Origin: Candidatus Bathyarchaeota archaeon
GTDB lineage: Archaea > Thermoproteota > Bathyarchaeia > 40CM-2-53-6 > RBG-13-38-9
Direction: 5' to 3'
Length of the DNA stretch: 64,000 nucleotides
Assembly (NCBI GenBank): GCA_963807605.1
Contig: CAWECG010000001.1
Location: forward strand, 73,152 to 137,151
Part shown: positions 1-64,000 of the stretch, piece by piece
Position numbering within the stretch: position 1 is the stretch's first letter
How the letters are laid out: each line of letters opens with the position of its first letter
Program-made: the position numbers and the translations under genes
Notes under the pieces: model-generated
What the model was told of the DNA's origin: nothing
The model's database searches: none
What the model saw: only the letters and a program-made list of their open reading frames with translations

Positions 1-760
1 AGCCAGGCGGATTCTCCTCACAATGGGATTCGCAGAGCATGAAGGCCCACTGGTTGAGGCTGAGTTCTGGAACTTCGACGTTCTATTCCAAGCTCAAGAT
101 CACCCAGCCCGCGAGATACATGACAGTTACATCCTCAGAAATCCCACCACAGCAGATCTCGACGATGAAGAGTTAGTTGAGAGGGTGAGAAGAACTCATG
201 AGAACGGCTGGAAAACTGGATCAACAGGATGGGGTTACACATGGAATCAAAAAATTGCTGAAAGACTCATCTTGCGAACCCAAACAACCGCTGTTTCGAT
301 GAGGTATCTATCCTCGCACAAAGATCCTCCAGTGAAGATGTTCTGTCTATCAAAGGTCTTCAGGCCTGATGTTCTCGATGCAAAACACTCGATGGAGTTC
401 ACGCAACTAGAAGGCATAGTTGGCGATAGGGGAATCAACCTGCGTCATCTGCTAGGTTTTCTTGAGACGTTCGCTTCCGCCATGAGACTTGGCAAGATTA
501 GATTCAAACCAGGATACTTTCCCTTTACAGAACCGAGTGTTGAGTCTTTTATCAAACATCCGACCCTTGGTTGGGTCGAGTTTGTCGGTGCCGGAATGTT
601 TCGACCCGAAGTGCTGAAGCCTCTAGGTATTGATTTCCCAGTAATTGCGTGGGGCATAGGCTTCGATAGACTTGCAATGATCGCACTTGGTATCAACGAC
701 ATTAGGGACTTGCACTCGAAAAGACTCGAATGGCTAAGAGAGAAGCCGATTAGGTGGTGA
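1..760 (+). CDS. pheS: Phenylalanyl-tRNA synthetase alpha subunit (5'-truncated by window edge)
   Basis: FWNFDVLFQAQDHPARE, LRTQTT, motif 2 FRPD..H..EFTQLEG, YFPFTEPS, GxGMFRPE, AWGIG; the frame is open from base 2. Confidence 0.97.
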   Translation, partial: ARRILLTMGFAEHEGPLVEAEFWNFDVLFQAQDHPAREIHDSYILRNPTTADLDDEELVERVRRTHENGWKTGSTGWGYTWNQKIAERLILRTQTTAVSMRYLSSHKDPPVKMFCLSKVFRPDVLDAKHSMEFTQLEGIVGDRGINLRHLLGFLETFASAMRLGKIRFKPGYFPFTEPSVESFIKHPTLGWVEFVGAGMFRPEVLKPLGIDFPVIAWGIGFDRLAMIALGINDIRDLHSKRLEWLREKPIRW

Positions 761-764
761 AAGG

Positions 765-2465
765 ACGCCGACTCTGAACGTGGGATACAACGATATCTGC
801 AAACTGATAGGAAAAGAAATGCCAATTGAGCTTCTAGAGGAGAAACTATTCCTAATGAAATGTGAAGTTGAGAATGTCTCTGGCGACGAGATGCTTTTGG
901 AGGTAACCTCAGATAGGCCAGATCTCCTTTGCTCAGAGGGAATTGCCAGGGAATTGCGAGGCCTACTCGATGCAGAAACAGGCCTGATAAAGTACAAAAC
1001 TGCTCCGGGGGACATGAGGGTTAACGTTGATCAGTCAATAAAGAGGATCCGACCGTATATCGCAGGGGCCATCGTCAGAAATCTAAGGCTCACAGACGAT
1101 TCTGTCAGACAAATAATGCAGCTCCAGGAGAAACTCCATCTAACATACTGCAGAAACAGAACAAAAGTCTCAGTAGGAGTGCATGACGCAGACAAAGTGA
1201 CACACAAGCTAACCTACGCTGGTATTGCTCCTGGCAAGATAAGGTTCAGACCGTTGGGAGAAGAGAGGGAGATGAACGGGAGCCAGATACTTGAGTCTAC
1301 CCCCAAAGGAAGGGAGTACGGATGGATAATCAAAGACTTTCCCGCGTATCCCCTACTTTACGATTCGAATGGAAACATACTCTCTCTGCCTCCCATCATA
1401 AATGGTGTAGTGACGCAGGTCACGTCCGGAACCACCAATCTACTAATGGATGTGACGGGAACGGATTTGAAACTCGTCAACTTCGTCAACAACATCATAG
1501 TCTCAACTCTAGCAGAGCGAGGGGGAGTAGTAGAGTCAGCGAACGTGATGTATGGTAATCGAGAAATTCGAACACCCGATCTGAAACCATCTACGGCGTC
1601 ACTGAACCTCTCATCCGCCAATGATATGTTAGGCCTAACTCTCAAGGTCAGCGATGTCGTTACCCTTCTTAAGAGAATGAGATACGGAGTCAAGTCAACC
1701 TCAAAGAGAGGTGTCACAGTCCTAGTCCCTCCCTATAGAGCTGACATAATGCATGAAGCTGATCTAGTCGAGGATCTAGCTATCGCTTATGGGTACAATA
1801 AGCTTCAGCCTATAATGCCTTTTACAGCAACCATCGGCTCCGAGAGAGGAATAACGAAGTTGAGCAGGAAGATACGTGATTTGATGGTTGGGCTTGGCTT
1901 TATTGAGGTCTTGAATTACGTGATGACGAGCACGCAATTGATTTCAGAGAAGATGGGTACGCTTTCCGATGGCGTGGTGGAGGTGGCCAACCCATTAAGT
2001 TCGGACTTTGCCGTGCTGAGAAACTGGCTTCTACCAGGTTTACTCAGCTTCTTGAGCTGCAACAAGCATGTTCCGTATCCACAAAAAATCTTCGAGTGTG
2101 GAGACGTGGTCTTAGTAAGCGAAGTTATGCCTACGAAGAGTGTGGCAAAAAAAAGAGTTGGCGCGGTGACGTGCGACTATAAGACCAGTTACGAAGACAT
2201 CCAAGCCTCGCTCTACAGTCTCTTAAAAAATGCGGGGAGCGATGATTGGCAGCCACAGAGAGTTGAGCATCCCTCCTTCATCAAGGGACGCGTTGCAGCA
2301 ATCACGATCTCAGGTAAGGAAGTTGCTCTTCTCGGTGAGATACATCCACAACTTCTGGAGAGGTTCGAAATAGAGAATCCAGTCACAGCGTTCGAGCTGG
2401 ATCTCGAGGCCGCCTTCAAGAGTGTAGACTCTAACGCTGATTACGTGGCCTCGACGAGACAATAG
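765..2465 (+). CDS. pheT: Phenylalanyl-tRNA synthetase beta subunit (archaeal type)
   Basis: DRPDLL, RPYIAG, QLQEKLH, PPIING, VPPYRADIMHEADLVED motifs; follows pheS. Start placed at ACG 765 (gives xPTLNV, matching the usual MPT.. N-terminus); GTG 780 is the alternative. Confidence 0.95.
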   Translation, partial: TPTLNVGYNDICKLIGKEMPIELLEEKLFLMKCEVENVSGDEMLLEVTSDRPDLLCSEGIARELRGLLDAETGLIKYKTAPGDMRVNVDQSIKRIRPYIAGAIVRNLRLTDDSVRQIMQLQEKLHLTYCRNRTKVSVGVHDADKVTHKLTYAGIAPGKIRFRPLGEEREMNGSQILESTPKGREYGWIIKDFPAYPLLYDSNGNILSLPPIINGVVTQVTSGTTNLLMDVTGTDLKLVNFVNNIIVSTLAERGGVVESANVMYGNREIRTPDLKPSTASLNLSSANDMLGLTLKVSDVVTLLKRMRYGVKSTSKRGVTVLVPPYRADIMHEADLVEDLAIAYGYNKLQPIMPFTATIGSERGITKLSRKIRDLMVGLGFIEVLNYVMTSTQLISEKMGTLSDGVVEVANPLSSDFAVLRNWLLPGLLSFLSCNKHVPYPQKIFECGDVVLVSEVMPTKSVAKKRVGAVTCDYKTSYEDIQASLYSLLKNAGSDDWQPQRVEHPSFIKGRVAAITISGKEVALLGEIHPQLLERFEIENPVTAFELDLEAAFKSVDSNADYVASTRQ

Positions 2466-2529
2466 TGCAGAGATCTGATCCAAGTTTCATAGGCAGTTCT
2501 AATCGACGATGCGAAAAGGGTAGATTTCG

Positions 2530-2991
2530 TTGGATAAAATGCCAGTTAAGCCGATAGGATTTGTCAGAACTGAACTTGAAGAAGATGAACTAAGAAAGCG
2601 GCGCTACAATTCAGACTTGGTGATAAACCCCATTTATGAGGATGCTTTGGAAGGGATTGAGGGCTTCTCACATCTCAACATTGTTTTCTGGATGCACCAT
2701 GTATCCAAGGAAGAGAGAAGCAATTTGAAGGTTCGACCGAGGGGTCGCCGAGATATGCCCCTGCTTGGTGTCTTCGCAACTAGGTCTCCACAACGTCCCA
2801 ATCCGATTGGTTTGACACTTGTAGAGTTAATTGAACGGCGAGGAAATATCGTGACCGTCAAAGGGCTCGACGCTATTGACGGCACCCCGATCTTGGATTT
2901 GAAACCATACGATGCATGGGATAGGGCTGAAAAGATACGAGTCCCAAGTTGGCGAAGGAGACTTGAGAGGGACGGCACTCACAAACAATAA
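2530..2991 (+). CDS. tRNA m6t6A37 methyltransferase TrmO/TsaA family
   Basis: KPIG, L.GIEGFSHL, GVFATRSPQRPNPIGLT and GLDAIDGTPILDLKPY signatures. Confidence 0.9.
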   Translation: MDKMPVKPIGFVRTELEEDELRKRRYNSDLVINPIYEDALEGIEGFSHLNIVFWMHHVSKEERSNLKVRPRGRRDMPLLGVFATRSPQRPNPIGLTLVELIERRGNIVTVKGLDAIDGTPILDLKPYDAWDRAEKIRVPSWRRRLERDGTHKQ

Positions 2992-3093
2992 GAGCATCTG
3001 GATCCGTCTCTTTCCAAAAGGCTTTTTTGTCGACTCCTAGCCTTTCGTAAGGATAAACGCCGGAATGAATAGCAACCCATAGAGTGATGAGAA

Positions 3094-4008
3094 TTGGACA
3101 AGACCGAGAAGATTTGGATGGATGGGAGGTTTGTTGACTGGGATGAGGCTAAGATACATGTGTTGACTCACGCATTACATTATGCCACCGCGGTTTTCGA
3201 AGGCATAAGATGCTACAACACAGTCAAAGGCCCAGCCGTCTTCAGGCTTAAAGATCACGTCAATCGCCTCTTCAACAGTGCAAAGATGCACATGATGAAG
3301 ATACCTTACTCAACTGAGGAGATTACCAAAGCAATCAAGGATACTGTCAAAATCAATAAGATCAAGGAATGCTACATCAGACCAATCGTCTACTACGGAT
3401 ACGCTGAGATGGGCCTAAACCCGCGCAAGAATCCTGTCAACGTTGCAATAGCAGCCTGGCCTTGGGGAACCTATCTCGGTGAGGACGGCCTAAAGAAGGG
3501 CGTCAGATGCAAGATATCATCTTGGATTCGTATCGATACTCGCACACTACCCCCGTTGGCCAAATCTACTGCAAACTACTTGAATTCAGTATTTGCAAAA
3601 CTGGAGGCACTCGATTGCGGCTACGATGAAGCCATACTGCTCAACATGGCAGGTCAAATCACAGAAGGCCCAGGTGAGAACATATTCATAGTCAAAGATG
3701 GTTGTCTAGTCACACCTCCAAGGAGCTCTGGAGCCCTGTACGGTTACACCATGGACTCCGTCAAAGAATTGGCTGCAGACTCCGCCATTCCAGTTATGGA
3801 ACGAGAAATTATTCGTGACGAACTGCTCATGGCAGATGAAGCCTTCTTTACGGGAACAGCTGCAGAGCTAACTCCTATAAGGGAAGTCGATGGGCGGACA
3901 ATCGGTTCGGGCTCTATAGGACCCATTACAAAGAGGTTACAAGATAGATTCTTCAACGTCGTACGAGGCAAGGAATCCAGATACGAGAAATGGGTTGATC
4001 TGGTCTGA
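3094..4008 (+). CDS. ilvE: Branched-chain amino acid aminotransferase
   Basis: HALHYATAVFEGIR, YIRP, AK(S)TANY PLP lysine, EGPGENIF, ADEAFFTGTAAE. Confidence 0.95.
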   Translation: MDKTEKIWMDGRFVDWDEAKIHVLTHALHYATAVFEGIRCYNTVKGPAVFRLKDHVNRLFNSAKMHMMKIPYSTEEITKAIKDTVKINKIKECYIRPIVYYGYAEMGLNPRKNPVNVAIAAWPWGTYLGEDGLKKGVRCKISSWIRIDTRTLPPLAKSTANYLNSVFAKLEALDCGYDEAILLNMAGQITEGPGENIFIVKDGCLVTPPRSSGALYGYTMDSVKELAADSAIPVMEREIIRDELLMADEAFFTGTAAELTPIREVDGRTIGSGSIGPITKRLQDRFFNVVRGKESRYEKWVDLV

Positions 4009-4014
4009 GCGGAG

Positions 4015-6912
4015 CTATTCTATGTATATCCCAGGTCGATGAGGCTTTGAAATGCTGGCTCTGTCCTTCGGGTCGTACCGTTGGTCATCATCTTCCTTGT
4101 AAATCTCCACGTCTGCCTTGAGTTCTTTAGATAGGAACTGTGTTGAACTCTCTAATGCGTTGAGTTCATCGACAATTCCTGCCTCAAGCAGCCTTTTCTT
4201 AGATTCGGGGGCCATCTTTGCAATCTCCTTTGAGACTCCTTCGACATATTTTGCAATGTCCTTCATGTGAGTTTTGAGATTCGGATCTGATGCAAACTCC
4301 TTCATGATCACCTTGATCTCTGTGGAACCAGTCCTTTCCTGTTCAAGAAGCTTCAGGAGGCCTCTCCATTTCCACTCTGAGGCGACATAGAGTATAACCC
4401 GCGTGGGAGTTTTCGCCGTTACCCGAACAATACTACTGATATCTTCAAGTGTCTTCCGAACTGTCTCCTCGATGATCTCTGCCTTTATGGCTTTCTTGAA
4501 TTTCTCATGCTTTGGCCATTCTGCCGTTGATACAAAACCGTTCTTCCCAAGACGTTCCCATAATTCTTCGGCTAGGTGCGGCGCGAACGGTGCCATAAGT
4601 CTAATCCAAGCATCGAATACTGCGAATGCGGCATCTCGATTGATATTCTGCTTTCTTCTCAAATACCACCTGAAATCGTTCGAGATCTCATAAATTACGT
4701 TCTCTGCTGCTGCCCGAGTTCTGATCTCTCTAAGATTCTCCGTAATCATTCGGATCCTTTCATGCATTCTGCTGGTGAGCCAATCTTCAAGATGACCAGT
4801 TCCCTCATCTCCCTCAAGATCAAGCATGTCATCAGCTAGATTCATGAACGATTCCAGCTTGTTCCTGACATCTCTAAGGTTCTCTATTCTCCAGTCAGGG
4901 TCGTCCATGTCATCTGCGCCTAGGAGCAGAGCGCACCTTGTCACGTCTGCTCCGTAGTCCTTAATAGCCTTCCGCAGTGTGACTATGTTACCTTTAGATT
5001 TCGACATCTTCTGACCCTCTATCATCAACATGCCATTTACTCCTATCCCCTTTGGCCAGTGTTCCTGCCTGAAGAGGGCTGCATGCTGGAAGAGAAAGAA
5101 GGTCAAGTGGTTTGGAAGAAGTTCTTTGGCTGAGACTCTCAGGTCCACCGGATACCAATAGAGGAACTCTTCACGCATGGCGCTCAGAGTTTCGCGGTTG
5201 ATTCCGGCTTTCAGGGAGACGGTTTTCTCGTCTCCGATTCCTTGGAATATGTAATCGAAGACCTCGTTTGTTAATTGCTGGGGAGAGAGACCGTGTCTGC
5301 GTATCTCGTTGTTTATTGTATAGAAAGCCATGTACACTGTCGAGTCGCTCAGTGTCTCGACAATCCAATCCTTGCTCCACGGAAGAGGAGTGCCCAGACC
5401 TGTCTTCCTAGCACAAGGCCACTCACGATACCAATCAATCACGTCGAGAAACCATTGCCTAGCTGATTCAGGATAGACGCGGGCTCCGGAAAGGAGAAAC
5501 TTGGTTTTCTGCTTCCACGCATCATCTGAGTATCTTAGGAACCATTGTCCTTTGATCTTCTTGACTCTGCAGAGGGTTGTGCAACGACATACGACGCGTT
5601 GAGGCAGATCAAACATTGAATCGATTATCTTGGATTGTTCAAAGTCCTTAACTATGGTATCTTTGACTTCCCGAACCTTCATTCCAGAGTACTGGCCGCA
5701 GTTCTCTTTGAGCACTCCCGTGTGAAATTCTTTCTTGTATACGATCTTCGTTGCTTCTTCACATTTTGGGTCGTTCTGATCTACCACCCCCAGTCGATCT
5801 GAGATCTCTATCGCGGGGAACTCACCGTGGCCTTCCACAGAGATCATACCGATCGGCCTAATGTTCTCAATTTGGGATCTTGAGATTCCATACTTTTCGG
5901 CCAACTCGGGGTTTGCTCTGAGATCTCTGAGGGCTATCCAGTCAAATGGGGCGTGCGCAGGGACACTGTATACAATACCGCTACCGTTAGCTGGGTCCAC
6001 AAACCACCCTGGAAGGATGAGTAGGGGTCGACCAGCTATAGGGTCTTTGCATTCTCTGCCAATCAGCTCGCTTCCTTTTAGCTTCCTGATAATCTCAACA
6101 TTCCTTAGCTGCTCTCTCAGCTTCTCTGTAGCTTGCCAGCTGACAATCCAATCTTCCCCATCGATTCGGGCTTGAACATAGTCCGCGTCAGGATTTATCC
6201 ATAGATTTGTGACTCCGAAGATTGTCTCGGGTCTGAAGGTGGCTGCCACGAGAAAGGCATCATTCAGGCGGAACTTCATCAGTACGTATTCTTCGGGCGA
6301 AACGCCCTCTCCCTCAAGCCTATCATGATCGCCCGTGGGACTTTCGCAGTGAGGACACCAAACAACTGGGTGCGTACCCATGATGACATAGTTTCCCTCG
6401 CGAAGTTTGTGGTACTGCCACTCCACAAACCTGTTGAAGGTCGGCTCGAGAGAGGTTGTGTGAAACTCTCTCCTCCAGTCTATCGAGAAACCGATGCTCT
6501 TAACAGTCTCTCTGTTCTGGTTGGTGTAGTACTGGGCTACGTAGGCGGGGTCACCGAATTTCTTAAGCTCCTCTTCTGGCACACCGTCTATTTCTCTGAA
6601 CTCTTTGACGATTGCTGGGTCGCCCTTCTGTAATCTCTCAGAAGCCCCTGCTATGGTCTCTCCGGTCCAATGCCAAGCCCATGGGAATAGGACATTGTAT
6701 TGTTGCATTCGCATGAATCTGGCGTATGCATCTACCTTTGCAGCAGTGAACCCATGGCCCACATGGAGAGGGCCGTTCATGTATGCGAAGGGGAATGTGA
6801 CAAATACTTTTCGGGTATTTGGATTGCGGTTTGCTTCGAAGAGCTTGGCTTCGCTCCACTTCTTCTGCCATTTCTTCTCGATCTTATCCCAGCCTACTCT
6901 CTGGTGGCTCAT
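4015..6912 (-). CDS. leuS: Leucyl-tRNA synthetase (archaeal type)
   Basis: FPFAYMNGPLHVGH (HIGH), TFRPETIFG editing domain, KMSKSKGN, C-terminal P.RPGIYIE. Confidence 0.96.
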   Translation of the reverse strand: MSHQRVGWDKIEKKWQKKWSEAKLFEANRNPNTRKVFVTFPFAYMNGPLHVGHGFTAAKVDAYARFMRMQQYNVLFPWAWHWTGETIAGASERLQKGDPAIVKEFREIDGVPEEELKKFGDPAYVAQYYTNQNRETVKSIGFSIDWRREFHTTSLEPTFNRFVEWQYHKLREGNYVIMGTHPVVWCPHCESPTGDHDRLEGEGVSPEEYVLMKFRLNDAFLVAATFRPETIFGVTNLWINPDADYVQARIDGEDWIVSWQATEKLREQLRNVEIIRKLKGSELIGRECKDPIAGRPLLILPGWFVDPANGSGIVYSVPAHAPFDWIALRDLRANPELAEKYGISRSQIENIRPIGMISVEGHGEFPAIEISDRLGVVDQNDPKCEEATKIVYKKEFHTGVLKENCGQYSGMKVREVKDTIVKDFEQSKIIDSMFDLPQRVVCRCTTLCRVKKIKGQWFLRYSDDAWKQKTKFLLSGARVYPESARQWFLDVIDWYREWPCARKTGLGTPLPWSKDWIVETLSDSTVYMAFYTINNEIRRHGLSPQQLTNEVFDYIFQGIGDEKTVSLKAGINRETLSAMREEFLYWYPVDLRVSAKELLPNHLTFFLFQHAALFRQEHWPKGIGVNGMLMIEGQKMSKSKGNIVTLRKAIKDYGADVTRCALLLGADDMDDPDWRIENLRDVRNKLESFMNLADDMLDLEGDEGTGHLEDWLTSRMHERIRMITENLREIRTRAAAENVIYEISNDFRWYLRRKQNINRDAAFAVFDAWIRLMAPFAPHLAEELWERLGKNGFVSTAEWPKHEKFKKAIKAEIIEETVRKTLEDISSIVRVTAKTPTRVILYVASEWKWRGLLKLLEQERTGSTEIKVIMKEFASDPNLKTHMKDIAKYVEGVSKEIAKMAPESKKRLLEAGIVDELNALESSTQFLSKELKADVEIYKEDDDQRYDPKDRASISKPHRPGIYIE

Positions 6913-9671
6913 CTCTTGCTCAACTGTTTGGAGACTATTTTCGGTGCGAGGCGAATCATCTTCTGGAGTTTGTCTTTTTCCATTCCGCCGCCCTGTCCGA
7001 AGTAGTTCTTTCCACCGCCTCCTCCTCCGATGATCGCTGTCAGTTCCCTAGCCAGTTCTCCGGCGTCTATTCCGGCTTTTATCGCATCTTTTCCTGCAAA
7101 AACGAAGAGTCTGATAGTCTTCTTTACAAGAAATATGATCGCTACCGCCTTGGGTTCGGCGTTGGTCGTCTTGCTTCCGAGCACTATGATTTCTTCCTCG
7201 TCAGCTTCTTCCTCTTGGCTTACGATCAGCTTGGTTCTGCCGATCTTTCTGGACTTGGCCAGAAGAGTTTCTGCTTCTCTTGTTGCAAGTTCTTCTCGCA
7301 GACGTGAAATCTTCTTAGTTAAAGCGTCCATATCTTTTACGACAATCGCAGCAGCACTTGAGAGATTTTCAATCGGTGTATTCAGCGTCTTGGCTGTCTC
7401 GGAAAGTTCTAGCTCTCTCTCTTGGATCTTCTTGAGAGCTTGCGGGCCCGAGGCGAAGATGATCCTTTCAACTCCGTCCTGAATTCTCTCCGTGCGTAGG
7501 ATCTTGATTATTCCGATTTCACCGGTAGAGCGTACATGTGTTCCTGCGCATGCCTCGACGTCCCAGTCGCCTATCTTGACAATGCGTATCACTGTTCCTG
7601 GGACGGCTCCACCTTGGTAGAGTCGGTATCCGTATTTTCTTTCCGCCTCACCTCGGGATATCCACGCTGTCTCAACGGGAATGTTTCTCGTGATCACCTG
7701 ACATGCCAGATCCTCGATCTTTCTTACCTCTTCTGTGGTGAGATGTTTGAAATGTGAGATGTCCAGACGACTTGTCTCGACATCCTTAGCTGCCCCTGCC
7801 TGCCAAGCGTGTTCACCGAGAACTCGTCGCAATGCTCCGATCAGTATGTGGGTGGAGGTGTGATGCCTCATAAGGCTTAGGCGTCTCTCCCAGTCTATAA
7901 TACCCTTAATCTCTGAACCTACCGCAGGTGTGTTTCCTTCGATGATATGCTCCACGACATCTCCTAGAGACTGAACATTGACTATCTTTGAAGTTTCTCC
8001 GTCGAACTTGATGAGTCCTATGTCGGCGAGTTGCCCCCCGCCTTCAGAGTAGAAGCATGTTTGGTCCAGGATGAGGTGCCTTCCATCAATGACATCGAGA
8101 ACTCTTGCGGTGAACTTCGTAAGATATGGATCTTCGTAGTAGAGCTTTCTCGTCTTTGGGAATGTCGAGGCCTTCTCCTTGAGTATCGTCATCTCAGATG
8201 GTTCTTCGGCTTGTTTGGATTGTAGGTGTCTTTGCGCAACTTTGCCAAAGAAATCTTCTGGAGCTGAAACAGCTATCGATTCCGTCTGTAGGAATTCGCG
8301 CACCATCTCGGGAACGAGACCGTGAGAATCGTAAAGTTCGATTAATGTCTTCTCAGGGATTTCTTTGAGTCCGGACTTCTTGATATCTTGTGATATTCTC
8401 TTGACAAGCTCAACACCTTTGACCAGAGTTCTATTGTACTTCTCCTGTTCCACTTTCAGTTCCTCAATGATCTCGTCCTTCATGATCCCTAAGTTTGGAA
8501 AGTTGTCAGACCAATAAGCTATCTGTCTCTCAACTATGTTGAGGAAGAGTTCCCCGATGCCGAGTGCTCTCAGAATTCTGTAGGCTCGACGCACAAGAAG
8601 CCTGGCGAGATAGCCTTCCTGCATGTTCGAGGGCACCACGCCTTCAGAGAGCAGGAAGCAGAGTGTCTTTGTATGGTCTAGGACTGTGCAGATATTTTGG
8701 AAATTTGAGATTGTTCTCTCGAGTTCTTCGGCAGAGAAACCTAAGCTCTCAGTGCTTCTCACTTTAGTGGCAATTGCGCTGGGGGCTGTTTGGCCGGTCA
8801 TCGTTGAGGAGATTCTAGCACTTGCTGCGATGATTCTTTCGTCAATCTTCAGTCCGGCTAGGTCGGCTACGGTGTCCAGTAAGGTGCCGTAGGTCGCGTG
8901 GAACCCTGTCGGTGAGCCCTGTGATAGCCAAGTCCACCTCTCAATACCGTATCCTGTATCTACCGTTTTTATCGGCATCTCGACCAGTTGTTCACCAACA
9001 TATCTGTACATCATGAATACGAGGGTGGAGATCTCCAAGCCTGAAACGCATGCTTCGACACAAGGGCCGGCGTTGCCGCCGCCTGACCAGAAATCTTCCT
9101 TGTAACAAACTTCCTCTGAATCTACGCCTAGCCCTTGCGTAAGCAGCTCATGATGAAACCTAACGGTCTCATCTTTCCAGTAGATCTTTTTCTCGGAGGA
9201 GTTGAAGGCGTGTGCCCCTCCCATCTCAAAGATTGTCATATGCCTTCCGAATGTCTGGCCTACTTTGTCAATGTCGGTGAATCTGATGCAAGGTTGGCTT
9301 ATCACCAGTGGGTTTGCGGGCGGTGGTATCCTACCTTCCGTTACGTACGGCTGGAAGTTGTAGATGGAGGCACCAACAAGGTAGACATCGTCCCTCCATC
9401 GGGCTATCACAGGGTAGGGGCTGATTATTGTGTGGTTATTCTTTTCAAAAAATTTCAAGAAAAGCTCTCTAAACTGCGGGAGAGAATAACTTCGTTTAGA
9501 CGGTGAATCTCCGATGAAGGCGTATTCTTGGCATGGAGCGTCTCCGCAATTCTTGCTTTCAGCATTCTGTGTCCAATAGTGGACACCGCAGACTTGGCAT
9601 TTTCTCCTATTGAAACCGTTCTCCTTGAAGAAGGAGAGTTCAAATTCACCATCAAGGCTGACCAAACTCAA
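6909..9671 (-). CDS. alaS: Alanyl-tRNA synthetase
   Basis: ASIYNFQP, QPCIRFTDID, WSGGGNAGP, VDTGYGIER, HHTSTH and CAGTH editing motifs, GGGGG DHHA1 tail. Confidence 0.97.
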   Translation of the reverse strand: MSLVSLDGEFELSFFKENGFNRRKCQVCGVHYWTQNAESKNCGDAPCQEYAFIGDSPSKRSYSLPQFRELFLKFFEKNNHTIISPYPVIARWRDDVYLVGASIYNFQPYVTEGRIPPPANPLVISQPCIRFTDIDKVGQTFGRHMTIFEMGGAHAFNSSEKKIYWKDETVRFHHELLTQGLGVDSEEVCYKEDFWSGGGNAGPCVEACVSGLEISTLVFMMYRYVGEQLVEMPIKTVDTGYGIERWTWLSQGSPTGFHATYGTLLDTVADLAGLKIDERIIAASARISSTMTGQTAPSAIATKVRSTESLGFSAEELERTISNFQNICTVLDHTKTLCFLLSEGVVPSNMQEGYLARLLVRRAYRILRALGIGELFLNIVERQIAYWSDNFPNLGIMKDEIIEELKVEQEKYNRTLVKGVELVKRISQDIKKSGLKEIPEKTLIELYDSHGLVPEMVREFLQTESIAVSAPEDFFGKVAQRHLQSKQAEEPSEMTILKEKASTFPKTRKLYYEDPYLTKFTARVLDVIDGRHLILDQTCFYSEGGGQLADIGLIKFDGETSKIVNVQSLGDVVEHIIEGNTPAVGSEIKGIIDWERRLSLMRHHTSTHILIGALRRVLGEHAWQAGAAKDVETSRLDISHFKHLTTEEVRKIEDLACQVITRNIPVETAWISRGEAERKYGYRLYQGGAVPGTVIRIVKIGDWDVEACAGTHVRSTGEIGIIKILRTERIQDGVERIIFASGPQALKKIQERELELSETAKTLNTPIENLSSAAAIVVKDMDALTKKISRLREELATREAETLLAKSRKIGRTKLIVSQEEEADEEEIIVLGSKTTNAEPKAVAIIFLVKKTIRLFVFAGKDAIKAGIDAGELARELTAIIGGGGGGKNYFGQGGGMEKDKLQKMIRLAPKIVSKQLSKR

Positions 9672-9730
9672 CAGCCACCGACGTGCAGGGAAGAGTGAAG
9701 AAGGATATGTGTAGGATCTTTGGGTTTGAC

Positions 9731-10051
9731 TCAGCCGAAGAGAGCACCGAGACCGGCGAGAGCTTCCTCTTCTTTCTTCTCCTCAGTCTTCTTTGCCTCT
9801 GCAGCGGGTGCAGTGGGTGCAGCGGCTGAGGGTGGCGCTGCTGGGGCATAAGTAGCAGTTGACGCCTGTTTTAGAACCTCATCAATCTTTACCTCTGAGA
9901 GTGCAGCTGTGAGTGCCTTCACTCTTGTTTCGTCAACGTTTATTCCCGCGGCTGTAAGGATCTTCTTCAAATTAGCCTCGTCGATAGGTTTTGAGGCTGA
10001 GTGCAGCAACAGCGCCGCATACATGTACATCAAATTCCTTTCCTCTGTCAA
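9731..10051 (-). CDS. rpl12: Ribosomal stalk protein P1 (L12)
   Basis: YAALLLH, Ala-rich hinge, [14 protein letters not shown]-terminus. Confidence 0.96.
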
Positions 10052-10116
10052 TTGTTACGGAATTCTTACACGTGCTATGAAACTTCACACTTAAGGGTTT
10101 CCTTTTGCAATTGATC

Positions 10117-11007
10117 TCAGCTTGCGCCTAAATTCGGTGCAGCTTCTTTACTTATTGCGGCTACTCTATTTGTCAGAGTGGCCATCTCGGTGTAGGCAGT
10201 TCTAAAGATCTCTTTGACAGTATCTGGAGTCACGTATTCGGACTTGACCGCTAGGGAATGGGCTTGCCGCCAAGCTTTTCCGATGATCATTAGGGCGGTT
10301 TCAGGCGTTAGGTAGCCAGCCTCACTGGCTAGAATTAAGGCTTGCATATAGGTACTTGCAATGTTCTTCTTGAAATCTTCAAGATCAAATGCCAATGCAT
10401 CTCGGTTAAGGATTGACCCTTTATCGTAAGCAGCTACGATCGATAGTCCCGCCTCCATAGGCTTCATTCCGAGACGAGTTAGAACTGATGCGAGCTTTGT
10501 TGGGATCGTGTCGCCTTTTCTGGCTACCAGAGTGTCTTTTGCGACCCATATGCTTCCCGACTCAATCTTTGTGGGAATTTTGACTTCGCCAAACTCGCTG
10601 ATTATGGGTCCGGGAGGAAGACCAGTGTTACCCGAAGGAATGGTGATGCTGCTCGTCGCGATGTCTCCTCCTTTTGCGGGAACCTTGACTTTGTTCTTAT
10701 TCAAAAAGAGTATCAACTGAAAGGGATTCATATCAGTAAAGAGCAGAACCAAAGGTCCTCTGATCGATTCTGCGAACTTGCTGATGTTTTTTCTTTCGGG
10801 CTCGAGCTCTTGACTTGCCTTTCTGAAGATCGTATTTTTTGTCACAAGCATCGTTGCCTTGTCCCTCAGCGTCTTTCGAATCTCTTGAATTTGCATTGAC
10901 CTAACACCCCTTAGGTCAGCTGCGGCTACGACGTCATGCATCTTCATGACCCCCTTCATTTTTTCAAGAGCTTCTTTCTTCCATGGCTGGACTTTCCTTG
11001 CAGGCAA
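10117..11007 (-). CDS. rpl10: Ribosomal protein uL10 (P0)
   Basis: WKKE, QIQEIRKTLR, KNT, NPFQL and GNTGLPPGP motifs; lies between L1 and P1. Confidence 0.95.
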   Translation of the reverse strand: MPARKVQPWKKEALEKMKGVMKMHDVVAAADLRGVRSMQIQEIRKTLRDKATMLVTKNTIFRKASQELEPERKNISKFAESIRGPLVLLFTDMNPFQLILFLNKNKVKVPAKGGDIATSSITIPSGNTGLPPGPIISEFGEVKIPTKIESGSIWVAKDTLVARKGDTIPTKLASVLTRLGMKPMEAGLSIVAAYDKGSILNRDALAFDLEDFKKNIASTYMQALILASEAGYLTPETALMIIGKAWRQAHSLAVKSEYVTPDTVKEIFRTAYTEMATLTNRVAAISKEAAPNLGAS

Positions 11008-11020
11008 TCATGTTACACCT

Positions 11021-11677
11021 CTAAAATGAAAGGCTCACAGGCTCTCCCATAGAAGTCTTGAGGAGTATGGCTGAGACATTGCGTAGTCCCCGCTCAAGCT
11101 TACCCTCTAGGGTCGAGAAGACCGCTTGAATATTCTCTGAGAGGTCTTCGTTGGACATTTCGTCGCTGCCGACTCTGCATTGGATGACGGGTTGATCCCT
11201 AACCCGAATCTTTACCGTTCTCTTGCCCTGGTCTATGATCTCGGCTATTGGCGCATTCGGACTGATTGGGCTAGGCATTTTTCCTCTTGGACCTAAGACT
11301 GGACCGATCGTTTTACCGACTAAAGGCATGAGGCTAGCCTCGGCGATGAAGAAGTCGCAATCGTTCTGCAGCTTTCTGGAAGCCTTCTTATCTTTTGCCA
11401 TTTCATCAAGTTGATCTCTCCCGATAACAAGGTCTGCATTAGCCTCCTTCGACCTTAACGCGAGATCGCCGGTGGCGATTACACAGACTCTGACTGTCTT
11501 GCCTATTGGGTGTGGAAGTATGACTGCTTGGTTAATCCTGTTCTCGGGTTTCTTTAAGTCGAGATCCTTGAGTTTGATTATGAGTTCTAGCGATTGCTTG
11601 AACTTGCGTTTCTCCTGTTTCTTTATGTCCTCAAGGGTTTTCTGAATATTCTCTTTTGTCAACGGCAAGCGTCTCAC
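11021..11677 (-). CDS. rpl1: Ribosomal protein uL1
   Basis: RKFKQSLELII.LKDLD, LGPRGKMP, KTSMG. Confidence 0.96.
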   Translation of the reverse strand: MRRLPLTKENIQKTLEDIKKQEKRKFKQSLELIIKLKDLDLKKPENRINQAVILPHPIGKTVRVCVIATGDLALRSKEANADLVIGRDQLDEMAKDKKASRKLQNDCDFFIAEASLMPLVGKTIGPVLGPRGKMPSPISPNAPIAEIIDQGKRTVKIRVRDQPVIQCRVGSDEMSNEDLSENIQAVFSTLEGKLERGLRNVSAILLKTSMGEPVSLSF

Positions 11678-11858
11678 CCATGGTTACTGTGGTGATCTTG
11701 AAAGTGTCTATTACCCTCCAACTAATGGCGTTAATTAGTATTTCGTACTCTACAAAGTGATGTCTTCTGGTTTGGTCTCACATTCCGGTCTGTACTCTTT
11801 AGGGGGGAATCTAAGCGAATAAATCCAGAGTGCCTTTACAGGTTCATCTGGTTGAGGT

Positions 11859-12350
11859 TTACTTTAGTAACGTGTTGTGTTTTCCTTGATCCACTTCTCT
11901 CTGTACTTCTCGCGGATCCTTGTTGTCAACGGTCACTCCAATACTTACGAAGGTCCCCAGCACTTCCTTCAATGCTGCTTTGGAATCTTTGGAGTACGTG
12001 TCCTTCATCTTCATCTGTGCGATCTTCAGCGTTTGCTCAATTGAAAGGTTCCCGATCTTCTCTAGCTTTGGATTTCCTGAGCCTTTCTCTGCGCCAAGTT
12101 CCTTTATTATCAGGGCCGAGGTTGTCGGAGTCCCTATCTCTACGTCAAACTCCTTTGTCGAAACATCCACCGAAATCTTGACAGGGACTTTCATTCCAGC
12201 GTAGTCTTTCGTCAATTCGTTTATGCGGTTCACTATCTGCAGTACGTTGACTCCTAGAGGGCCCAGTGCTGGACCCAGAGGAGGACCTGCGGTAGCTTCT
12301 CCGCCGTTGATCAGAGCTTCAATCTGTTTCTTTTCTGCCAACTCCTTCAC
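11859..12350 (-). CDS. rpl11: Ribosomal protein uL11
   Basis: GGEATAGPPLGPALGPLG, GMKVPVK, PTTSALI. Confidence 0.97.
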   Translation of the reverse strand: MKELAEKKQIEALINGGEATAGPPLGPALGPLGVNVLQIVNRINELTKDYAGMKVPVKISVDVSTKEFDVEIGTPTTSALIIKELGAEKGSGNPKLEKIGNLSIEQTLKIAQMKMKDTYSKDSKAALKEVLGTFVSIGVTVDNKDPREVQREVDQGKHNTLLK

Positions 12351-12810
12351 CTCTGCCGGCGCCTATTCGTCTAACATAGTCTGCATGCACAGTTATTGGC
12401 AGAGTTGCAAAACCCTCTTCAAGCAACTCTATCGTGACTTCTTCCTTCACCTTGTCCATGTGCGTGATCTTAGCCCTAAGTCCTCTGAATGGTCCAGCAA
12501 TCACCTCGACCAGGTCAGAATTGCTGAGATCCTCTATAGTTGGCTTCGTAACGATAAAGCGTTCGATTGTTGAGAGTGGAACCGAACCTTTGGTTTTGGC
12601 TCGTGCATGTTTTATGCCCGACATGGCTTCGTCGACTACGTGAGGGCCGGAAGCCTCTACAAAGACGTAGCCTTTGATAGCTTCGGATACTAGGACAGAG
12701 AAGACGGGCAACTTCTTCATCAATGATCTTGATGTAAGAACTTCGGCAACGGTTCTTTCTTGTCCGCCTGTTGTTCGAATTGCAAAGATCATATTGCTTC
12801 CTTCAATCAA
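12319..12810 (-). CDS. spt5: Transcription elongation factor Spt5 (NusG)
   Basis: FAIRTTGGQE NGN domain, KGYVFVEA, KOW motif VEVIAGPFRG. Confidence 0.95.
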   Translation of the reverse strand: MIEGSNMIFAIRTTGGQERTVAEVLTSRSLMKKLPVFSVLVSEAIKGYVFVEASGPHVVDEAMSGIKHARAKTKGSVPLSTIERFIVTKPTIEDLSNSDLVEVIAGPFRGLRAKITHMDKVKEEVTIELLEEGFATLPITVHADYVRRIGAGRGEGVGRKETD

Positions 12811-12820
12811 CGATTATCGC

Positions 12821-13000
12821 TTAGGTGGCGGATCCTGTGCCCAAGAAAAGAAAGAGAATCTTAACCATGAATCCTATCCCCCCGATCAAGGCTATCCCCA
12901 GCAGAGAGATTCGCAACAAAAGCCACACTTCCTCTCGAGTAGGTTTGGAGGAGGCGTGGACCAGTCGTCTCGTTGATTTGATGAACTGTCCTATGCTCAA
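12821..13000 (-). CDS. secE: Protein translocase SecE/Sec61-gamma (59 aa; missing from the ORF track)
   Basis: Hand translation from TTG: MSIGQFIKSTRRLVHASSKPTREEVWLLLRISLLGIALIGGIGFMVKILFLFLGTGSAT. KP.REE motif plus one TM helix; conserved position upstream of spt5. Confidence 0.92.
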   Translation of the reverse strand: MSIGQFIKSTRRLVHASSKPTREEVWLLLRISLLGIALIGGIGFMVKILFLFLGTGSAT

Positions 13001-13275
13001 CCCTATAGCCTCAACACCTTAGACTTAGATCTATCATGTGCCTTATCTTTAACGATTCAACGTAGACAGATGAACTGACGCAAATTAAGTTTACCTTTTT
13101 GGTATCTGTTTCTTTCGGAGAGCTTCATATAGTGCAGGACTGGTAATTCTCGTGTGAAGTCTACGACGTCTCTGATGAGACTCGACTTTTCTCGCTGGTA
13201 CTGGATCGCTGACTTTGACGATTAACGCGTGCTCTTCCATCTAATGCGAATAGTCTGTGGTTTGAACGCACGCTT

Positions 13276-14088
13276 TCAGACTCTCACGAGACTAATGTTC
13301 ATCTTTTCAAGCGTTGAGACTAGCTTCTTCCTAGCCTGGGATTTGAGACCCTTCCAGTCGATCACAGCCGTATCACAACCGCCAAGCGTTCTTCTGAAAG
13401 CTTGATCGACAACATACGAATCATACTCTTGAAAGAAGTAGTCTGGGAGTATGTGGCCAATGGCAAAGTCTCCCTCGGCAACGGTGGCTGTATGTTTTGG
13501 TGAGTAGTGACCGCCACCGAAGCCTACTGCTGACTTGCCTAGTCCGCGTTCGCTGGCGGCCTTTAACGCGGCTTCGGCCGCAACCTCGGCTGCTTTTACA
13601 CTTATCCACTGCTGGTTGGTACTGCCGATCTCTACGAATAGGACGGGCGTATGAAGTTCAGTCGGTCCATGATGTGTCGCCTCTAATGAGACGGAGTATT
13701 CTCGAAGTCCCAGTTGGTTGGTCGATTCCAAGAGTGCATTGAGGGCGGACTGCAGTCTCTGAGGGTCGGCCCAAGCCAGGGCTCTCGGAAAGCCTCCAAA
13801 CCGGTTGCTGCGTCCCGTGTTACCCGGCACGTGAGCTGTCAAAGTGGGCCTGCCGCTCCCGCTACTGTGACGTGAGATGCAGACTATGGCTTCAGCATGG
13901 TAACTCAAATCGGCATCGCGCATGTCAAGAACATCTCCGTCTACCTGCAAGAGCAGGAGATCCCCTTTTTCAAAGACGGTTTTCTTTCCATTCTCTGTCC
14001 GGTATTTGAATCCGAAATTGGCAACTAGTCTTTCGGCGATGTTCGTTGCTGCTGGGTCAGACTTCGATCCCACTATTAAGACAGGCAA
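13276..14088 (-). CDS. dtdA: D-aminoacyl-tRNA deacylase (DTD2/GEK1 family)
   Basis: SRHSS..G.PTLTAHVPGN, EATHHGPT, FVEIGS, GFGGGHY. Confidence 0.93.
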   Translation of the reverse strand: MPVLIVGSKSDPAATNIAERLVANFGFKYRTENGKKTVFEKGDLLLLQVDGDVLDMRDADLSYHAEAIVCISRHSSGSGRPTLTAHVPGNTGRSNRFGGFPRALAWADPQRLQSALNALLESTNQLGLREYSVSLEATHHGPTELHTPVLFVEIGSTNQQWISVKAAEVAAEAALKAASERGLGKSAVGFGGGHYSPKHTATVAEGDFAIGHILPDYFFQEYDSYVVDQAFRRTLGGCDTAVIDWKGLKSQARKKLVSTLEKMNISLVRV

Positions 14089-14121
14089 GTCCTCGCCTCG
14101 TAGTTCAGGTTCGTTCTCGAA

Positions 14122-15070
14122 TCAAAGAAGCAAAGCTAGGAGGCTTTTCGTTGTGTGTAGTCTGTTTTCAGCTTGATCCCAAACCACGGATTGAGGGCCG
14201 TCGATAACCTCTCCTGTGACTTCCTCACCTCTTCGACAAGGAAGTGGATGCATAAAGATGGCTGCGCTGGATGCTGAAAGCATTAATTCGGAATTGACTT
14301 GGTATTCCGGTAGGAAAGATCTCAGTCTCTCCTCTCTCTCAGCCTCCTGTCCCATGCTCACAAAGACATCCGTGTAGACAATGTCTGCTTCTGCAACTGC
14401 GTGCTTAGGGGATGTGGTGATGTCAACACTCGAACCTGTAGTCTCAGCGTTTTTTTTGGCTGTTCTCACGAATTCGGGGTCAGGCTCGTATATGGCTGGG
14501 CAGGCGACTGCTATGTTTATGCCCATCTTTGAACAGCCGATCAAGAGAGAGTTGCAGACGTTGTTACCATCTCCGACATAGGCTAAAGTGAGGTTTTCAA
14601 GGGTGCGTTTCTTCTCCCAGATTGTCATAAGATCTGCGATGGTCTGCACAGGATGTTCCTTATCGGACAGACCATTTATTACTGGTACAGCCGAGTATCG
14701 GGCCAACTCATCCAGTGTGCTGTGTGAGGTCACTCTGGCAACTATTCCGTCAACATACCCGCCAAGTGTTCTGGCCGTGTCGGCTACAGTCTCTCCCCGG
14801 CCAAGCTGCAAGTCTAGCCAATTCAGATAGAGCGCATGCCCGCCAAGTTGACGCATAGCCACTTCAAATGAGGCTCTTCTCCGATCACCAAGGTTAGACC
14901 TCAGGTGATGTTCGGGTAGAGGGCTTCTGAAAGATCATAGCCAGACTCTTACTTGGAAGTAGCTTGGACATCCGTCTCCTCTTAAGATTCCTTGCAAACT
15001 TCAGGGTTCGCCAAATTTCACTATTCCCGTAGTCCTGCAGTGAGAGGAAGTCCCTTCCCTTTATCGACAT
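14122..15070 (-). CDS. argF: Ornithine carbamoyltransferase, two exons (15070-14910 and 14878-14122), 305 aa after removal of the 31-nt insert
   Basis: ATG 15070 follows an AGGTGA SD; exon 1 reads MSIKGRDFLSLQD...MIFQKPSTRT; exon 2 reads RASFEVAMRQLGG...INGLSDKEHPVQ, GDGNNV, YTDVFVSMGQE, MHPLP, DQAENRLH. Confidence 0.93.
14879..14909 (-). other. Putative bulge-helix-bulge/loop (tRNA-type) mRNA intron, 31 nt
   Basis: mRNA reads CUCU-AC-CCGA-AC^A-UCACC(UGAGGUCUAACCUU)GGUGA-UCGG-AG^A-AGAG. There is a 4-bp CCGA/UCGG helix between two 3-nt bulges, and excision restores both the frame and STRTR. Confidence 0.82.
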
Positions 15071-15237
15071 ATTTTCACCTGAGAATAGTGGTGAGGTGGC
15101 AGTATATAGTCGCTAAGGAAGCGGATCTGTGGTCGCGTTGAATTGGCATACGAAAAAGAAAATGTTGTGATATCCGCCTAGATAAAAAGGGGTATGACTC
15201 GCCGTTGCGTTAGTGGATGCTCCCCCAGGTCTCTACA

Positions 15238-15771
15238 TCACGTAGCTTCAAACTCTATTCTCAAAGTCATGCCGCTGATCTCCTTTGCAAGTCTTCTGGC
15301 AAGCTCAAAGTCAACGGGCATGTGTCGAGGTCTTCTTCCGTGAAGTATGACTTTAGTCTCAGTAATCTCGCCAGGCAACCAGACAGTGTTGATCGTCAGA
15401 ATTGAGATTGGACTGAAAAGATCCTCTATGAGTTGCCTTGAGTCGCCACTATAGCCGAGAACCTTGATTCTACGACCCGTCTTCTCTCCTACGGCACGCA
15501 CAATCTTCCCACCAGAGCTAAGCACCTTGCCAACATCCTGTTTGTTAACTAGTATGGCTAGAACCTCCCCGGATTCAATAGCTCGTTCAAACGAGACGTC
15601 CTGCAGTATTGGAAACTCTTTCTCCAACTCATATAGGATTCTAACGATCCTTAGGTCTAGGTCTGTTATCTGGCCTTTTCTGAGTTTCTCCTCGCACCTT
15701 GGACATAAGACTCCGCTCTTGACACAGAAGTTGTCCAGAGTGGTCTTCACCAAGATGTTTTCCTCCAACAA
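15238..15771 (-). CDS. NusA-like KH-domain transcription factor (archaeal)
   Basis: N-terminal C.KSG.LCPRC..K, KH-like GKVLSSGGKIVR, INTVWLP. Confidence 0.8.
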   Translation of the reverse strand: MLEENILVKTTLDNFCVKSGVLCPRCEEKLRKGQITDLDLRIVRILYELEKEFPILQDVSFERAIESGEVLAILVNKQDVGKVLSSGGKIVRAVGEKTGRRIKVLGYSGDSRQLIEDLFSPISILTINTVWLPGEITETKVILHGRRPRHMPVDFELARRLAKEISGMTLRIEFEAT

Positions 15772-16194
15772 GGAAGGAGCCGTCTGGACTCATGGATATA
15801 GTGTTGGTCCTTTCTTGAAAACATCCTCACGGCTATCCTACTGCTCTTCTACTGTTTTTGTGTACGCTACATTGAAACGGACAATAAATGCGTTATGGTT
15901 TCAAAATTCCGCGATAGCTGAAAGCACCTAGCTATTCAGATTCGCATAAGAACTGGTTCTGAATTACACTGAGCGGTTATGCAATTGTCCACTGGGAAAG
16001 GGAGAGATTTAGTCAAGCTCAGGGTGAAATCGTGTTGGCAAACCTCCACGATTTTGATTTGTTAATGGTGGTTACAAGCCGAGGGATCGAAGAAGCGCAT
16101 CGCGGGCTGTCCCAATGAATCTGATCTGCGTTCCGACAAGAATCGGTTTCTTATCGGACTTTCCGGTATTTGAGCACAATGTGCAAATCTTAAA

Positions 16195-17559
16195 ATGAAA
16201 TACAATGCCCAGAAGTACAAGAGTTGGGATAAGAACGTGAAAATCGAGCCTTTGGACTCTTGGCGAAGGACACATTACTCAAGCATGGTTACGCCTGACC
16301 TCGATGGTAGCGAAGTGACGATTTTTGGCTGGATCCAAGACATACGTGACCTTGGAAACATAGTCTTCATCACTTTGAGGGACAGAGAAGGTATTCTTCA
16401 GGTCACTGCAACGTCCAAGAAAGCTGACCTTGATACTTTTCAGAAACTCAAGAGCTTGGGAAAGCAATTTGCGGTTGGAATAAAAGGCATTGTCGCCAAG
16501 AGGGACGAGGCTCCGCGTGGCGTCGAGCTGATTCCAAGAGAAGTCAAAGTCCTAGGGCTGGCGAGTTCCCCTCTGCCCTTGGATCCAACTGGAAGAGTGC
16601 CGGCCGACGTTGACGTTCGACTGGATGCCCGGATTCTAGACCTGCGGAGACCCGAGCCGCAGGCTATCTTCAAGGTCAGGCATGAAATTGTTAGTGTGAT
16701 CAGACAATTCCTAAGTGAGAGGGGCTACCTCGAGGTACACACCCCGAGGATAATAGCTGCTGCTGCTGAGGGGGGTGCATCCCTCTTCCCAGTTGAATAC
16801 TTCGACGAGAAAGCCTACTTGGCGCAGAGCCCTGAGCTGTACAAGGAAGAGTTAATCTCAGTCTTTGAGAAAGTCTTTGAAATAGGGACCTTCTTCAGGG
16901 CTGAGGAATCACACACCAGAAGACATCTGAATGAGTTCATCTCCGTCGATGTTGAAGAAGCCTTTGCAGAAGCAAAAGATGTCATGACCCTTCAGGAAGA
17001 ACTCCTAGCAAGCATACTGAAGAGGCTTGAAAAGAGATGTGCGACCGAGCTTGGCATACTTAGCCTAGAACTTCCGTCGATCAGATTGCCTCTTACCAGA
17101 TACACCTACTCCGAAGTTATCGATCAATTACAAAAAAGTGGCTTCGAGATTCGGTGGGGCGACGATCTATCTACGCCAGCGTCTAGAGCTCTCGGGCAAC
17201 TTCACAAGGACGAGTTCTACTTTGTGACTGAATGGCCAACCAAGACCCGGCCCTTCTACATCAAGCCAAGAGCCGATAAGAAGGAGATCTGTGAAGCTTT
17301 TGACTTCATGTTTGAATGGATTGAGATAACATCAGGTGGTTCAAGAGTCGATGACAAGCAGCAACTAATCGAGAGACTTAGAGAACAGGGACTCTCACCT
17401 GCAAGTTTTGATTTCCACCTTAAGACTTACGATTATGGAATGCCCCCTCACGCTGGATGGGGTATGGGCCTGGACAGACTTGTCATGGCCATCCTGAGAA
17501 GAGAGAATATCCGGGACGTGGTCCTCTTCCCAAGGGATAGATTCAGACTCAGACCTTGA
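16195..17559 (+). CDS. aspS: Aspartyl-tRNA synthetase (archaeal; probably non-discriminating)
   Basis: RRTHYS, GW..IRDLG, RLDARILDLR, YLAQSPELYKE, FRAEES, GMPPHAGWGMGLDR, LFPRDR. Pro in the 'EAPRG' loop is typical of ND-AspRS. Start may be GTG ~16237. Confidence 0.96.
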   Translation: MKYNAQKYKSWDKNVKIEPLDSWRRTHYSSMVTPDLDGSEVTIFGWIQDIRDLGNIVFITLRDREGILQVTATSKKADLDTFQKLKSLGKQFAVGIKGIVAKRDEAPRGVELIPREVKVLGLASSPLPLDPTGRVPADVDVRLDARILDLRRPEPQAIFKVRHEIVSVIRQFLSERGYLEVHTPRIIAAAAEGGASLFPVEYFDEKAYLAQSPELYKEELISVFEKVFEIGTFFRAEESHTRRHLNEFISVDVEEAFAEAKDVMTLQEELLASILKRLEKRCATELGILSLELPSIRLPLTRYTYSEVIDQLQKSGFEIRWGDDLSTPASRALGQLHKDEFYFVTEWPTKTRPFYIKPRADKKEICEAFDFMFEWIEITSGGSRVDDKQQLIERLREQGLSPASFDFHLKTYDYGMPPHAGWGMGLDRLVMAILRRENIRDVVLFPRDRFRLRP

Positions 17560-17575
17560 AGGTCGGGTTGTTGAT

Positions 17576-17740
17576 CTACTTCGCTCCGAGTTCGCGTTTC
17601 TTCCATCTGAGATGCCCGCCATGACATTTTCTACATCTGTATGCGGCGGCTGAATTCTTGACTCCGCAATCTCTACAAATCTTATAGAATAGCCTATGTT
17701 TTTGTGCCAACTGTTTCTTAGCTATGTCTGTTATGGGCAT
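17576..17740 (-). CDS. rpl40e: Ribosomal protein eL40
   Basis: MPITD..KKQLAQKHRLFYKICRDCG.KN....YRCRKC...LRWKK zinc ribbon. Confidence 0.93.
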   Translation of the reverse strand: MPITDIAKKQLAQKHRLFYKICRDCGVKNSAAAYRCRKCHGGHLRWKKRELGAK

Positions 17741-17923
17741 TCCCGATGACCTCGGACAACACAAGGGACTGATTCGGGCAAATATGTCTTTTGGATAAGA
17801 CTTGCGTTAATTTTGAGAGAACCTTAATACAATAGGCTTCCGGATAAAAAGGCCAAACAATGATTCGTCGAAGGTGTCTTTGCAAGCAGGCTTAGCTTTG
17901 AAAACACATGGCTGGTTGATTGG

Positions 17924-18346
17924 TTGAGGCTGGAAAAGATCCTAGGAATTGTACTGAGCGCAGCTGGCCTCACATGCCTAGCTCTAGGAATCTTCTCAGT
18001 AAGCAGATTGATGAACATCTTCATCCCGAATATGGAGGAGGCAACAAGCAATGAGTTGGCATCATTCTTCTATATCTCAACACCGCAGACGATTCTCTGG
18101 TCTATAGCCTTTGTAACCTTCTTTGCCTCGGGGATGTTCCTGACGACAAGAACTGCCGGATTAACTGAAGAAGTAGATGAGCTCTCAAAAGTCTTGAGAG
18201 AGAGCGGAGACCCAGAAATCCTTGCTGCGAGCCAAGATTCAGAGGAACAAGTGAAAAGCGAGGCAGATAATAGGGTACTAACCATTAAGGCCGAGGTCCT
18301 TAAGGCCATTGAACGACTTGAGAAACTGGACCAGTCAACTGATTGA
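17924..18346 (+). CDS. Hypothetical membrane protein (2 TM plus acidic coiled-coil tail)
   Basis: 140-aa ORF with two hydrophobic segments; no family recognised. Confidence 0.6.
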   Translation: MRLEKILGIVLSAAGLTCLALGIFSVSRLMNIFIPNMEEATSNELASFFYISTPQTILWSIAFVTFFASGMFLTTRTAGLTEEVDELSKVLRESGDPEILAASQDSEEQVKSEADNRVLTIKAEVLKAIERLEKLDQSTD

Positions 18347-18668
18347 TTAAACGCGCATGTTTCTTCTGCTTCACTCCCAAATCCTGCAAAAGGCAAAGAT
18401 TGTCTGCTGCTCCGATGGTCTAACTAAGGCCGACGAAGAGGCTTCGAAGTTCAATCATGCTGAGAGTCCGCAAGAAGCCCTTCAGATGACTTTAAAAGAA
18501 ACGGGGACAAAAGAGTAAAGTCGGAAACGCGAAATGTGGAGAGATACTTCTAATAATCACCTCGTTCCTAAAGATGATGAAGAAAGAAGGGGTTTAGCAA
18601 AGCCTGGACAGGACGCCATGCGAAAGCTTTACTTAACCCATTCTAAAATTATAGTTGGAGAGTGACGA

Positions 18669-19937
18669 TTGTCTATGGGCCAAGAACCCTATTATCCTTA
18701 TGATGAGGAGAGAAGGAGAGCGGCCGCGCGTGCTATGGGCCAAGAACCCTATTATCCTGGTGATGAGGAGAGAGGGAAGAGAGATAGACAGAGGGATGAG
18801 AGTGGTGCTACTTCTAAAAGGCAGATTTATGCCCTTGTCGGACTGTTCATGATAAGTGTTCTGGTAATCGGTGTAGTTCTAGCTCTCTTGTCCAGCGGAG
18901 TAGGTCAAAGCAGCGGCAACGGGAGTTGGTGGCAGAAGGTCTCCATAACACACACACCCATCACAACATCATCACTCGGCACGGATATAGTGGTAACCGC
19001 CAACGTCATCGGAACCCCCAAAAATGTCACATTAAACTATCTAATCATACCTAACAATGCCACATATTCAATAATTCGGACCGTTGCACCAGAGACCGTT
19101 TATATGCTCTTACTGTCGCCTGGAGGTACTCAGTATTCCTATACGATTCAAGGCACTGAGGTGCTGGGGGACGTGACCTATTACATATCGGCTGCTGATG
19201 CCTATGGAAACAGCGCGGTAACACCACAATATAAAATACTGGTCGATGATTACAATATCCAAACTTCGCTTAAACTGATGACTGTCTATGTGTCGTATCC
19301 TGCAACGACAACGGTTTACGTGAATTCCCTTAACAATTGGGTCTCTCCAATCTCATTGAGAGCCACCGTGCTCGGTCTGCAAGCACTACCGGGAGGATTG
19401 GAAGCGGACTTTACCCCGCAGACTGTGTCACCACCTAAGGGTGGAACAGTGACCGCAACAATGACAGTAAGGGCTACATCAAACCAATTCGTTCCAGGTG
19501 GCATCTACTATATGAGAGTGGAGGGGCTTGCTTCTACTCCAAGAGGGTCCTTCATGAGAAACGGTTCAGAAACACAACTTGAGGTTCCTGACTTCAATTT
19601 CACAGTGACCCCGACAGCCCAGAGCGTGGTAAGACAAGTCGTCAACCAGATAGTCGAGCAGATAACACCCTTCAATCTCACAATAAATATAAATCAGGGA
19701 TTCGAGTCAACGCTAGCCTTCCGTACTTCCGGTCTGCCCACAACTGGATTATTCATACGTTGGCTTAATGCAAATTCTACTATTCACACGAACGGAAGAA
19801 CCATTGTGACTCTTCAGATCGTAACAGATACCTCGGTTGAAACAGGCAGTTATACGTGTACTATTTACGTTTCAGCTGGAGGGCTCGAGAAGTGGCAACA
19901 AGTCTCATTCGTTGTATTAGCGACCACGCAATCATAA
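18669..19937 (+). CDS. Membrane-anchored extracellular beta-rich (Ig-like repeat) protein
   Basis: Charged N-terminus, one TM (IYALVGLFMISVLVIGVVLALL), then Thr/Val/Ser-rich segments such as DFNFTVTP, LPGGL..F.P..V.P and G.Y...I. Confidence 0.7.
   Translation: MSMGQEPYYPYDEERRRAAARAMGQEPYYPGDEERGKRDRQRDESGATSKRQIYALVGLFMISVLVIGVVLALLSSGVGQSSGNGSWWQKVSITHTPITTSSLGTDIVVTANVIGTPKNVTLNYLIIPNNATYSIIRTVAPETVYMLLLSPGGTQYSYTIQGTEVLGDVTYYISAADAYGNSAVTPQYKILVDDYNIQTSLKLMTVYVSYPATTTVYVNSLNNWVSPISLRATVLGLQALPGGLEADFTPQTVSPPKGGTVTATMTVRATSNQFVPGGIYYMRVEGLASTPRGSFMRNGSETQLEVPDFNFTVTPTAQSVVRQVVNQIVEQITPFNLTININQGFESTLAFRTSGLPTTGLFIRWLNANSTIHTNGRTIVTLQIVTDTSVETGSYTCTIYVSAGGLEKWQQVSFVVLATTQS
18673..18772 (+). 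repeat. 60-bp-period tandem duplication (MGQEPYYPxDEER x2)
   Basis: ctatgggccaagaaccctattatcct..tgatgaggagaga at 18673 and 18733. Confidence 0.9.
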
Positions 19938-20099
19938 ATGGAGTATTAACGCTCGCTTCTTATGAGTTGTCCTTGCAGGATCTGAACAGATCAGTATAGG
20001 CTACATTAGCCTGACATCCAACTAAAGATTATTTCATGGAGCGGTAGCTAGCGCCTTCACAAGAAAGGGAATAATATCCTTTTAGAGTGACATCTCGGG

Positions 20100-21467
20100 A
20101 TGCTTGGGTCAAAGACAATTCGCTGGGACGACTGGATCGGGAATGCAAGCCCTACCCCCTTTGGGGGCACAGGCACTAGCGGCGAAATGATGTTGACCCG
20201 AAGTCCAGGGTCAAAAATATGCCTTCTTTGCAGAGGAGGTAAGATGCTGTGTGGAAAGTTTCAATGCCCAGTAGTCGCTCGAGCTGAGGCTTTAGTCAAA
20301 CTGCGTGGATTGATTGACAAGGAGATTATAGCGGGTTCGACACCACCAGCAGTCTTTGTAGGACGTTTTGGGTATCCAAGAGTCAACATTGGACCGATGA
20401 TCCCTCCCTATTATGGGGATACCGAAATACTAGATACTCCTGAACTGTGGATGGGAAAGTCGATAGAGGAAGTGATCGATTATCGATTCTCTCTGGTAAG
20501 AGGAAAGTCTAGGTCACATGTTTTTGAGGTACAAAAGCCCAGTAGACTTCTGGAGACGCTCCAAGAGCTCGCCATGGGGGAGAAGCCTGCTGACACAGAA
20601 GCAGTCTTCACAAGGAAACCCCGAAGAATGTTGGTCTTGAGTGACGATGCGCAGCCTTTTGGTCCATCTGCTCCTATGAAGAGTTTCATAACGTCCAACG
20701 TTTCAGTCGATAGGAGAATCGAGAAATCTTTCTACGACAGGGATATGAAAGCCTCTGAAGCTATTTTATCCCTATACAAGGCTGGAGTACTTGTAACAAG
20801 GATTCAACGCTCCTTCAGCCTTGGAATGTTCGGTGTCTCCTCAAAGAGACGTCTGGTGCCAACTAGATGGGGAATTACTGCTATAGACAGCACCATATCT
20901 TCGAAGCTCATCGAAGAGGTCAAACAGTTGCCCACCATCGATGAGTATCTCGTGTATACTTTCCGAAACATCGGAAATATCTATACCGCCATACTATTCC
21001 CTGAAAAGTGGAGTTTCGAATGGATAGAGGCATGGTTTCCCAAGACCTTCTGGAACCCCTCAGGTTCACGCCCGGAGCTCATGGGAGATTTTGAACCCTA
21101 CGAGGGCCGAACTTCATATGCAAGTGTTGGTGGGTGCTACTACTCAGCCAGGTTAGCACTTGCAGAAAAACTCAGTCGTGAGCGGCGACAAGCGTCAGGC
21201 TTGCTTCTAAGAGAAATACATCCAGAGTACATTCTCCCAGTAGGAGTCTGGAATGTGAGAGAAAGCATTCGAGAATTGTTAAAGATTAAACCAGCGAAGT
21301 TTGACACATTCCAGAAAGCCTTTGGCCACGCCCTGAGAGCCCTCACAATTCCTTATAGAAGTTGGGTTGCAAGTAGCACATTAGCCAGAGAAGCCGTGTC
21401 CCAAAGAAAGCTTACACACTATTTTCATCAAGAGAGGCTTCCACGAGATGTCGCCGAAAGCAGCTAG
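20100..21467 (+). CDS. nreA: Nre family archaeal DNA repair protein
   Basis: CLLCRG.K.LCG...CP, PP.VFVGR.GYP, RRLVPTRWGITAID, GGCYYSARL, PVGVW.VRE, C-terminal PIP box QRKLTHYF. Confidence 0.92.
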   Translation: MLGSKTIRWDDWIGNASPTPFGGTGTSGEMMLTRSPGSKICLLCRGGKMLCGKFQCPVVARAEALVKLRGLIDKEIIAGSTPPAVFVGRFGYPRVNIGPMIPPYYGDTEILDTPELWMGKSIEEVIDYRFSLVRGKSRSHVFEVQKPSRLLETLQELAMGEKPADTEAVFTRKPRRMLVLSDDAQPFGPSAPMKSFITSNVSVDRRIEKSFYDRDMKASEAILSLYKAGVLVTRIQRSFSLGMFGVSSKRRLVPTRWGITAIDSTISSKLIEEVKQLPTIDEYLVYTFRNIGNIYTAILFPEKWSFEWIEAWFPKTFWNPSGSRPELMGDFEPYEGRTSYASVGGCYYSARLALAEKLSRERRQASGLLLREIHPEYILPVGVWNVRESIRELLKIKPAKFDTFQKAFGHALRALTIPYRSWVASSTLAREAVSQRKLTHYFHQERLPRDVAESS

Positions 21468-21627
21468 AATGTTTCGAAAGCTGTCTTTCAACTGTGAATC
21501 GATAGCCGCTTCAGCTATGTCCTAGCTTCATCCTCCTCCAGTGTTTTGGACTGAAGTCTTAATTGGCCGTCAACGACAAGATAATTTGCTCAGATTTCGA
21601 TCGCACAACAAATCCGTGGTGATATGC

Positions 21628-22662
21628 TTGGGCGTTGATCTCGGGGGAATAATTGAGAAGAAGAAAATTAGTCTTGATGATCTTCGAGGGAAAGCACTCG
21701 CCATAGACGGCTACAATGCTCTCTACCAGTTTCTCGCAATCATAAGAGGAGAGGCGGGCGAACCTCTTATGGATGGGACCGGAAGAGTGACCAGTCATCT
21801 CAGTGGGCTGTTCTACCGAACCGTGAACATGATCGAAAAGGGGGTCCGAGTAGTGTACGTCTTCGATGGAACCCCACCGATATTGAAGGAAATCGAGATC
21901 AAGCGAAGAACGCAGATTAAAGATGACGCTCTGATACGGTATGAGGAAGCTCTCAAACGCGGTGCCATGGAAGAGGCAAGACGCTATGCTCAGATGACTT
22001 CCCGGCTGAAGGATGATATGGTTGATGACGCCAAGAGATTGCTGAGCAGCATGGGTGTTCCATGGGTACAGGCACCCTCAGAAGGCGAGGCACAAGCCGC
22101 CTACATCGTGTCAAAGGATGATCTATGGGCTGTGGCAAGTCAAGACTACGACTCTCTGCTATTCGGTGCTCCCAGACTGATACGTAATCTCACACTAAGC
22201 GGGAAAAGAAAACTCCCTGGGAAGAATGTATACGTGGAGGTAGAGACCGAACTCTCTGAGCTTAGTAGGGTATTGAAAGATCTCGGGCTCACAAGAGAAC
22301 AACTTATCGACTTGGCTATACTTCTCGGGACAGACTATAACCCCGGTGGGGTCAAGGGTATTGGTCCAAAAACTGGTCTTAAACTCATCAAAGAACATGG
22401 AGATTTCGAAAGCGTAATCAAGCATCTACCAGATCTAGCGCCAATTGAAGACCTTATGACTATCCGACAGATCTTTCTCAGACCTAACGTTACTAGCGAT
22501 TACAAGATCGAATGGGGAAAGCCTGACATCGATGGTATAATCCAGTTTCTCTGTAGAGAAAGAGACTTCTCAGAGGAGAGGGTCAGAAATGCTATTGACC
22601 GTATTCTGAAGAGTGGGAATATCGGAGATCGAATGACCCTCGAGAAGTTCTTTGGAGGTTAA
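21628..22662 (+). CDS. fen: Flap endonuclease 1
   Basis: (M)GVDL from TTG 21628, AIDGYNALYQFL, TSHLSG, QAPSEGEAQ, SQDYD, GTDYN.GG.KGIGPK, PIP box TLEKFF. Confidence 0.97.
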   Translation: MGVDLGGIIEKKKISLDDLRGKALAIDGYNALYQFLAIIRGEAGEPLMDGTGRVTSHLSGLFYRTVNMIEKGVRVVYVFDGTPPILKEIEIKRRTQIKDDALIRYEEALKRGAMEEARRYAQMTSRLKDDMVDDAKRLLSSMGVPWVQAPSEGEAQAAYIVSKDDLWAVASQDYDSLLFGAPRLIRNLTLSGKRKLPGKNVYVEVETELSELSRVLKDLGLTREQLIDLAILLGTDYNPGGVKGIGPKTGLKLIKEHGDFESVIKHLPDLAPIEDLMTIRQIFLRPNVTSDYKIEWGKPDIDGIIQFLCRERDFSEERVRNAIDRILKSGNIGDRMTLEKFFGG

Positions 22663-22664
22663 GC

Positions 22665-23165
22665 TCAAGTAGACTTTCTTCTCAAGTTCAGCCTCAGACT
22701 ATCAAGGGATAAACTCATCTTGTTTAGGACGTTCTCGCTGGCCGCTACAGCATTTATCAGCTTCTTTATCTCAGCGCATTGGTTTGCGTACATCGACGCG
22801 AGATGCTCATCCTTCGCCATCTGGGCCTGAACGCATTTTTCAAACGTCTCTTTGGCTCTTTCCTGAAGCCGCCAGATCGTCTTTTCGAGTTTGTCTCTTC
22901 CCTCTTCTAACTCTCTGTCGACAACCCGATAATCTCCTCCAACCTCTACGGTGATGACTGGGAAGTATCTGCTCAGGACTTGGCCGGTCCTCTCAAGCCT
23001 TCCGAGGACCAGTCTGACGCTTCTGGAAGTCCAGCCTAGACGCGTTGAAATCTCTTCTACGTCGAGTCCTGGGTTTCTCGAAATGAATTGTAGTAGCTCA
23101 TTCGACTTTGTTTTTCTTGCGGGACCTCTTTTTACCATTCTGAGTCTTCCTCCAGAAGCCTTCAC
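22665..23165 (-). CDS. Winged-HTH protein fused to a truncated ESCRT-III/CdvB-like helical hairpin
   Basis: N-half LLQFISRNPG..VEEISTRLG....VR..L.RLE..G.V (wHTH). C-half KLEKTIWRLQER.KETFEKCVQAQ..KD...ASMYANQCAEIKK resembles archaeal Snf7/CdvB helices 1-2. Confidence 0.7.
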   Translation of the reverse strand: MKASGGRLRMVKRGPARKTKSNELLQFISRNPGLDVEEISTRLGWTSRSVRLVLGRLERTGQVLSRYFPVITVEVGGDYRVVDRELEEGRDKLEKTIWRLQERAKETFEKCVQAQMAKDEHLASMYANQCAEIKKLINAVAASENVLNKMSLSLDSLRLNLRRKST

Positions 23166-23186
23166 TTCAGTGGCTGAATCCAGCTT

Positions 23187-23870
23187 TTACTCCTTCCATC
23201 CTGCCTTGCCCCTCATAGGTACGAATGCGACTCCCCCCAACTCATCTCTCGCAACGCTCCCATCAGAGTACTTTCTAATTCTAAGCAATGTCTGGTAATG
23301 ATAGATTCCGCCAACGGGTATTAGAAGGCAGCCACCCAGATTTAGTTGGCCTATCAGCCCCTGAGGAATGTCTGGAGCTGCACTTGTGACTATAATGGCG
23401 TCATAGGGAGCATACTCTTCCAAGCCCAAGGAGGCGTCCTTACATAACAGGTCAACCCTATCCGCGTATCCGCATCTGTTAATGTTCTCTTTACCGAACT
23501 TTGCTAGACCCTCGATTATTTCAACTGACCAGACATGCCCCCACTTGTCTCTTGGCTCGGCGCCCGAGGCTACAATCTCAGCATACACACAGCCCATGTA
23601 GCCGCATCCTCCTCCAATCTCGAGAACCTTCTCTCCAAGAGTCAGTTCGGAATATTCGCAGAACATTGCAGTCATGTGAAGAGCACTTGTAGTCTGTCCA
23701 TACCCTATGGGCAAAGGGGCATCAACATAAGCCTCTGATCTAACCTCCTTGGGAAGGAATTCCTCCCTCGCAACCAGCGACATTGCTCTTACAACACTGA
23801 CAGAACGCAGGATGCCCTCAGCAGCGAGTAGGTCGACAGCCCTCTTTCTAAGCTCAGAAAATCTCTCCAG
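23187..23870 (-). CDS. pcm: Protein-L-isoaspartate O-methyltransferase
   Basis: V.REEF, AYVD.PLPIG.GQT.SA.H, VLEIGGG.GY, APYDAI.VT, FVPM.G. Extended to CTG 23870 to include the LRKRAVDLL..EGILRS..V.RAM N-terminal helix. Confidence 0.92.
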   Translation of the reverse strand: MERFSELRKRAVDLLAAEGILRSVSVVRAMSLVAREEFLPKEVRSEAYVDAPLPIGYGQTTSALHMTAMFCEYSELTLGEKVLEIGGGCGYMGCVYAEIVASGAEPRDKWGHVWSVEIIEGLAKFGKENINRCGYADRVDLLCKDASLGLEEYAPYDAIIVTSAAPDIPQGLIGQLNLGGCLLIPVGGIYHYQTLLRIRKYSDGSVARDELGGVAFVPMRGKAGWKE

Positions 23871-23968
23871 CTATCCCCACCATCCTCAGAAATAGTAATT
23901 GTTTTCAACAGGATAAAAGTCTGAGACTCCCGGTAAGCCTGCACAAGAATTCCGTTGTTGAGAAGCGA

Positions 23969-24400
23969 ATGACACACGAAGTTGTCGAGAAGATTGAAGC
24001 TCACGGCCACAGTGCGGTAAGAGCTACGCATAAAACGACTTTCGAGTTCACAAAAGAAGAACACCTGACGTCCAAGGGGGACTGCGTCCTTGCGGTAGGA
24101 GCGAGTAAGAGTGTTGCCGAACTTTCTGAAAAATTTAGGAAACTAGCTACGAGTGACTTCGCCAAAATAGTTATGATGATTGAGGTTGATAAGATCAATG
24201 AAATCGCTGTTGGTAGAGGTAGTGCGTCGCTAACTCTTTCGCACGAAACTGATATTGTGGCGCGGAAGAGCAGCTTCACCTGCGGTAGAACTGTGATGAT
24301 TGGATCAAACAGGGCCGCTGCTGACTTCAGTCGGAAACTTGTTGGGAGATTAAGAAATCCTGATGCACGGGTAAGTCTCACTTTGATTGTGCGGGCTTAA
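23969..24400 (+). CDS. DUF371 family protein
   Basis: A.GH..V.ATH.TTFEFTKE.HLT.KGDC, IV.RKS.F...RT..I....AA.D. Confidence 0.88.
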   Translation: MTHEVVEKIEAHGHSAVRATHKTTFEFTKEEHLTSKGDCVLAVGASKSVAELSEKFRKLATSDFAKIVMMIEVDKINEIAVGRGSASLTLSHETDIVARKSSFTCGRTVMIGSNRAAADFSRKLVGRLRNPDARVSLTLIVRA

Positions 24401-25482
24401 GCGATCCTGACATCAATTGCAAGTTGCCATTCTCTCGGTGCGATACCCTTAACAGTCCTGATAGCATCTATCCCAACGATCTTTCTGCTTGCGCTCTCAA
24501 TCTTCTCTTTCATGATCTCAAGAATGACCTCATGTGAGACTCCCTCTGAGACGAATGTATAGAAGTGAATAATTCCCCCTTCATGTTTAAGGAGGTTACA
24601 TGCCTGGGGAATGAAGGCTATCGATTCAGTAGGCAGGTTCATTATTACTCGATCGGCAGAGTGCGAAAGCAAACGTACTGAGGTCTCTCGAACATCTGCT
24701 AGTACCACAGTGATTCTCCCTCGGAGGCGGTTGATTAAGACATTCTGTAGCATGAATGAGGCCGCCTCGGGATTGATGTCAACCCCGTAGACCTTCGTAG
24801 CATTTCCAAGTTTCGCCGTGATGATCGAGAACGGTCCTACACCTGCAAACATGTCAACAACAAATTCTTTAGGCTTCATATTGGAGGCGACTCTTCGGCG
24901 CTCAAATGAGAGTCTGGGGCTGAAGTACACCTTGCGCGGGTCCAGTCGAAAAATACAGCCGGACTCTGAATGCTGCGTCAAGGTCGATCGCTCACCAGCC
25001 AGTAAATTGTAACTCCTTACGCGGTAAGTACTGGTCACGGGACCTGACTTAGCCATCACGGTCTTGACGCGAGGGCTCAACTGCATCAAAGCCTCACCAA
25101 TGATGTGGCCGTAGGGAAGGAGGCCTTCTGGCATTTCCATGATCGCGATATCCCCCATGATATCATAGGAACGTGGAAGAGCTGCGAGCATATGGGGCGG
25201 AAGTTTATCATCGACCGCTTCTATGAGATTCGACGCTCGAAGCTTTCTACATCTGAATGAATAATTGGAGATCTGAAGGCCTGCAAGTCTTAATTTGAGA
25301 GTCGCCAACTCCTTTTCTGATGGTTGCCTAGTCAATGGTATAATCACTTCGGTATCTGTTGATTCAATCCTAAACTTGCCATCCAGAATTCCAAGTTCCC
25401 GTGCTGCAGACAAGGCAACCTCACCGAGGCTCCTAACCACTTTGAGGGAAGGTCGCTGACTCAAAATAGGTCCAACCTGCAT
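24397..25482 (-). CDS. trm5: tRNA (guanine-37-N1)-methyltransferase Trm5 family
   Basis: SYDIMGDIAI, VYFSPRL..ERRR, VVDMFAGVGPF, DINP, DRVIMNLP. Confidence 0.9.
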   Translation of the reverse strand: MQVGPILSQRPSLKVVRSLGEVALSAARELGILDGKFRIESTDTEVIIPLTRQPSEKELATLKLRLAGLQISNYSFRCRKLRASNLIEAVDDKLPPHMLAALPRSYDIMGDIAIMEMPEGLLPYGHIIGEALMQLSPRVKTVMAKSGPVTSTYRVRSYNLLAGERSTLTQHSESGCIFRLDPRKVYFSPRLSFERRRVASNMKPKEFVVDMFAGVGPFSIITAKLGNATKVYGVDINPEAASFMLQNVLINRLRGRITVVLADVRETSVRLLSHSADRVIMNLPTESIAFIPQACNLLKHEGGIIHFYTFVSEGVSHEVILEIMKEKIESASRKIVGIDAIRTVKGIAPREWQLAIDVRIA

Positions 25483-25540
25483 TCTCTGCCGCTACCAGTG
25501 ACCGAACTTATACGGCTTTTCTAACATGTCCATTTAGAAA

Positions 25541-26194
25541 CTAGACTAAGAAAAATAGATAGAGCGCCAGACCTACCAATACAAGTCCGCTAGCTCGCTG
25601 GATTTTGGAAGTTGCACTGACTATTTTCTTGAGAAGCAAACCTCTGGCTTTAGCCACCAGGAGTGTTGTTAAGATCAAAGGAATAATCATTCCAAGAGCA
25701 AAAAAGAGGAAGGCAAGAATTCCATCTAGAATATCACCAAAGGTCGAGACATAAAACATGATGGATATGAATACTGGAGCTGAGCAAGCTAACGACGCAA
25801 GGCCATACGTCAGACCGTAGATGAAAAGCCCATAAAAGCCTCCCCGACTAGTTGCATGGACCTTCAGGTAGAACCTTGGATAGCCAACTCCAAACAACAT
25901 GCTGAGACCTAAGATGCCGATGATGACGGCGGCGAAATAATGTGCAAACGGAAGAAACCTTAGTAATGAACTTCCAAGACTGTAAGTAATCAAGCCGATT
26001 ACCGAAAAGATGACTACTAACCCAAGACCACAAGTTAACCCTCCCTGAAGTGCTCTCTGGCTACTCATCTTGGCGCCAAGATAATAGGCAACATAACCTG
26101 GAAGGAGTGGGTAACTGCAGGGAGATAAGAGAACGAAGAACCCGCTTATCAGAGCCAAAGAATAATCGATTATATGCACTCTAGGGACCCGCAT
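25541..26194 (-). CDS. CcdA/DsbD-type thiol-disulfide transmembrane electron transporter
   Basis: LSPCSYPLLP.Y and AC.APVF conserved Cys-Pro motifs; about 6 TM helices. Confidence 0.88.
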   Translation of the reverse strand: MRVPRVHIIDYSLALISGFFVLLSPCSYPLLPGYVAYYLGAKMSSQRALQGGLTCGLGLVVIFSVIGLITYSLGSSLLRFLPFAHYFAAVIIGILGLSMLFGVGYPRFYLKVHATSRGGFYGLFIYGLTYGLASLACSAPVFISIMFYVSTFGDILDGILAFLFFALGMIIPLILTTLLVAKARGLLLKKIVSATSKIQRASGLVLVGLALYLFFLV

Positions 26195-26310
26195 CCAACA
26201 CAGGTAGGCAAAGGTTAATGATTGTTAACCGAAAGCCAAGTCTTATTACCTTTTCTCAGCCTTTCAAGGCGAGAAATGTCTCTAACACCGTGAAGACTAT
26301 TTGCCTGAAA

Positions 26311-27689
26311 TTGACACTCCCCTGCCTAAAGACAGGGGATTCTAGTTTCTATCATGTTCATCGGTTGATGGGTCATAGCGTTGTTGCGCTCCCACCTCAT
26401 TCCATCCCACTTTAGAAGGTTAGGGCGTGTCATCGCCCTGTTAATGACTCCCGCAGGAAGCTTAACCCCCTGAGTGAGTCCTATATTTACAACACCAATA
26501 GCATCCCTATGAGCCTCCAATCCACAGTTAAGGCATTTGAAGAGTCTGCCTTTCCTCTCAATGTTCTCTGAGCCGCATCTTACGCATTTGCTCGATGTTT
26601 TGTATTCGCTAACTTCTCTCACTCTTATGCCGTACTCTTGCGCTGTATACTTCAGTCTTTGAATAATGTAGTTGAAGCTCCAGAAGTTGTGGATTATGGC
26701 GTTGCTCTTCTTTCCTTTATCGTTGCCGTCTCTGATGCCTGTTAGGTCTCCTATCACAATCTTTGAAACACCGAGATCGTACAGGTCTCTTACCATGACT
26801 CTTATCATGGTGTTGATTGCTTGCCTGAATCTCCGTTGCCTTATTCTATACAGTCTACTGAGGCGCTTCGAACTTTTCTTGCCATTAACTGCTTCAAGTC
26901 TCCTCTGACATTCCGCTATCCTATTGACCCAGTACCACCAATCAGAGAGTAGATTTCTCCCACTGTACGATATTGGTTGCCTCCATCCTTCAAGCCAGAT
27001 GGTGAACAGGTTAATGATACCGATGTCGATGTAGCATGTCTTGGAGCCTCTCGGCTTGAATAATGGCCTAACCTTAACTGCCTGAAAGACACGCCACTTC
27101 CCATCAACCTCATCATAGATGACCTCGGCCTTTCCCTGCTTGCCACCCCATCTGGGCTTGCCTCGGATGGGTATCTCCATCTTCTTGGGTAGTTTCATCA
27201 CTTCATCCTTCAGGCTGTAGATGTCGTTTCTCAGAACCAACATCAGCCTGTATTTTCCATCTCGCTTCCAGTATCCAGGCATACACACCTTCTCAATGTT
27301 CGGCGGAAGTTTGCCTTCTCGCTCCATCTTCTTGAGGGCGAAGAAGCTCCTCCATGATTCGTTGCTCTTCCTGATGATTTGCTGTGCTGTCGCTGAATCA
27401 ATCAACGATGAATATTTCTGGTAGAGGTCTTTGCATATCCAATCTATTGGTTGATAGTTCATGTATGCCTGTCTTTTGCGGTATGTCGCCTCATTCCAAA
27501 GTTTGGCACAGTTGGTAGCTTTATCCCTCAGTATCCTCTCTTGTTCCACCGTTGGATCAAGGATGAAGGTGTTGGTTCTCCGCATGAAACTACCAGCACT
27601 ATTATTGAAAAACCAGACATTTAAGCCCCAAACGTCTCACTCTGGAGCGCAATTCATCCCACCCCTGAAGGAGTGGACTTTCTTGCTAG
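26311..27689 (-). mobile_element. IS200/IS605-family (IS1341-like, tnpB-only) element
   Basis: Right end has hairpin tcccctg..cagggga (26318-26339) and ends in TCAA on the minus strand. Left end has hairpin ccac.cc.gaaggagtgg (~27659-27676) preceded by TTGAA (27694-27690). No tnpA. Confidence 0.82.
26326..27585 (-). CDS. tnpB: RNA-guided endonuclease TnpB
   Basis: HTH N-terminus, RuvC-I YIDIGI, RuvC-II VIGDL, EYKTSS.CVRC...CLNC zinc finger, RuvC-III HRDAIG..NI. Confidence 0.95.
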   Translation of the reverse strand: MRRTNTFILDPTVEQERILRDKATNCAKLWNEATYRKRQAYMNYQPIDWICKDLYQKYSSLIDSATAQQIIRKSNESWRSFFALKKMEREGKLPPNIEKVCMPGYWKRDGKYRLMLVLRNDIYSLKDEVMKLPKKMEIPIRGKPRWGGKQGKAEVIYDEVDGKWRVFQAVKVRPLFKPRGSKTCYIDIGIINLFTIWLEGWRQPISYSGRNLLSDWWYWVNRIAECQRRLEAVNGKKSSKRLSRLYRIRQRRFRQAINTMIRVMVRDLYDLGVSKIVIGDLTGIRDGNDKGKKSNAIIHNFWSFNYIIQRLKYTAQEYGIRVREVSEYKTSSKCVRCGSENIERKGRLFKCLNCGLEAHRDAIGVVNIGLTQGVKLPAGVINRAMTRPNLLKWDGMRWERNNAMTHQPMNMIETRIPCL

Positions 27690-27812
27690 TTCAATGTAAA
27701 ATTTCACCTTAAGCTACGGATGACGCCACAATGCGTAATGTCCACCCAGATTCCCGAAAGACAAATATGTCATCCAAGACTTCTTCAAGACTCCTATGCC
27801 TGACAGAGGGCA

Positions 27813-28439
27813 ATGATCTGCAAATGGGTGGATTGCGTGAAGCCAGCGAAGGAGTCGGCAAAAGATTCTGAGCCGCAGGCTGCTTCAAAGTCTTCGCATA
27901 AGGAAACTGACTTGGAGAAGCTCTCAAAGGAGATCGAGTCGCTGAAGGAAGCCTTGGCCGAAGAGAAAGGAAGATCAGCTGACTATCTGAATCGACTGAA
28001 ATACCTTCAAGCAGACTTGGAAAATCTGCAGAAGAGAACAAAGAAAGAGATTGAGGAGACTATTGCTAGGGCCAATGAACAATTGATCTCAAAGCTTCTA
28101 GTCATAATAGATGATATGGAGATAGCGATGAAGGTATCCTCTGAAATTGAGAACTCGCAAGCTGTAAGGTCAGGATTCGAGCTAATCTTAGGGAAACTCA
28201 GAGACCTCCTTGAGAATGAGGGTCTAGCTAGGATTGAAGCCAGAGGTAAGCCCTTTGACCATGCCATTCATGAAGCCGCCAACCAGACCTCAAGGGAAGA
28301 TGCCGCGGACGGGACCATCATAGAGGAGCTAAGAGCCGGGTACACTCTAACGGGAAAGCTTCTACGGCCGAGCATCGTGATCGTTGCAAAGAACCCTCAG
28401 AAGTCGTCCTCTGAAGACAGTGCCAAAAAAAGCGTCTGA
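27813..28439 (+). CDS. grpE: Nucleotide exchange factor GrpE
   Basis: YLQADLENLQKR, FDHAIHEA, GY.L.GKLLRPS.V.V; upstream of dnaK. Confidence 0.95.
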   Translation: MICKWVDCVKPAKESAKDSEPQAASKSSHKETDLEKLSKEIESLKEALAEEKGRSADYLNRLKYLQADLENLQKRTKKEIEETIARANEQLISKLLVIIDDMEIAMKVSSEIENSQAVRSGFELILGKLRDLLENEGLARIEARGKPFDHAIHEAANQTSREDAADGTIIEELRAGYTLTGKLLRPSIVIVAKNPQKSSSEDSAKKSV

Positions 28440-28556
28440 CTGCAATTAGCCTCTGCTTCGACCGAAACAGTTCATCGTATTCCAAAATATTTTTCTTCAA
28501 CCAACCCTCTCCCTTATAAATCCGAGCCACTAAACTATCATGTCAACTATTTACAG

Positions 28557-30470
28557 GTGATTAGGATGGTTGATTCACAAGCATCGAAGATTATTGGAAT
28601 AGACCTCGGAACTAGCAACTCGGCCGCGGCCGTCCTTCAGGCAGGCAGACCAGTCATGATAGCGAGCGCCGAAGGGACCTCTATCGGAGGCAAGGCATTT
28701 CCCTCGTACGTCGCATTCACTCAAGACGGCCAGCTGCTTGTTGGTGAACCTGCGAGGAGACAAGCTGTCACCAATCCTGAAGGAACGATAATGGCGATAA
28801 AGAGGAAGATGGGTACCGATTACAAGGTACGCATATACGGCAAAGAGTATACCCCCCAGCAGATATCCGGATTTATTCTCCAGAAAATAAAGAGAGACTC
28901 AGAAGCATTTCTAGGAGCCAAAGTCGATAAGGCAGTGATTACTGTCCCCGCCTATTTCAACGATAACCAGAGGCAGGCTACAAAAGACGCCGGTTCGATT
29001 GCGGGTCTGGAGGTCGTCCGAATAATAAACGAACCAACCGCCGCAGCCTTGGCATACGGCCTTGACAAGGCTGAGAAGGAATTGAAGATCATGGTCTTTG
29101 ACCTTGGAGGAGGAACGCTGGATGTTACATTGATGGAGATAGGGCGGCCTAGTCCGTCGGAACCTCCGGTCTTCGAGGTGAAAACGACTAGTGGAGATAC
29201 GCAACTTGGCGGCACAGACATGGATAATACAATAGTAAGTTTCTTGACTCAAGAATTCAAGAAGAGCACTGGAATAGACATCAGTAATGACAAGGTCGCG
29301 GTTCAGAGGCTTAGAGAAGCAGGTGAAAGAGTCAAGATTGAACTTTCTACAACCCTGACAAGTGAGATAAATCTTCCATTCTTGGCATCCGATTCATCAG
29401 GTCCTAAGCACTTTAAGATGAGCCTCACTAGAGCAAAGCTGGAGGAGCTGGTCAATCCAACCATTGAACGATGTAGAGCACCCATGAATAGGGCGCTATC
29501 TGACGCCAAGCTTTCTCCTATGGACGTAGACAAGATAATCATGGTTGGCGGTCCGACCAGAATGCCCATCGTTAGAAAATTTGTTGAAGATTACATGGGC
29601 AAAATTGCAGAGCGTGGTGTCGACCCGATGGAATGCGTCGCTATGGGTGCAGCCGTCCAAGCTGGCGTGATCGCCGGAGAAGTTAAGGAGTTACTTCTAC
29701 TAGATGTGACCCCGCTTTCTCTGGGCGTTGAGACCCTTGGCAGCGTATTTACCAAGATAATTGAGAGAAATACGACCATCCCCACCAGGAAGAGTCAGAT
29801 CTTTAGTACAGCAGCAGACTTTCAGACAAGTGTTACAGTGCATGTCCTTCAAGGGGAGAGAGCAATGGCTGCCGACAACGTCTCGCTCGGGCAGTTCAAC
29901 CTAGTCGGAATACCGCCAGCACCGAGAGGAGTGCCCCAGATCGAGGTCACTTTCGATATAGACGCAAATGGCATCATCAACGTTTCAGCAAAGGATACTG
30001 CTACTGGCAACCAACAGAAGATAACAATAACCGCCTCGACAAAACTCTCTCAGTCTGAGAGAGAACGAATGGTCAAAGAAGCTGAGAATTATGCTGAACA
30101 AGATCGTATCAAGAGAGAAGAGGTCGAGACTAGAAATCAGGCCGACTCCCTTCTATACACCGTTGAGAAGACCCTGAAAGATCTCGGAGAGAAAATCAGC
30201 ACAGACCAGAAGGCGAAGTTAGACAAAGCATCTGCAGATTTGCGAGCTGCTCTAGGCGGCAAAGATGCAGCTGCGGTTAAATCGAGGATGGAAGACCTAT
30301 CTAAGGTACTGCAAGAGGTCGGCACCGCCGTTTATCAGGAGGCCGCGCAGAAGACCGCCCAGGCACAATCTGCCACAGGATCCTCTGGTGAATCTAGTGA
30401 AACTGGTAGCGAAGATAAGAAGGTAGTGGATGCGGACTACAAGGTTGTAGAGGAAGAGAAGAAATCCTGA
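28557..30470 (+). CDS. dnaK: Chaperone DnaK
   Basis: [64 protein letters not shown]. Confidence 0.98.
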
Positions 30471-30492
30471 CTATCATTGCCTCGTTTCACTA

Positions 30493-31587
30493 TTGGTGGC
30501 CTTGGTGAACCAAAAGGATTACTATGGGATACTTGGAGTCCAGAGAAATGCCACCAAAGACGAGCTAAAGAGCGTCTATCGAAAGCTGGCCCTTCAATAC
30601 CATCCTGACCGCAACAAGTCCCCTGACGCCGAGGAGAAATTCAAAGAGATCTCCGAAGCCTACGCAGTCCTCTCTGACGAGGAGAAACGCAAGACCTTTG
30701 ATCATTATGGTAGCGCAGGTATAGGTGACCGCTACACCCCTGAAGACATATTCAGAGGAGTTGATTTCGAAGACATCTTTAGAGACCTCGGCTTTGGTAT
30801 TTTCGATCAATTCTTCGGCAGAAGGGGCGGGGGTTGGGCCGCTCCTCAAAGAGGTTACGACCTGCAATACGATTTAGAGATAGATCTCGAAGAAGCCGCT
30901 ACAGGTCTAGAAACAGAGATACCTGTAACCCGAGTTGAGAGCTGTCAGGTGTGTGGAGGAAGTGGAGCCAAGCCGGGGACAGGCCTTAAGACCTGTCCGG
31001 CCTGCGAGGGAACAGGGCAGGTTAGGCGACAGTCAGCCCTCTCAGGTTTCTTTACAGTCACCCAGATAACCACATGCAGTAGATGTGGGGGAAAAGGTCG
31101 CATTACCGAAGTTCCGTGCACAGAGTGTAAAGGCGAAGGAAATGTTCGACGCAACCGCAGGCTAAGCGTGAAGATCCCATCTGGCGTAGATGAGAATTCA
31201 ACCCTGAGATTGAGAGGTGAAGGAGATACAGGGCCAGGAGAAGTTCCGCCTGGAGACCTTTACGTAACCGTTCACATCAGGCCTCACTCTGTTTTTGAGA
31301 GAAAGGGCCAGGATCTGCTTTGTGAGATTCCAATATCCTTCACGCAAGCGACACTAGGCGCGAGGATCCTTGCACCATCACTTGGAGGCCAGATTGAGAT
31401 GAAAATTCCGCCGGGGACTCAACCTGGAACACTATTCAAGATGAGAGGGAAAGGGATGCCGAGAATGGATGGTCATGGTAAGGGGGACGAATACATCAAG
31501 GTAAGTGTCAAGGTACCAACACATCTGACTAAGAGGCACAAGGAATTGCTCCTTGAGTTAGAGAAGGAGGACCAGGATGCAGATTAA
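30493..31587 (+). CDS. dnaJ: Chaperone DnaJ
   Basis: J-domain HPD, four CxxCxGxG repeats, C-terminal substrate-binding domain. Confidence 0.97.
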
Positions 31588-32129
31588 CCGCACTTGTTCC
31601 GGTGGCTATTGATCGGATCCCTTTACTTGGCTTAGTGTAGGTTTCTGGGGATGCTCTGCCTGTGGGGAATGTTGCAGGTGGTAGGATCCCACTAATACTG
31701 GACGAGCGCAACTCAATACTTGATGATTACGTGCAGTCATCTATCAATACTGAAGAAGGCCAAGCTTATTTGACAAAAAGCCCGGAAGGACAATGTCCTT
31801 TCTAATTTCTCTGTTTGACCGATGGATCTGTGGGCTGCAGAGAAGTAAGCCGATGGCGTGTTATGGCTATTTCTCGTTATGGAACAACCCAAGTAACGGC
31901 ATTATGTCTACGCTGACCTCAAGTGCAAAGGCGTAAGGGTATGCAAGGCCGCAAGAATAACTGCTGAAAAAGTCCTCCCAGAGCTGATTAGGCTAATTTT
32001 TGTAACGAGGAGAGCCCAGAGATTGTCTACCTCAATGCTTGGCCATTATCCCATAGAAATTTAAAGAATCGGTGTGAGAAAGCCGTCCCGCAAAGTTAGA
32101 TTAGAATACGCTCCGTCGGTAAGAAGCTT

Positions 32130-33299
32130 TCAGGGTGAGGATGGAGCGGGCCTTGCTCCCAGCGCAACCTCAACTGTCAGCGCCTCGTTGTTCCTGATTA
32201 TGTTTAGAACAACCTTATCCCCAGGATTCTTGAAATACTCAATATAGTAAAGTATATCCTCAAGTTTGTTCACGTTTCTGCCGTCAATGCCCGTTATCAC
32301 GTCTCCGCCTATGGTTACATTATTTCCCTCAATGATTGTCATCGTATTTCCACCGCGTACTCCCGCCTTCTCCGCTGGACTACTGTTCATCACAGATGTG
32401 ACTAGGAAGCCTCGTGTCTCTGGGAGGTTCAGCTTTTCGGCTATTGAGGAGGTTACGTCTGTGCCGGCAACTCCCAGCCAAGGATGATCATAATGCCCTG
32501 TTCGTATAAGTGATGGTGCGACTCTCTTAACCAAATTCGATGGGATTGCAAAGCCGACGCCTGAGAACTGCCCTGTCTGAGATTCGATGGCCTCGTTAAC
32601 CCCAACGACCTCTCCGAGACTATTAAGTAGTGGGCCACCGCTGTTGCCCGGATTTATGGCAGCATCTACCTGAATTTCGCCAGGTATCACATACCCACCG
32701 GTAGTCGGGAGTGACCTCCCAATCTGACTTACAATCCCTTGTGTCAGCGACCAACCAAGTCCAAAAGGAGCTCCGACCGCATATATCGCCTCCCCCACGA
32801 GCAGCTGCGATGAGTTGCCTAAGGTGACAGGTTTAAGCTCCCCCGGCGATGTCTGTACCTTCAAGACTGCTAAATCGGAGTATACATCAGTGCCAACGAC
32901 TACTGTTGTGATAGTGGTGCCGTCCAGAAAGCCTACCTCCACCGCGTCCGCTCCCGCTACTACATGGTTATTTGTTATGATGTGACCGTCTCCGTCATAG
33001 GTGAAGCCTGTGCCCCGTGCCGAGAGTGTAAGTCCATTAGTTCCCCTCTGCATATTCAATACTTGCACGACGGACTGTTCTACGCCAACGTAGACCCCAT
33101 GGGCTCCAGCCCCTTCGCTTTGTGTCTGATTAAGCTTTTCCACAAGTGACTGAAGATTATCAAACCTGCCTTGAAGGGTGCTTAGTTGAGATCGAGTCTG
33201 AACATAAAAGTATCCTACCATGCCTGCAATCACAAGCATAACTACCAGTGATATTGATGCAAGGTGAATACGCAATTTGCTAGGCTGAACTTCACTCAT
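32130..33299 (-). CDS. HtrA/DegP-like serine protease with PDZ domain, membrane anchored
   Basis: GTGF, ITNNHVV, SDLAVL, DAAINPGNSGGPL, C-terminal PDZ, N-terminal TM. Confidence 0.95.
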   Translation of the reverse strand: MSEVQPSKLRIHLASISLVVMLVIAGMVGYFYVQTRSQLSTLQGRFDNLQSLVEKLNQTQSEGAGAHGVYVGVEQSVVQVLNMQRGTNGLTLSARGTGFTYDGDGHIITNNHVVAGADAVEVGFLDGTTITTVVVGTDVYSDLAVLKVQTSPGELKPVTLGNSSQLLVGEAIYAVGAPFGLGWSLTQGIVSQIGRSLPTTGGYVIPGEIQVDAAINPGNSGGPLLNSLGEVVGVNEAIESQTGQFSGVGFAIPSNLVKRVAPSLIRTGHYDHPWLGVAGTDVTSSIAEKLNLPETRGFLVTSVMNSSPAEKAGVRGGNTMTIIEGNNVTIGGDVITGIDGRNVNKLEDILYYIEYFKNPGDKVVLNIIRNNEALTVEVALGARPAPSSP

Positions 33300-33619
33300 A
33301 AAAAACCACTCAAAAAATATTATTTGGTGCGTTCCTTAAAGGCTTTGCCAGAATGAAGCGACAAAAGTAGTAGTGAAATACAATAAGAATGGACACAAGA
33401 TAATGTGCTGATTGGTGCAACAAAAACATAGGCAATCTTATTAAAGGGTCAAATGTGGGGTCAGAGATCCAATAATGTTCACTGAACTTTTTCTGCATCA
33501 ACCCGAGACAATGTATATCTCCAAGGACTGGATCCGATTATTCAAAAAGTTGAATTTTCCATCAATGAGTATGATGTGAGTCGAATCAGCGACCTGCAAG
33601 ACGGGATGAGATCTCTCTA

Positions 33620-34708
33620 TTGAGGACAGTAATTGTTGAATGCAAGCTGCCACAGAATGTTTCACGTGTGGACGAAGTCTCAACAATGGCCGAGAATATC
33701 GGTTACAATGTGATCAAGACCATGGTTCAAAATAGGAACAGTGTACACCATGGCCACTGCATAGGCGTTGGCAAACTCGAGGAGCTAAAGAGGCTTGTTG
33801 AACAAGAACATATCAGCATTGTAATATTCACAAACACTCTCCCCAGCAGTCAAGTATTCAAGATACAAAGAAAGATAGGCGATGTAAAGGTCATAGACCG
33901 GAACCTGTTGATCTTGGAAGTATTTGACAAGAGAGCCATGACCAATGAAGCCAAACTCCAGATAGAATTGGCTAGACTCAGATACACGTTTTCATGGGGA
34001 CGTGAATTCATAAAGCTGAAAGGCATACTGGGCGAACAGGTAGGATGGAGTGGGCCTGGAGACTATCCTTTCAATGAATACGAGAAGGCTGCAAGGAGAA
34101 GAATCAGCAGAGTGAAGATGAGTCTTCGTGATGTTCAAGCTAAGAAGACCTTACTACGTGAGAGAAGACGACAACTTGGATTCACAACGGTCGCCTTGGC
34201 AGGTTACACACAAAGCGGGAAGACAACTTTTTTCAACAGGGTAGCGTCCGAGTCCAAGGGAACAGGCGAAGGACCATTTACAACGCTCTCCTCCTACTCA
34301 AGGCTAGTGAAATGGAAAGGTTCACAGTTCATGCTGGTCGACTCCATAGGGGTCATAGAGGATATGCATCCAATGATTGTAGATGCATTCTTTGTGACTC
34401 TTGATGAGATAACAAACGCTGACAGCGTTCTTCTTTTCGTCGACGTGACCGAGCCAATAGCGACTTTGCGGAGGAAGGTTCAGTCAGTTGACAGTATTAC
34501 TAGGAAGATTGCGATGCCCTCAAAGGCGTTAATCTGCACAAATAAGACCGATCTAGTGGACGATGAGACTGCGAGAAACGCTATCGAAGTTATTAGCCAA
34601 TTGCTGCCTGGCCGAAAGATTTGTCCACTGAGTGCAAAAACCGGTACGGGTGTGGATTCGACCATCGATAGCGCTCTGGCTGAATTAGAGCTTTCTTGCG
34701 TTCAGTGA
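33620..34708 (+). CDS. hflX: GTPase HflX
   Basis: VIDR..LILE.F..RA...EAKLQIELARLRY, GPG, G1 GYTQSGKT, G4 NKTD, SAKTG. Confidence 0.9.
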   Translation: MRTVIVECKLPQNVSRVDEVSTMAENIGYNVIKTMVQNRNSVHHGHCIGVGKLEELKRLVEQEHISIVIFTNTLPSSQVFKIQRKIGDVKVIDRNLLILEVFDKRAMTNEAKLQIELARLRYTFSWGREFIKLKGILGEQVGWSGPGDYPFNEYEKAARRRISRVKMSLRDVQAKKTLLRERRRQLGFTTVALAGYTQSGKTTFFNRVASESKGTGEGPFTTLSSYSRLVKWKGSQFMLVDSIGVIEDMHPMIVDAFFVTLDEITNADSVLLFVDVTEPIATLRRKVQSVDSITRKIAMPSKALICTNKTDLVDDETARNAIEVISQLLPGRKICPLSAKTGTGVDSTIDSALAELELSCVQ

Positions 34709-34866
34709 CCCTACAGAATTGGTAAGAGACAGTAATCAAGCGTTTTTACTTGTCTCGTGATGACATTGGAACTTATCGTATCATTCTTGGTTCTGTTTCA
34801 GAGGATAATCGTCGGGTTAAGGCTTGGCAGATGTCGCGCGCGTCTGCCCGGACTGCAGTCACTCTG

Positions 34867-34895
34867 GCAAAAAAAGAGCAAAGAAAAAGGAAAGT
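34867..34895 (-). terminator. Oligo-U tract downstream of the ulaG-like gene (archaeal intrinsic terminator)
   Basis: A-rich run on the plus strand (gcaaaaaaagagcaaagaaaaaggaaag) gives a U-rich tract just after the minus-strand stop. Confidence 0.45.
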
Positions 34896-34907
34896 AGAGC
34901 ACAGGCT

Positions 34908-36002
34908 CTACAGATAGGCTGGAAACGGCAGGTCTACCAATTCAGGTCTGAAGTATTGGGGCGCTTCTACCTGGTGTGGGTAGTAGATACGTTTCTTGTC
35001 CTTGTCTTTTGGCCACACGTACCTTGTTCCAGGTCGCATTATGCATACATTGAAAGGAGCAAATTTCTTGTTTGCTATCATCTCGACATCTGTAGGATCG
35101 CCTTCTACGATTCCCCAGTTTTCGTAATGCATCGGAATCATAACTTTCGCCTTCAGACATTTTGCTGCTCGGTAGGCGTCGTATGCATTCATCTTGTCGG
35201 TCATACCATCGGGATTGTCTCCAAAGGTTATCAATGCTACGTCTATGTCGTATTGTCTTCCGTGTTTGAAGAACATGTTTGAGTAGTGGGAATCTCCGGC
35301 GTCATACACGGTACCGTAAGGTGTCTTCAATACGAAGTTGCAGGCTTTTTCATCCATAAGTCTAGCAAATTCTTCCATTGACATCTTGTGAATGTCCCTC
35401 TGCTCTGTTATCAGAACTGTCCTGTCAAATGACTCCACGGCGCGCACCTCAACATCCTTTATCTTGACTACGTCACCAGGCTTCACTACGACAATCCTGT
35501 CCTTTGGGGTCTTCCATCTTTCGAATATTTCTTTCCCCCGCGGAGGTGTGACAAATTTGCAGTTTGTGTTTTCTATCAGAGGTTTGACTGTATAGAAATC
35601 CATGTGGTCGTTATGTATGTGGGTGGAGAGATATGCGTCGCACTCTTTGATTGCCCATGGATCCAAGACATGGGGAACACATCTGACCCAGTACATCTTG
35701 TCTGCTCCTGTCATTCTCATCACGCCAGAGTACTTCGCGAAGTCGTTGCGTTCCGTAAGACCTCCAGAGGCACTGTACTGGTCTATGCAGATGCTTGCAC
35801 CACCGGCGCTCTTCATCCACCATGACGCGCCACCGAGCCACCATAGCACGAACGTATTCTTCTCAGGTTTGGTTTCCTGTATTTCCTTATTTAGTATCGT
35901 TCCCCATTCTGGGAACGCGTCTCTTAGCCATTGATCCCTTGTTAGCGGTTTATCGGGGAGAAGGTTGAGACCTCCGTCCGCCACCCCTTTGATTGCTGAC
36001 AT
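34908..36002 (-). CDS. UlaG-like metallo-beta-lactamase-fold sugar-phosphate lactonase
   Basis: LTRDQW....FPEWGT.LN.EI, WWLG, THIHNDHMD, ESFDRT, GDSHYSN, GDNPDG.TDK, IPMHY - all recalled as UlaG signatures. Confidence 0.85.
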   Translation of the reverse strand: MSAIKGVADGGLNLLPDKPLTRDQWLRDAFPEWGTILNKEIQETKPEKNTFVLWWLGGASWWMKSAGGASICIDQYSASGGLTERNDFAKYSGVMRMTGADKMYWVRCVPHVLDPWAIKECDAYLSTHIHNDHMDFYTVKPLIENTNCKFVTPPRGKEIFERWKTPKDRIVVVKPGDVVKIKDVEVRAVESFDRTVLITEQRDIHKMSMEEFARLMDEKACNFVLKTPYGTVYDAGDSHYSNMFFKHGRQYDIDVALITFGDNPDGMTDKMNAYDAYRAAKCLKAKVMIPMHYENWGIVEGDPTDVEMIANKKFAPFNVCIMRPGTRYVWPKDKDKKRIYYPHQVEAPQYFRPELVDLPFPAYL

Positions 36003-36291
36003 TTAACTTTCCCTCTTGCTAGGAGATAGCAAGACAGAGAATTTATATTGTTTTTGTCGAGCAGTTCAGAGAAGTAAAACCCCGCTCGTTTCGCTGGTAG
36101 TTACCTCGCCAACTTCTGTGATCGTTCTGAACTCAGGATACTTACGGATTCTGAACGTTTTAAATGAAGTTGAAGTTCGCCTAGCTTAAGATCAAATCAA
36201 GACACGACTATCGACAAACTAGATAATTCTGGCAGGGGTAATATACTTATATTTTCTTGATTTCCAGATTTACAACGGTGTCATTTTTTTC

Positions 36292-36588
36292 ATGTCGACA
36301 AAGGAAAAGACCGAGATTCTTCCTTCTGTCAGCGTAGATCATGATGGAGAAAAGTACCACATCGAGATAGAGTTGCCTGGAGTTGAGAAAGAAAGGATAG
36401 AGCTAGAGGTAGGTGAGCAATCCTTCTGCGTACGGGCACCAAGAGAAGATGTTGTCTACAATGCCTGTTACACAATAGCACACCCCATAGATCCCGATAA
36501 GACGGAAGCCATCTTTGAAGAAGGCCTGCTGAAAGTCACCGCACCACTTAAGAGTCCTATCAGAGGCCGTCTTGTGATTATAGAATAA
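36292..36588 (+). CDS. Small heat shock protein (Hsp20)
   Basis: IELPGVEKE.I.L, A.FEEGLLKV..P alpha-crystallin motifs. Confidence 0.88.
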   Translation: MSTKEKTEILPSVSVDHDGEKYHIEIELPGVEKERIELEVGEQSFCVRAPREDVVYNACYTIAHPIDPDKTEAIFEEGLLKVTAPLKSPIRGRLVIIE

Positions 36589-36691
36589 TCGGGCGTTCAA
36601 CATATCTTGAGTTGCATTTCCTAAATGAGTTAGGTCTCCTCTACACGGGAATCGATACTCATGCCTCTCAACATAGTCTTGTTTCGTGAAT

Positions 36692-37468
36692 TCACGGTTT
36701 TGAGATCGATTCATAAGTGCTCGGTTTTCTTTCCTTGAGCCTTGCATCTCGAAGCCTTCGGGCAGTCTGAATGTTCACCTCACCCATTATCGCCCCGGAG
36801 GATTCTCCTCCTATCGAGAGAACATTAGGGTAGACTACACCAGTCTTGGCATCCTCGCTTAGATCCAAGATGATGCTATGACCCAGGAATCGAGGTGGGT
36901 ACGAGACATTTGCCGCAACAATTGGCAAGCGATTCTCGAGGCAACGTGTTGTGAGATACAGATGCCAGGGTTGGATTCCGGCCTTCATGATTCGTGATGG
37001 AGCGAACAGCATCTCAGCGCCTTCTAGAGCAAAAATCCGGGCAACCTCAGGGAAAACCGCATCGTAACACACGATAACACCGAATTTCACGTTTCCCGAT
37101 TCGAATATTGGATACTCGGATCCGGGTTTTGCTATAGACTTCTCATGGCCAAAGAGATGCACCTTCCTTTGTCGGCCCATAAGTCTACCGTGGTGATCAA
37201 CTATGGGCGCAGTCACGAAGATACCGTCTGTCAGCCGTTCGAAGAATCCTCCTGCAATTATAGTGGTGCTGAATTTACGGGCTACGTCTCTCATTAATTC
37301 TATCAAGTTGGAGACGCGATCTGGTGTTTCCTCCCCCAACCAATGCTCCGGAAAGCAGATTATCTCGGATCCTTCATCGGTTGCTTTCCTAACCAGCCTC
37401 TCAATATTGTCTTCTAAACTGTCATTAGTGGCCTTGTCTGGGCCGATCTGGATTGCCGCTACTTTCAG
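36692..37468 (-). CDS. Carbon-nitrogen hydrolase (nitrilase superfamily)
   Basis: Extended to CTG 37468: (M)KVAAIQ...IICFPEH (catalytic E), RKVHLF (K), VCYDAVFPE (C). Confidence 0.9.
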   Translation of the reverse strand: MKVAAIQIGPDKATNDSLEDNIERLVRKATDEGSEIICFPEHWLGEETPDRVSNLIELMRDVARKFSTTIIAGGFFERLTDGIFVTAPIVDHHGRLMGRQRKVHLFGHEKSIAKPGSEYPIFESGNVKFGVIVCYDAVFPEVARIFALEGAEMLFAPSRIMKAGIQPWHLYLTTRCLENRLPIVAANVSYPPRFLGHSIILDLSEDAKTGVVYPNVLSIGGESSGAIMGEVNIQTARRLRDARLKERKPSTYESISKP

Positions 37469-38754
37469 TGAATTCGCAGCCCCTTAATTCCCAGTTTATC
37501 GACTAGATAGTCAAGGAGTCGTCTCGCGATTTCTTCCTTACTAGTTCGAGCTATGTGAGTGGCATTTCCAGAACGATCGACTAGGAATACTTCGTTCTCT
37601 TCTGAGCCAAACCCAACGCCTTCAATACCTACGTGATTAGCAACTGCAAGGTCAGCTCCCGACGAGCTAAGAACCTCCCGTGCTTTTTCAATAAGTTCTG
37701 AATCCGATAGGCCATACTCAGCTTTGAAGGCGACTAAACAAGTCTTCGGGCTGGTCTTCTTCACTTGGTCTATTATCTTAGGTGTAGCTTGGAGTTCGAC
37801 CGTAAAGCTTTGACTTTCTCTTGTACGAATCTTGGTCTTGTGGGAAATTGTAGGTTTGTAGTCGACTACGGCAGCACTTCCGATGAATACTTGATATTGT
37901 TTGCTTTCAAGCTCTTCTCTAACCGCCTGAAGCATCTCCTCTGTAGTCTCAACTTTTACTGCTCTCACATTCAGCGGCATCACTGTTTCAACTGGCCCTA
38001 TTATCAGAGTCGCGGATGCTCCACGCCTTGCGGCTTCGTTAGCGATTGCGACCCCTGTCTTGCCGGAGCCTTTGTTTGTGATTATCCGAACTGGGTCTAT
38101 GTATTCTAAAGTAGGCCCTGCAGAAATGAGAAAGTTAAGTCCCTTCAGGTCGTCATGGGATAGCCTTCTGATTACTGCCTCGACTATGGTTGAAGTCTTT
38201 GGAATCTTAGCTTTACTCTCTACGATATACGGATCAAGTACGTTAATGTCAAAGGTCTTTAGCTTCCCAATATTCTCAAGAACTATTGGATGCTTGTACA
38301 TGGATTGGTGCATGGCTGGGGCTATGATGATCGGTACGCCAGATCCCAATGCGGTAGTGGCTACCGTCGTCACGGTCGTGTCGTCGATTCCGCATGCTAT
38401 CTTTCCAATCGTGTTGGCTGTCGCTGGAGCTATCAGCAATAGATCCGCCCTCCCGGCCCACTCGCCCGCCAGCTGAATATGCTCAGTGCTCCCGGTGAGC
38501 TCGGTCACAACAGGATTGCCCGTAGCCCATCCCATAAGTTTGGGATTTATTAGCTCGCAGGCCGATCGAGAGAGCACCGGGTAGACTTCTGCGCCTCTCC
38601 GCATCAGCTCCCTACCAATTTCTGGTGCTTGTGCTGCAGCGACACTTCCGGTGATACAGAGGATTATCTTCTTGTTAAGAAGCTCTCTTCCTGAAGTGCC
38701 CGTTATATCCTTAAGCGGGTTCTGTGACAGATCCTGAATCCCCTTCATTATCAA
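37465..38754 (-). CDS. coaBC: Bifunctional phosphopantothenoylcysteine decarboxylase/synthase
   Basis: ITGSVAA, APATANT..K.A.G..D, APAM, SAGPT.EYIDPVR.ITN..SG..G, AAV.DY, FKAE. Confidence 0.96.
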   Translation of the reverse strand: MIMKGIQDLSQNPLKDITGTSGRELLNKKIILCITGSVAAAQAPEIGRELMRRGAEVYPVLSRSACELINPKLMGWATGNPVVTELTGSTEHIQLAGEWAGRADLLLIAPATANTIGKIACGIDDTTVTTVATTALGSGVPIIIAPAMHQSMYKHPIVLENIGKLKTFDINVLDPYIVESKAKIPKTSTIVEAVIRRLSHDDLKGLNFLISAGPTLEYIDPVRIITNKGSGKTGVAIANEAARRGASATLIIGPVETVMPLNVRAVKVETTEEMLQAVREELESKQYQVFIGSAAVVDYKPTISHKTKIRTRESQSFTVELQATPKIIDQVKKTSPKTCLVAFKAEYGLSDSELIEKAREVLSSSGADLAVANHVGIEGVGFGSEENEVFLVDRSGNATHIARTSKEEIARRLLDYLVDKLGIKGLRIH

Positions 38755-38933
38755 ATGGTGCTAGATCTTGATAACCGTGCTCCCGCCTCAACTATGGGCA
38801 TATGAAGTTAAATATCGGGCATCGAGGGCCTCATGTTGTCATGACAGTCAGCTCTGACCAAATTATCGCAGGTAGAGCTAAGAACCACAAATGTAAGCAT
38901 ACTAGCAGCACATGATAAGTACGGGTTCTTGAT

Positions 38934-39917
38934 ATGCGTCTGCGGGCTTTTTTGGGAAAGTGGTCACAGTCTGCAGATGTATTTTTGGTTCCTTTTACCA
39001 TCCCTATAGTCGCACTTTTTCTCATCGACTCAAATCAGTTCATACTCGGCTGGAATGAGGGAGCGGGCGGTGGCTTAGTTTTTGCCTTTGTCTTTTTGAC
39101 AATGGAGTGGTACGACGCGAGGAGATTGCTTGATTTTAGATTGGATGCTAGGAGATTACTCGGCATAGCTGCTTCTGTATCCATACTCGTGGCATACTTC
39201 GTGGTAGTCTACGCCCTTGGCCAGACCAGCCTTGTCGCCAAATTCGGTGCCAAATTTGGTTATATCAGCACTCCCCAAATCCTGAGTTGGACTAGAATGT
39301 GGGATTACATTCTTTATGCTCTCTTTATTCTATCAATTGTCGCATTCTCCTTTGGTGTTTTCAAAATCAAGTATTTCCCCACTCCGTTAGTCTTCCTCTC
39401 AGGCATGGCTTTCATCCTCCTTTTAGATGCCACATTCCCCTATGGTTCTATAGAATCGTTACAGGTCCTGATTCAACCTATTCTTGTCGCTACCGTATTT
39501 CTACTGAGGGCTGTTGGAGTCAGAGTAGAGCTGGTGGGTTTTGACAGCCTTGCTGTCTGGGGTCATAAAGGGTTCTTGATCATAGACATGTACTGGCAAT
39601 GCGCTGGAATACTAAGCATGACCATTTACCTGTTGGTGATCATAATACTGATGGTCAAGCTGGATACCACCGTTACTAGAAAGTTAGTGTTCGCTACATT
39701 AGGAGCGATAGGGACTTTTCTCGTGAACATAATCAGAATATTTCTCATAATCTATTATGGCGCATTCATAGACGTGAATCTGAGGATGTTCCACGAATCG
39801 ATAGGTGAGGTTCTTTTTACCGTCTGGATCGTAATTTATCTGTTGACAATAACTGCAATAGAGATTCGTTCAACAAGGAATGCACGACACTTGGATAATA
39901 TTCCACCGTCTGCCTAA
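38934..39917 (+). CDS. Archaeosortase/exosortase family transpeptidase (thaumarchaeosortase-like)
   Basis: Multi-TM; catalytic-triad-like QCAG, NIIRI and FHE.IGE. Confidence 0.8.
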   Translation: MRLRAFLGKWSQSADVFLVPFTIPIVALFLIDSNQFILGWNEGAGGGLVFAFVFLTMEWYDARRLLDFRLDARRLLGIAASVSILVAYFVVVYALGQTSLVAKFGAKFGYISTPQILSWTRMWDYILYALFILSIVAFSFGVFKIKYFPTPLVFLSGMAFILLLDATFPYGSIESLQVLIQPILVATVFLLRAVGVRVELVGFDSLAVWGHKGFLIIDMYWQCAGILSMTIYLLVIIILMVKLDTTVTRKLVFATLGAIGTFLVNIIRIFLIIYYGAFIDVNLRMFHESIGEVLFTVWIVIYLLTITAIEIRSTRNARHLDNIPPSA

Positions 39918-40024
39918 ACGACGAATCATCATTTTGGGGGCTTCCTATTCGCCTTGAAGATGACCATTTTCGCGACTTTTGCGGCAGCAGACCACGAGCG
40001 CGTGTCTTGCTCTCTCGTGGCAAG

Positions 40025-40465
40025 TCATTCTGTGGCGATTGCATCTAGGCCTGCCTGAGAAACCGCTCTGTCTTGTTCAGCGGTGCCTGAGCTGCAACCT
40101 ATCCCGCCAACGACTTGCCCGCTTATGACTATCGGCAGACCTCCTCCGAAGATCACGAACCTTCCCTGATTACTTACGTGAATACCGAATGCGGATTTGC
40201 CTGGTGACGCAACCTCAGCATACTCATGTGTTCCCCGCCTACTACAGGCGGATGTAAAGGCCTTGTTTATCGCAATATCGATACCGGTGATCTTCGCACC
40301 ATCCATTCTCTCGAATGCTAGGAGGTTTCCACCTTCGTCTACTACTGCTATATCCATCGGAACACCTATCTCCCTAGCCTTGCGCTCCGAAGCAGCCAAG
40401 ATAAGTCTAGAGCCCTCTAGCGTCAACTTTATGGAGTTGCTATAGATCGGAGTCTTATTTGTCAA
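40025..40465 (-). CDS. GlcG/HbpS heme-binding family protein
   Basis: IAVVD.GG.L.AF.RMDGA, A.NKAFT, FGGG.PI...G.VVGGIG.S.G..EQD. Confidence 0.9.
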   Translation of the reverse strand: MTNKTPIYSNSIKLTLEGSRLILAASERKAREIGVPMDIAVVDEGGNLLAFERMDGAKITGIDIAINKAFTSACSRRGTHEYAEVASPGKSAFGIHVSNQGRFVIFGGGLPIVISGQVVGGIGCSSGTAEQDRAVSQAGLDAIATE

Positions 40466-40852
40466 CTTGCATCACTAAATGTTAGTCACTAAGAGGATAA
40501 ATGGATATCGAAGGTTTTGAAGAGTAGTGATTCTAAGTCGTACATTCTCGTCACACCCGCTACTCCCAAGATGGCATAGTCAAGTCAGCCGTGATGAGAC
40601 AAGCGTGTGTCGCGTGGACATAATTTGGTAGGGTACGGGAAGATTCCGAGCTTCCTTCGTCTGCGATTCTCTCGTTTCAGTTTAAGTGCAACCGAAATAA
40701 ACATATAAAGAAGGCTTACGTCTATACGCTACTCCGAACCGACTGGTATCTCAGTCTGACACGGATCGTCATGACTATCTAGGATCACAGGAGTCAATCA
40801 AAGAATGAATTCGCGCCAGACCTATTATGTAGCCAACTGAGGTAGGCATGAT

Positions 40853-41665
40853 TTGGAGCTATCTGTAATCAAAAAGGACAAAGACGTATTGCGATTCATG
40901 GTTAGCGGAGTCACTTCGGCTTTTGCGAATGCATTGCGTAGGACTATGATAGCTGAAGTTCCGACGATGGCGATTGACGATGTCATAGTAATAGAAAATA
41001 CGTCGGTCCTATTTGATGAGTTTCTGGCGCACCGATTCGGGTTAATTCCTTTGACAACTGATCTCGATGCTTATACACTTCCCGAAAAATGTGATTGCAA
41101 GAGTGAGTTGGGCTGCAACAGGTGCAGGGCCTCATTCACAATGGAGGTTGAGGCAAAAGATAAAACCACAACTATCTATTCCGGAGACCTCGCGCCTGAT
41201 AACCCCTCCATAAGACCAGTGAGCGAGAAGATACCCATTGTGAAGCTGGCGCCGGGACAGAGGCTGAAATTAGAAGCGTACGCAAAGCTTGGGCGAGGTC
41301 AAGAACACGCTAAGTGGCAACCCGTCTCCGCCTGCACCTACAAATACCTGCCGACAATCTCTATAGATACAAGCAAATGTGACGGTTGCGGTGACTGCAT
41401 AAAATACTGCCCCAAATGCGTACTGGAAATGAAAGACAAAAAACTCGTCGTAAAAGATGTGGAGGAGTGCATTCTCTGCACTGAGTGCATAAAGCGATGT
41501 TCAAAGGAACCCTGCCCGATAAAAGTCGGCTGGAGTGAAACTGATTTCATATTCCTAGTCGAATCCACAGGTTCGTTGCCTGCAACGAAGATAGTAGAAC
41601 AAGCAGCTAAACAAATTGGAGAGAAAGCCTCAGAACTCTTGCAGATTATCAAGCACGCAGCGTGA
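40853..41665 (+). CDS. rpoD: DNA-directed RNA polymerase subunit D (Rpo3), with ferredoxin-like Fe-S insert
   Basis: ANALRR..IAEVP.MAID, DEFLAHR.GLIPL, GRGQEHAKW, CxxCxxCxxxC repeats. Confidence 0.96.
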   Translation: MELSVIKKDKDVLRFMVSGVTSAFANALRRTMIAEVPTMAIDDVIVIENTSVLFDEFLAHRFGLIPLTTDLDAYTLPEKCDCKSELGCNRCRASFTMEVEAKDKTTTIYSGDLAPDNPSIRPVSEKIPIVKLAPGQRLKLEAYAKLGRGQEHAKWQPVSACTYKYLPTISIDTSKCDGCGDCIKYCPKCVLEMKDKKLVVKDVEECILCTECIKRCSKEPCPIKVGWSETDFIFLVESTGSLPATKIVEQAAKQIGEKASELLQIIKHAA

Positions 41666-41669
41666 AAAA

Positions 41670-42026
41670 ATGAAAAACAAGACTAACCTGCAACTTCTCA
41701 CACTGGCGAGACTTCTGCGTAAAGCCTCCAAGGATAACGGAGCACCAATCTGGGTTACAATATCTCGCGCAATTAGCAAGCCGAGAAAGAATATCGCACA
41801 GGTGAACATAAAGCGAATTTCGAGATTCACAAAGAATGGAGAGACAGTCGCCGTTCTGGGAAAGGTATTGGGTACAGGGGTAGTGGATCACAAAGTAACC
41901 GTTGCTGCCCTCGGCTTTTCAAATGCTGCAAGAGAGAAGATAAGAATCGCAGGCGGCAAATGTTTCACCTTCTTGGAACTTCTCGAAAGTAATCCAAAAG
42001 GTACTCACGTCAAGATTATGAGGTAA
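41670..42026 (+). CDS. rpl18e: Ribosomal protein eL18
   Basis: APIW, VN..RI.R, GKVLG.G, FS..A..KI..AGG. Confidence 0.93.
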   Translation: MKNKTNLQLLTLARLLRKASKDNGAPIWVTISRAISKPRKNIAQVNIKRISRFTKNGETVAVLGKVLGTGVVDHKVTVAALGFSNAAREKIRIAGGKCFTFLELLESNPKGTHVKIMR

Positions 42027-42034
42027 CGACACAA

Positions 42035-42481
42035 ATGTCGAACAAGCCTATAGTTATCGACGCGACAAACTTGATTCTGGGAAGAATGCTAAGCTACGCA
42101 GCAAAAAGGGCTATTGAGGGTCAGCAAGTAATTATACTAAACGTTTCAAAAGCCGTAATATCGGGTGGAAAGAGAAATATAGTCCAAAGAGCGAAGACCA
42201 AGCTAAGCACAAGAAGCCTATTGTCGCAAGATAAGGGGCCCATTCACCCGCGCAGACCTGATAATTATGCGCGACGTGCCCTCAGGGGGATGTTGCCCTT
42301 CAAGAAACCTTCTGGAAAGGAAGCTTACAAAAGAGTCAGCGTGTACTTCGATACACCGAGTCGTTATGCTCAGGAACCGCGACAGACTATTCCCGGCGCT
42401 CAAGCTTCGAAACTAAAGTGCCGTTTCATTCTTCTAGAGGAATACTCAAAAGAGATAGGAGGACGTATTTCAAGTGAGTGA
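42035..42481 (+). CDS. rpl13: Ribosomal protein uL13
   Basis: IDA....LGR..S..AK, GP.HPRRPD, RGMLP. Confidence 0.95.
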   Translation: MSNKPIVIDATNLILGRMLSYAAKRAIEGQQVIILNVSKAVISGGKRNIVQRAKTKLSTRSLLSQDKGPIHPRRPDNYARRALRGMLPFKKPSGKEAYKRVSVYFDTPSRYAQEPRQTIPGAQASKLKCRFILLEEYSKEIGGRISSE

Positions 42482-42884
42482 GAAAAGAAAAGTTCTAACC
42501 GTCAGCGGAAAGAGAAAGACAGCAATTGCCAAAGCGGTCGTAAGAACTGGGAGAGGGCGTGTCACTTTCAACAACTACCCCTTGAACCTTGTGACACCAG
42601 AAACCGCACGGGCTAAGATTATGGAACCCCTGGCATTAGCTGGAGAAAGGGCGAAAGGTATGGACATCAGTGTTGAAGCACACGGAGGAGGGGTGATAGG
42701 CCAAGCTGAGGCTGCAAGGATGGCGATAACCCGAGCCCTTCTTCGGTGGACGAAGAGCGCTCAACTCAGACGTGTCTTGAGAAACCAAGATAGAACTATG
42801 CTAGCCGGGGATCCCAGACGATCAGAATCGAAGAAGTTCGGTGGTCCAGGAGCCCGAAGAAGGAAACAGAAGTCGTATCGATAG
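42474..42884 (+). CDS. rps9: Ribosomal protein uS9
   Basis: GKRKTAIA, GGG..GQA.A.R, DPRR.E.KKFGGPGAR...QKSYR. Confidence 0.97.
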   Translation: MSEKRKVLTVSGKRKTAIAKAVVRTGRGRVTFNNYPLNLVTPETARAKIMEPLALAGERAKGMDISVEAHGGGVIGQAEAARMAITRALLRWTKSAQLRRVLRNQDRTMLAGDPRRSESKKFGGPGARRRKQKSYR

Positions 42885-42932
42885 ACACGTTTGCATAGCG
42901 CAAAATTATGGTGACCATCTGGAGGACATGTT

Positions 42933-43154
42933 ATGATAATGCCTGTTCGCTGTTTCACCTGTGGTAAGCTGGTAGCCGACAAATGGGAGGAATTCTCGAG
43001 CAGGGTAAAGTCTGGAGAGGAACCTAAGAAAGTTCTTGATGAACTTGGCATCACCAGATATTGTTGCAGAAGAATGTTCATCTCACACGTGGACGTTATC
43101 GATGATATTCTTGAGTATTCTGAAGCTACCGCCAAGAAGTCGCAAGCAACTTGA
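42933..43154 (+). CDS. rpoN: RNA polymerase subunit N (Rpo10)
   Basis: [15 protein letters not shown]. Confidence 0.97.
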
Positions 43155-43163
43155 GGATCTAAA

Positions 43164-44417
43164 ATGGATGGCTCGGCGGTAATCGAGAACGTTAAGGCGA
43201 GAAGAATCTTCGATAGCAGAGGCAATGAAGCCATCGAAGTTGACGTCATAACTAGGAAGAGCATAGGCAGATCATCCGCACCTTCCGGGGCCAGCAAAGG
43301 AAGATGGGAAGTCAAATCCTACCCAACTGGCGGTGTTATTCAAGCGATCAAGATGGTAGAAGACATTGCTGCTCCAAGGCTAACAGGCGTAGCGGTTGAT
43401 AATCCCAAACAGGTAGACGCCAAGCTCCATCAGATAGATGAATCGCGAGATTTCGCTAAGCTCGGAGGAAATACCGCCTACGCCATCTCTATCGCGTCGG
43501 CTATGGCGGGTGCAGCTTCAAAGGGAATTCACTTATTCAAACACTTGGCTGAAACATCAACTTTTGCCCTCCCTTATCCGCTTGGGAATGTAATCGGCGG
43601 AGGTCTCCATGCGAAAGGAGAAAGGACCGACATTCAGGAATTTCTAGTCCTGCCTGCAAGCTCAAGAAACTTTGCTGAGGCAGCTTCAGCCAACATAAGA
43701 GTACACAGAGAGGTTGCCGGCCTAATTGAAGATGAAGGGGTTAAGCTAGCGGGAAGAGGTGACGAGGGCGCTTGGGTAGTGCCCCTAAAGACCGAACAGG
43801 TGTTGGAGATACTGTCGAAGGCTTGCAGTCGTATCGCAGACGAGACCGGCGTAAAACTGGGAATTGGTCTCGACGTGGCATCCTCAACGATATGGAATGA
43901 AAAAGATGGGGTATACGCCTACCAGAGAGACAAGAGGCGATTGGACACCGGCGACCAGATCGACTTCATAGTTAATCTTGTCAGGGACTACAAGCTTGTT
44001 TATGTGGAGGATCCTCTCGATGAGGAATCGTTTCAATCATTTTCGGAATTGACGGCCAAAGTTCGTGGCACCCTGATTTGCGGAGACGATCTGTTCACCA
44101 CAAACATCGAACGTTTGAAAAGAGGCATAAAAGAAAAGGCTGGAAACGCTATTATAATAAAGCCAAATCAGGTAGGAACCATCACCGATGCTTTTGCTAC
44201 TGCCAAACTGGCAAAGGAAGCAAATTACACCTGCGTAGTCTCTCATCGTTCAGGAGAGAGTTGCGGGCACGAGATTGCACATATTGCCCTCGCACTTAAC
44301 GCTCCAGTCATCAAGGCTGGCGTGCTGGGCGGGGAACGAATTGCCAAGATAAATGAGTTAATAAGGATAGAGGAAGTTCTTGGTGAACAGGCTAGGATGG
44401 CCGATACAAGAATATAG
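43164..44417 (+). CDS. eno: Enolase
   Basis: DSRGN, APSGAS.G, DIQEF, GDEG, EDP, GDDLF.TN, KPNQ.G, SHRSGE, ERIAK.NEL.RIEE. Confidence 0.95.
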   Translation: MDGSAVIENVKARRIFDSRGNEAIEVDVITRKSIGRSSAPSGASKGRWEVKSYPTGGVIQAIKMVEDIAAPRLTGVAVDNPKQVDAKLHQIDESRDFAKLGGNTAYAISIASAMAGAASKGIHLFKHLAETSTFALPYPLGNVIGGGLHAKGERTDIQEFLVLPASSRNFAEAASANIRVHREVAGLIEDEGVKLAGRGDEGAWVVPLKTEQVLEILSKACSRIADETGVKLGIGLDVASSTIWNEKDGVYAYQRDKRRLDTGDQIDFIVNLVRDYKLVYVEDPLDEESFQSFSELTAKVRGTLICGDDLFTTNIERLKRGIKEKAGNAIIIKPNQVGTITDAFATAKLAKEANYTCVVSHRSGESCGHEIAHIALALNAPVIKAGVLGGERIAKINELIRIEEVLGEQARMADTRI

Positions 44418-44425
44418 GTGTCAAG

Positions 44426-45088
44426 ATGAGCGCAATAGAAAAGGAAGAGATACCGAAGGCTGATGACCTCCTTCAACCTTTGGAGGAGCTTCTCGCAGCA
44501 GGCCTCCACATAGGAACACGGGTAAAGACAGGTGATATGGAGAAGCACATCTTCCGCGTCAGACCTGATGGGCTTTTCATACTGAATATAGGCAAGACTG
44601 ATGAACGGATTAGATTAGCCTCTAAGTTCATAAGCAGATTCGACTCCTCACGGGTGGTCGTTGTCTCGTCAAGACTCTACGGCAGGACGCCCGTGGAGAA
44701 ATTCTGCGAGTTGACGAGATGTATGCCTATTGTTGGCAGGTTTATGCCTGGGTTGATCTCAAATCCTCTCCAACCCAAACACACCGAGCCTCAACTTGTA
44801 ATTGTAACAGACCCAAGGGCTGACTTTCAAGCAATAAAGGAAGCCTCGGTAGCAGGAGTTCCAGTAATTGCTCTTTGCGACACGGACAATGCGTTGAGCG
44901 GCGTCGACCTAGCCATTCCAGTTAATAACAAGGGAAGAAAATCCTTAGCCATGGTATTTTGGCTACTCGCTAGGCAGGTTCTTCGCGACAGAGGGGAGAT
45001 ACCGGCTGACGGTGGAGTCACTCAGACGGTAGATGACTTCGAAACCAAGCTTACCGCGATAACGCCCAAGTACGGCGTTGAGGATTGA
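44426..45088 (+). CDS. rps2: Ribosomal protein uS2
   Basis: AAG.HIGT, R.DG, GRF.PG..SNP, TDPRAD.QA..EA, P.NNKG. Confidence 0.96.
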   Translation: MSAIEKEEIPKADDLLQPLEELLAAGLHIGTRVKTGDMEKHIFRVRPDGLFILNIGKTDERIRLASKFISRFDSSRVVVVSSRLYGRTPVEKFCELTRCMPIVGRFMPGLISNPLQPKHTEPQLVIVTDPRADFQAIKEASVAGVPVIALCDTDNALSGVDLAIPVNNKGRKSLAMVFWLLARQVLRDRGEIPADGGVTQTVDDFETKLTAITPKYGVED

Positions 45089-45933
45089 ATATACGCAGGC
45101 CTGCGCAAGCAGGAGTATTCTACGCTGGCTCAGCCAGTTCTCTCAGAAAGGAGATCGAAGGCTGCTTTGAGCATAAATTTGGACCTGGGAGACTGCCCGA
45201 AAAACGACAGAATGATTTGACCCAGATAGTGGCGTTAGTCTGCCCACACGCAGGCTACGAATACTCCGGCCCGGTCGCGGCTGCAGCGTACTCGGAGCTC
45301 GCGAAGCATGGCAAGCCGAAGAAGATAGTTATCATTGGTCCGAACCACACAGGGATGGGAAGCGGCATCTCCCTGATGAATGAAGGCAGATGGGAAACAC
45401 CCCTAGGTGAGGTCCAGATCGACTTGGAGCTAGCAGATGCGATCTTAGAAAACGCTCCAATAATCGATATGGATTATGAAGCCCATGCTCACGAGCACTC
45501 TGTTGAGGTTCAGCTACCGTTCCTTCAATACCTCTACGGGAACTCCTTCAAATTCGTACCCATCTGTATGATGATCCAAGACCTTCAAACCGGACGAGAA
45601 GTGGGTGAAGCAATAGCCAAAGTAGCCCACGAACCCGCAAGTCTTGTGGTCGCCTCATCTGACATGACACACTACGAGCCTCATGATGTCGCAAGTGAGA
45701 AGGACAGAAAAGCTATTCGGGCCATTGAAAAACTGGATGAAGTAGCATTGGAAGGAATTGTAGAGTCTGACTCGATCTCTATCTGTGGGATAGGCCCAAT
45801 AATCGCTGCTATAGCATACTCTAAAAAGCGTGGAGCTACAGCAGGAAAACTGCTCTCCTATAAGACAAGTGGAGATATTTCAGGAGACTATTCTTCTGTC
45901 GTAGGTTACGCGTCGATCTCCTTTTCAACGTAG
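45085..45933 (+). CDS. MEMO1/AmmeMemoRadiSam protein B family
   Basis: RRPA.AG.FY, PHAGY.YSG, GPNH, EHS.EVQLPFLQ, ASSD.THY, CG.GP, VVGY. Confidence 0.93.
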   Translation: MNIRRPAQAGVFYAGSASSLRKEIEGCFEHKFGPGRLPEKRQNDLTQIVALVCPHAGYEYSGPVAAAAYSELAKHGKPKKIVIIGPNHTGMGSGISLMNEGRWETPLGEVQIDLELADAILENAPIIDMDYEAHAHEHSVEVQLPFLQYLYGNSFKFVPICMMIQDLQTGREVGEAIAKVAHEPASLVVASSDMTHYEPHDVASEKDRKAIRAIEKLDEVALEGIVESDSISICGIGPIIAAIAYSKKRGATAGKLLSYKTSGDISGDYSSVVGYASISFST

Positions 45934-45958
45934 CCTCGACCAAGTGTGACGCTTAGAA

Positions 45959-46939
45959 TTGGTAATCACCTACGCTCCCGCCAAGGTCATAATAACAGGA
46001 GAGCACTTTGTAGTCCATGGACAACCAGCTCTGTCTGCGGCAGTCAGCCTTTATTCAAGAGTGGCTGTTGATGCAGGTACGACAGGCACTATCAAGATAT
46101 CATCTCCAAACCTCGGAGTCAGCGATATATTTTCAACGGCGCAGATTGGCGACAAAGACCTTTCGACTTCAGCAAGGTCAACCCTTGAGCCCTTAAGGCG
46201 TGTTGTAATGGCTGTGTTGGAAAGAGCTATGCGAACAGATCAGGGCTTAGTGGTTGAAGTCACCTCCCACATACCAGTGGGGGTCGGCCTAGGGTCGTCA
46301 GCATCCACGGCGGTTTCAACTGCCTTCGCCGTGGCTAGGTTTCTAGATCTCAGAATCGACAGGAGTGAGGTCTGTGAACTCGCTTCCGTTCAAGAGCAAA
46401 TCATACACAAGAAGCCTTCAGGAATCGATTCTACTACAGCCGCCCGTGGAGGCGTCATTCTATTCAAGATCGGAGAGTCGCCAGCGAGTCTCCCACAGCG
46501 CGATCAGTTCAGAATAGTCGTAGGGAATACCGGAAAGGAAAGATCAACAGGAGACCTCGTGAGTGCAATAACTAGACGAGTAGAAGTAGGCGACAAGGAT
46601 CTTGCCAGAATTAGTGAGGCAGCGGGAATGCTAACACATGAAGCAGTGCACGCCTACGAGAAAGGAGATTTTCATAGGCTGGGTGAATTAATGGATGCCA
46701 ATCATGAACTGCTAGTGAAAATAGGTGTCTCTACCCCTCAACTTGACAGACTGGTAAAGGTCGCCAAAAGTGCCGGCGCACTAGGGGCAAAATTGACAGG
46801 AGCCGGTGGCGGAGGCTGCATGATAGCTCTCTCTCGACCTGAAGACTCCACAAAGATTGCAGAGGCTATAGCTGATGCTGGAGCCAAGCCTTATCTAGTT
46901 GGTATAGACTGGTCGGGTGTTCGAGAACTATCCCAATGA
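45959..46939 (+). CDS. mvk: Mevalonate kinase
   Basis: APAKVI..GEH.VV.G.PA, IP.G.GLGSSA, PSG.D, GAKLTGAGGGG. Confidence 0.93.
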   Translation: MVITYAPAKVIITGEHFVVHGQPALSAAVSLYSRVAVDAGTTGTIKISSPNLGVSDIFSTAQIGDKDLSTSARSTLEPLRRVVMAVLERAMRTDQGLVVEVTSHIPVGVGLGSSASTAVSTAFAVARFLDLRIDRSEVCELASVQEQIIHKKPSGIDSTTAARGGVILFKIGESPASLPQRDQFRIVVGNTGKERSTGDLVSAITRRVEVGDKDLARISEAAGMLTHEAVHAYEKGDFHRLGELMDANHELLVKIGVSTPQLDRLVKVAKSAGALGAKLTGAGGGGCMIALSRPEDSTKIAEAIADAGAKPYLVGIDWSGVRELSQ

Positions 46940-47023
46940 ACAGAAAGATAGGTGCCGATAAGACCCACCTCTCAACTTGGCGCTGACCTCCAAGCTACAC
47001 CCGAATGTACGGTAAGAGCAGAA

Positions 47024-48121
47024 ATGTCGAAGAAGATCGAAAGCAGGAAGAAGGGTCACCTAGAGATATCCTTGAAAGAGAAGGTAGAGGCGTTTATCAG
47101 CGCCGGATTTGAAGACGTGATAATGATACATCGAGCCCTTCCAGAGATCGCCAGATCCGACATAGATACATCAGTGAAGCTCTTCGGTCACACTCTGGGT
47201 GCTCCACTCATACTGGAACCTATGACCGGCGGAGTAACCGAAGCGACCAAGATAAACAGACTCTTGGGGAAATGCGCCCAACGATACGGACTTGCAGTAG
47301 GCGTTGGAAGTCAACGAGCTGCGATAGAGAACCCTAAATTGACGAGGACCTACAGCATAGTCAGAGAAAATGCGGCAAACGCATTTGTCTTCGCAAATCT
47401 CGGGTGTCCGCAGTTTGCAGCCGGCTACGGGGTCGAGGAAGCTGAGGCGGCTGTCGAGATGGTTAAAGCCGATGCAATCATGATTCATTCCAATCCGCTT
47501 CAGGAATCGATTCAGATAGAGGGAGAACCAGACTTCAGAAGAGTCCTGTCAAAGTTGGGAGAGCTAACTTCAGCGCTCAAGGTTCCCGTAGTAATCAAAG
47601 AGACTGGATCGGGAATCTCAGGTGAGGTTGCATCCCAAATTGAAAGAGCAGGCGCCAAAGGGATTGACGTTGCCGGCACAGGAGGAACTAGCTGGGCGGC
47701 AGTCGAATTCTTTAGAGCAATCAAGAGTGGAGACCAACTACAACAGGCACTTGGACGAACTTTCCGAGACTGGGGGATACCTACGTGTGTGAGCATAGTA
47801 GAAGCCTCAAGATCGACCAATCTGACAGTAATTGCCTCAGGGGGTCTGAGAACCGGACTTGATATTGCAAAGTCAATAGCGCTGGGCGCCACCGCTGGAG
47901 GAGTAGCCCTCCCTATGCTCAAGGCAGCATCACGCGGCGACAGACACCTAAATGAGATGGCGGAGACGCTCATCGAAGAGTTGAGAACAGCGATGTTCCT
48001 AGTTGGAGCAAGAAATATCGGTGAACTAAGAAAGGTGCCACTTATCCTAAGCGGAAGGACAGCTCACTGGTTGAATGAACGGGGATACGAGACCAGCGAT
48101 TATGCACGAAGAAGAACCTAG
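47024..48121 (+). CDS. fni: Type 2 isopentenyl-diphosphate isomerase
   Basis: RK..H, MTGG, GVGSQR, H.NPLQE..Q.EG, KETG.G, G.GGTSW, WGIPT, ASGG.R.G. Start placed at ATG 47024. Confidence 0.95.
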   Translation: MSKKIESRKKGHLEISLKEKVEAFISAGFEDVIMIHRALPEIARSDIDTSVKLFGHTLGAPLILEPMTGGVTEATKINRLLGKCAQRYGLAVGVGSQRAAIENPKLTRTYSIVRENAANAFVFANLGCPQFAAGYGVEEAEAAVEMVKADAIMIHSNPLQESIQIEGEPDFRRVLSKLGELTSALKVPVVIKETGSGISGEVASQIERAGAKGIDVAGTGGTSWAAVEFFRAIKSGDQLQQALGRTFRDWGIPTCVSIVEASRSTNLTVIASGGLRTGLDIAKSIALGATAGGVALPMLKAASRGDRHLNEMAETLIEELRTAMFLVGARNIGELRKVPLILSGRTAHWLNERGYETSDYARRRT

Positions 48122-48212
48122 CCAGTGAACTGAGATCCTTGCTTCTGTCAGCGTTTTCTATCTCATTTATTAATCGCCACCGATCCATAGGGAAATTGGC
48201 GGGAAGACGGTT

Positions 48213-49481
48213 ATGAGAACTTCACAGCTTGCAGGATTCTACAAGCTCTCTCCAGCTGAACGGTTGAAACTCCTTGAAGAATTTGCTGATCTGGCTGGAG
48301 ATGAAGCACAAACCCTTCAATCCACAGGCTCACTCGACATTAATGTTGCAAACCGGATGATTGAAAATGTCGTCGGAGTCACTCCCGTGCCTCTAGGTAT
48401 CGCCACAAATTTTCTCATAAATGGAAGGGATTACCTTATTCCGATGGCGATCGAAGAACCTTCTGTTGTAGCTGCAGCGAGCAATGCCGCAAAGATTGCT
48501 AGGCCGAAAGGTGGATTCACCGCGAGCAGTGCTCAACCCGTGATGATCGGTCAAATACAGGTCCTCAACATTCCCGATCCCCACGGGGCAAGAATGGTCC
48601 TACTCTCTCGTAAGGAGGAGATCTTGACTAAAGCGAACGAACAAGACCCGATCTTGGTATCGAAGGGTGGCGGGGCAAAAGACCTTCGATGTAAGGTTCT
48701 CAACACGATTGTCGGACAAATGGTCGTTGTTGAGCTTCTAGTAGACTGCAAAGATGCAATGGGTGCCAATGCTGTCAACACCATGGCCGAAGCTGTAGCT
48801 CCAACGGTTGAAGAGCTGACTGAAGGAAAAGTAAACCTCAGGATCATCTCCAACTTGGCAACAGAGAGGCTTGCGCGTGCAAAAGCAACCTTCTCAAAGT
48901 CTGCACTTGGAGGTGAGCAGGTTGTAGATGGCGTAGTAAACGCCTACGCGTTCGCATTAGCAGATCCATATCGTTGCGCGACTCACAACAAGGGAATAAT
49001 GAACGGAATTTCGGCAGTTGTATTGGCGACCGGAAACGATACTAGAGCTGTCGAGGCAGGTGCGCACAGCTACGCAGCGCTACACGGCGGCTATACCCCG
49101 CTTAGTACGTGGGAGAAGAACCATGAGGGAGACCTTGTCGGTACTATCGAGATGCCCATGGCGGTCGGACTTATTGGAGGCGCGACAGCCACAAACCCTG
49201 TAGCGAAGATCGCTGTCAAGATCCTAGGTGTAAGGACAGCGGCCGAACTTGCCCAAGTTGTTGTGTCCGTTGGTCTTGCACAGAACCTCGCCGCTCTGAG
49301 AGCGCTAGCGACTGAAGGAATACAGAGAGGCCATATGACTCTCCATGCAAGAAACATAGCTTCGATGGCGGGCGCTACCGGCGAGATGATAGACGCGGTC
49401 TCCGAGATCATGGTCAAGGAGAGACGGGTCAGAATGGACAGAGCCAAGGAAATCCTTGAAGAAATAACACGCAAGAAGTGA
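48213..49481 (+). CDS. HMG-CoA reductase, class II (MvaA type)
   Basis: GFYK....R, MIEN, EEPSVVAA, DAMGAN..NT, ATHNKG.MNG, QN.AALRAL..EGIQRGHM.LH. Confidence 0.94.
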   Translation: MRTSQLAGFYKLSPAERLKLLEEFADLAGDEAQTLQSTGSLDINVANRMIENVVGVTPVPLGIATNFLINGRDYLIPMAIEEPSVVAAASNAAKIARPKGGFTASSAQPVMIGQIQVLNIPDPHGARMVLLSRKEEILTKANEQDPILVSKGGGAKDLRCKVLNTIVGQMVVVELLVDCKDAMGANAVNTMAEAVAPTVEELTEGKVNLRIISNLATERLARAKATFSKSALGGEQVVDGVVNAYAFALADPYRCATHNKGIMNGISAVVLATGNDTRAVEAGAHSYAALHGGYTPLSTWEKNHEGDLVGTIEMPMAVGLIGGATATNPVAKIAVKILGVRTAAELAQVVVSVGLAQNLAALRALATEGIQRGHMTLHARNIASMAGATGEMIDAVSEIMVKERRVRMDRAKEILEEITRKK

Positions 49482-49511
49482 CACTCATATTTGTTATGAA
49501 GCTAACCGGCT

Positions 49512-50357
49512 TCACATGTCTCCAACAATGCCCGCTACAAAAGCAAGCAGACCGAAGCACATCCAGATCAAGACCCTGTTCTTCGATAGTCTGGCGTTAC
49601 GTTGGTCATATCTTCTAATCAATGAGAAGCTGGAAGTGACGAATCCTATGTCAGAGACTGCGACCGGTGGGATGTATCCTATTTTGACCAGTCCCAGCGC
49701 TGGTGGTGCGAAACTCATGCTAACTGCGGCCAGGTAAAGCACTGCAGCTAGCCGAGAGGCGGTTTTGGGACCGTAGACAACAGCAATTGTATTGACCTTT
49801 CTTGAACGATCCCCTTCCACATCCACTATGCCCTTCGTCACCTCCCTGCCGAGATTGGCCGTGAAAGAGTTCAAGGCGAAGAGGATGAGAAGGGGAGCCA
49901 TCTTTCCTACAACTGCTCCGCCAAATATGAAAGGAAGGCCGATGCATACGCTTACAAGCACATTCCCGAAGAAGCCTGTCCTCTTCCCGCGGGTGTTGTA
50001 GTAGATCATTAGAGAAAGTGCGAAGGCAGCTATTATCCAGCTACTCACATTAAGCCATGCCGCAGTCGCTAAGCCGACTGAACAGGCAATCAAACTTATG
50101 GCTAAAACCTCTCGCGAGGTGAGAGTTCCAGATGGCAGCGGCCTTCTTGGACTATTGATCCTATCTATTTCAAGATCGTAGTAATCATTCATCGCCATTG
50201 TTCCGGCCATCAAGAAAAAGCCGGTTAGGAAACCTAAAGCAGAGCTGCCCAACTGAGGGGCTTCCGCCAGCGCGATGACTTCTCCGATAATTACTGCAAG
50301 GCCCATCATGACGCAGTTGATTGGCCTGATTATTTTGAGAGCGGCGATTGACTTCAA
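49512..50357 (-). CDS. Digeranylgeranylglyceryl-phosphate synthase (UbiA family)
   Basis: IRP.N, NDYYD.EID.IN.P.RPLPSG, REV.K.I.D.EGD. Start placed at TTG 50357. Confidence 0.9.
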   Translation of the reverse strand: MKSIAALKIIRPINCVMMGLAVIIGEVIALAEAPQLGSSALGFLTGFFLMAGTMAMNDYYDLEIDRINSPRRPLPSGTLTSREVLAISLIACSVGLATAAWLNVSSWIIAAFALSLMIYYNTRGKRTGFFGNVLVSVCIGLPFIFGGAVVGKMAPLLILFALNSFTANLGREVTKGIVDVEGDRSRKVNTIAVVYGPKTASRLAAVLYLAAVSMSFAPPALGLVKIGYIPPVAVSDIGFVTSSFSLIRRYDQRNARLSKNRVLIWMCFGLLAFVAGIVGDM

Positions 50358-50609
50358 GAACCATGTCCTATCAGAAATAGGAATAAGTGGTGGCTTGGCC
50401 AATGTTTGGATGCAACCTAGTGCTGGCTTGAATAAAGTATCAATGGCTCTATAAGACTGATCCATCAGGTATTCGACACAGTTGTTCCAAATGATGGCAA
50501 TTCTGCCTGAATGGATCGGGAAACAGATAAATGGGTTGAGTCTATGTGAGCAGGTTCATATGATTATGGATGGTGATTCAACGGTTGAGTTTCTGGAATT
50601 CTAATAAGT

Positions 50610-51386
50610 GTGAAGACGTCAATAATTGGTGAATCATCAATGATAGGCAAGACTGAAAAGCGTCTCATGGATGCCGTTGCGACAAACGGTACTATTCATC
50701 TATCTTTGATAGATCCCCAAAACCTCACGTCGGAAGCGGCAGGGGAGCTCGCAATCAAACTCCATGATTTAGGATCCTCTGGGATTATAGTTGGGGGAAG
50801 CACTGTTGTCTCTCAACGCGAACTCGATCAAGTTGTGAAAGAGATTAAGAAAAAGACAAATCTTCCAACGATTCTTTTTCCGAATGGCATAACGGGGATT
50901 AGTGAGTATGCGGATGCTATATTCTTTTCAACATTGATGAACTCCTTCAATCCCTACTATATAATGGGCGTCCAAGCGCTCGGTGCTCCCTTGGTAAAAC
51001 GCTACCGCTTGGAGCCAATACCGATGGGATACATAATAGTGGGTTCGGATTCAGGCGCAGCAGGATTTGTGGGCCAAGCTTTACCAATACCGCGAGACAA
51101 GCCTGAATTGGCATCGATGTATGCGATGGCGGCAGAGTTCCTTGGCATGCGTTTCGTATATCTTGAGGCTGGCTCAGGATCGGATAGGTCAGTGCCCACA
51201 GATATGATCAGACAGGTAAGGAAGTCTACAGGTGTCAAATTGATTGTGGGGGGAGGAATAAGAACTCCCGAACAAGTACAGGAGATTGCCGGAGCTGGCG
51301 CCGACCTTATTGTTACTGGAACAGTAATTGAGCAGTCTTCTATCGAGGATACTGGAAAACTCATTGCAAGCCTTCGCAGACGCTAA
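50610..51386 (+). CDS. Geranylgeranylglyceryl-phosphate synthase
   Basis: LIDP, VGGS, ILFP, YLEAGSG, VGGGIR, GAD..VTG. Confidence 0.93.
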   Translation: MKTSIIGESSMIGKTEKRLMDAVATNGTIHLSLIDPQNLTSEAAGELAIKLHDLGSSGIIVGGSTVVSQRELDQVVKEIKKKTNLPTILFPNGITGISEYADAIFFSTLMNSFNPYYIMGVQALGAPLVKRYRLEPIPMGYIIVGSDSGAAGFVGQALPIPRDKPELASMYAMAAEFLGMRFVYLEAGSGSDRSVPTDMIRQVRKSTGVKLIVGGGIRTPEQVQEIAGAGADLIVTGTVIEQSSIEDTGKLIASLRRR

Positions 51387-53223
51387 ACGGGCTCCGAGGC
51401 CATTCTTCTTGCATCATCGCAGCTTTTTGTTTACAAGCAAGATGCTACCTTACTATAAGCTTGTTCGCTCTCTAACCTTTCCGTCGACATCAAAAATCCT
51501 CAGTCTTCTTTTTGGTGTCAGCCTAGTTGGGTCTGTGTTAGCATTTACTCTGGCGGGTAGGAGTTGGGAGGCCGCCGCCCAAGGTTTGGCCTTTGGTTTC
51601 ATTGTGCTCTTTTTGCCCGCAATCATCACAGATGCGATTTCCTCAATATTGTTACTTAGAGATGATCCGCTATTCTACCTCCGGAGATGTTTTGCTTTAT
51701 CGCTATTCTCCTGCGCCTTATGGATACTAATAATGTGCCTCGGAGGAGTCGTAAGAAACATTTCCACGGGTTTAGATTTCCCACAACAACCTTTCTTCCT
51801 AGCATTGTTCACAGTAATGCCGCTTAGATCATTGGCAGTCACTTCGATGTCATCCAAGAGAATATCTAACAAAATTCTCTTCGCATTCTTTCAGCCTTTT
51901 GCATTCTCACTAGCGGCCATCCTCCTCCTAAATTTGGATGTATCCATCTTTGTGAAGAGCTTCTGTGCTGCTACGGTATTGTCGTTGGTACCCTTGCTTC
52001 TGCTCCTGCGATTCATTGAATCTAGAGGCCACAGGATGGTCGGAGCATCTCCGTTACGTGTCTTTAGAGCATTCTTAGTTGATTGGCTAAGCAGGAAAAA
52101 TGAGCTGTTCGAGAGCTTCTTGGAGGAAATCGGATCTGAAGGTAAGGTCGAAATAACATTGATGAAGTTTCATAGAAAAAAGAGTGGCCAACCTAAAGCT
52201 TTGATTGCAGTATCTGATTTTCACCCAGGGCCATTTCTAAATGTCGGCAGCAGCGAACTCCCCTATCTGATCCAGAGAAATCTAGAGAACAAGAAGGGGC
52301 TAGTTGTAGCTGTACCTCACGGTATCTCTGGACATGAGCATAATCTAGTCTCCCAAGCTCAGAATTCTAAAGTCATTTCAGCAATAATCTCGCTTCTTGA
52401 AAATTCTGATTTGAGTAGTAATGCATCAGCTTTCAATGGATTTGAGGTCGGGTCGGCTAAGGTTGGCGCTCAAGTTTTTGGAGAATGCTTGCTGCTTACA
52501 CTTACCCAATCGCCTAGAGATATGGAAGACATACCATTTCAATTAGGAAAGGATCTCGAACAACTTGCCAAAAAGAGATTCAAATATGTAGCGATAGTCG
52601 ACTCGCACAACTCTATAGCTGAAGCCAGAATGTTTACTGAACAGGAAATCGAGAATCTGAGATCAGCCGCATCTCAAGCCATCGAATCTCTTGCTGCGTC
52701 AAGAACTGACACGTTTGAAATGGGCGCTGCAAAGAGCATCCTTAGAGGATTCGGCCCTGAGGATGGAATAGGCCCGGGGGGTATTATCGCATTTGTATTC
52801 AAGACCTCGGATCGACTCACCGCGTATGTGACTGTAGATGCAAACAATATGGCTCCTGGCTTGAGGGAGAAGATCATTTCCTCTTTGAAAAGTATCGGCA
52901 TCACAGGTGGCGAGATAATGACTACTGACACTCACGTCGTCAATGGTCTTGTGCCTGCAAGGCTTGGATATCATCCTCTGGGAGACGCTGTAAGCCAAGA
53001 CATTGTCATCGAAACAATAAGAGAGACAGTCAAGAAGGCTAAGGAGGATCTCGAAGAAGCGCGTGTTTCATCGTCCTCGATCATTACAGAGGTAAGAAGT
53101 CTAGGCTCGCAGTCTCTTGAAAATTTAATATCCTTCATGTATGGTGTCGCAAAGCTTGTAGCGACCTACATGGTAATCGTGTTTGCAGTCTCAAACCTTG
53201 TAGGCTTGGCACTCGTGCCATAG
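51328..53223 (+). CDS. DUF2070 family membrane protein (start uncertain; ATG ~51442 is possible)
   Basis: N-terminal multi-TM region, then HPGPF..VGSS, H..H..N, D.HN, D.NN, TTDTH; C-terminal TM. Confidence 0.8.
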   Translation: MSSLLSRILENSLQAFADAKRAPRPFFLHHRSFLFTSKMLPYYKLVRSLTFPSTSKILSLLFGVSLVGSVLAFTLAGRSWEAAAQGLAFGFIVLFLPAIITDAISSILLLRDDPLFYLRRCFALSLFSCALWILIMCLGGVVRNISTGLDFPQQPFFLALFTVMPLRSLAVTSMSSKRISNKILFAFFQPFAFSLAAILLLNLDVSIFVKSFCAATVLSLVPLLLLLRFIESRGHRMVGASPLRVFRAFLVDWLSRKNELFESFLEEIGSEGKVEITLMKFHRKKSGQPKALIAVSDFHPGPFLNVGSSELPYLIQRNLENKKGLVVAVPHGISGHEHNLVSQAQNSKVISAIISLLENSDLSSNASAFNGFEVGSAKVGAQVFGECLLLTLTQSPRDMEDIPFQLGKDLEQLAKKRFKYVAIVDSHNSIAEARMFTEQEIENLRSAASQAIESLAASRTDTFEMGAAKSILRGFGPEDGIGPGGIIAFVFKTSDRLTAYVTVDANNMAPGLREKIISSLKSIGITGGEIMTTDTHVVNGLVPARLGYHPLGDAVSQDIVIETIRETVKKAKEDLEEARVSSSSIITEVRSLGSQSLENLISFMYGVAKLVATYMVIVFAVSNLVGLALVP

Positions 53224-53235
53224 GAGGTTAGTGTT

Positions 53236-54288
53236 TTGCCCCTTCATTACATGCAACTCCCTCGTGAGGTGATCGTCGGGACCGACGTGATAGGATCTCT
53301 GGGCGAAGTATGCCAGAAACTTGGTTTCCAAGGAAGCGCTCTGATCATCACGGGTCCAAGGATGATGGAATTAGCTCGCCGAGATGTTACGCGTTCACTC
53401 CAAGAAGCATCGCTCTCCACCGGATACTTGACGGTGGAAGATGCAACAATAGAATACGTCAAGATGGCTGAGGAGGAGATCGACAAAGACCGCCCATCGG
53501 TTGTGATAGGGTTGGGCGGAGGGAAGGATATAGATATTGCAAAGTTATCATCGGCCAGCAGGAAGATACCTTTCATCAGTGTTCCCACCACGGCCTCTCA
53601 CGATGGAATAGCGAGTTCCCATGCCTCGATTAAAGGGCTCGATAAGCCATACTCCCTCAGGGGTCAGGCGCCTCTTGCTATACTTGCTGATATCTCGGTC
53701 ATTGCCAAATCACCGTACAGATTGATTGCGAGCGGTTGCGGAGACATCGTAGCGAAATATACGGCAGTAAGGGACTGGAGGCTAGCACGGAAGGTGAAAG
53801 GCGAGTATTACGGTGACTATGCCGCTGAACTGGCACTCATGAGCGCTAGGCTAGTGACGCGAAATGCCGGAACGTTAAGGAGTCTTGGCGAGGGAGCCGT
53901 CAGAACTGTCGTCGAGGCATTGATCAGCTGCGGGGTCGCAATAAGCATAGCTGGAAGCAGCAGGCCCTGTAGCGGGTCAGAGCATATGTTCAGCCATGCC
54001 TTAACTATGATAGCGCCAAAACCTGCACTTCATGGTGAGCAGTGTGGTGTTGGTGCAATAATGAGCGCCTATCTTCAGAAGGGCAATTGGAGGCTCATAA
54101 GAGAAGTATTGAGAAAGATCGGGGCTCCCACGAATTCTGACCAGTTGGAAATAGATGAAAGGTACATAGTAGAGGCCCTCACCATGATCCCTAAGGTTAG
54201 GCCTGAAAGATACACCATTTTCGGTGAGAAGGGCCTCACCATTCGTCAGGCTGAGAGGCTTGCAAAAAGATCGCGGGTCATATCTTAA
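53236..54288 (+). CDS. egsA: sn-glycerol-1-phosphate dehydrogenase
   Basis: GGG..ID.AK, PT.ASHDGIAS, SG.GD, SRP.SGSEH.FSHAL, LHGEQ, RYTI. Confidence 0.95.
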   Translation: MPLHYMQLPREVIVGTDVIGSLGEVCQKLGFQGSALIITGPRMMELARRDVTRSLQEASLSTGYLTVEDATIEYVKMAEEEIDKDRPSVVIGLGGGKDIDIAKLSSASRKIPFISVPTTASHDGIASSHASIKGLDKPYSLRGQAPLAILADISVIAKSPYRLIASGCGDIVAKYTAVRDWRLARKVKGEYYGDYAAELALMSARLVTRNAGTLRSLGEGAVRTVVEALISCGVAISIAGSSRPCSGSEHMFSHALTMIAPKPALHGEQCGVGAIMSAYLQKGNWRLIREVLRKIGAPTNSDQLEIDERYIVEALTMIPKVRPERYTIFGEKGLTIRQAERLAKRSRVIS

Positions 54289-54318
54289 TTGTGCCTTGAG
54301 ATTGATGCACAGATCGAG

Positions 54319-54543
54319 TCAGGTACTTGCCAAAGTCTCTGTACTTCTTACGCCTTTCATTCCGTTTATCTGAGCGGTGATGGTCTTAAGTTCCTTGTAC
54401 TCGGTGACCTCCATCAGCGCTACTATATCCCATCGTCCGTAAACCATGTAGGTCTTCCTGACTTGCTTGAACTTCTTCACTTCTGAAATCGTGTCCTCAA
54501 TCCTTGTAGGGATAGTCTTGATCAAGACACAGGCGTTCAACAT
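54319..54543 (-). CDS. Stand-alone Lrp/AsnC ligand-binding (RAM) domain protein
   Basis: A.VLI, VYGRWDIVA, GV.STETL. Confidence 0.85.
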   Translation of the reverse strand: MLNACVLIKTIPTRIEDTISEVKKFKQVRKTYMVYGRWDIVALMEVTEYKELKTITAQINGMKGVRSTETLAST

Positions 54544-54785
54544 TACTTTCCACCCGCTGTCTTCATCTCAGGTAACGTCTCAGTGAATACAACGCCGCCG
54601 ATCTTTCCCATCTTCGTGACTGTGGTTCCCAAGGTATCGTAGTCTGGAACTTCGATATCCACGACTACATCATATCTTCCAAGAACAGCCATCACATTCC
54701 TTGTTTCTTTGAATTGTTTCATCCTCTCCACGACTTCGTCGAATCTTCCCCGTTCGGTTCTTATTAATATGCATGCGGAGATCAT
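54543..54785 (-). CDS. Stand-alone Lrp/AsnC ligand-binding (RAM) domain protein, tandem paralog
   Basis: MISACILIR, VLGRYDVV, GV..TETL; TAATG overlap with the next gene. Confidence 0.85.
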   Translation of the reverse strand: MISACILIRTERGRFDEVVERMKQFKETRNVMAVLGRYDVVVDIEVPDYDTLGTTVTKMGKIGGVVFTETLPEMKTAGGK

Positions 54786-55144
54786 GATTCCATCATCCGT
54801 ATCGTGTGCTGAACGCGCTATAAAACCACTTTCCCCGGCAGCAATTTGCCACCTATGGCAAGCATTTTGCGTAGATTGAATAACGCAAGCCGAGTCGCCC
54901 ATGCAACTTTCCGGATGTTCACCCTATCCTCAGTTCAGACAAGCCCAGAAACAAGGTTTGCTCAGTACAAATTCCTTCACACTGTGCGGCAATCCGATTT
55001 CTCAGGAATTGATTACCCGCACTTTCAATAAAGATTGAGCAGCGAGACCATTAATTTCTGTGGTATCAAAGCCGGAAGAACTATAACGGTCTGGAAAAGC
55101 ATATCGTCGTGTTTTGGAGGGAGATCTGACGGCGGCTGGAGACT

Positions 55145-55747
55145 ATGACTGAAGATAAAGGCTCATGTGCGTACTTGACTTTCGTTACGAGTAATCCGAA
55201 CAAGGTGACTGAAGTAAGGCAAATCTTAAGGGAATTCTCGATCGCTTTCGAGCATTTGAATCTAAAATATCCTGAGATTCAGTCAAGCTCTCTGAGGAAG
55301 ATTGCTTCCGTCAGTGCCAGATATCTCCATAAGAGACTGAAACGTCCCCTGTTTATCGAAGACTCCGGCCTCTTCATAGATGCCTTGGGGGGGTTTCCAG
55401 GACCATACTCTTCATACGCTCAGAAGACTATCGGAAATCTTGGTATCTTAAAACTCATGTCGAATATTCGACAGAGAACTGCACGGTTTGAGTCTGTAAT
55501 CGCATACATCGGGACCGGTTGTGATGTCCGTCTCTTCTCGGGAATCGCTGAAGGGAGCATATCTTCAGAGGCTAGGGGTGTTAGGTGGGGTTTTGATCCT
55601 ATCTTCATTCCTCATGGTTCCCGCCAGACATTTAGCGAGATGGGTGCGGAAGGAAAACAGAAGGTTTCTCACAGGAGAATTGCGGTTGAGAAATTTGGAA
55701 TATGGACTTGGGAACGAACAGACCGCGCCGTTAACTCCTTTCGCTGA
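55145..55747 (+). CDS. dITP/XTP pyrophosphatase (Ham1/RdgB)
   Basis: FVTSN.NK..E, EIQ, EDSGL...AL.GFPGPYS, GFDPIF, SHR. Confidence 0.94.
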   Translation: MTEDKGSCAYLTFVTSNPNKVTEVRQILREFSIAFEHLNLKYPEIQSSSLRKIASVSARYLHKRLKRPLFIEDSGLFIDALGGFPGPYSSYAQKTIGNLGILKLMSNIRQRTARFESVIAYIGTGCDVRLFSGIAEGSISSEARGVRWGFDPIFIPHGSRQTFSEMGAEGKQKVSHRRIAVEKFGIWTWERTDRAVNSFR

Positions 55748-56369
55748 AGTATCTGCCTCGATACGCTATCTCTCTGACTTTATCTAACACTTTTGAGGTG
55801 GCCTCTGCTCCAACAGTCTTCCTGTAGCCTGTCAATATCAATCTCATGGATTCATGTGCGTGTCTGTAATGTGTACTGTTGAGAGCCCTGCTCATCAAGT
55901 GAAGGTCGACCCCTTTATCCTCCTCGCTGATCGAGTGAAAACTCAGTCCGAAGTCTATTAGGAAGACTTTCTCCTCGTTTACATAAATCATGTTGGAGGT
56001 TGTAAGATCTCCGTGTATCAGAGAAGCCTTGTGAAGTTGCCCTATCTCACTTCCGATCCTTTGACAAAGCTGATCTCAATCCTTGCTGTTCAATCCATCT
56101 AGGATTTCCTTGACTCTGGCTCCCTCTAGATACTCCATAACTAGACTCACATTATCTATATCGACAAGATATATGATAGGAGTGGGAACGGATGCTCTTT
56201 TGGCCTCGTGGATGTTCTCAGCTTCGCGTACGGTTCTTGAGACTCTCAGTCTGTGATCGAGGCTTGGATGTCTGTAAGACTTCGGTAACCTTATCTTGAT
56301 TATGACCTCTCTACCGTACCAGCTTTCACGGTAAAGGTCTGCCTCAGCGCCCTTCTTAAAGAGCTTCAT
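55731..56369 (-). pseudogene. bud32: KEOPS kinase Bud32 with an in-frame UGA at 56078-56076 (pseudogene, assembly error or readthrough)
   Basis: KGAEA, K.R..K.YR...LD, MEY, then *DQLCQRIG..IG.LH...IHGDLTTSNM, LIDFGL, ED..VDL, RGRY, all in one frame. Confidence 0.85.
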
Positions 56370-57386
56370 CTACTGCCCCCTCCAGGTGACTTTGACTTGA
56401 TCTAACCTCCAGCGGGGTCTCACCATGCTATCCTCAACATTTACAGTGACGCCACTGCGAAACGCTAGGATTCCATTCCAAGCAATCTGAGCGCCAGAGT
56501 CTCCACTGAATCTTCTTTCCACCGCGCAGAATTCTATGCCGTGCTCCTTAGCAATAGACTTTAACATGGATTGGAATCTTTCATTGGCTGCAACGCCCCC
56601 AGTGAGTAGAAGTTCTTTCTTTTCAGTGTGGGCTAGGGAACGTTCACTAGCCTCTGCCATCATTGCTAGTGCAACCTCCTGAAGAGAAAAACATAGATCG
56701 GGCAATGGCACGCCTTTCTTGGACAAGCGCAATGCCGCAGACAAAAGGCCAGAGTATGCGACATCATTCCCTTTTACAGTATACGGAAGATCTATCAGCT
56801 CCTTGCCTTCTCTAGCCACTCTCTCAACCTCCGGTCCCCCGGGGGTAGCAAGACCTGTGGCCCTCGCAAACATGTCAAAGAGATTCCCAATCGTAATATC
56901 TTCAGTCTCTCCATAGATGCGCCATCTCTCAGCGGCGTAGGCTGCTATGGCTGTATGCCCGCCGGAAACAAGGATAACCAGAGGATCCATCATATGCGTC
57001 GTCAGGCAGCCGATTTCTATGTGCGCCAGAGCGTGATTAACCGGCACAAGGGGCTTCTTGAAGTAGACCGAGAGAGCTCTGGCGGTAGTCGCGCCTACTC
57101 TTAGACATGGACCTAGCCCCGGCCCGCAAGAGAACGCTATGGCATCAAGTTGCTTCGCTCTTACCCGAGCTTTCCTCAATGCCTCCAGAATGACCTTATC
57201 TGCTTTGCTGTTGTGATGTTGTGCCGCTTCACTTGGATGTATGCCCTTTCCGACAGGAGGTACGTAGACTTCCCTGATGTCGGAGAGGATCATTCCATCG
57301 CTGGAAGCGATCGCCGCTCCGAACGTATGTGCTGTAGATTCGATTCCTAGACAGAGTAACTTCTTCATCTGGTATCTACCAGTCAC
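56370..57386 (-). CDS. kae1: KEOPS t6A threonylcarbamoyltransferase Kae1
   Basis: LGIESTAHT, GIHP, GPGLGPCL, HA.AHIE, LVSGG.T, ET.D...GN..D, GGVAAN, D.GAQIA. Confidence 0.96.
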   Translation of the reverse strand: MTGRYQMKKLLCLGIESTAHTFGAAIASSDGMILSDIREVYVPPVGKGIHPSEAAQHHNSKADKVILEALRKARVRAKQLDAIAFSCGPGLGPCLRVGATTARALSVYFKKPLVPVNHALAHIEIGCLTTHMMDPLVILVSGGHTAIAAYAAERWRIYGETEDITIGNLFDMFARATGLATPGGPEVERVAREGKELIDLPYTVKGNDVAYSGLLSAALRLSKKGVPLPDLCFSLQEVALAMMAEASERSLAHTEKKELLLTGGVAANERFQSMLKSIAKEHGIEFCAVERRFSGDSGAQIAWNGILAFRSGVTVNVEDSMVRPRWRLDQVKVTWRGQ

Positions 57387-57487
57387 TGTCCCTTGAGTTC
57401 AATAAATCAATTGCAACATCTGCTGGAAAGGTTAAAGTAAACGGTTTCTTCAATAAGGTAGGCACTTAGATTTTGGGATGAAAAACA

Positions 57488-58723
57488 TTGAGCTCTCCGC
57501 CGGTCCAGCCTGAAATCAACATTGGCACTCTAGGGCATGTTGATAATGGTAAGAGCACTCTGGTGCAGGCATTGACAGGAGTATGGACCGCGAGGCACTC
57601 GGAGGAGCTCAGAAGAGGCATTACGATCAGGATAGGTTATGCAGATGCCTATTTCTACAAGTGCTCTTCCCACAGGGGAGCAGCGGCGTTCAGCACCAAG
57701 AAGGCATGCCCCATCTGCGGGGCAGAGACGAAGTTTCTGAGAGGCGTGAGTTTCATAGATTGTCCCGGACATCACAGCCTAATGGTGACGATGCTTTCAG
57801 GCGCCGCCTTAATGGATGGTGCACTATTTGTTGTCGCAGCGGATGCGAAGTTTCCCCAAGCTCAGGATCGGGAGCACCTGTTGGCTGCCGAGATGGCCGG
57901 AATCAAGAAGTTGATAATTGTTCAGAATAAGATAGACGTGGTTAACCGAGAACGTGCAATTAAAAATATGCAAGAGATCCAAGAATTCGTCAAGGGTAGG
58001 CCTGCAGAGAAGGCTTCCGTAATTCCTGTGTCAGCCCAGCACGGAATTAACATCGATTTACTGATAGAGGCAATTAACCACGAGATCCCAACGCCGAAGA
58101 GAAACCCCTCAGCCACACCTCAACTATACGTTCTGAGATCGTTCGATATCAACAAGCCAGGCACAAGAGCAGAGCAACTACACGGTGGGGTAATAGGCGG
58201 ATCGATCGTTCAAGGGATCTTTCACCGTGACGACCAAATTGAGATAAGACCCGGCTTAAGAATGGAGAGCGGCGGCAAGACTTTCTACCAACCAATATTC
58301 ACTCAGATAAGAAGTCTTCATGTCAGCCAAGGTGAAGTTGAACAGTCCAGTGCGGGCGGTTTAGTTGGAGTGGGCACATCCCTCTGTCCCTCCGTGACCA
58401 AGGCGGATAGTCTAGTGGGGAGTTTAGTCGGAAAAGAAGGCGGCCTTCCAGCCGCGCTCGACAAGGTGACACTCGATGTTGAGCTGTTTGAGAGGGCTGT
58501 TGGCACAGAGGAGCTTGTGACCGTTGAAAAAATCAGGACGAATGAGCCCCTTGTTCTCAACGTTGCGACTGCTGTGACGTCGGGGGTTGTTACCTCTGCA
58601 CGGGAGGACGTGATTGACGTACAGTTAAAGCGTCCAATCTGTGCAGATTCCAGCTTCAAAGCCGCCCTTAGCAGAAGAATAGGTGATAGCTGGCGGCTGA
58701 TCGGTTATGGAACTTTCAAGTGA
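57488..58723 (+). CDS. eif2g: Translation initiation factor aIF2 gamma subunit
   Basis: QPEINIG..GHVDNGKS, EELRRGITI..GYA, DCPGH, QNKID, RSFD.NKPG, WRLIGYG. Confidence 0.97.
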   Translation: MSSPPVQPEINIGTLGHVDNGKSTLVQALTGVWTARHSEELRRGITIRIGYADAYFYKCSSHRGAAAFSTKKACPICGAETKFLRGVSFIDCPGHHSLMVTMLSGAALMDGALFVVAADAKFPQAQDREHLLAAEMAGIKKLIIVQNKIDVVNRERAIKNMQEIQEFVKGRPAEKASVIPVSAQHGINIDLLIEAINHEIPTPKRNPSATPQLYVLRSFDINKPGTRAEQLHGGVIGGSIVQGIFHRDDQIEIRPGLRMESGGKTFYQPIFTQIRSLHVSQGEVEQSSAGGLVGVGTSLCPSVTKADSLVGSLVGKEGGLPAALDKVTLDVELFERAVGTEELVTVEKIRTNEPLVLNVATAVTSGVVTSAREDVIDVQLKRPICADSSFKAALSRRIGDSWRLIGYGTFK

Positions 58724-59268
58724 TTAGCCGATACGCTTTTGTCATCTTTAATCTCATTGTCAATTTGATATGGTTAAGGATGACACGGTCATAAGAAGAA
58801 GTCGTTTCATTAGCCTTTTTCTTTTGTCAGTGTTAGAGTTCGGTGAGGAACTTCAAAGATATTTTTGGCATTTATGGTCGATTCATCTACATGCAACTTT
58901 CGTTCGAGCATCGTGTCGTGCTAGGAGCATTGGAAAGATAACGGTATTTCGCTGAGTGTTTTCTTTCTTGTGTCATTTCTTCTTTTTCAGTTTTAGTATT
59001 CGCAATTGATCGTCGGTCAGTGGAGGCACTCTGAAAGCGGGTTTCCCAGTTTCTCCAAGTTGGGATAAAGGCAAATTGGCCTTTTTCTCGTACTCATTAG
59101 CGTATCCATATCCTTTGTTGCTCTATGGCACTTGCGTCAATTCCGTGAGATGTTTTCTTTAGTCGAAGGAGACCTTCTCTCTTTAGTTCCTCGATTGCCT
59201 GAGAAACGTAAGATTTGTATTCCAATGGACAGCTTTTTCCCAGGTTTAGCGTGCGCTGTGAAGGTCAA

Positions 59269-60627
59269 TCAGCGGAAAGTTTCAGCTTGCGTCTGTCTCA
59301 GCTTCAATAGGAAGGATTCTTCGTTCAATTTGACATCGTCGTAGGTGATTACCATGTCTCTAGAAATCGTTCTTTTTACTTGGATACCATCGGCGAAGCC
59401 AAGAGGCAGCAAATTCTCCTTTGTAGCAGTATCTGCTTCTTCTGCGAGCCCATAAATCGTATATCCTCCAGAGCCGTCCAGCACATCTCCCGGCTTCAGA
59501 TTCCTCTTGGCTGCAGTTATAACCTCTGCGACGGGTCTAGTAGGTAGTGGTGCTCCAGTCGGTTGTTCAAATAATGCTGCTCGGATCAGCGAGATCGACG
59601 CTTCGAGACCTGCTAGATGGTGTGGTCTGAATATGAGAGCATTTTTTCCTCCCATAGAGCAACCGTAGCTCCCTAGGATTTTCATTACTTCTCTATCTTC
59701 GCTAGTAATCACAACGAAGACGCCCCACCGTAGATTATCCTCAATTCTTTGGCCGTCCTGGCTGTCCCATGGGATAACCTCGGTGACACCTTCGCTCTCA
59801 AGTATTCCCCCCTCTTTCTTTAAACTTAGTACTTTAGGAATCTCTTTTTTTGGTACTGAAGAAAAGTGCATTCCTCTAATATCCGGTTTCAAGCCTGTTG
59901 CGTTGCAGACCGCGGTCATTTCTACGGCACATTTTGTTGTGTCGATGAAGCTGTTATACATCTTCAGGTTTGGCCGCAGACGTTTAATTTCCTCCTGCGT
60001 CCAACCGAACCTTGGGAGTGCATCATCAGGCGTCAAATGTCTCCATTCCAATCTGGCGGCAGTCCCTTCACCTGCAGCTACAACTCTAAATCCTGAGGAT
60101 ACAGCCCAATCGTAGAGTTCAACTATTACAGCTGGCTGATCCCCGTAAGCCATACTGTAAACTACGCCTTCCTCCTTCGCCATCTTAGCTAAGAGCGGCC
60201 CAACTACAACTTCGGCTTCAACCGTAGCCATCACCACATGTTTCTTATTCTTTATAGCGTGGTAGGCGTGTCTAGCTCCTGCTTCCGCACTTCCCGTAGC
60301 TTCAAGGATAACATCGACATCGCTCTCCATCACCACTTGGCTATTGCCTGTGATTACGGGGACCCTCTTCTCGATAAAATGGTTCGCAGCATCGACGTCT
60401 TTAACTTCAGCTATCTCGTTAGGCTTATGACCAGCGGATACATACCCTTGAATCGCTCTCTCTTTCTCTATATCCGCTACCATAGAGATGTCTATACCTG
60501 GGATCTTCGCTACTTGTCTCATTACTGAAACGCCGAAAAAGCCCGCGCCAATAATCCCAGCCTTAATCGGCTTGTTGGTCTCCTCAAGTTTCCTAAGCTT
60601 GAGCCATGTAACAGTGCTCATCTTCAT
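59269..60627 (-). CDS. NAD(P)-dependent oxidoreductase, homoserine-dehydrogenase-like with C-terminal SAF domain
   Basis: GIIGAG.FG, EATG, KHVVM..VE, YGDQP, D.TK.A.EM..V.NATG, AKR.LK.G..LDG.GG..IYG. Confidence 0.88.
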   Translation of the reverse strand: MKMSTVTWLKLRKLEETNKPIKAGIIGAGFFGVSVMRQVAKIPGIDISMVADIEKERAIQGYVSAGHKPNEIAEVKDVDAANHFIEKRVPVITGNSQVVMESDVDVILEATGSAEAGARHAYHAIKNKKHVVMATVEAEVVVGPLLAKMAKEEGVVYSMAYGDQPAVIVELYDWAVSSGFRVVAAGEGTAARLEWRHLTPDDALPRFGWTQEEIKRLRPNLKMYNSFIDTTKCAVEMTAVCNATGLKPDIRGMHFSSVPKKEIPKVLSLKKEGGILESEGVTEVIPWDSQDGQRIEDNLRWGVFVVITSEDREVMKILGSYGCSMGGKNALIFRPHHLAGLEASISLIRAALFEQPTGAPLPTRPVAEVITAAKRNLKPGDVLDGSGGYTIYGLAEEADTATKENLLPLGFADGIQVKRTISRDMVITYDDVKLNEESFLLKLRQTQAETFR

Positions 60628-61113
60628 ATCGCCATCAAATAATTAGAGTCCAAGTAATCAAAGGTAAAACAATCAATAGAAGAATAAAGCTTCTCCCAAT
60701 TGGGTGGAGGGCTACTGAACGAAAATTTGTTAATTTGCTCTGTGAGAAGCTTCCAGAAAATGTGCGCATTATGACTGTAGCTAGGAATCAGGATGAGGCA
60801 GCAAAATCAAATCAAGAATTGCAGAAAGCATTCAACCATCCAAACTACGAGTCGACCCTCAGAAGTATATGGTAGAAATGAAGGGTCGATTCTGACCAAT
60901 GAGTCTATTGCTTCTTGGGCTTTGTGAGGTGTACTTTGAGTTTGGAATCTCTAAAAGAGACATCGATGTGTGGGGAAAGCCCCCTGATGTTGACTATTAC
61001 CAAAACATCGAAGTCAAGAACAGAAGAGATCCACTCAAAGAGGCTGAACTAGAGAACCAACAACATCAATTTACTACTAACTCCAGATGAAGCATACAAG
61101 AAGTAGAGAATAC

Positions 61114-61254
61114 TTGAGTAAGAAGAACAAAGGTAATGCTACAAGCCTGATAATACTAGGCATAATGATATTTGGCATAGCTTTGATGGCTAATGCTGTG
61201 GGTAACATTGTTTTTCCAAGTACTGCTAGCATGGCTGAAGCCTATAGTGGATAG
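61114..61254 (+). CDS. Possible 46-aa single-TM protein with basic N-terminus
   Basis: Hand translation from TTG: MSKKNKGNATSLIILGIMIFGIALMANAVGNIVFPSTASMAEAYSG. Confidence 0.35.
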   Translation: MSKKNKGNATSLIILGIMIFGIALMANAVGNIVFPSTASMAEAYSG

Positions 61255-61451
61255 TATTGAAGCGTTGATGCTTGATCTTCTATACTATAATTCACCTTTA
61301 GCCTATGGTTAGAATAGCTAGAAGAACTTATCATCATATGATTAATCCTTCAATAATGCCTATGGATGATGATTAGCGTGTCTTCAGCATCTAGGATATA
61401 GTACTTCAGTATCTCAAAGTGCCTCTATGGTATATATTTAATGATACATGC

Positions 61452-61715
61452 AAGCATACTGAAGCCTCAAAAGTGTAGCTGGCAAGCCTTAGCATTAAGC
61501 TTGCCAAAGCTTACCGAAGCCTTCTGAAGCTTACTAGGCTTATGTGGTGTATTAGTATCCAGTTCTGGTGAATGCTAGGGAAGCATACCGATAAGCTTCG
61601 ACAAGCTTGATCAAGCCTAAGCCTTTCGAAGCATTGAAGCATCTAAGTGTATCAGAATGTGTTAAAGTGTCTTTAAAGTGCTACACAATGCTCTCATAGT
61701 GCTTCTAAAGTGCTC
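61452..61715. repeat. Helically phased AAGC/AAGTG short repeats
   Basis: AAGC at 61452, 61462, 61497, 61507, 61517, 61527 and 61593, 61603, 61613; AAGTG at 61645, 61665, 61676. Confidence 0.7.
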
Positions 61716-61766
61716 TTTGATCATGCGAGATCGTGGGATTCTACATCTTTCGAGGGTGGAGATGTG

Positions 61767-61801
61767 CTAGTACCATGTAATTTTACTAGTACCATGTAAT
61801 T
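61767..61801. repeat. 16-bp direct repeat x2 (19-bp period)
   Basis: ctagtaccatgtaatt at 61767 and 61786. Confidence 0.8.
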
Positions 61802-61959
61802 GCTCAGAACCATATACGGTCTAGACAGTACTCTATTGTACAAACTACTATTATACTTGAGTAAGTATTGTACTCGGTACTTTAGTAAAGCAGTAGTCTT
61901 TAGGCAGCAAGACCCTTTTCAAAGGTGCTCACCTAGGGACACAAAATAGTCTGCTCTAA

Positions 61960-61985
61960 CGGTTCAAATCCGAATGCTCTCACCA
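61960..61985 (+). other. tRNA 3'-end-like fragment (possible att site)
   Basis: cGGTTCAAATCCgaa-tgctctc-A-CCA has exact T-loop/acceptor/discriminator/CCA spacing, but no 5' half is visible upstream. Confidence 0.4.
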
Positions 61986-62035
61986 GCTATGGCACACACA
62001 CACAATAATATCCGATAGCGCACGCTAAGGCTTGA

Positions 62036-62191
62036 CTATACTTTATGATGAATCTTCTCAAGCTTCTCCATAATCTCGCCTAGCTCCTTGATGATCTTGA
62101 CTAGATTCGTATTTAGCATCTCAATTTCCGAATGGATACTATCGAGACACCTCATCAACTCATTTGAGTCCACAGATCCAAATTCCGGCAG
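62036..62191 (-). CDS. Small coiled-coil hypothetical protein (51 aa, CTG start)
   Basis: GGAGGTGA SD 6 nt before CTG; (M)PEFGSVDSNELMRCLDSIHSEIEMLNTNLVKIIKELGEIMEKLEKIHHKV. Confidence 0.5.
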   Translation of the reverse strand: MPEFGSVDSNELMRCLDSIHSEIEMLNTNLVKIIKELGEIMEKLEKIHHKV

Positions 62192-62281
62192 GTCTCCTCA
62201 CCTCCATATTCTTTATTCTGTATTAGCATGAGTTTGGCCCTATACTGCTCCTCAGCAGCCTTGATGATCTTCTCCCCGTTG

Positions 62282-62545
62282 CTACCAGTGAAAGAGATCT
62301 TTGAAGGCAACGATAATGTTCAGAGCGGTCAGTGCTATCAGAATGAGTGTGAGTCTGTTCAACCGGTCTGTCAGTTCATTCAGTCTCTCACTTGAATCAT
62401 AGATCAGGTAGGTGGACAATAATAAGTAGGGGTCGTTACCTGCCAGTTCTTCGTATGCACTCAGGTTCTCTGCCAGCTTTCTAATACGTGGCCGAAGGAC
62501 ACTGGCAAGCTTCCTGGTGAGCTCTTCATGCTCTTTATACATCAC
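62282..62545 (-). CDS. Small hypothetical protein with coiled coil and C-terminal TM
   Basis: SERLNELTDRLNRLT followed by hydrophobic LILIALTALNIIVAF. Confidence 0.55.
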   Translation of the reverse strand: MMYKEHEELTRKLASVLRPRIRKLAENLSAYEELAGNDPYLLLSTYLIYDSSERLNELTDRLNRLTLILIALTALNIIVAFKDLFHW

Positions 62546-62669
62546 CTAGACTCCTCTATCAGTGCGAGTCTGGCTCCCCAGTACTTCTCTGCAGCCTTGG
62601 CAAGTTTCTTCATGGCCGGTAGGTTCGTCAGCGCGAGCGCTTAAGGAAATCCTCTAGCGAGTGTGGTGC

Positions 62670-63494
62670 TCATTTTGATTGGTTCCCGATGACTGTAAGT
62701 TTGCCACTTTTGCCAACACTCACCTGCAGTTCTCCTTTGAACGCTTTTACTCTTCCGTTCTCAATGTGAACAGTATCACCGATCGAGACCAAACCTATTT
62801 GGGCGTTCCAAAATGGAAACTTGATGGACCCAGTGCCATCAGAGATTGTTGAGTTTGATACACCGAGAGGGTTACCCCCGTACCTCGAGAAGACCGTCCT
62901 CGCGATTGGTTTCTCAACGACCCGGGCTTTCAGATTGACCCATTTGACTCCCGAATTTACATCTTTGACTTTCATGTCTACAGGTATCGCCTTTTCAATT
63001 TTGTTGAGTGTCGTGTATTCGTTCCATGGAGGGCTTTCAAGGTCAATTTCCGGCAGATGCTTCAACGTTGCCCCGGTAAGGCGTAGTTGAGTGATTACCT
63101 TTTGATCTTGTGTTACGAGAAAGACACCGTCATCCTTTGTCTTTTCGCGGCATTGGATCGATATATCCTTGTACGACGATCTCTCATGCGTCCACGCATC
63201 GAAGAAGCATTCAAAAAATTTGTGCGGGTCAAGCCCGTATTTCTTCGAAACATAGAACAAGTACAAGATGTGTGTCATATCAGGCTTAAATTGCCGTTGG
63301 CCACGGGGTCTACCCCGTCCATAGTGCAACATCTCTCTTCGTAGAACATGTAAGCCTGTCAACAAGATCAGGTTATTGTGAGTTGCCTTGCTCTTTAACA
63401 TTTGATCATCAGCTAGCGCGTGGTTACTGAGGAATCTGGATGCGACGGATACTTTGCTAAGCCCTTCACTCTGAAGATCTTTGGTAGAGGTCAA
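62670..63494 (-). CDS. OB-fold ssDNA-binding (SSB/RPA-like) protein with N-terminal extension
   Basis: C-terminal MKVKD....VNLKA.VVE, I.D.TG.I...FW, GD.V.I.NG.V..FKG.LQV.V.K.G. Confidence 0.8.
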   Translation of the reverse strand: MTSTKDLQSEGLSKVSVASRFLSNHALADDQMLKSKATHNNLILLTGLHVLRREMLHYGRGRPRGQRQFKPDMTHILYLFYVSKKYGLDPHKFFECFFDAWTHERSSYKDISIQCREKTKDDGVFLVTQDQKVITQLRLTGATLKHLPEIDLESPPWNEYTTLNKIEKAIPVDMKVKDVNSGVKWVNLKARVVEKPIARTVFSRYGGNPLGVSNSTISDGTGSIKFPFWNAQIGLVSIGDTVHIENGRVKAFKGELQVSVGKSGKLTVIGNQSK

Positions 63495-63559
63495 GAGGTA
63501 TCTTAAGAGATACTGAGCCTCTTCTCCGTCTCCTCAACGTTGTTAAGAAGGTGCTGTAT

Positions 63560-64000
63560 ATGGTGACTGACGAATTCTATCGATGGAGTTGTGAAATCTC
63601 GGCAAAGGAGAAGGCAGTCGTAACTATACAGAATGTTGTCGCCACGGCAAATCTAAAACAACGCTTAGACCTAGATATCATTGCGCGATTATTTCCTGGA
63701 ACTGAGTATCGACCAGAACAATTTCCAGGGCTTGTTTTCAGATTGAAGAAACCGAAGACTGCGACACTCCTTTTCAGCTCTGGAAAGATGGTTTGCACTG
63801 GCTCTAAATCGGAACGACAAGCGAGGAAGGTAGTGTCAACTATTCTGAATGAACTCAAAAGGAATAAAATTGTTATTGTTGGCAAACCTAGCATTCAGGT
63901 ACAGAACATTGTATCTTCAGGCGGACTAGGCGGCTCAATAGATCTAGAGAAGACGACTTATTCACTGACGAAGACGATGTATGAACCTGAGCAATTTCCC
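63560..64000 (+). CDS. tbp: TATA-box binding protein (3'-truncated by window edge; not in the ORF track)
   Basis: Hand translation: ..IQNVVATANL..RLDL..IA......EYRPEQFPGLVFRL.KPK...LLF.SGKMVCTG.KS...VQNIV.S......IDLE......MYEPEQFP. Confidence 0.95.
   Translation, partial: MVTDEFYRWSCEISAKEKAVVTIQNVVATANLKQRLDLDIIARLFPGTEYRPEQFPGLVFRLKKPKTATLLFSSGKMVCTGSKSERQARKVVSTILNELKRNKIVIVGKPSIQVQNIVSSGGLGGSIDLEKTTYSLTKTMYEPEQFP

What the first reader, a model, noticed from the sequence alone, without database searches (positions are those of the whole stretch)
14874..14921. Candidate tRNA-type (BHB/BHL) intron inside the argF mRNA, interrupting the carbamoyl-phosphate-binding STRT motif
Seen in sequence: argF starts at ATG 15070 with a good SD and reads ...FQKPSTRT. 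It then hits a 31-nt insert with an in-frame UAA (unspliced product 58 aa) and resumes in another frame as RASFEVAMRQLGG. The mRNA can fold as follows: CCGA(14915-12) pairs with UCGG(14884-81) as a 4-bp central helix; 3-nt bulges ACA and AGA sit on opposite strands; intron stem UCACC/GGUGA is capped by an inner GAGG/CCUU hairpin; outer CUCU/AGAG helix, offset by 2 nt (bulge-helix-loop variant). Established: archaeal EndA cuts after the 2nd nt of each 3-nt bulge, and alpha2beta2/epsilon2 enzymes of TACK archaea accept relaxed BHL motifs. The classic archaeal mRNA intron is in crenarchaeal cbf5, also at a catalytic motif. Applying that cut rule removes 14909-14879 and gives CGA ACA AGA GCC (STRTRASFE) and an uninterrupted 918-nt, 305-aa OTCase. 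Inference: arginine/citrulline metabolism here depends on EndA/RtcB pre-mRNA splicing. This may be a splicing-controlled switch and may signal a wider set of mRNA introns in this lineage that get annotated as frameshifts.
Basis: partly seen in the sequence, partly recalled or inferred. Interest (0 to 1): 0.92.

Follow-up and report, generated by a model that had tools for sequence, protein, structure and literature searches.

The report
tRNA-type intron inside argF mRNA
A 31-base insert that breaks the ornithine carbamoyltransferase gene of an uncultured Bathyarchaeia archaeon looks like a tRNA-type intron that must be cut out of the mRNA, a kind so far known in archaeal coding sequence only for cbf5.

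Summary
argF (minus strand, ATG 15070) reads to STRT, meets a 31-nt insert with an in-frame UAA, and resumes out of frame as RASFE.

The insert is real DNA and it is conserved. All 11 argF orthologues that cover the site in the same family carry a 30-34 nt insert at this position. All 19 loci from other families of the order are uninterrupted. Contigs from three other studies bridge the site without gaps.

The insert folds as a relaxed bulge-helix-bulge motif, and its inner hairpin covaries. Cutting after the second base of each bulge gives a 303-314 aa open frame in 11 of 11 orthologues (305 aa here). Those frames are under purifying selection.

The genome encodes a crenarchaeal-type EndA pair and RtcB. 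Two more genes carry the same kind of insert. One is cbf5, at the catalytic Asp codon, which is the classical site. The other is nadE, where a conserved Tyr codon is split.

Best reading: an EndA/RtcB-spliced mRNA intron (confidence 0.85). I found no RNA data, so splicing itself is inferred. The idea of a regulatory switch is untested. I class it as a new member of a known kind.

The parts
14910..15070 (-). argF exon 1 (161 nt). It runs from ATG 15070 to the second base of the 5' bulge and encodes M...FQKPSTR plus the first two bases of the Thr codon.
   Evidence: OTCace_N profile 1-54. The exon end follows the cut rule and is confirmed by the 305-aa frame.
15075..15079 (-). GGTGA, a Shine-Dalgarno-like motif 4 nt upstream of the ATG
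   Evidence: Read directly. Its function is inferred.
14879..14909 (-). 31-nt intron (A...AG). It contains the in-frame UAA at 14896-14894. The placement 14878-14908 is equivalent.
   Evidence: Homologous inserts of 29-34 nt occur in 11 genomes and 16 metagenome contigs.
14122..14878 (-). argF exon 2 (757 nt including the stop). It begins with the third base of the Thr codon and then encodes RASFEVAMRQLGG...
   Evidence: OTCace_N 59-148 and OTCace 2-157.
14912..14915 (-). Central helix H, 5' strand (CCGA, exon 1). It pairs with 14881-14884.
   Evidence: Over the 19 distinct sequences, pairs 2 and 3 are paired in 19 of 19, pair 4 in 18 of 19 and pair 1 in 13 of 19.
14881..14884 (-). Central helix H, 3' strand (UCGG, intron)
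14909..14911 (-). 5' bulge ACA. The cut falls after C14910.
   Evidence: ACA is found in all 11 genomes. The cut rule comes from passages of PMC2738675.
14878..14880 (-). 3' splice-site bases AGA. The cut falls after G14879. They face two unpaired bases (14917-14916), so this side is a relaxed, loop-like site.
   Evidence: AGA is invariant in all 11 genomes.
14885..14908 (-). Intron hairpin h': UCACC (14908-04) with GGUGA (14889-85), capped by GAGGU (14902-14898) with ACCUU (14894-14890)
   Evidence: Compensatory changes occur at h' positions 3 to 5. The MFE is a closed hairpin in 10 of 11 orthologues.
14918..14921 (-). Outer helix h, 5' strand (CUCU). It is offset from H by two bases and pairs with 14874-14877 (AGAG).
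   Evidence: 90.9% of cells paired, no covariation; both strands are coding.
14874..14877 (-). Outer helix h, 3' strand (AGAG, exon 2)

Best explanation
The 31 bases at 14909-14879 are an archaeal bulge-helix-bulge intron of the relaxed type (HBh' or BHL-like) sitting inside the argF coding sequence of a Bathyarchaeia genome.

**Proposed steps**
1. The gene is transcribed with the insert (inferred).
2. Around the insert, the exon-1 bases CCGA pair with the intron bases UCGG to form the 4-bp central helix. This helix is flanked by ACA and AGA, and the rest of the intron forms a hairpin (shown by folding and covariation).
3. The heterotetramer-type splicing endonuclease cuts after the second base of each 3-nt element (inferred from the rule established for tRNA and cbf5 introns). 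The enzyme would consist of the 188-aa catalytic subunit and the 175-aa paralogue.
4. RtcB joins the exons (inferred).
5. The Thr codon AC|A is restored and the frame reads STRTRASFE, giving a 305-aa ornithine carbamoyltransferase (shown in silico).

Without excision, translation stops after 58 residues.

The intron arose once, at the base of one family, and has been kept since. nadE in the same family, and cbf5 across the whole order, carry introns of the same build.
For: 1. **Same site in relatives.** All 11 family-f1 loci that cover the site carry a 30-34 nt insert directly after STRT. All 19 loci from nine other families of the order read STRTR.S[FLI]E without interruption. In a wider set of 80 loci, 66 are uninterrupted, 3 carry the insert (they repeat family genomes), 10 are unresolved and 1 is a spurious regex pair.
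2. **The insert cannot be read through.** The 30-nt and 33-nt versions hold in-frame stops. In all 11 orthologues the upstream frame stops 13-85 nt after the 5' site.
3. **The cut rule restores the frame.** It gives open frames of 303-314 aa in 11 of 11 orthologues. dN/dS has a median of 0.10 and a maximum of 0.31 in the 19 of 55 pairs where dS could be used.
4. **Structure across the 11 genomes.** 90.2% of 143 pair cells are standard pairs, against 28.7-45.8% when partners are slid by 1-3 columns. Two h' pairs change on both sides (GC:6/AU:5; CG:4/UA:4/AU:2), and 0 of 500 shuffles reach the observed score.
5. **More variants.** With 16 further metagenome contigs there are 19 distinct sequences of 27 and intron lengths of 29-34 nt. 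h' positions 3-5 show AT/GC, CG/AT and CG/TA/AT pairs.
6. **Real DNA.** Contigs of three studies bridge 14874-14921 with 0 gaps, differing elsewhere by 7-18 bases. No joint lacking the insert was seen.
7. **Splicing machinery.**
   - Two EndA paralogues each have both Pfam domains.
   - The 188-aa paralogue aligns end to end with crenarchaeal catalytic subunits (2cv8_A at 1.2e-38, 3p1z_B at 3.3e-37). It has K and K opposite A. pernix K44 and R46 of the loop that confers broad specificity (PMC3241643 abstract and passages).
   - RtcB is present.
8. **Precedent in the same genome.**
   - cbf5 carries a 19-nt insert. The same rule restores GHGGTL|DP by joining G|AC of the catalytic Asp codon. This is the position described for Crenarchaeota (PMC2738675 passages).
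   - nadE carries a 32-nt insert that splits a conserved Tyr codon (U|AU). The two pieces match NAD_synthase profile positions 2-136 and 138-242.
   - The nadE insert is present in 9 of 9 family orthologues and absent in 20 other loci.
9. **The pathway needs this enzyme.** argG (two copies), argH and carA are intact. The only other hit to the argF query in this genome is a 27%-identical homologue.
Against: - There is no RNA evidence of any kind: no spliced junction, no circular intron, no peptide. No RNA run is listed for this sequence.
- The 3' site is not a clean 3-nt bulge. It faces two unpaired bases, and the outer helix is offset.
- In four genomes of one genus the first H pair is an A-G mismatch, and in one genome the last H pair is G-A.
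- H and the outer helix never covary. Their exon strands are fixed by coding, so they say nothing for or against the structure.
- The ends of the 16 metagenome sequences were fixed by my search pattern. Only their inner parts are independent evidence.
- The subunit type of EndA, and the claim that this enzyme accepts this motif, are inferred from sequence likeness.
- My attempt to compare the motif with the genome's own tRNA introns failed.
Confidence: 0.85

Rival explanations
1. argF is a decaying pseudogene, and the insert is a lesion with no function.
For: In isolation the gene looks frameshifted, with a premature UAA. Four of 16 family genomes have no argF-like match at E <= 1e-40, so the gene can be lost in this family.
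Against: The same site is interrupted in 11 of 11 orthologues from at least six genera. None has any other stop or frameshift once the insert is removed. dN/dS is about 0.1. The insert ends are invariant and its hairpin keeps pairing through compensatory changes. A lesion would not be maintained in this way.
Confidence: 0.02
2. The insert stays in the mRNA and the ribosome deals with it, either by translational bypassing (as in phage T4 gene 60) or by programmed frameshifting.
For: A stop codon lies shortly after the break, and a hairpin lies in the gap. Superficially this resembles a bypass element. In nadE the break is GGA UAG.
Against: - Read, there is no matching take-off and landing codon: ACA lies before the gap, and GGAGA|AGA at its end.
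- Insert lengths of 29-34 nt include multiples of three with in-frame stops, so no single frameshift works.
- In nadE and cbf5, a conserved Tyr codon and the catalytic Asp codon are each assembled from bases on both sides of the gap. A ribosome cannot do that.
- What is conserved is the helix-bulge geometry, not a slippery site.
Confidence: 0.03
3. The gene is split and works as two polypeptides (58 aa plus about 246 aa), or only the C-terminal piece is made.
For: Split genes are known in some archaea. A GTG at 14862 could start a 246-aa product.
Against: That start would remove R-A-S-F-E, which together with STRT forms the conserved motif seen in all 19 uninterrupted relatives. No start codon lies between the insert and that GTG. 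The conserved BHB geometry and the covariation would have no explanation. The split codons in nadE and cbf5 argue for joining at the nucleic-acid level.
Confidence: 0.03
4. The insert is removed, but by a route other than EndA and RtcB. Examples would be an unknown RNA-processing activity or excision at the DNA level in part of the population.
For: Nothing here shows which enzyme acts. The 3' site departs from the canonical bulge.
Against: The predicted EndA cut sites coincide exactly with the only placements that restore the frame in three different genes. One of them, cbf5, is the experimentally established EndA substrate in Crenarchaeota (PMC2738675 passages). No contig lacking the insert was seen in three DNA runs. 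No Rfam family, ribozyme or otherwise, matches even at E <= 1.
Confidence: 0.06

Closest known systems
cbf5 pre-mRNA intron of Crenarchaeota (Watanabe 2002; Yoshinari 2006; Yokobori 2009, PMC2738675)
   Same: Both are short introns inside a protein-coding sequence at a catalytic-motif codon. Both have an unconventional BHB-like motif with cuts predicted between the second and third bulge residues. Both occur in hosts with a hetero-oligomeric EndA. In both, the internal region is variable and the ends are conserved (passages read). The same genome carries a cbf5 intron at the very same codon position.
   Different: The host gene is a metabolic enzyme (ornithine carbamoyltransferase), not an RNA-modification enzyme. 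The lineage is Bathyarchaeia, not Desulfurococcales or Sulfolobales. The distribution is limited to one family. Splicing is shown experimentally for several crenarchaeal cbf5 genes but for none here.
Archaeal pre-tRNA introns with relaxed BHB/BHL motifs, cut by (alpha-beta)2 or epsilon2 EndA
   Same: Both have a 4-bp central helix, 3-nt elements on opposite strands and an intron hairpin closing the 5' bulge. Both depend on an EndA with the crenarchaeal specificity loop (PMC3241643; alignment).
   Different: There is no tRNA body to help recognition. The exon strands are constrained by codons. The junction must preserve a reading frame.
BHB intron in the 5' UTR of Haloferax volcanii HVO_1309 mRNA (Schwarz 2020, PMC7714728)
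   Same: Both are mRNAs processed at BHB sites by the splicing endonuclease (passage read).
   Different: That intron lies in an untranslated leader of a euryarchaeon and does not interrupt a codon or a protein motif.
IRE1/RtcB splicing of HAC1 and XBP1 mRNA in eukaryotes
   Same: Both involve protein-enzyme cleavage of an mRNA at stem-loop sites followed by ligation, changing the reading frame (recalled; mentioned in PMC13149111).
   Different: The endonuclease and the recognition motif differ. Regulation is demonstrated there and untested here.

Membership tests
Archaeal BHB-type (EndA-dependent) intron in a pre-mRNA | Two 3-nt bulges on opposite strands separated by a 4-bp helix (or an accepted relaxed form, HBh' or BHL) | tested here: met
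   One search shows H as CCGA/UCGG, a 5' bulge ACA closed by a 5-bp h', and 3' AGA facing two unpaired bases. This is the relaxed form, not canonical hBHBh'. H pairs 2 and 3 are paired in 19 of 19 distinct sequences, pair 4 in 18 of 19 and pair 1 in 13 of 19.
Archaeal BHB-type (EndA-dependent) intron in a pre-mRNA | Cleavage between the second and third residue of each bulge yields the functional junction | tested here: met
   The rule comes from PMC2738675 passages. Applied here, it restores STRTR and a 303-314 aa frame in 11 of 11 orthologues. It also restores the Asp codon of cbf5 and the Tyr codon of nadE.
Archaeal BHB-type (EndA-dependent) intron in a pre-mRNA | Structure maintained in evolution (compensatory changes) while the inner sequence drifts | tested here: met
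   In one search, 2 of 13 pairs change on both sides in 11 cells, with 0 of 500 shuffles as high. In one search, h' positions 3-5 show several pair types. H and the outer helix do not vary and are uninformative.
Archaeal BHB-type (EndA-dependent) intron in a pre-mRNA | Host encodes a splicing endonuclease of the broad-specificity type and an RtcB ligase | tested here: met
   There are two EndA paralogues. The alpha subunit resembles crenarchaeal alpha subunits and has K/K at A. pernix K44/R46. RtcB matches at 7.8e-173. The heterotetramer assembly itself is inferred.
Archaeal BHB-type (EndA-dependent) intron in a pre-mRNA | Spliced mRNA and excised (often circular) intron detectable; cleavage by EndA in vitro | not testable with these tools
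   No RNA run is listed.
Programmed translational bypass (T4 gene 60 type) | Matching take-off and landing codons flanking the gap, with the product colinear with whole codons | tested here: not met
   One search shows ACA before the gap and no matching codon at its end. In nadE and cbf5 the junction codons are built from both sides.
Self-splicing group I or II intron, or known ribozyme | Match to a catalytic RNA family; size of hundreds of bases | tested here: not met
   The insert is 31 nt. Rfam gives 0 matches at gathering score over the window and 0 at E <= 1 over 14780-15010.
Mobile-element insertion (MITE or IS remnant) | Target-site duplication or terminal repeats flanking the insert; copies elsewhere | tested here: not met
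   No direct repeat flanks 14878-14909 and no long inverted repeat is reported.

The most novel reading that the evidence does not exclude
One family of Bathyarchaeia has extended tRNA-type splicing from cbf5 to central metabolism. argF and nadE each acquired a BHB intron inside a catalytic-motif codon and have kept it across genera. Synthesis of arginine and NAD would then depend on, and could be tuned by, EndA/RtcB activity, as an archaeal counterpart of HAC1/XBP1-style unconventional mRNA splicing. More such introns may lie hidden as 'frameshifts' in TACK and other archaeal MAGs. If so, BHB introns can colonise mRNAs repeatedly. That would make the origin and mobility of protein-spliced introns in coding genes directly testable.
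Probability: 0.2. Interest if true: 0.9.

Novelty: new member of a known kind. Interest (0 to 1): 0.72.

Why it matters
**State of the literature.** In the papers I could search, endonuclease-type introns inside archaeal coding sequence are reported for a single gene, cbf5. A 2020 paper says so explicitly and adds only a 5' UTR case (PMC7714728, passage read). The 2009 cbf5 paper says introns in other protein genes were only predicted (PMC2738675). No paper combines ornithine carbamoyltransferase with bulge-helix-bulge.

**What is new here.** Two enzymes of central metabolism, argF and nadE, carry such introns. The introns are conserved across a family, and the classical cbf5 intron is present across a whole order of Bathyarchaeia.

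**Three consequences.**
1. Annotation pipelines will call these genes frameshifted or truncated. Metabolic reconstructions of these widespread sediment and peat archaea may then wrongly infer arginine or NAD auxotrophy.
2. BHB introns can settle in mRNAs more than once, always at highly conserved codons. This bears on how such introns spread.
3. The case gives concrete substrates for testing whether mRNA splicing by EndA and RtcB is used for regulation.

Tried and rejected
**RNA evidence.** No RNA holder is listed for window 14122-15170. The four runs laid are DNA contigs, and X7 gave nothing. Splicing could not be observed.

**First alignment.** Alignment A1 used wrong coordinates for L008. 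I redid it as A2. A1 is not used.

**Comparison with the genome's own tRNA introns.** ARAGORN lists 31 tRNA genes, most with 'introns', and several are implausible. None of my strict BHB hits coincided with an ARAGORN boundary. No conclusion is drawn from this.

**Genome-wide search for further mRNA introns.**
- The strict motif gave 113,286 raw hits, and 3,522 passed an ORF-fusion filter.
- Most survivors are operon junctions or alternative-frame artefacts.
- A codon-usage filter removed argF itself (exon-1 score -1.2), so that filter loses true cases.
- Restricting to A.A bulges left 16 candidates, of which 3 are convincing.
- The A.A criterion was learned from two of those three, so the scan is neither unbiased nor exhaustive.
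- Junctions that caught my eye showed a recognisable motif only downstream, with no recognisable protein sequence upstream. They included DEAD-box, thermosome, SRP54, dihydroorotase, NifS-like, GT2 and YchF-like motifs. I took them to be chance open stretches upstream of positions inside intact genes, but did not check them individually.
- A cysK-like candidate proved to be a 1-nt frameshift in a T run, not an intron.

**Rejected readings.** Pseudogene, bypass or frameshift, split protein, ribozyme and mobile-element insertion are treated under the rival explanations and the membership test.

**Not done.**
- Supplementary files of the papers were not opened. Additional file 1 of PMC2738675 (intron sizes) might refine the size comparison.
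Full report
**What is in the sequence.** On the minus strand an open frame starts at ATG 15070, preceded by GGTGA. It reads to ...FQKPSTRT and then runs through SPEV to UAA at 14896-14894, giving a 58-aa ORF. A second frame is open from shortly upstream and reads ...RRRASFEVAMRQLGG... to the stop at 14122. Pfam places the first piece on positions 1-54 of the carbamoyl-phosphate-binding domain OTCace_N. It places the second piece on positions 59-148 of that domain plus the whole Asp/Orn-binding domain. The gene is therefore an ornithine/aspartate carbamoyltransferase broken inside the STRTR motif. Joining ACA to AGA GCC requires removal of 31 bases, and only two equivalent placements exist (14909-14879 or 14908-14878).

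**The fold.**
- the 4-bp helix CCGA/UCGG;
- the 5' bulge ACA;
- the intron stem UCACC/GGUGA, capped by a second small stem;
- the outer pairing CUCU/AGAG.

The energy is -20.1 kcal/mol and z is -2.59. The 3' AGA faces two unpaired bases rather than forming a clean bulge, so this is a relaxed motif. A strict version of the motif occurs 113,286 times over 5.3 million strand positions and 147 spacings in this genome, about 1.5e-4 per position and spacing. A hit on one of the two frame-restoring placements is therefore not expected by chance. The fold alone would still be weak evidence.

**Organism and machinery.**
- The window lies in a 2.65-Mb, five-contig genome.
- The closest named argF loci are from Bathyarchaeia MAGs.
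- The genome has two splicing-endonuclease paralogues, of 188 and 175 aa, each with both Pfam domains.
- The 188-aa protein aligns end to end with the catalytic subunits of crenarchaeal heterotetrameric enzymes (2cv8_A, 3p1z_B, 2zyz_B). It has lysines opposite A. pernix K44 and R46. These residues lie in the loop shown to confer broad specificity, including on BHL motifs (PMC3241643, abstract and passages).
- RtcB is present.
- argG (two copies), argH and carA are intact, so a working ornithine carbamoyltransferase is expected.
- The only other hit to the argF query in this genome is a 27%-identical homologue. Its frame of about 309 aa is consistent with aspartate carbamoyltransferase; that name is my inference.

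**Comparative test for argF.**
- I searched 41 genomes of the same order and fetched the 30 best loci.
- All 11 loci from the window's own family have an insert of 30-34 nt directly after STRT. They come from G000, G002, G003, G005, G006, G008, G009, G011, G013, G014 and G015, in at least six genera.
- All 19 loci from nine other families read STRTR.S[FLI]E without interruption.
- The family holds 16 genomes in this collection. Four have no argF-like match at E <= 1e-40, and one has only a C-terminal fragment at a contig end.
- Among 80 further loci from a broad genome collection, 66 are uninterrupted. Three carry the insert and repeat family genomes, ten were not resolved by my motif search, and one was a spurious pair.
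- The 30-nt and 33-nt versions contain in-frame stops. In every orthologue the upstream frame ends 13-85 nt after the 5' site.
- Applying the rule 'cut after the second base of each 3-nt element' gives an open frame of 303-314 aa in 11 of 11.
- Pairwise dN/dS has a median of 0.10 and a maximum of 0.31 in the 19 of 55 pairs with usable dS. In the remaining pairs dS was saturated or undefined.
- A pseudogene would not behave like this.

**Structure conservation.**
- On the 11-genome alignment, 90.2% of 143 pair cells are standard pairs, against 28.7-45.8% for partners slid by 1-3 columns.
- Two of five h' pairs change on both sides. No shuffle of 500 reaches the observed covariation score.
- H and the outer helix do not covary. 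One H pair is an A-G mismatch in the four genomes of one genus, and another is G-A in one genome. Their exon strands are fixed by codons.
- A pattern search of metagenome contigs added 16 loci with 12 distinct inner sequences. All but one fold as closed hairpins, and exon 2 is open for 253 codons in 12 of the 16 and for 45-223 codons in the other four.
- Pooled, there are 19 distinct sequences of 27 and intron lengths of 29-34 nt. h' positions 3-5 show AT/GC, CG/AT and CG/TA/AT.
- The ends of those 16 sequences were imposed by the pattern, so only the hairpin part is independent.

**Not an assembly artefact.** Contigs from three different studies cover 14874-14921 with no gap. Two of them run on unbroken past both ends of the insert; the third ends at 14935. 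They differ from the window at 7-18 other positions, including one base in the hairpin loop. No joint without the insert was reported.

**The same genome has two more cases.**
- *cbf5.* It breaks after GHGGTL and resumes out of frame. A 19-nt insert folds as CCCU/GGGG, with bulges AGA and AGA and a GGCU-GAGA-AGCC hairpin. The same cut rule joins G|AC to rebuild the catalytic Asp codon. That is the position reported for crenarchaeal cbf5 introns, and the paper states the same cut rule (PMC2738675 passages). Inserts of 17-23 nt lie at this site in 29 of 30 loci from all sampled families of the order, and one locus is unresolved.
- *nadE.* A genome-wide scan recovered argF and cbf5 and found a third gene, nadE. 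A 32-nt insert follows ...KSEMMLG and begins with a stop. It has the UCGG/CCGA helix, bulges AUA and AGA, and an 8-bp hairpin. The rule joins U|AU into the conserved Tyr of GY.TK.GD. The two pieces match NAD_synthase profile positions 2-136 and 138-242.
- *nadE in relatives.* The insert (30-34 nt, hairpin covarying by eye) is present in 9 of 9 close family orthologues. It is absent in 20 other loci, including two divergent uninterrupted homologues in family genomes. One locus is unresolved.

Codons assembled from both sides of a gap cannot be produced by a ribosome. This rules out bypassing or frameshifting for those two genes and, by analogy, for argF.

**Rivals.**
- Pseudogene, translational recoding and a two-piece protein are each contradicted as set out above.
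- No Rfam family matches, even at E <= 1.
- No repeats flank the insert.
- What remains open is the identity of the enzyme and whether splicing happens as predicted.

**Comparison with the literature.** The kind is known: BHB-like introns in crenarchaeal cbf5 mRNA, cut by the hetero-oligomeric endonuclease.
- A 2020 paper states that cbf5 was the only additional BHB intron reported, beside its own 5' UTR case in Haloferax (PMC7714728 passage).
- The 2009 paper says splicing of genes other than cbf5 was unconfirmed and only predicted (PMC2738675 passage).
- Full-text searches gave nothing on argF or nadE introns or on mRNA introns in Bathyarchaeia. They covered ornithine carbamoyltransferase with bulge-helix-bulge (0 papers), Bathyarchaeota with splicing endonuclease and intron (2 papers, neither relevant by the passage read or by abstract), and more general terms.
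- These searches cover open-access papers and bioRxiv only.

**Verdict.** The interpretation as an EndA-type mRNA intron is strongly supported by indirect evidence, with confidence 0.85, but RNA-level proof is missing. It is a new member of a known kind: a new host gene and a new lineage, with a sister case in nadE.

Noticed in passing
L115 1363-1381 (G000:C3, about 1,143,681-1,143,699, + strand); loci L148-L177: cbf5 of the same genome carries a 19-nt BHB-type insert splitting the catalytic Asp codon (G|AC). Inserts of 17-23 nt lie at the same site in 29 of 30 loci from all sampled families of this Bathyarchaeia order. This is the classical crenarchaeal cbf5 intron site, apparently also present throughout this order.
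   Followed up: yes
L117 826-857 (G000:C3:875125-875156, + strand); loci L118-L126: nadE (NAD synthase) carries a 32-nt BHB-type insert that begins with a stop and splits a conserved Tyr codon. The insert is conserved, with a varying hairpin, in 9 of 9 family orthologues. It is absent in 20 other loci.
   Followed up: yes
G000:C3, about 1,073,900-1,073,950, minus strand: A cysteine-synthase-like gene changes frame between ...AAVKGYRLI and LTMPDTMSLERR at a run of T. It looks like a 1-nt frameshift (sequencing error, true lesion or slippage), not an intron.
   Followed up: partly
whole genome G000: ARAGORN finds only 31 tRNA genes, most with predicted introns at odd positions and some of several hundred bases. 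This suggests heavily interrupted tRNA genes that this program handles poorly. A proper archaeal tRNA and intron census was not possible with the tools at hand.
   Followed up: partly
window 13276-14088 (-) and 15238-15771 (-): argF is flanked by a D-aminoacyl-tRNA deacylase gene (Pfam tRNA_deacylase) downstream and a NusA-like KH-domain gene upstream. It does not sit in an arginine operon.
   Followed up: no
argF, cbf5 and nadE introns of G000: In all three, both 3-nt elements read A-N-A (ACA/AGA, AGA/AGA, AUA/AGA), so each intron starts with A and ends with AG. In some nadE orthologues the 3' element is AAA. Whether the endonuclease of this lineage prefers such bulges is unknown.
   Followed up: partly
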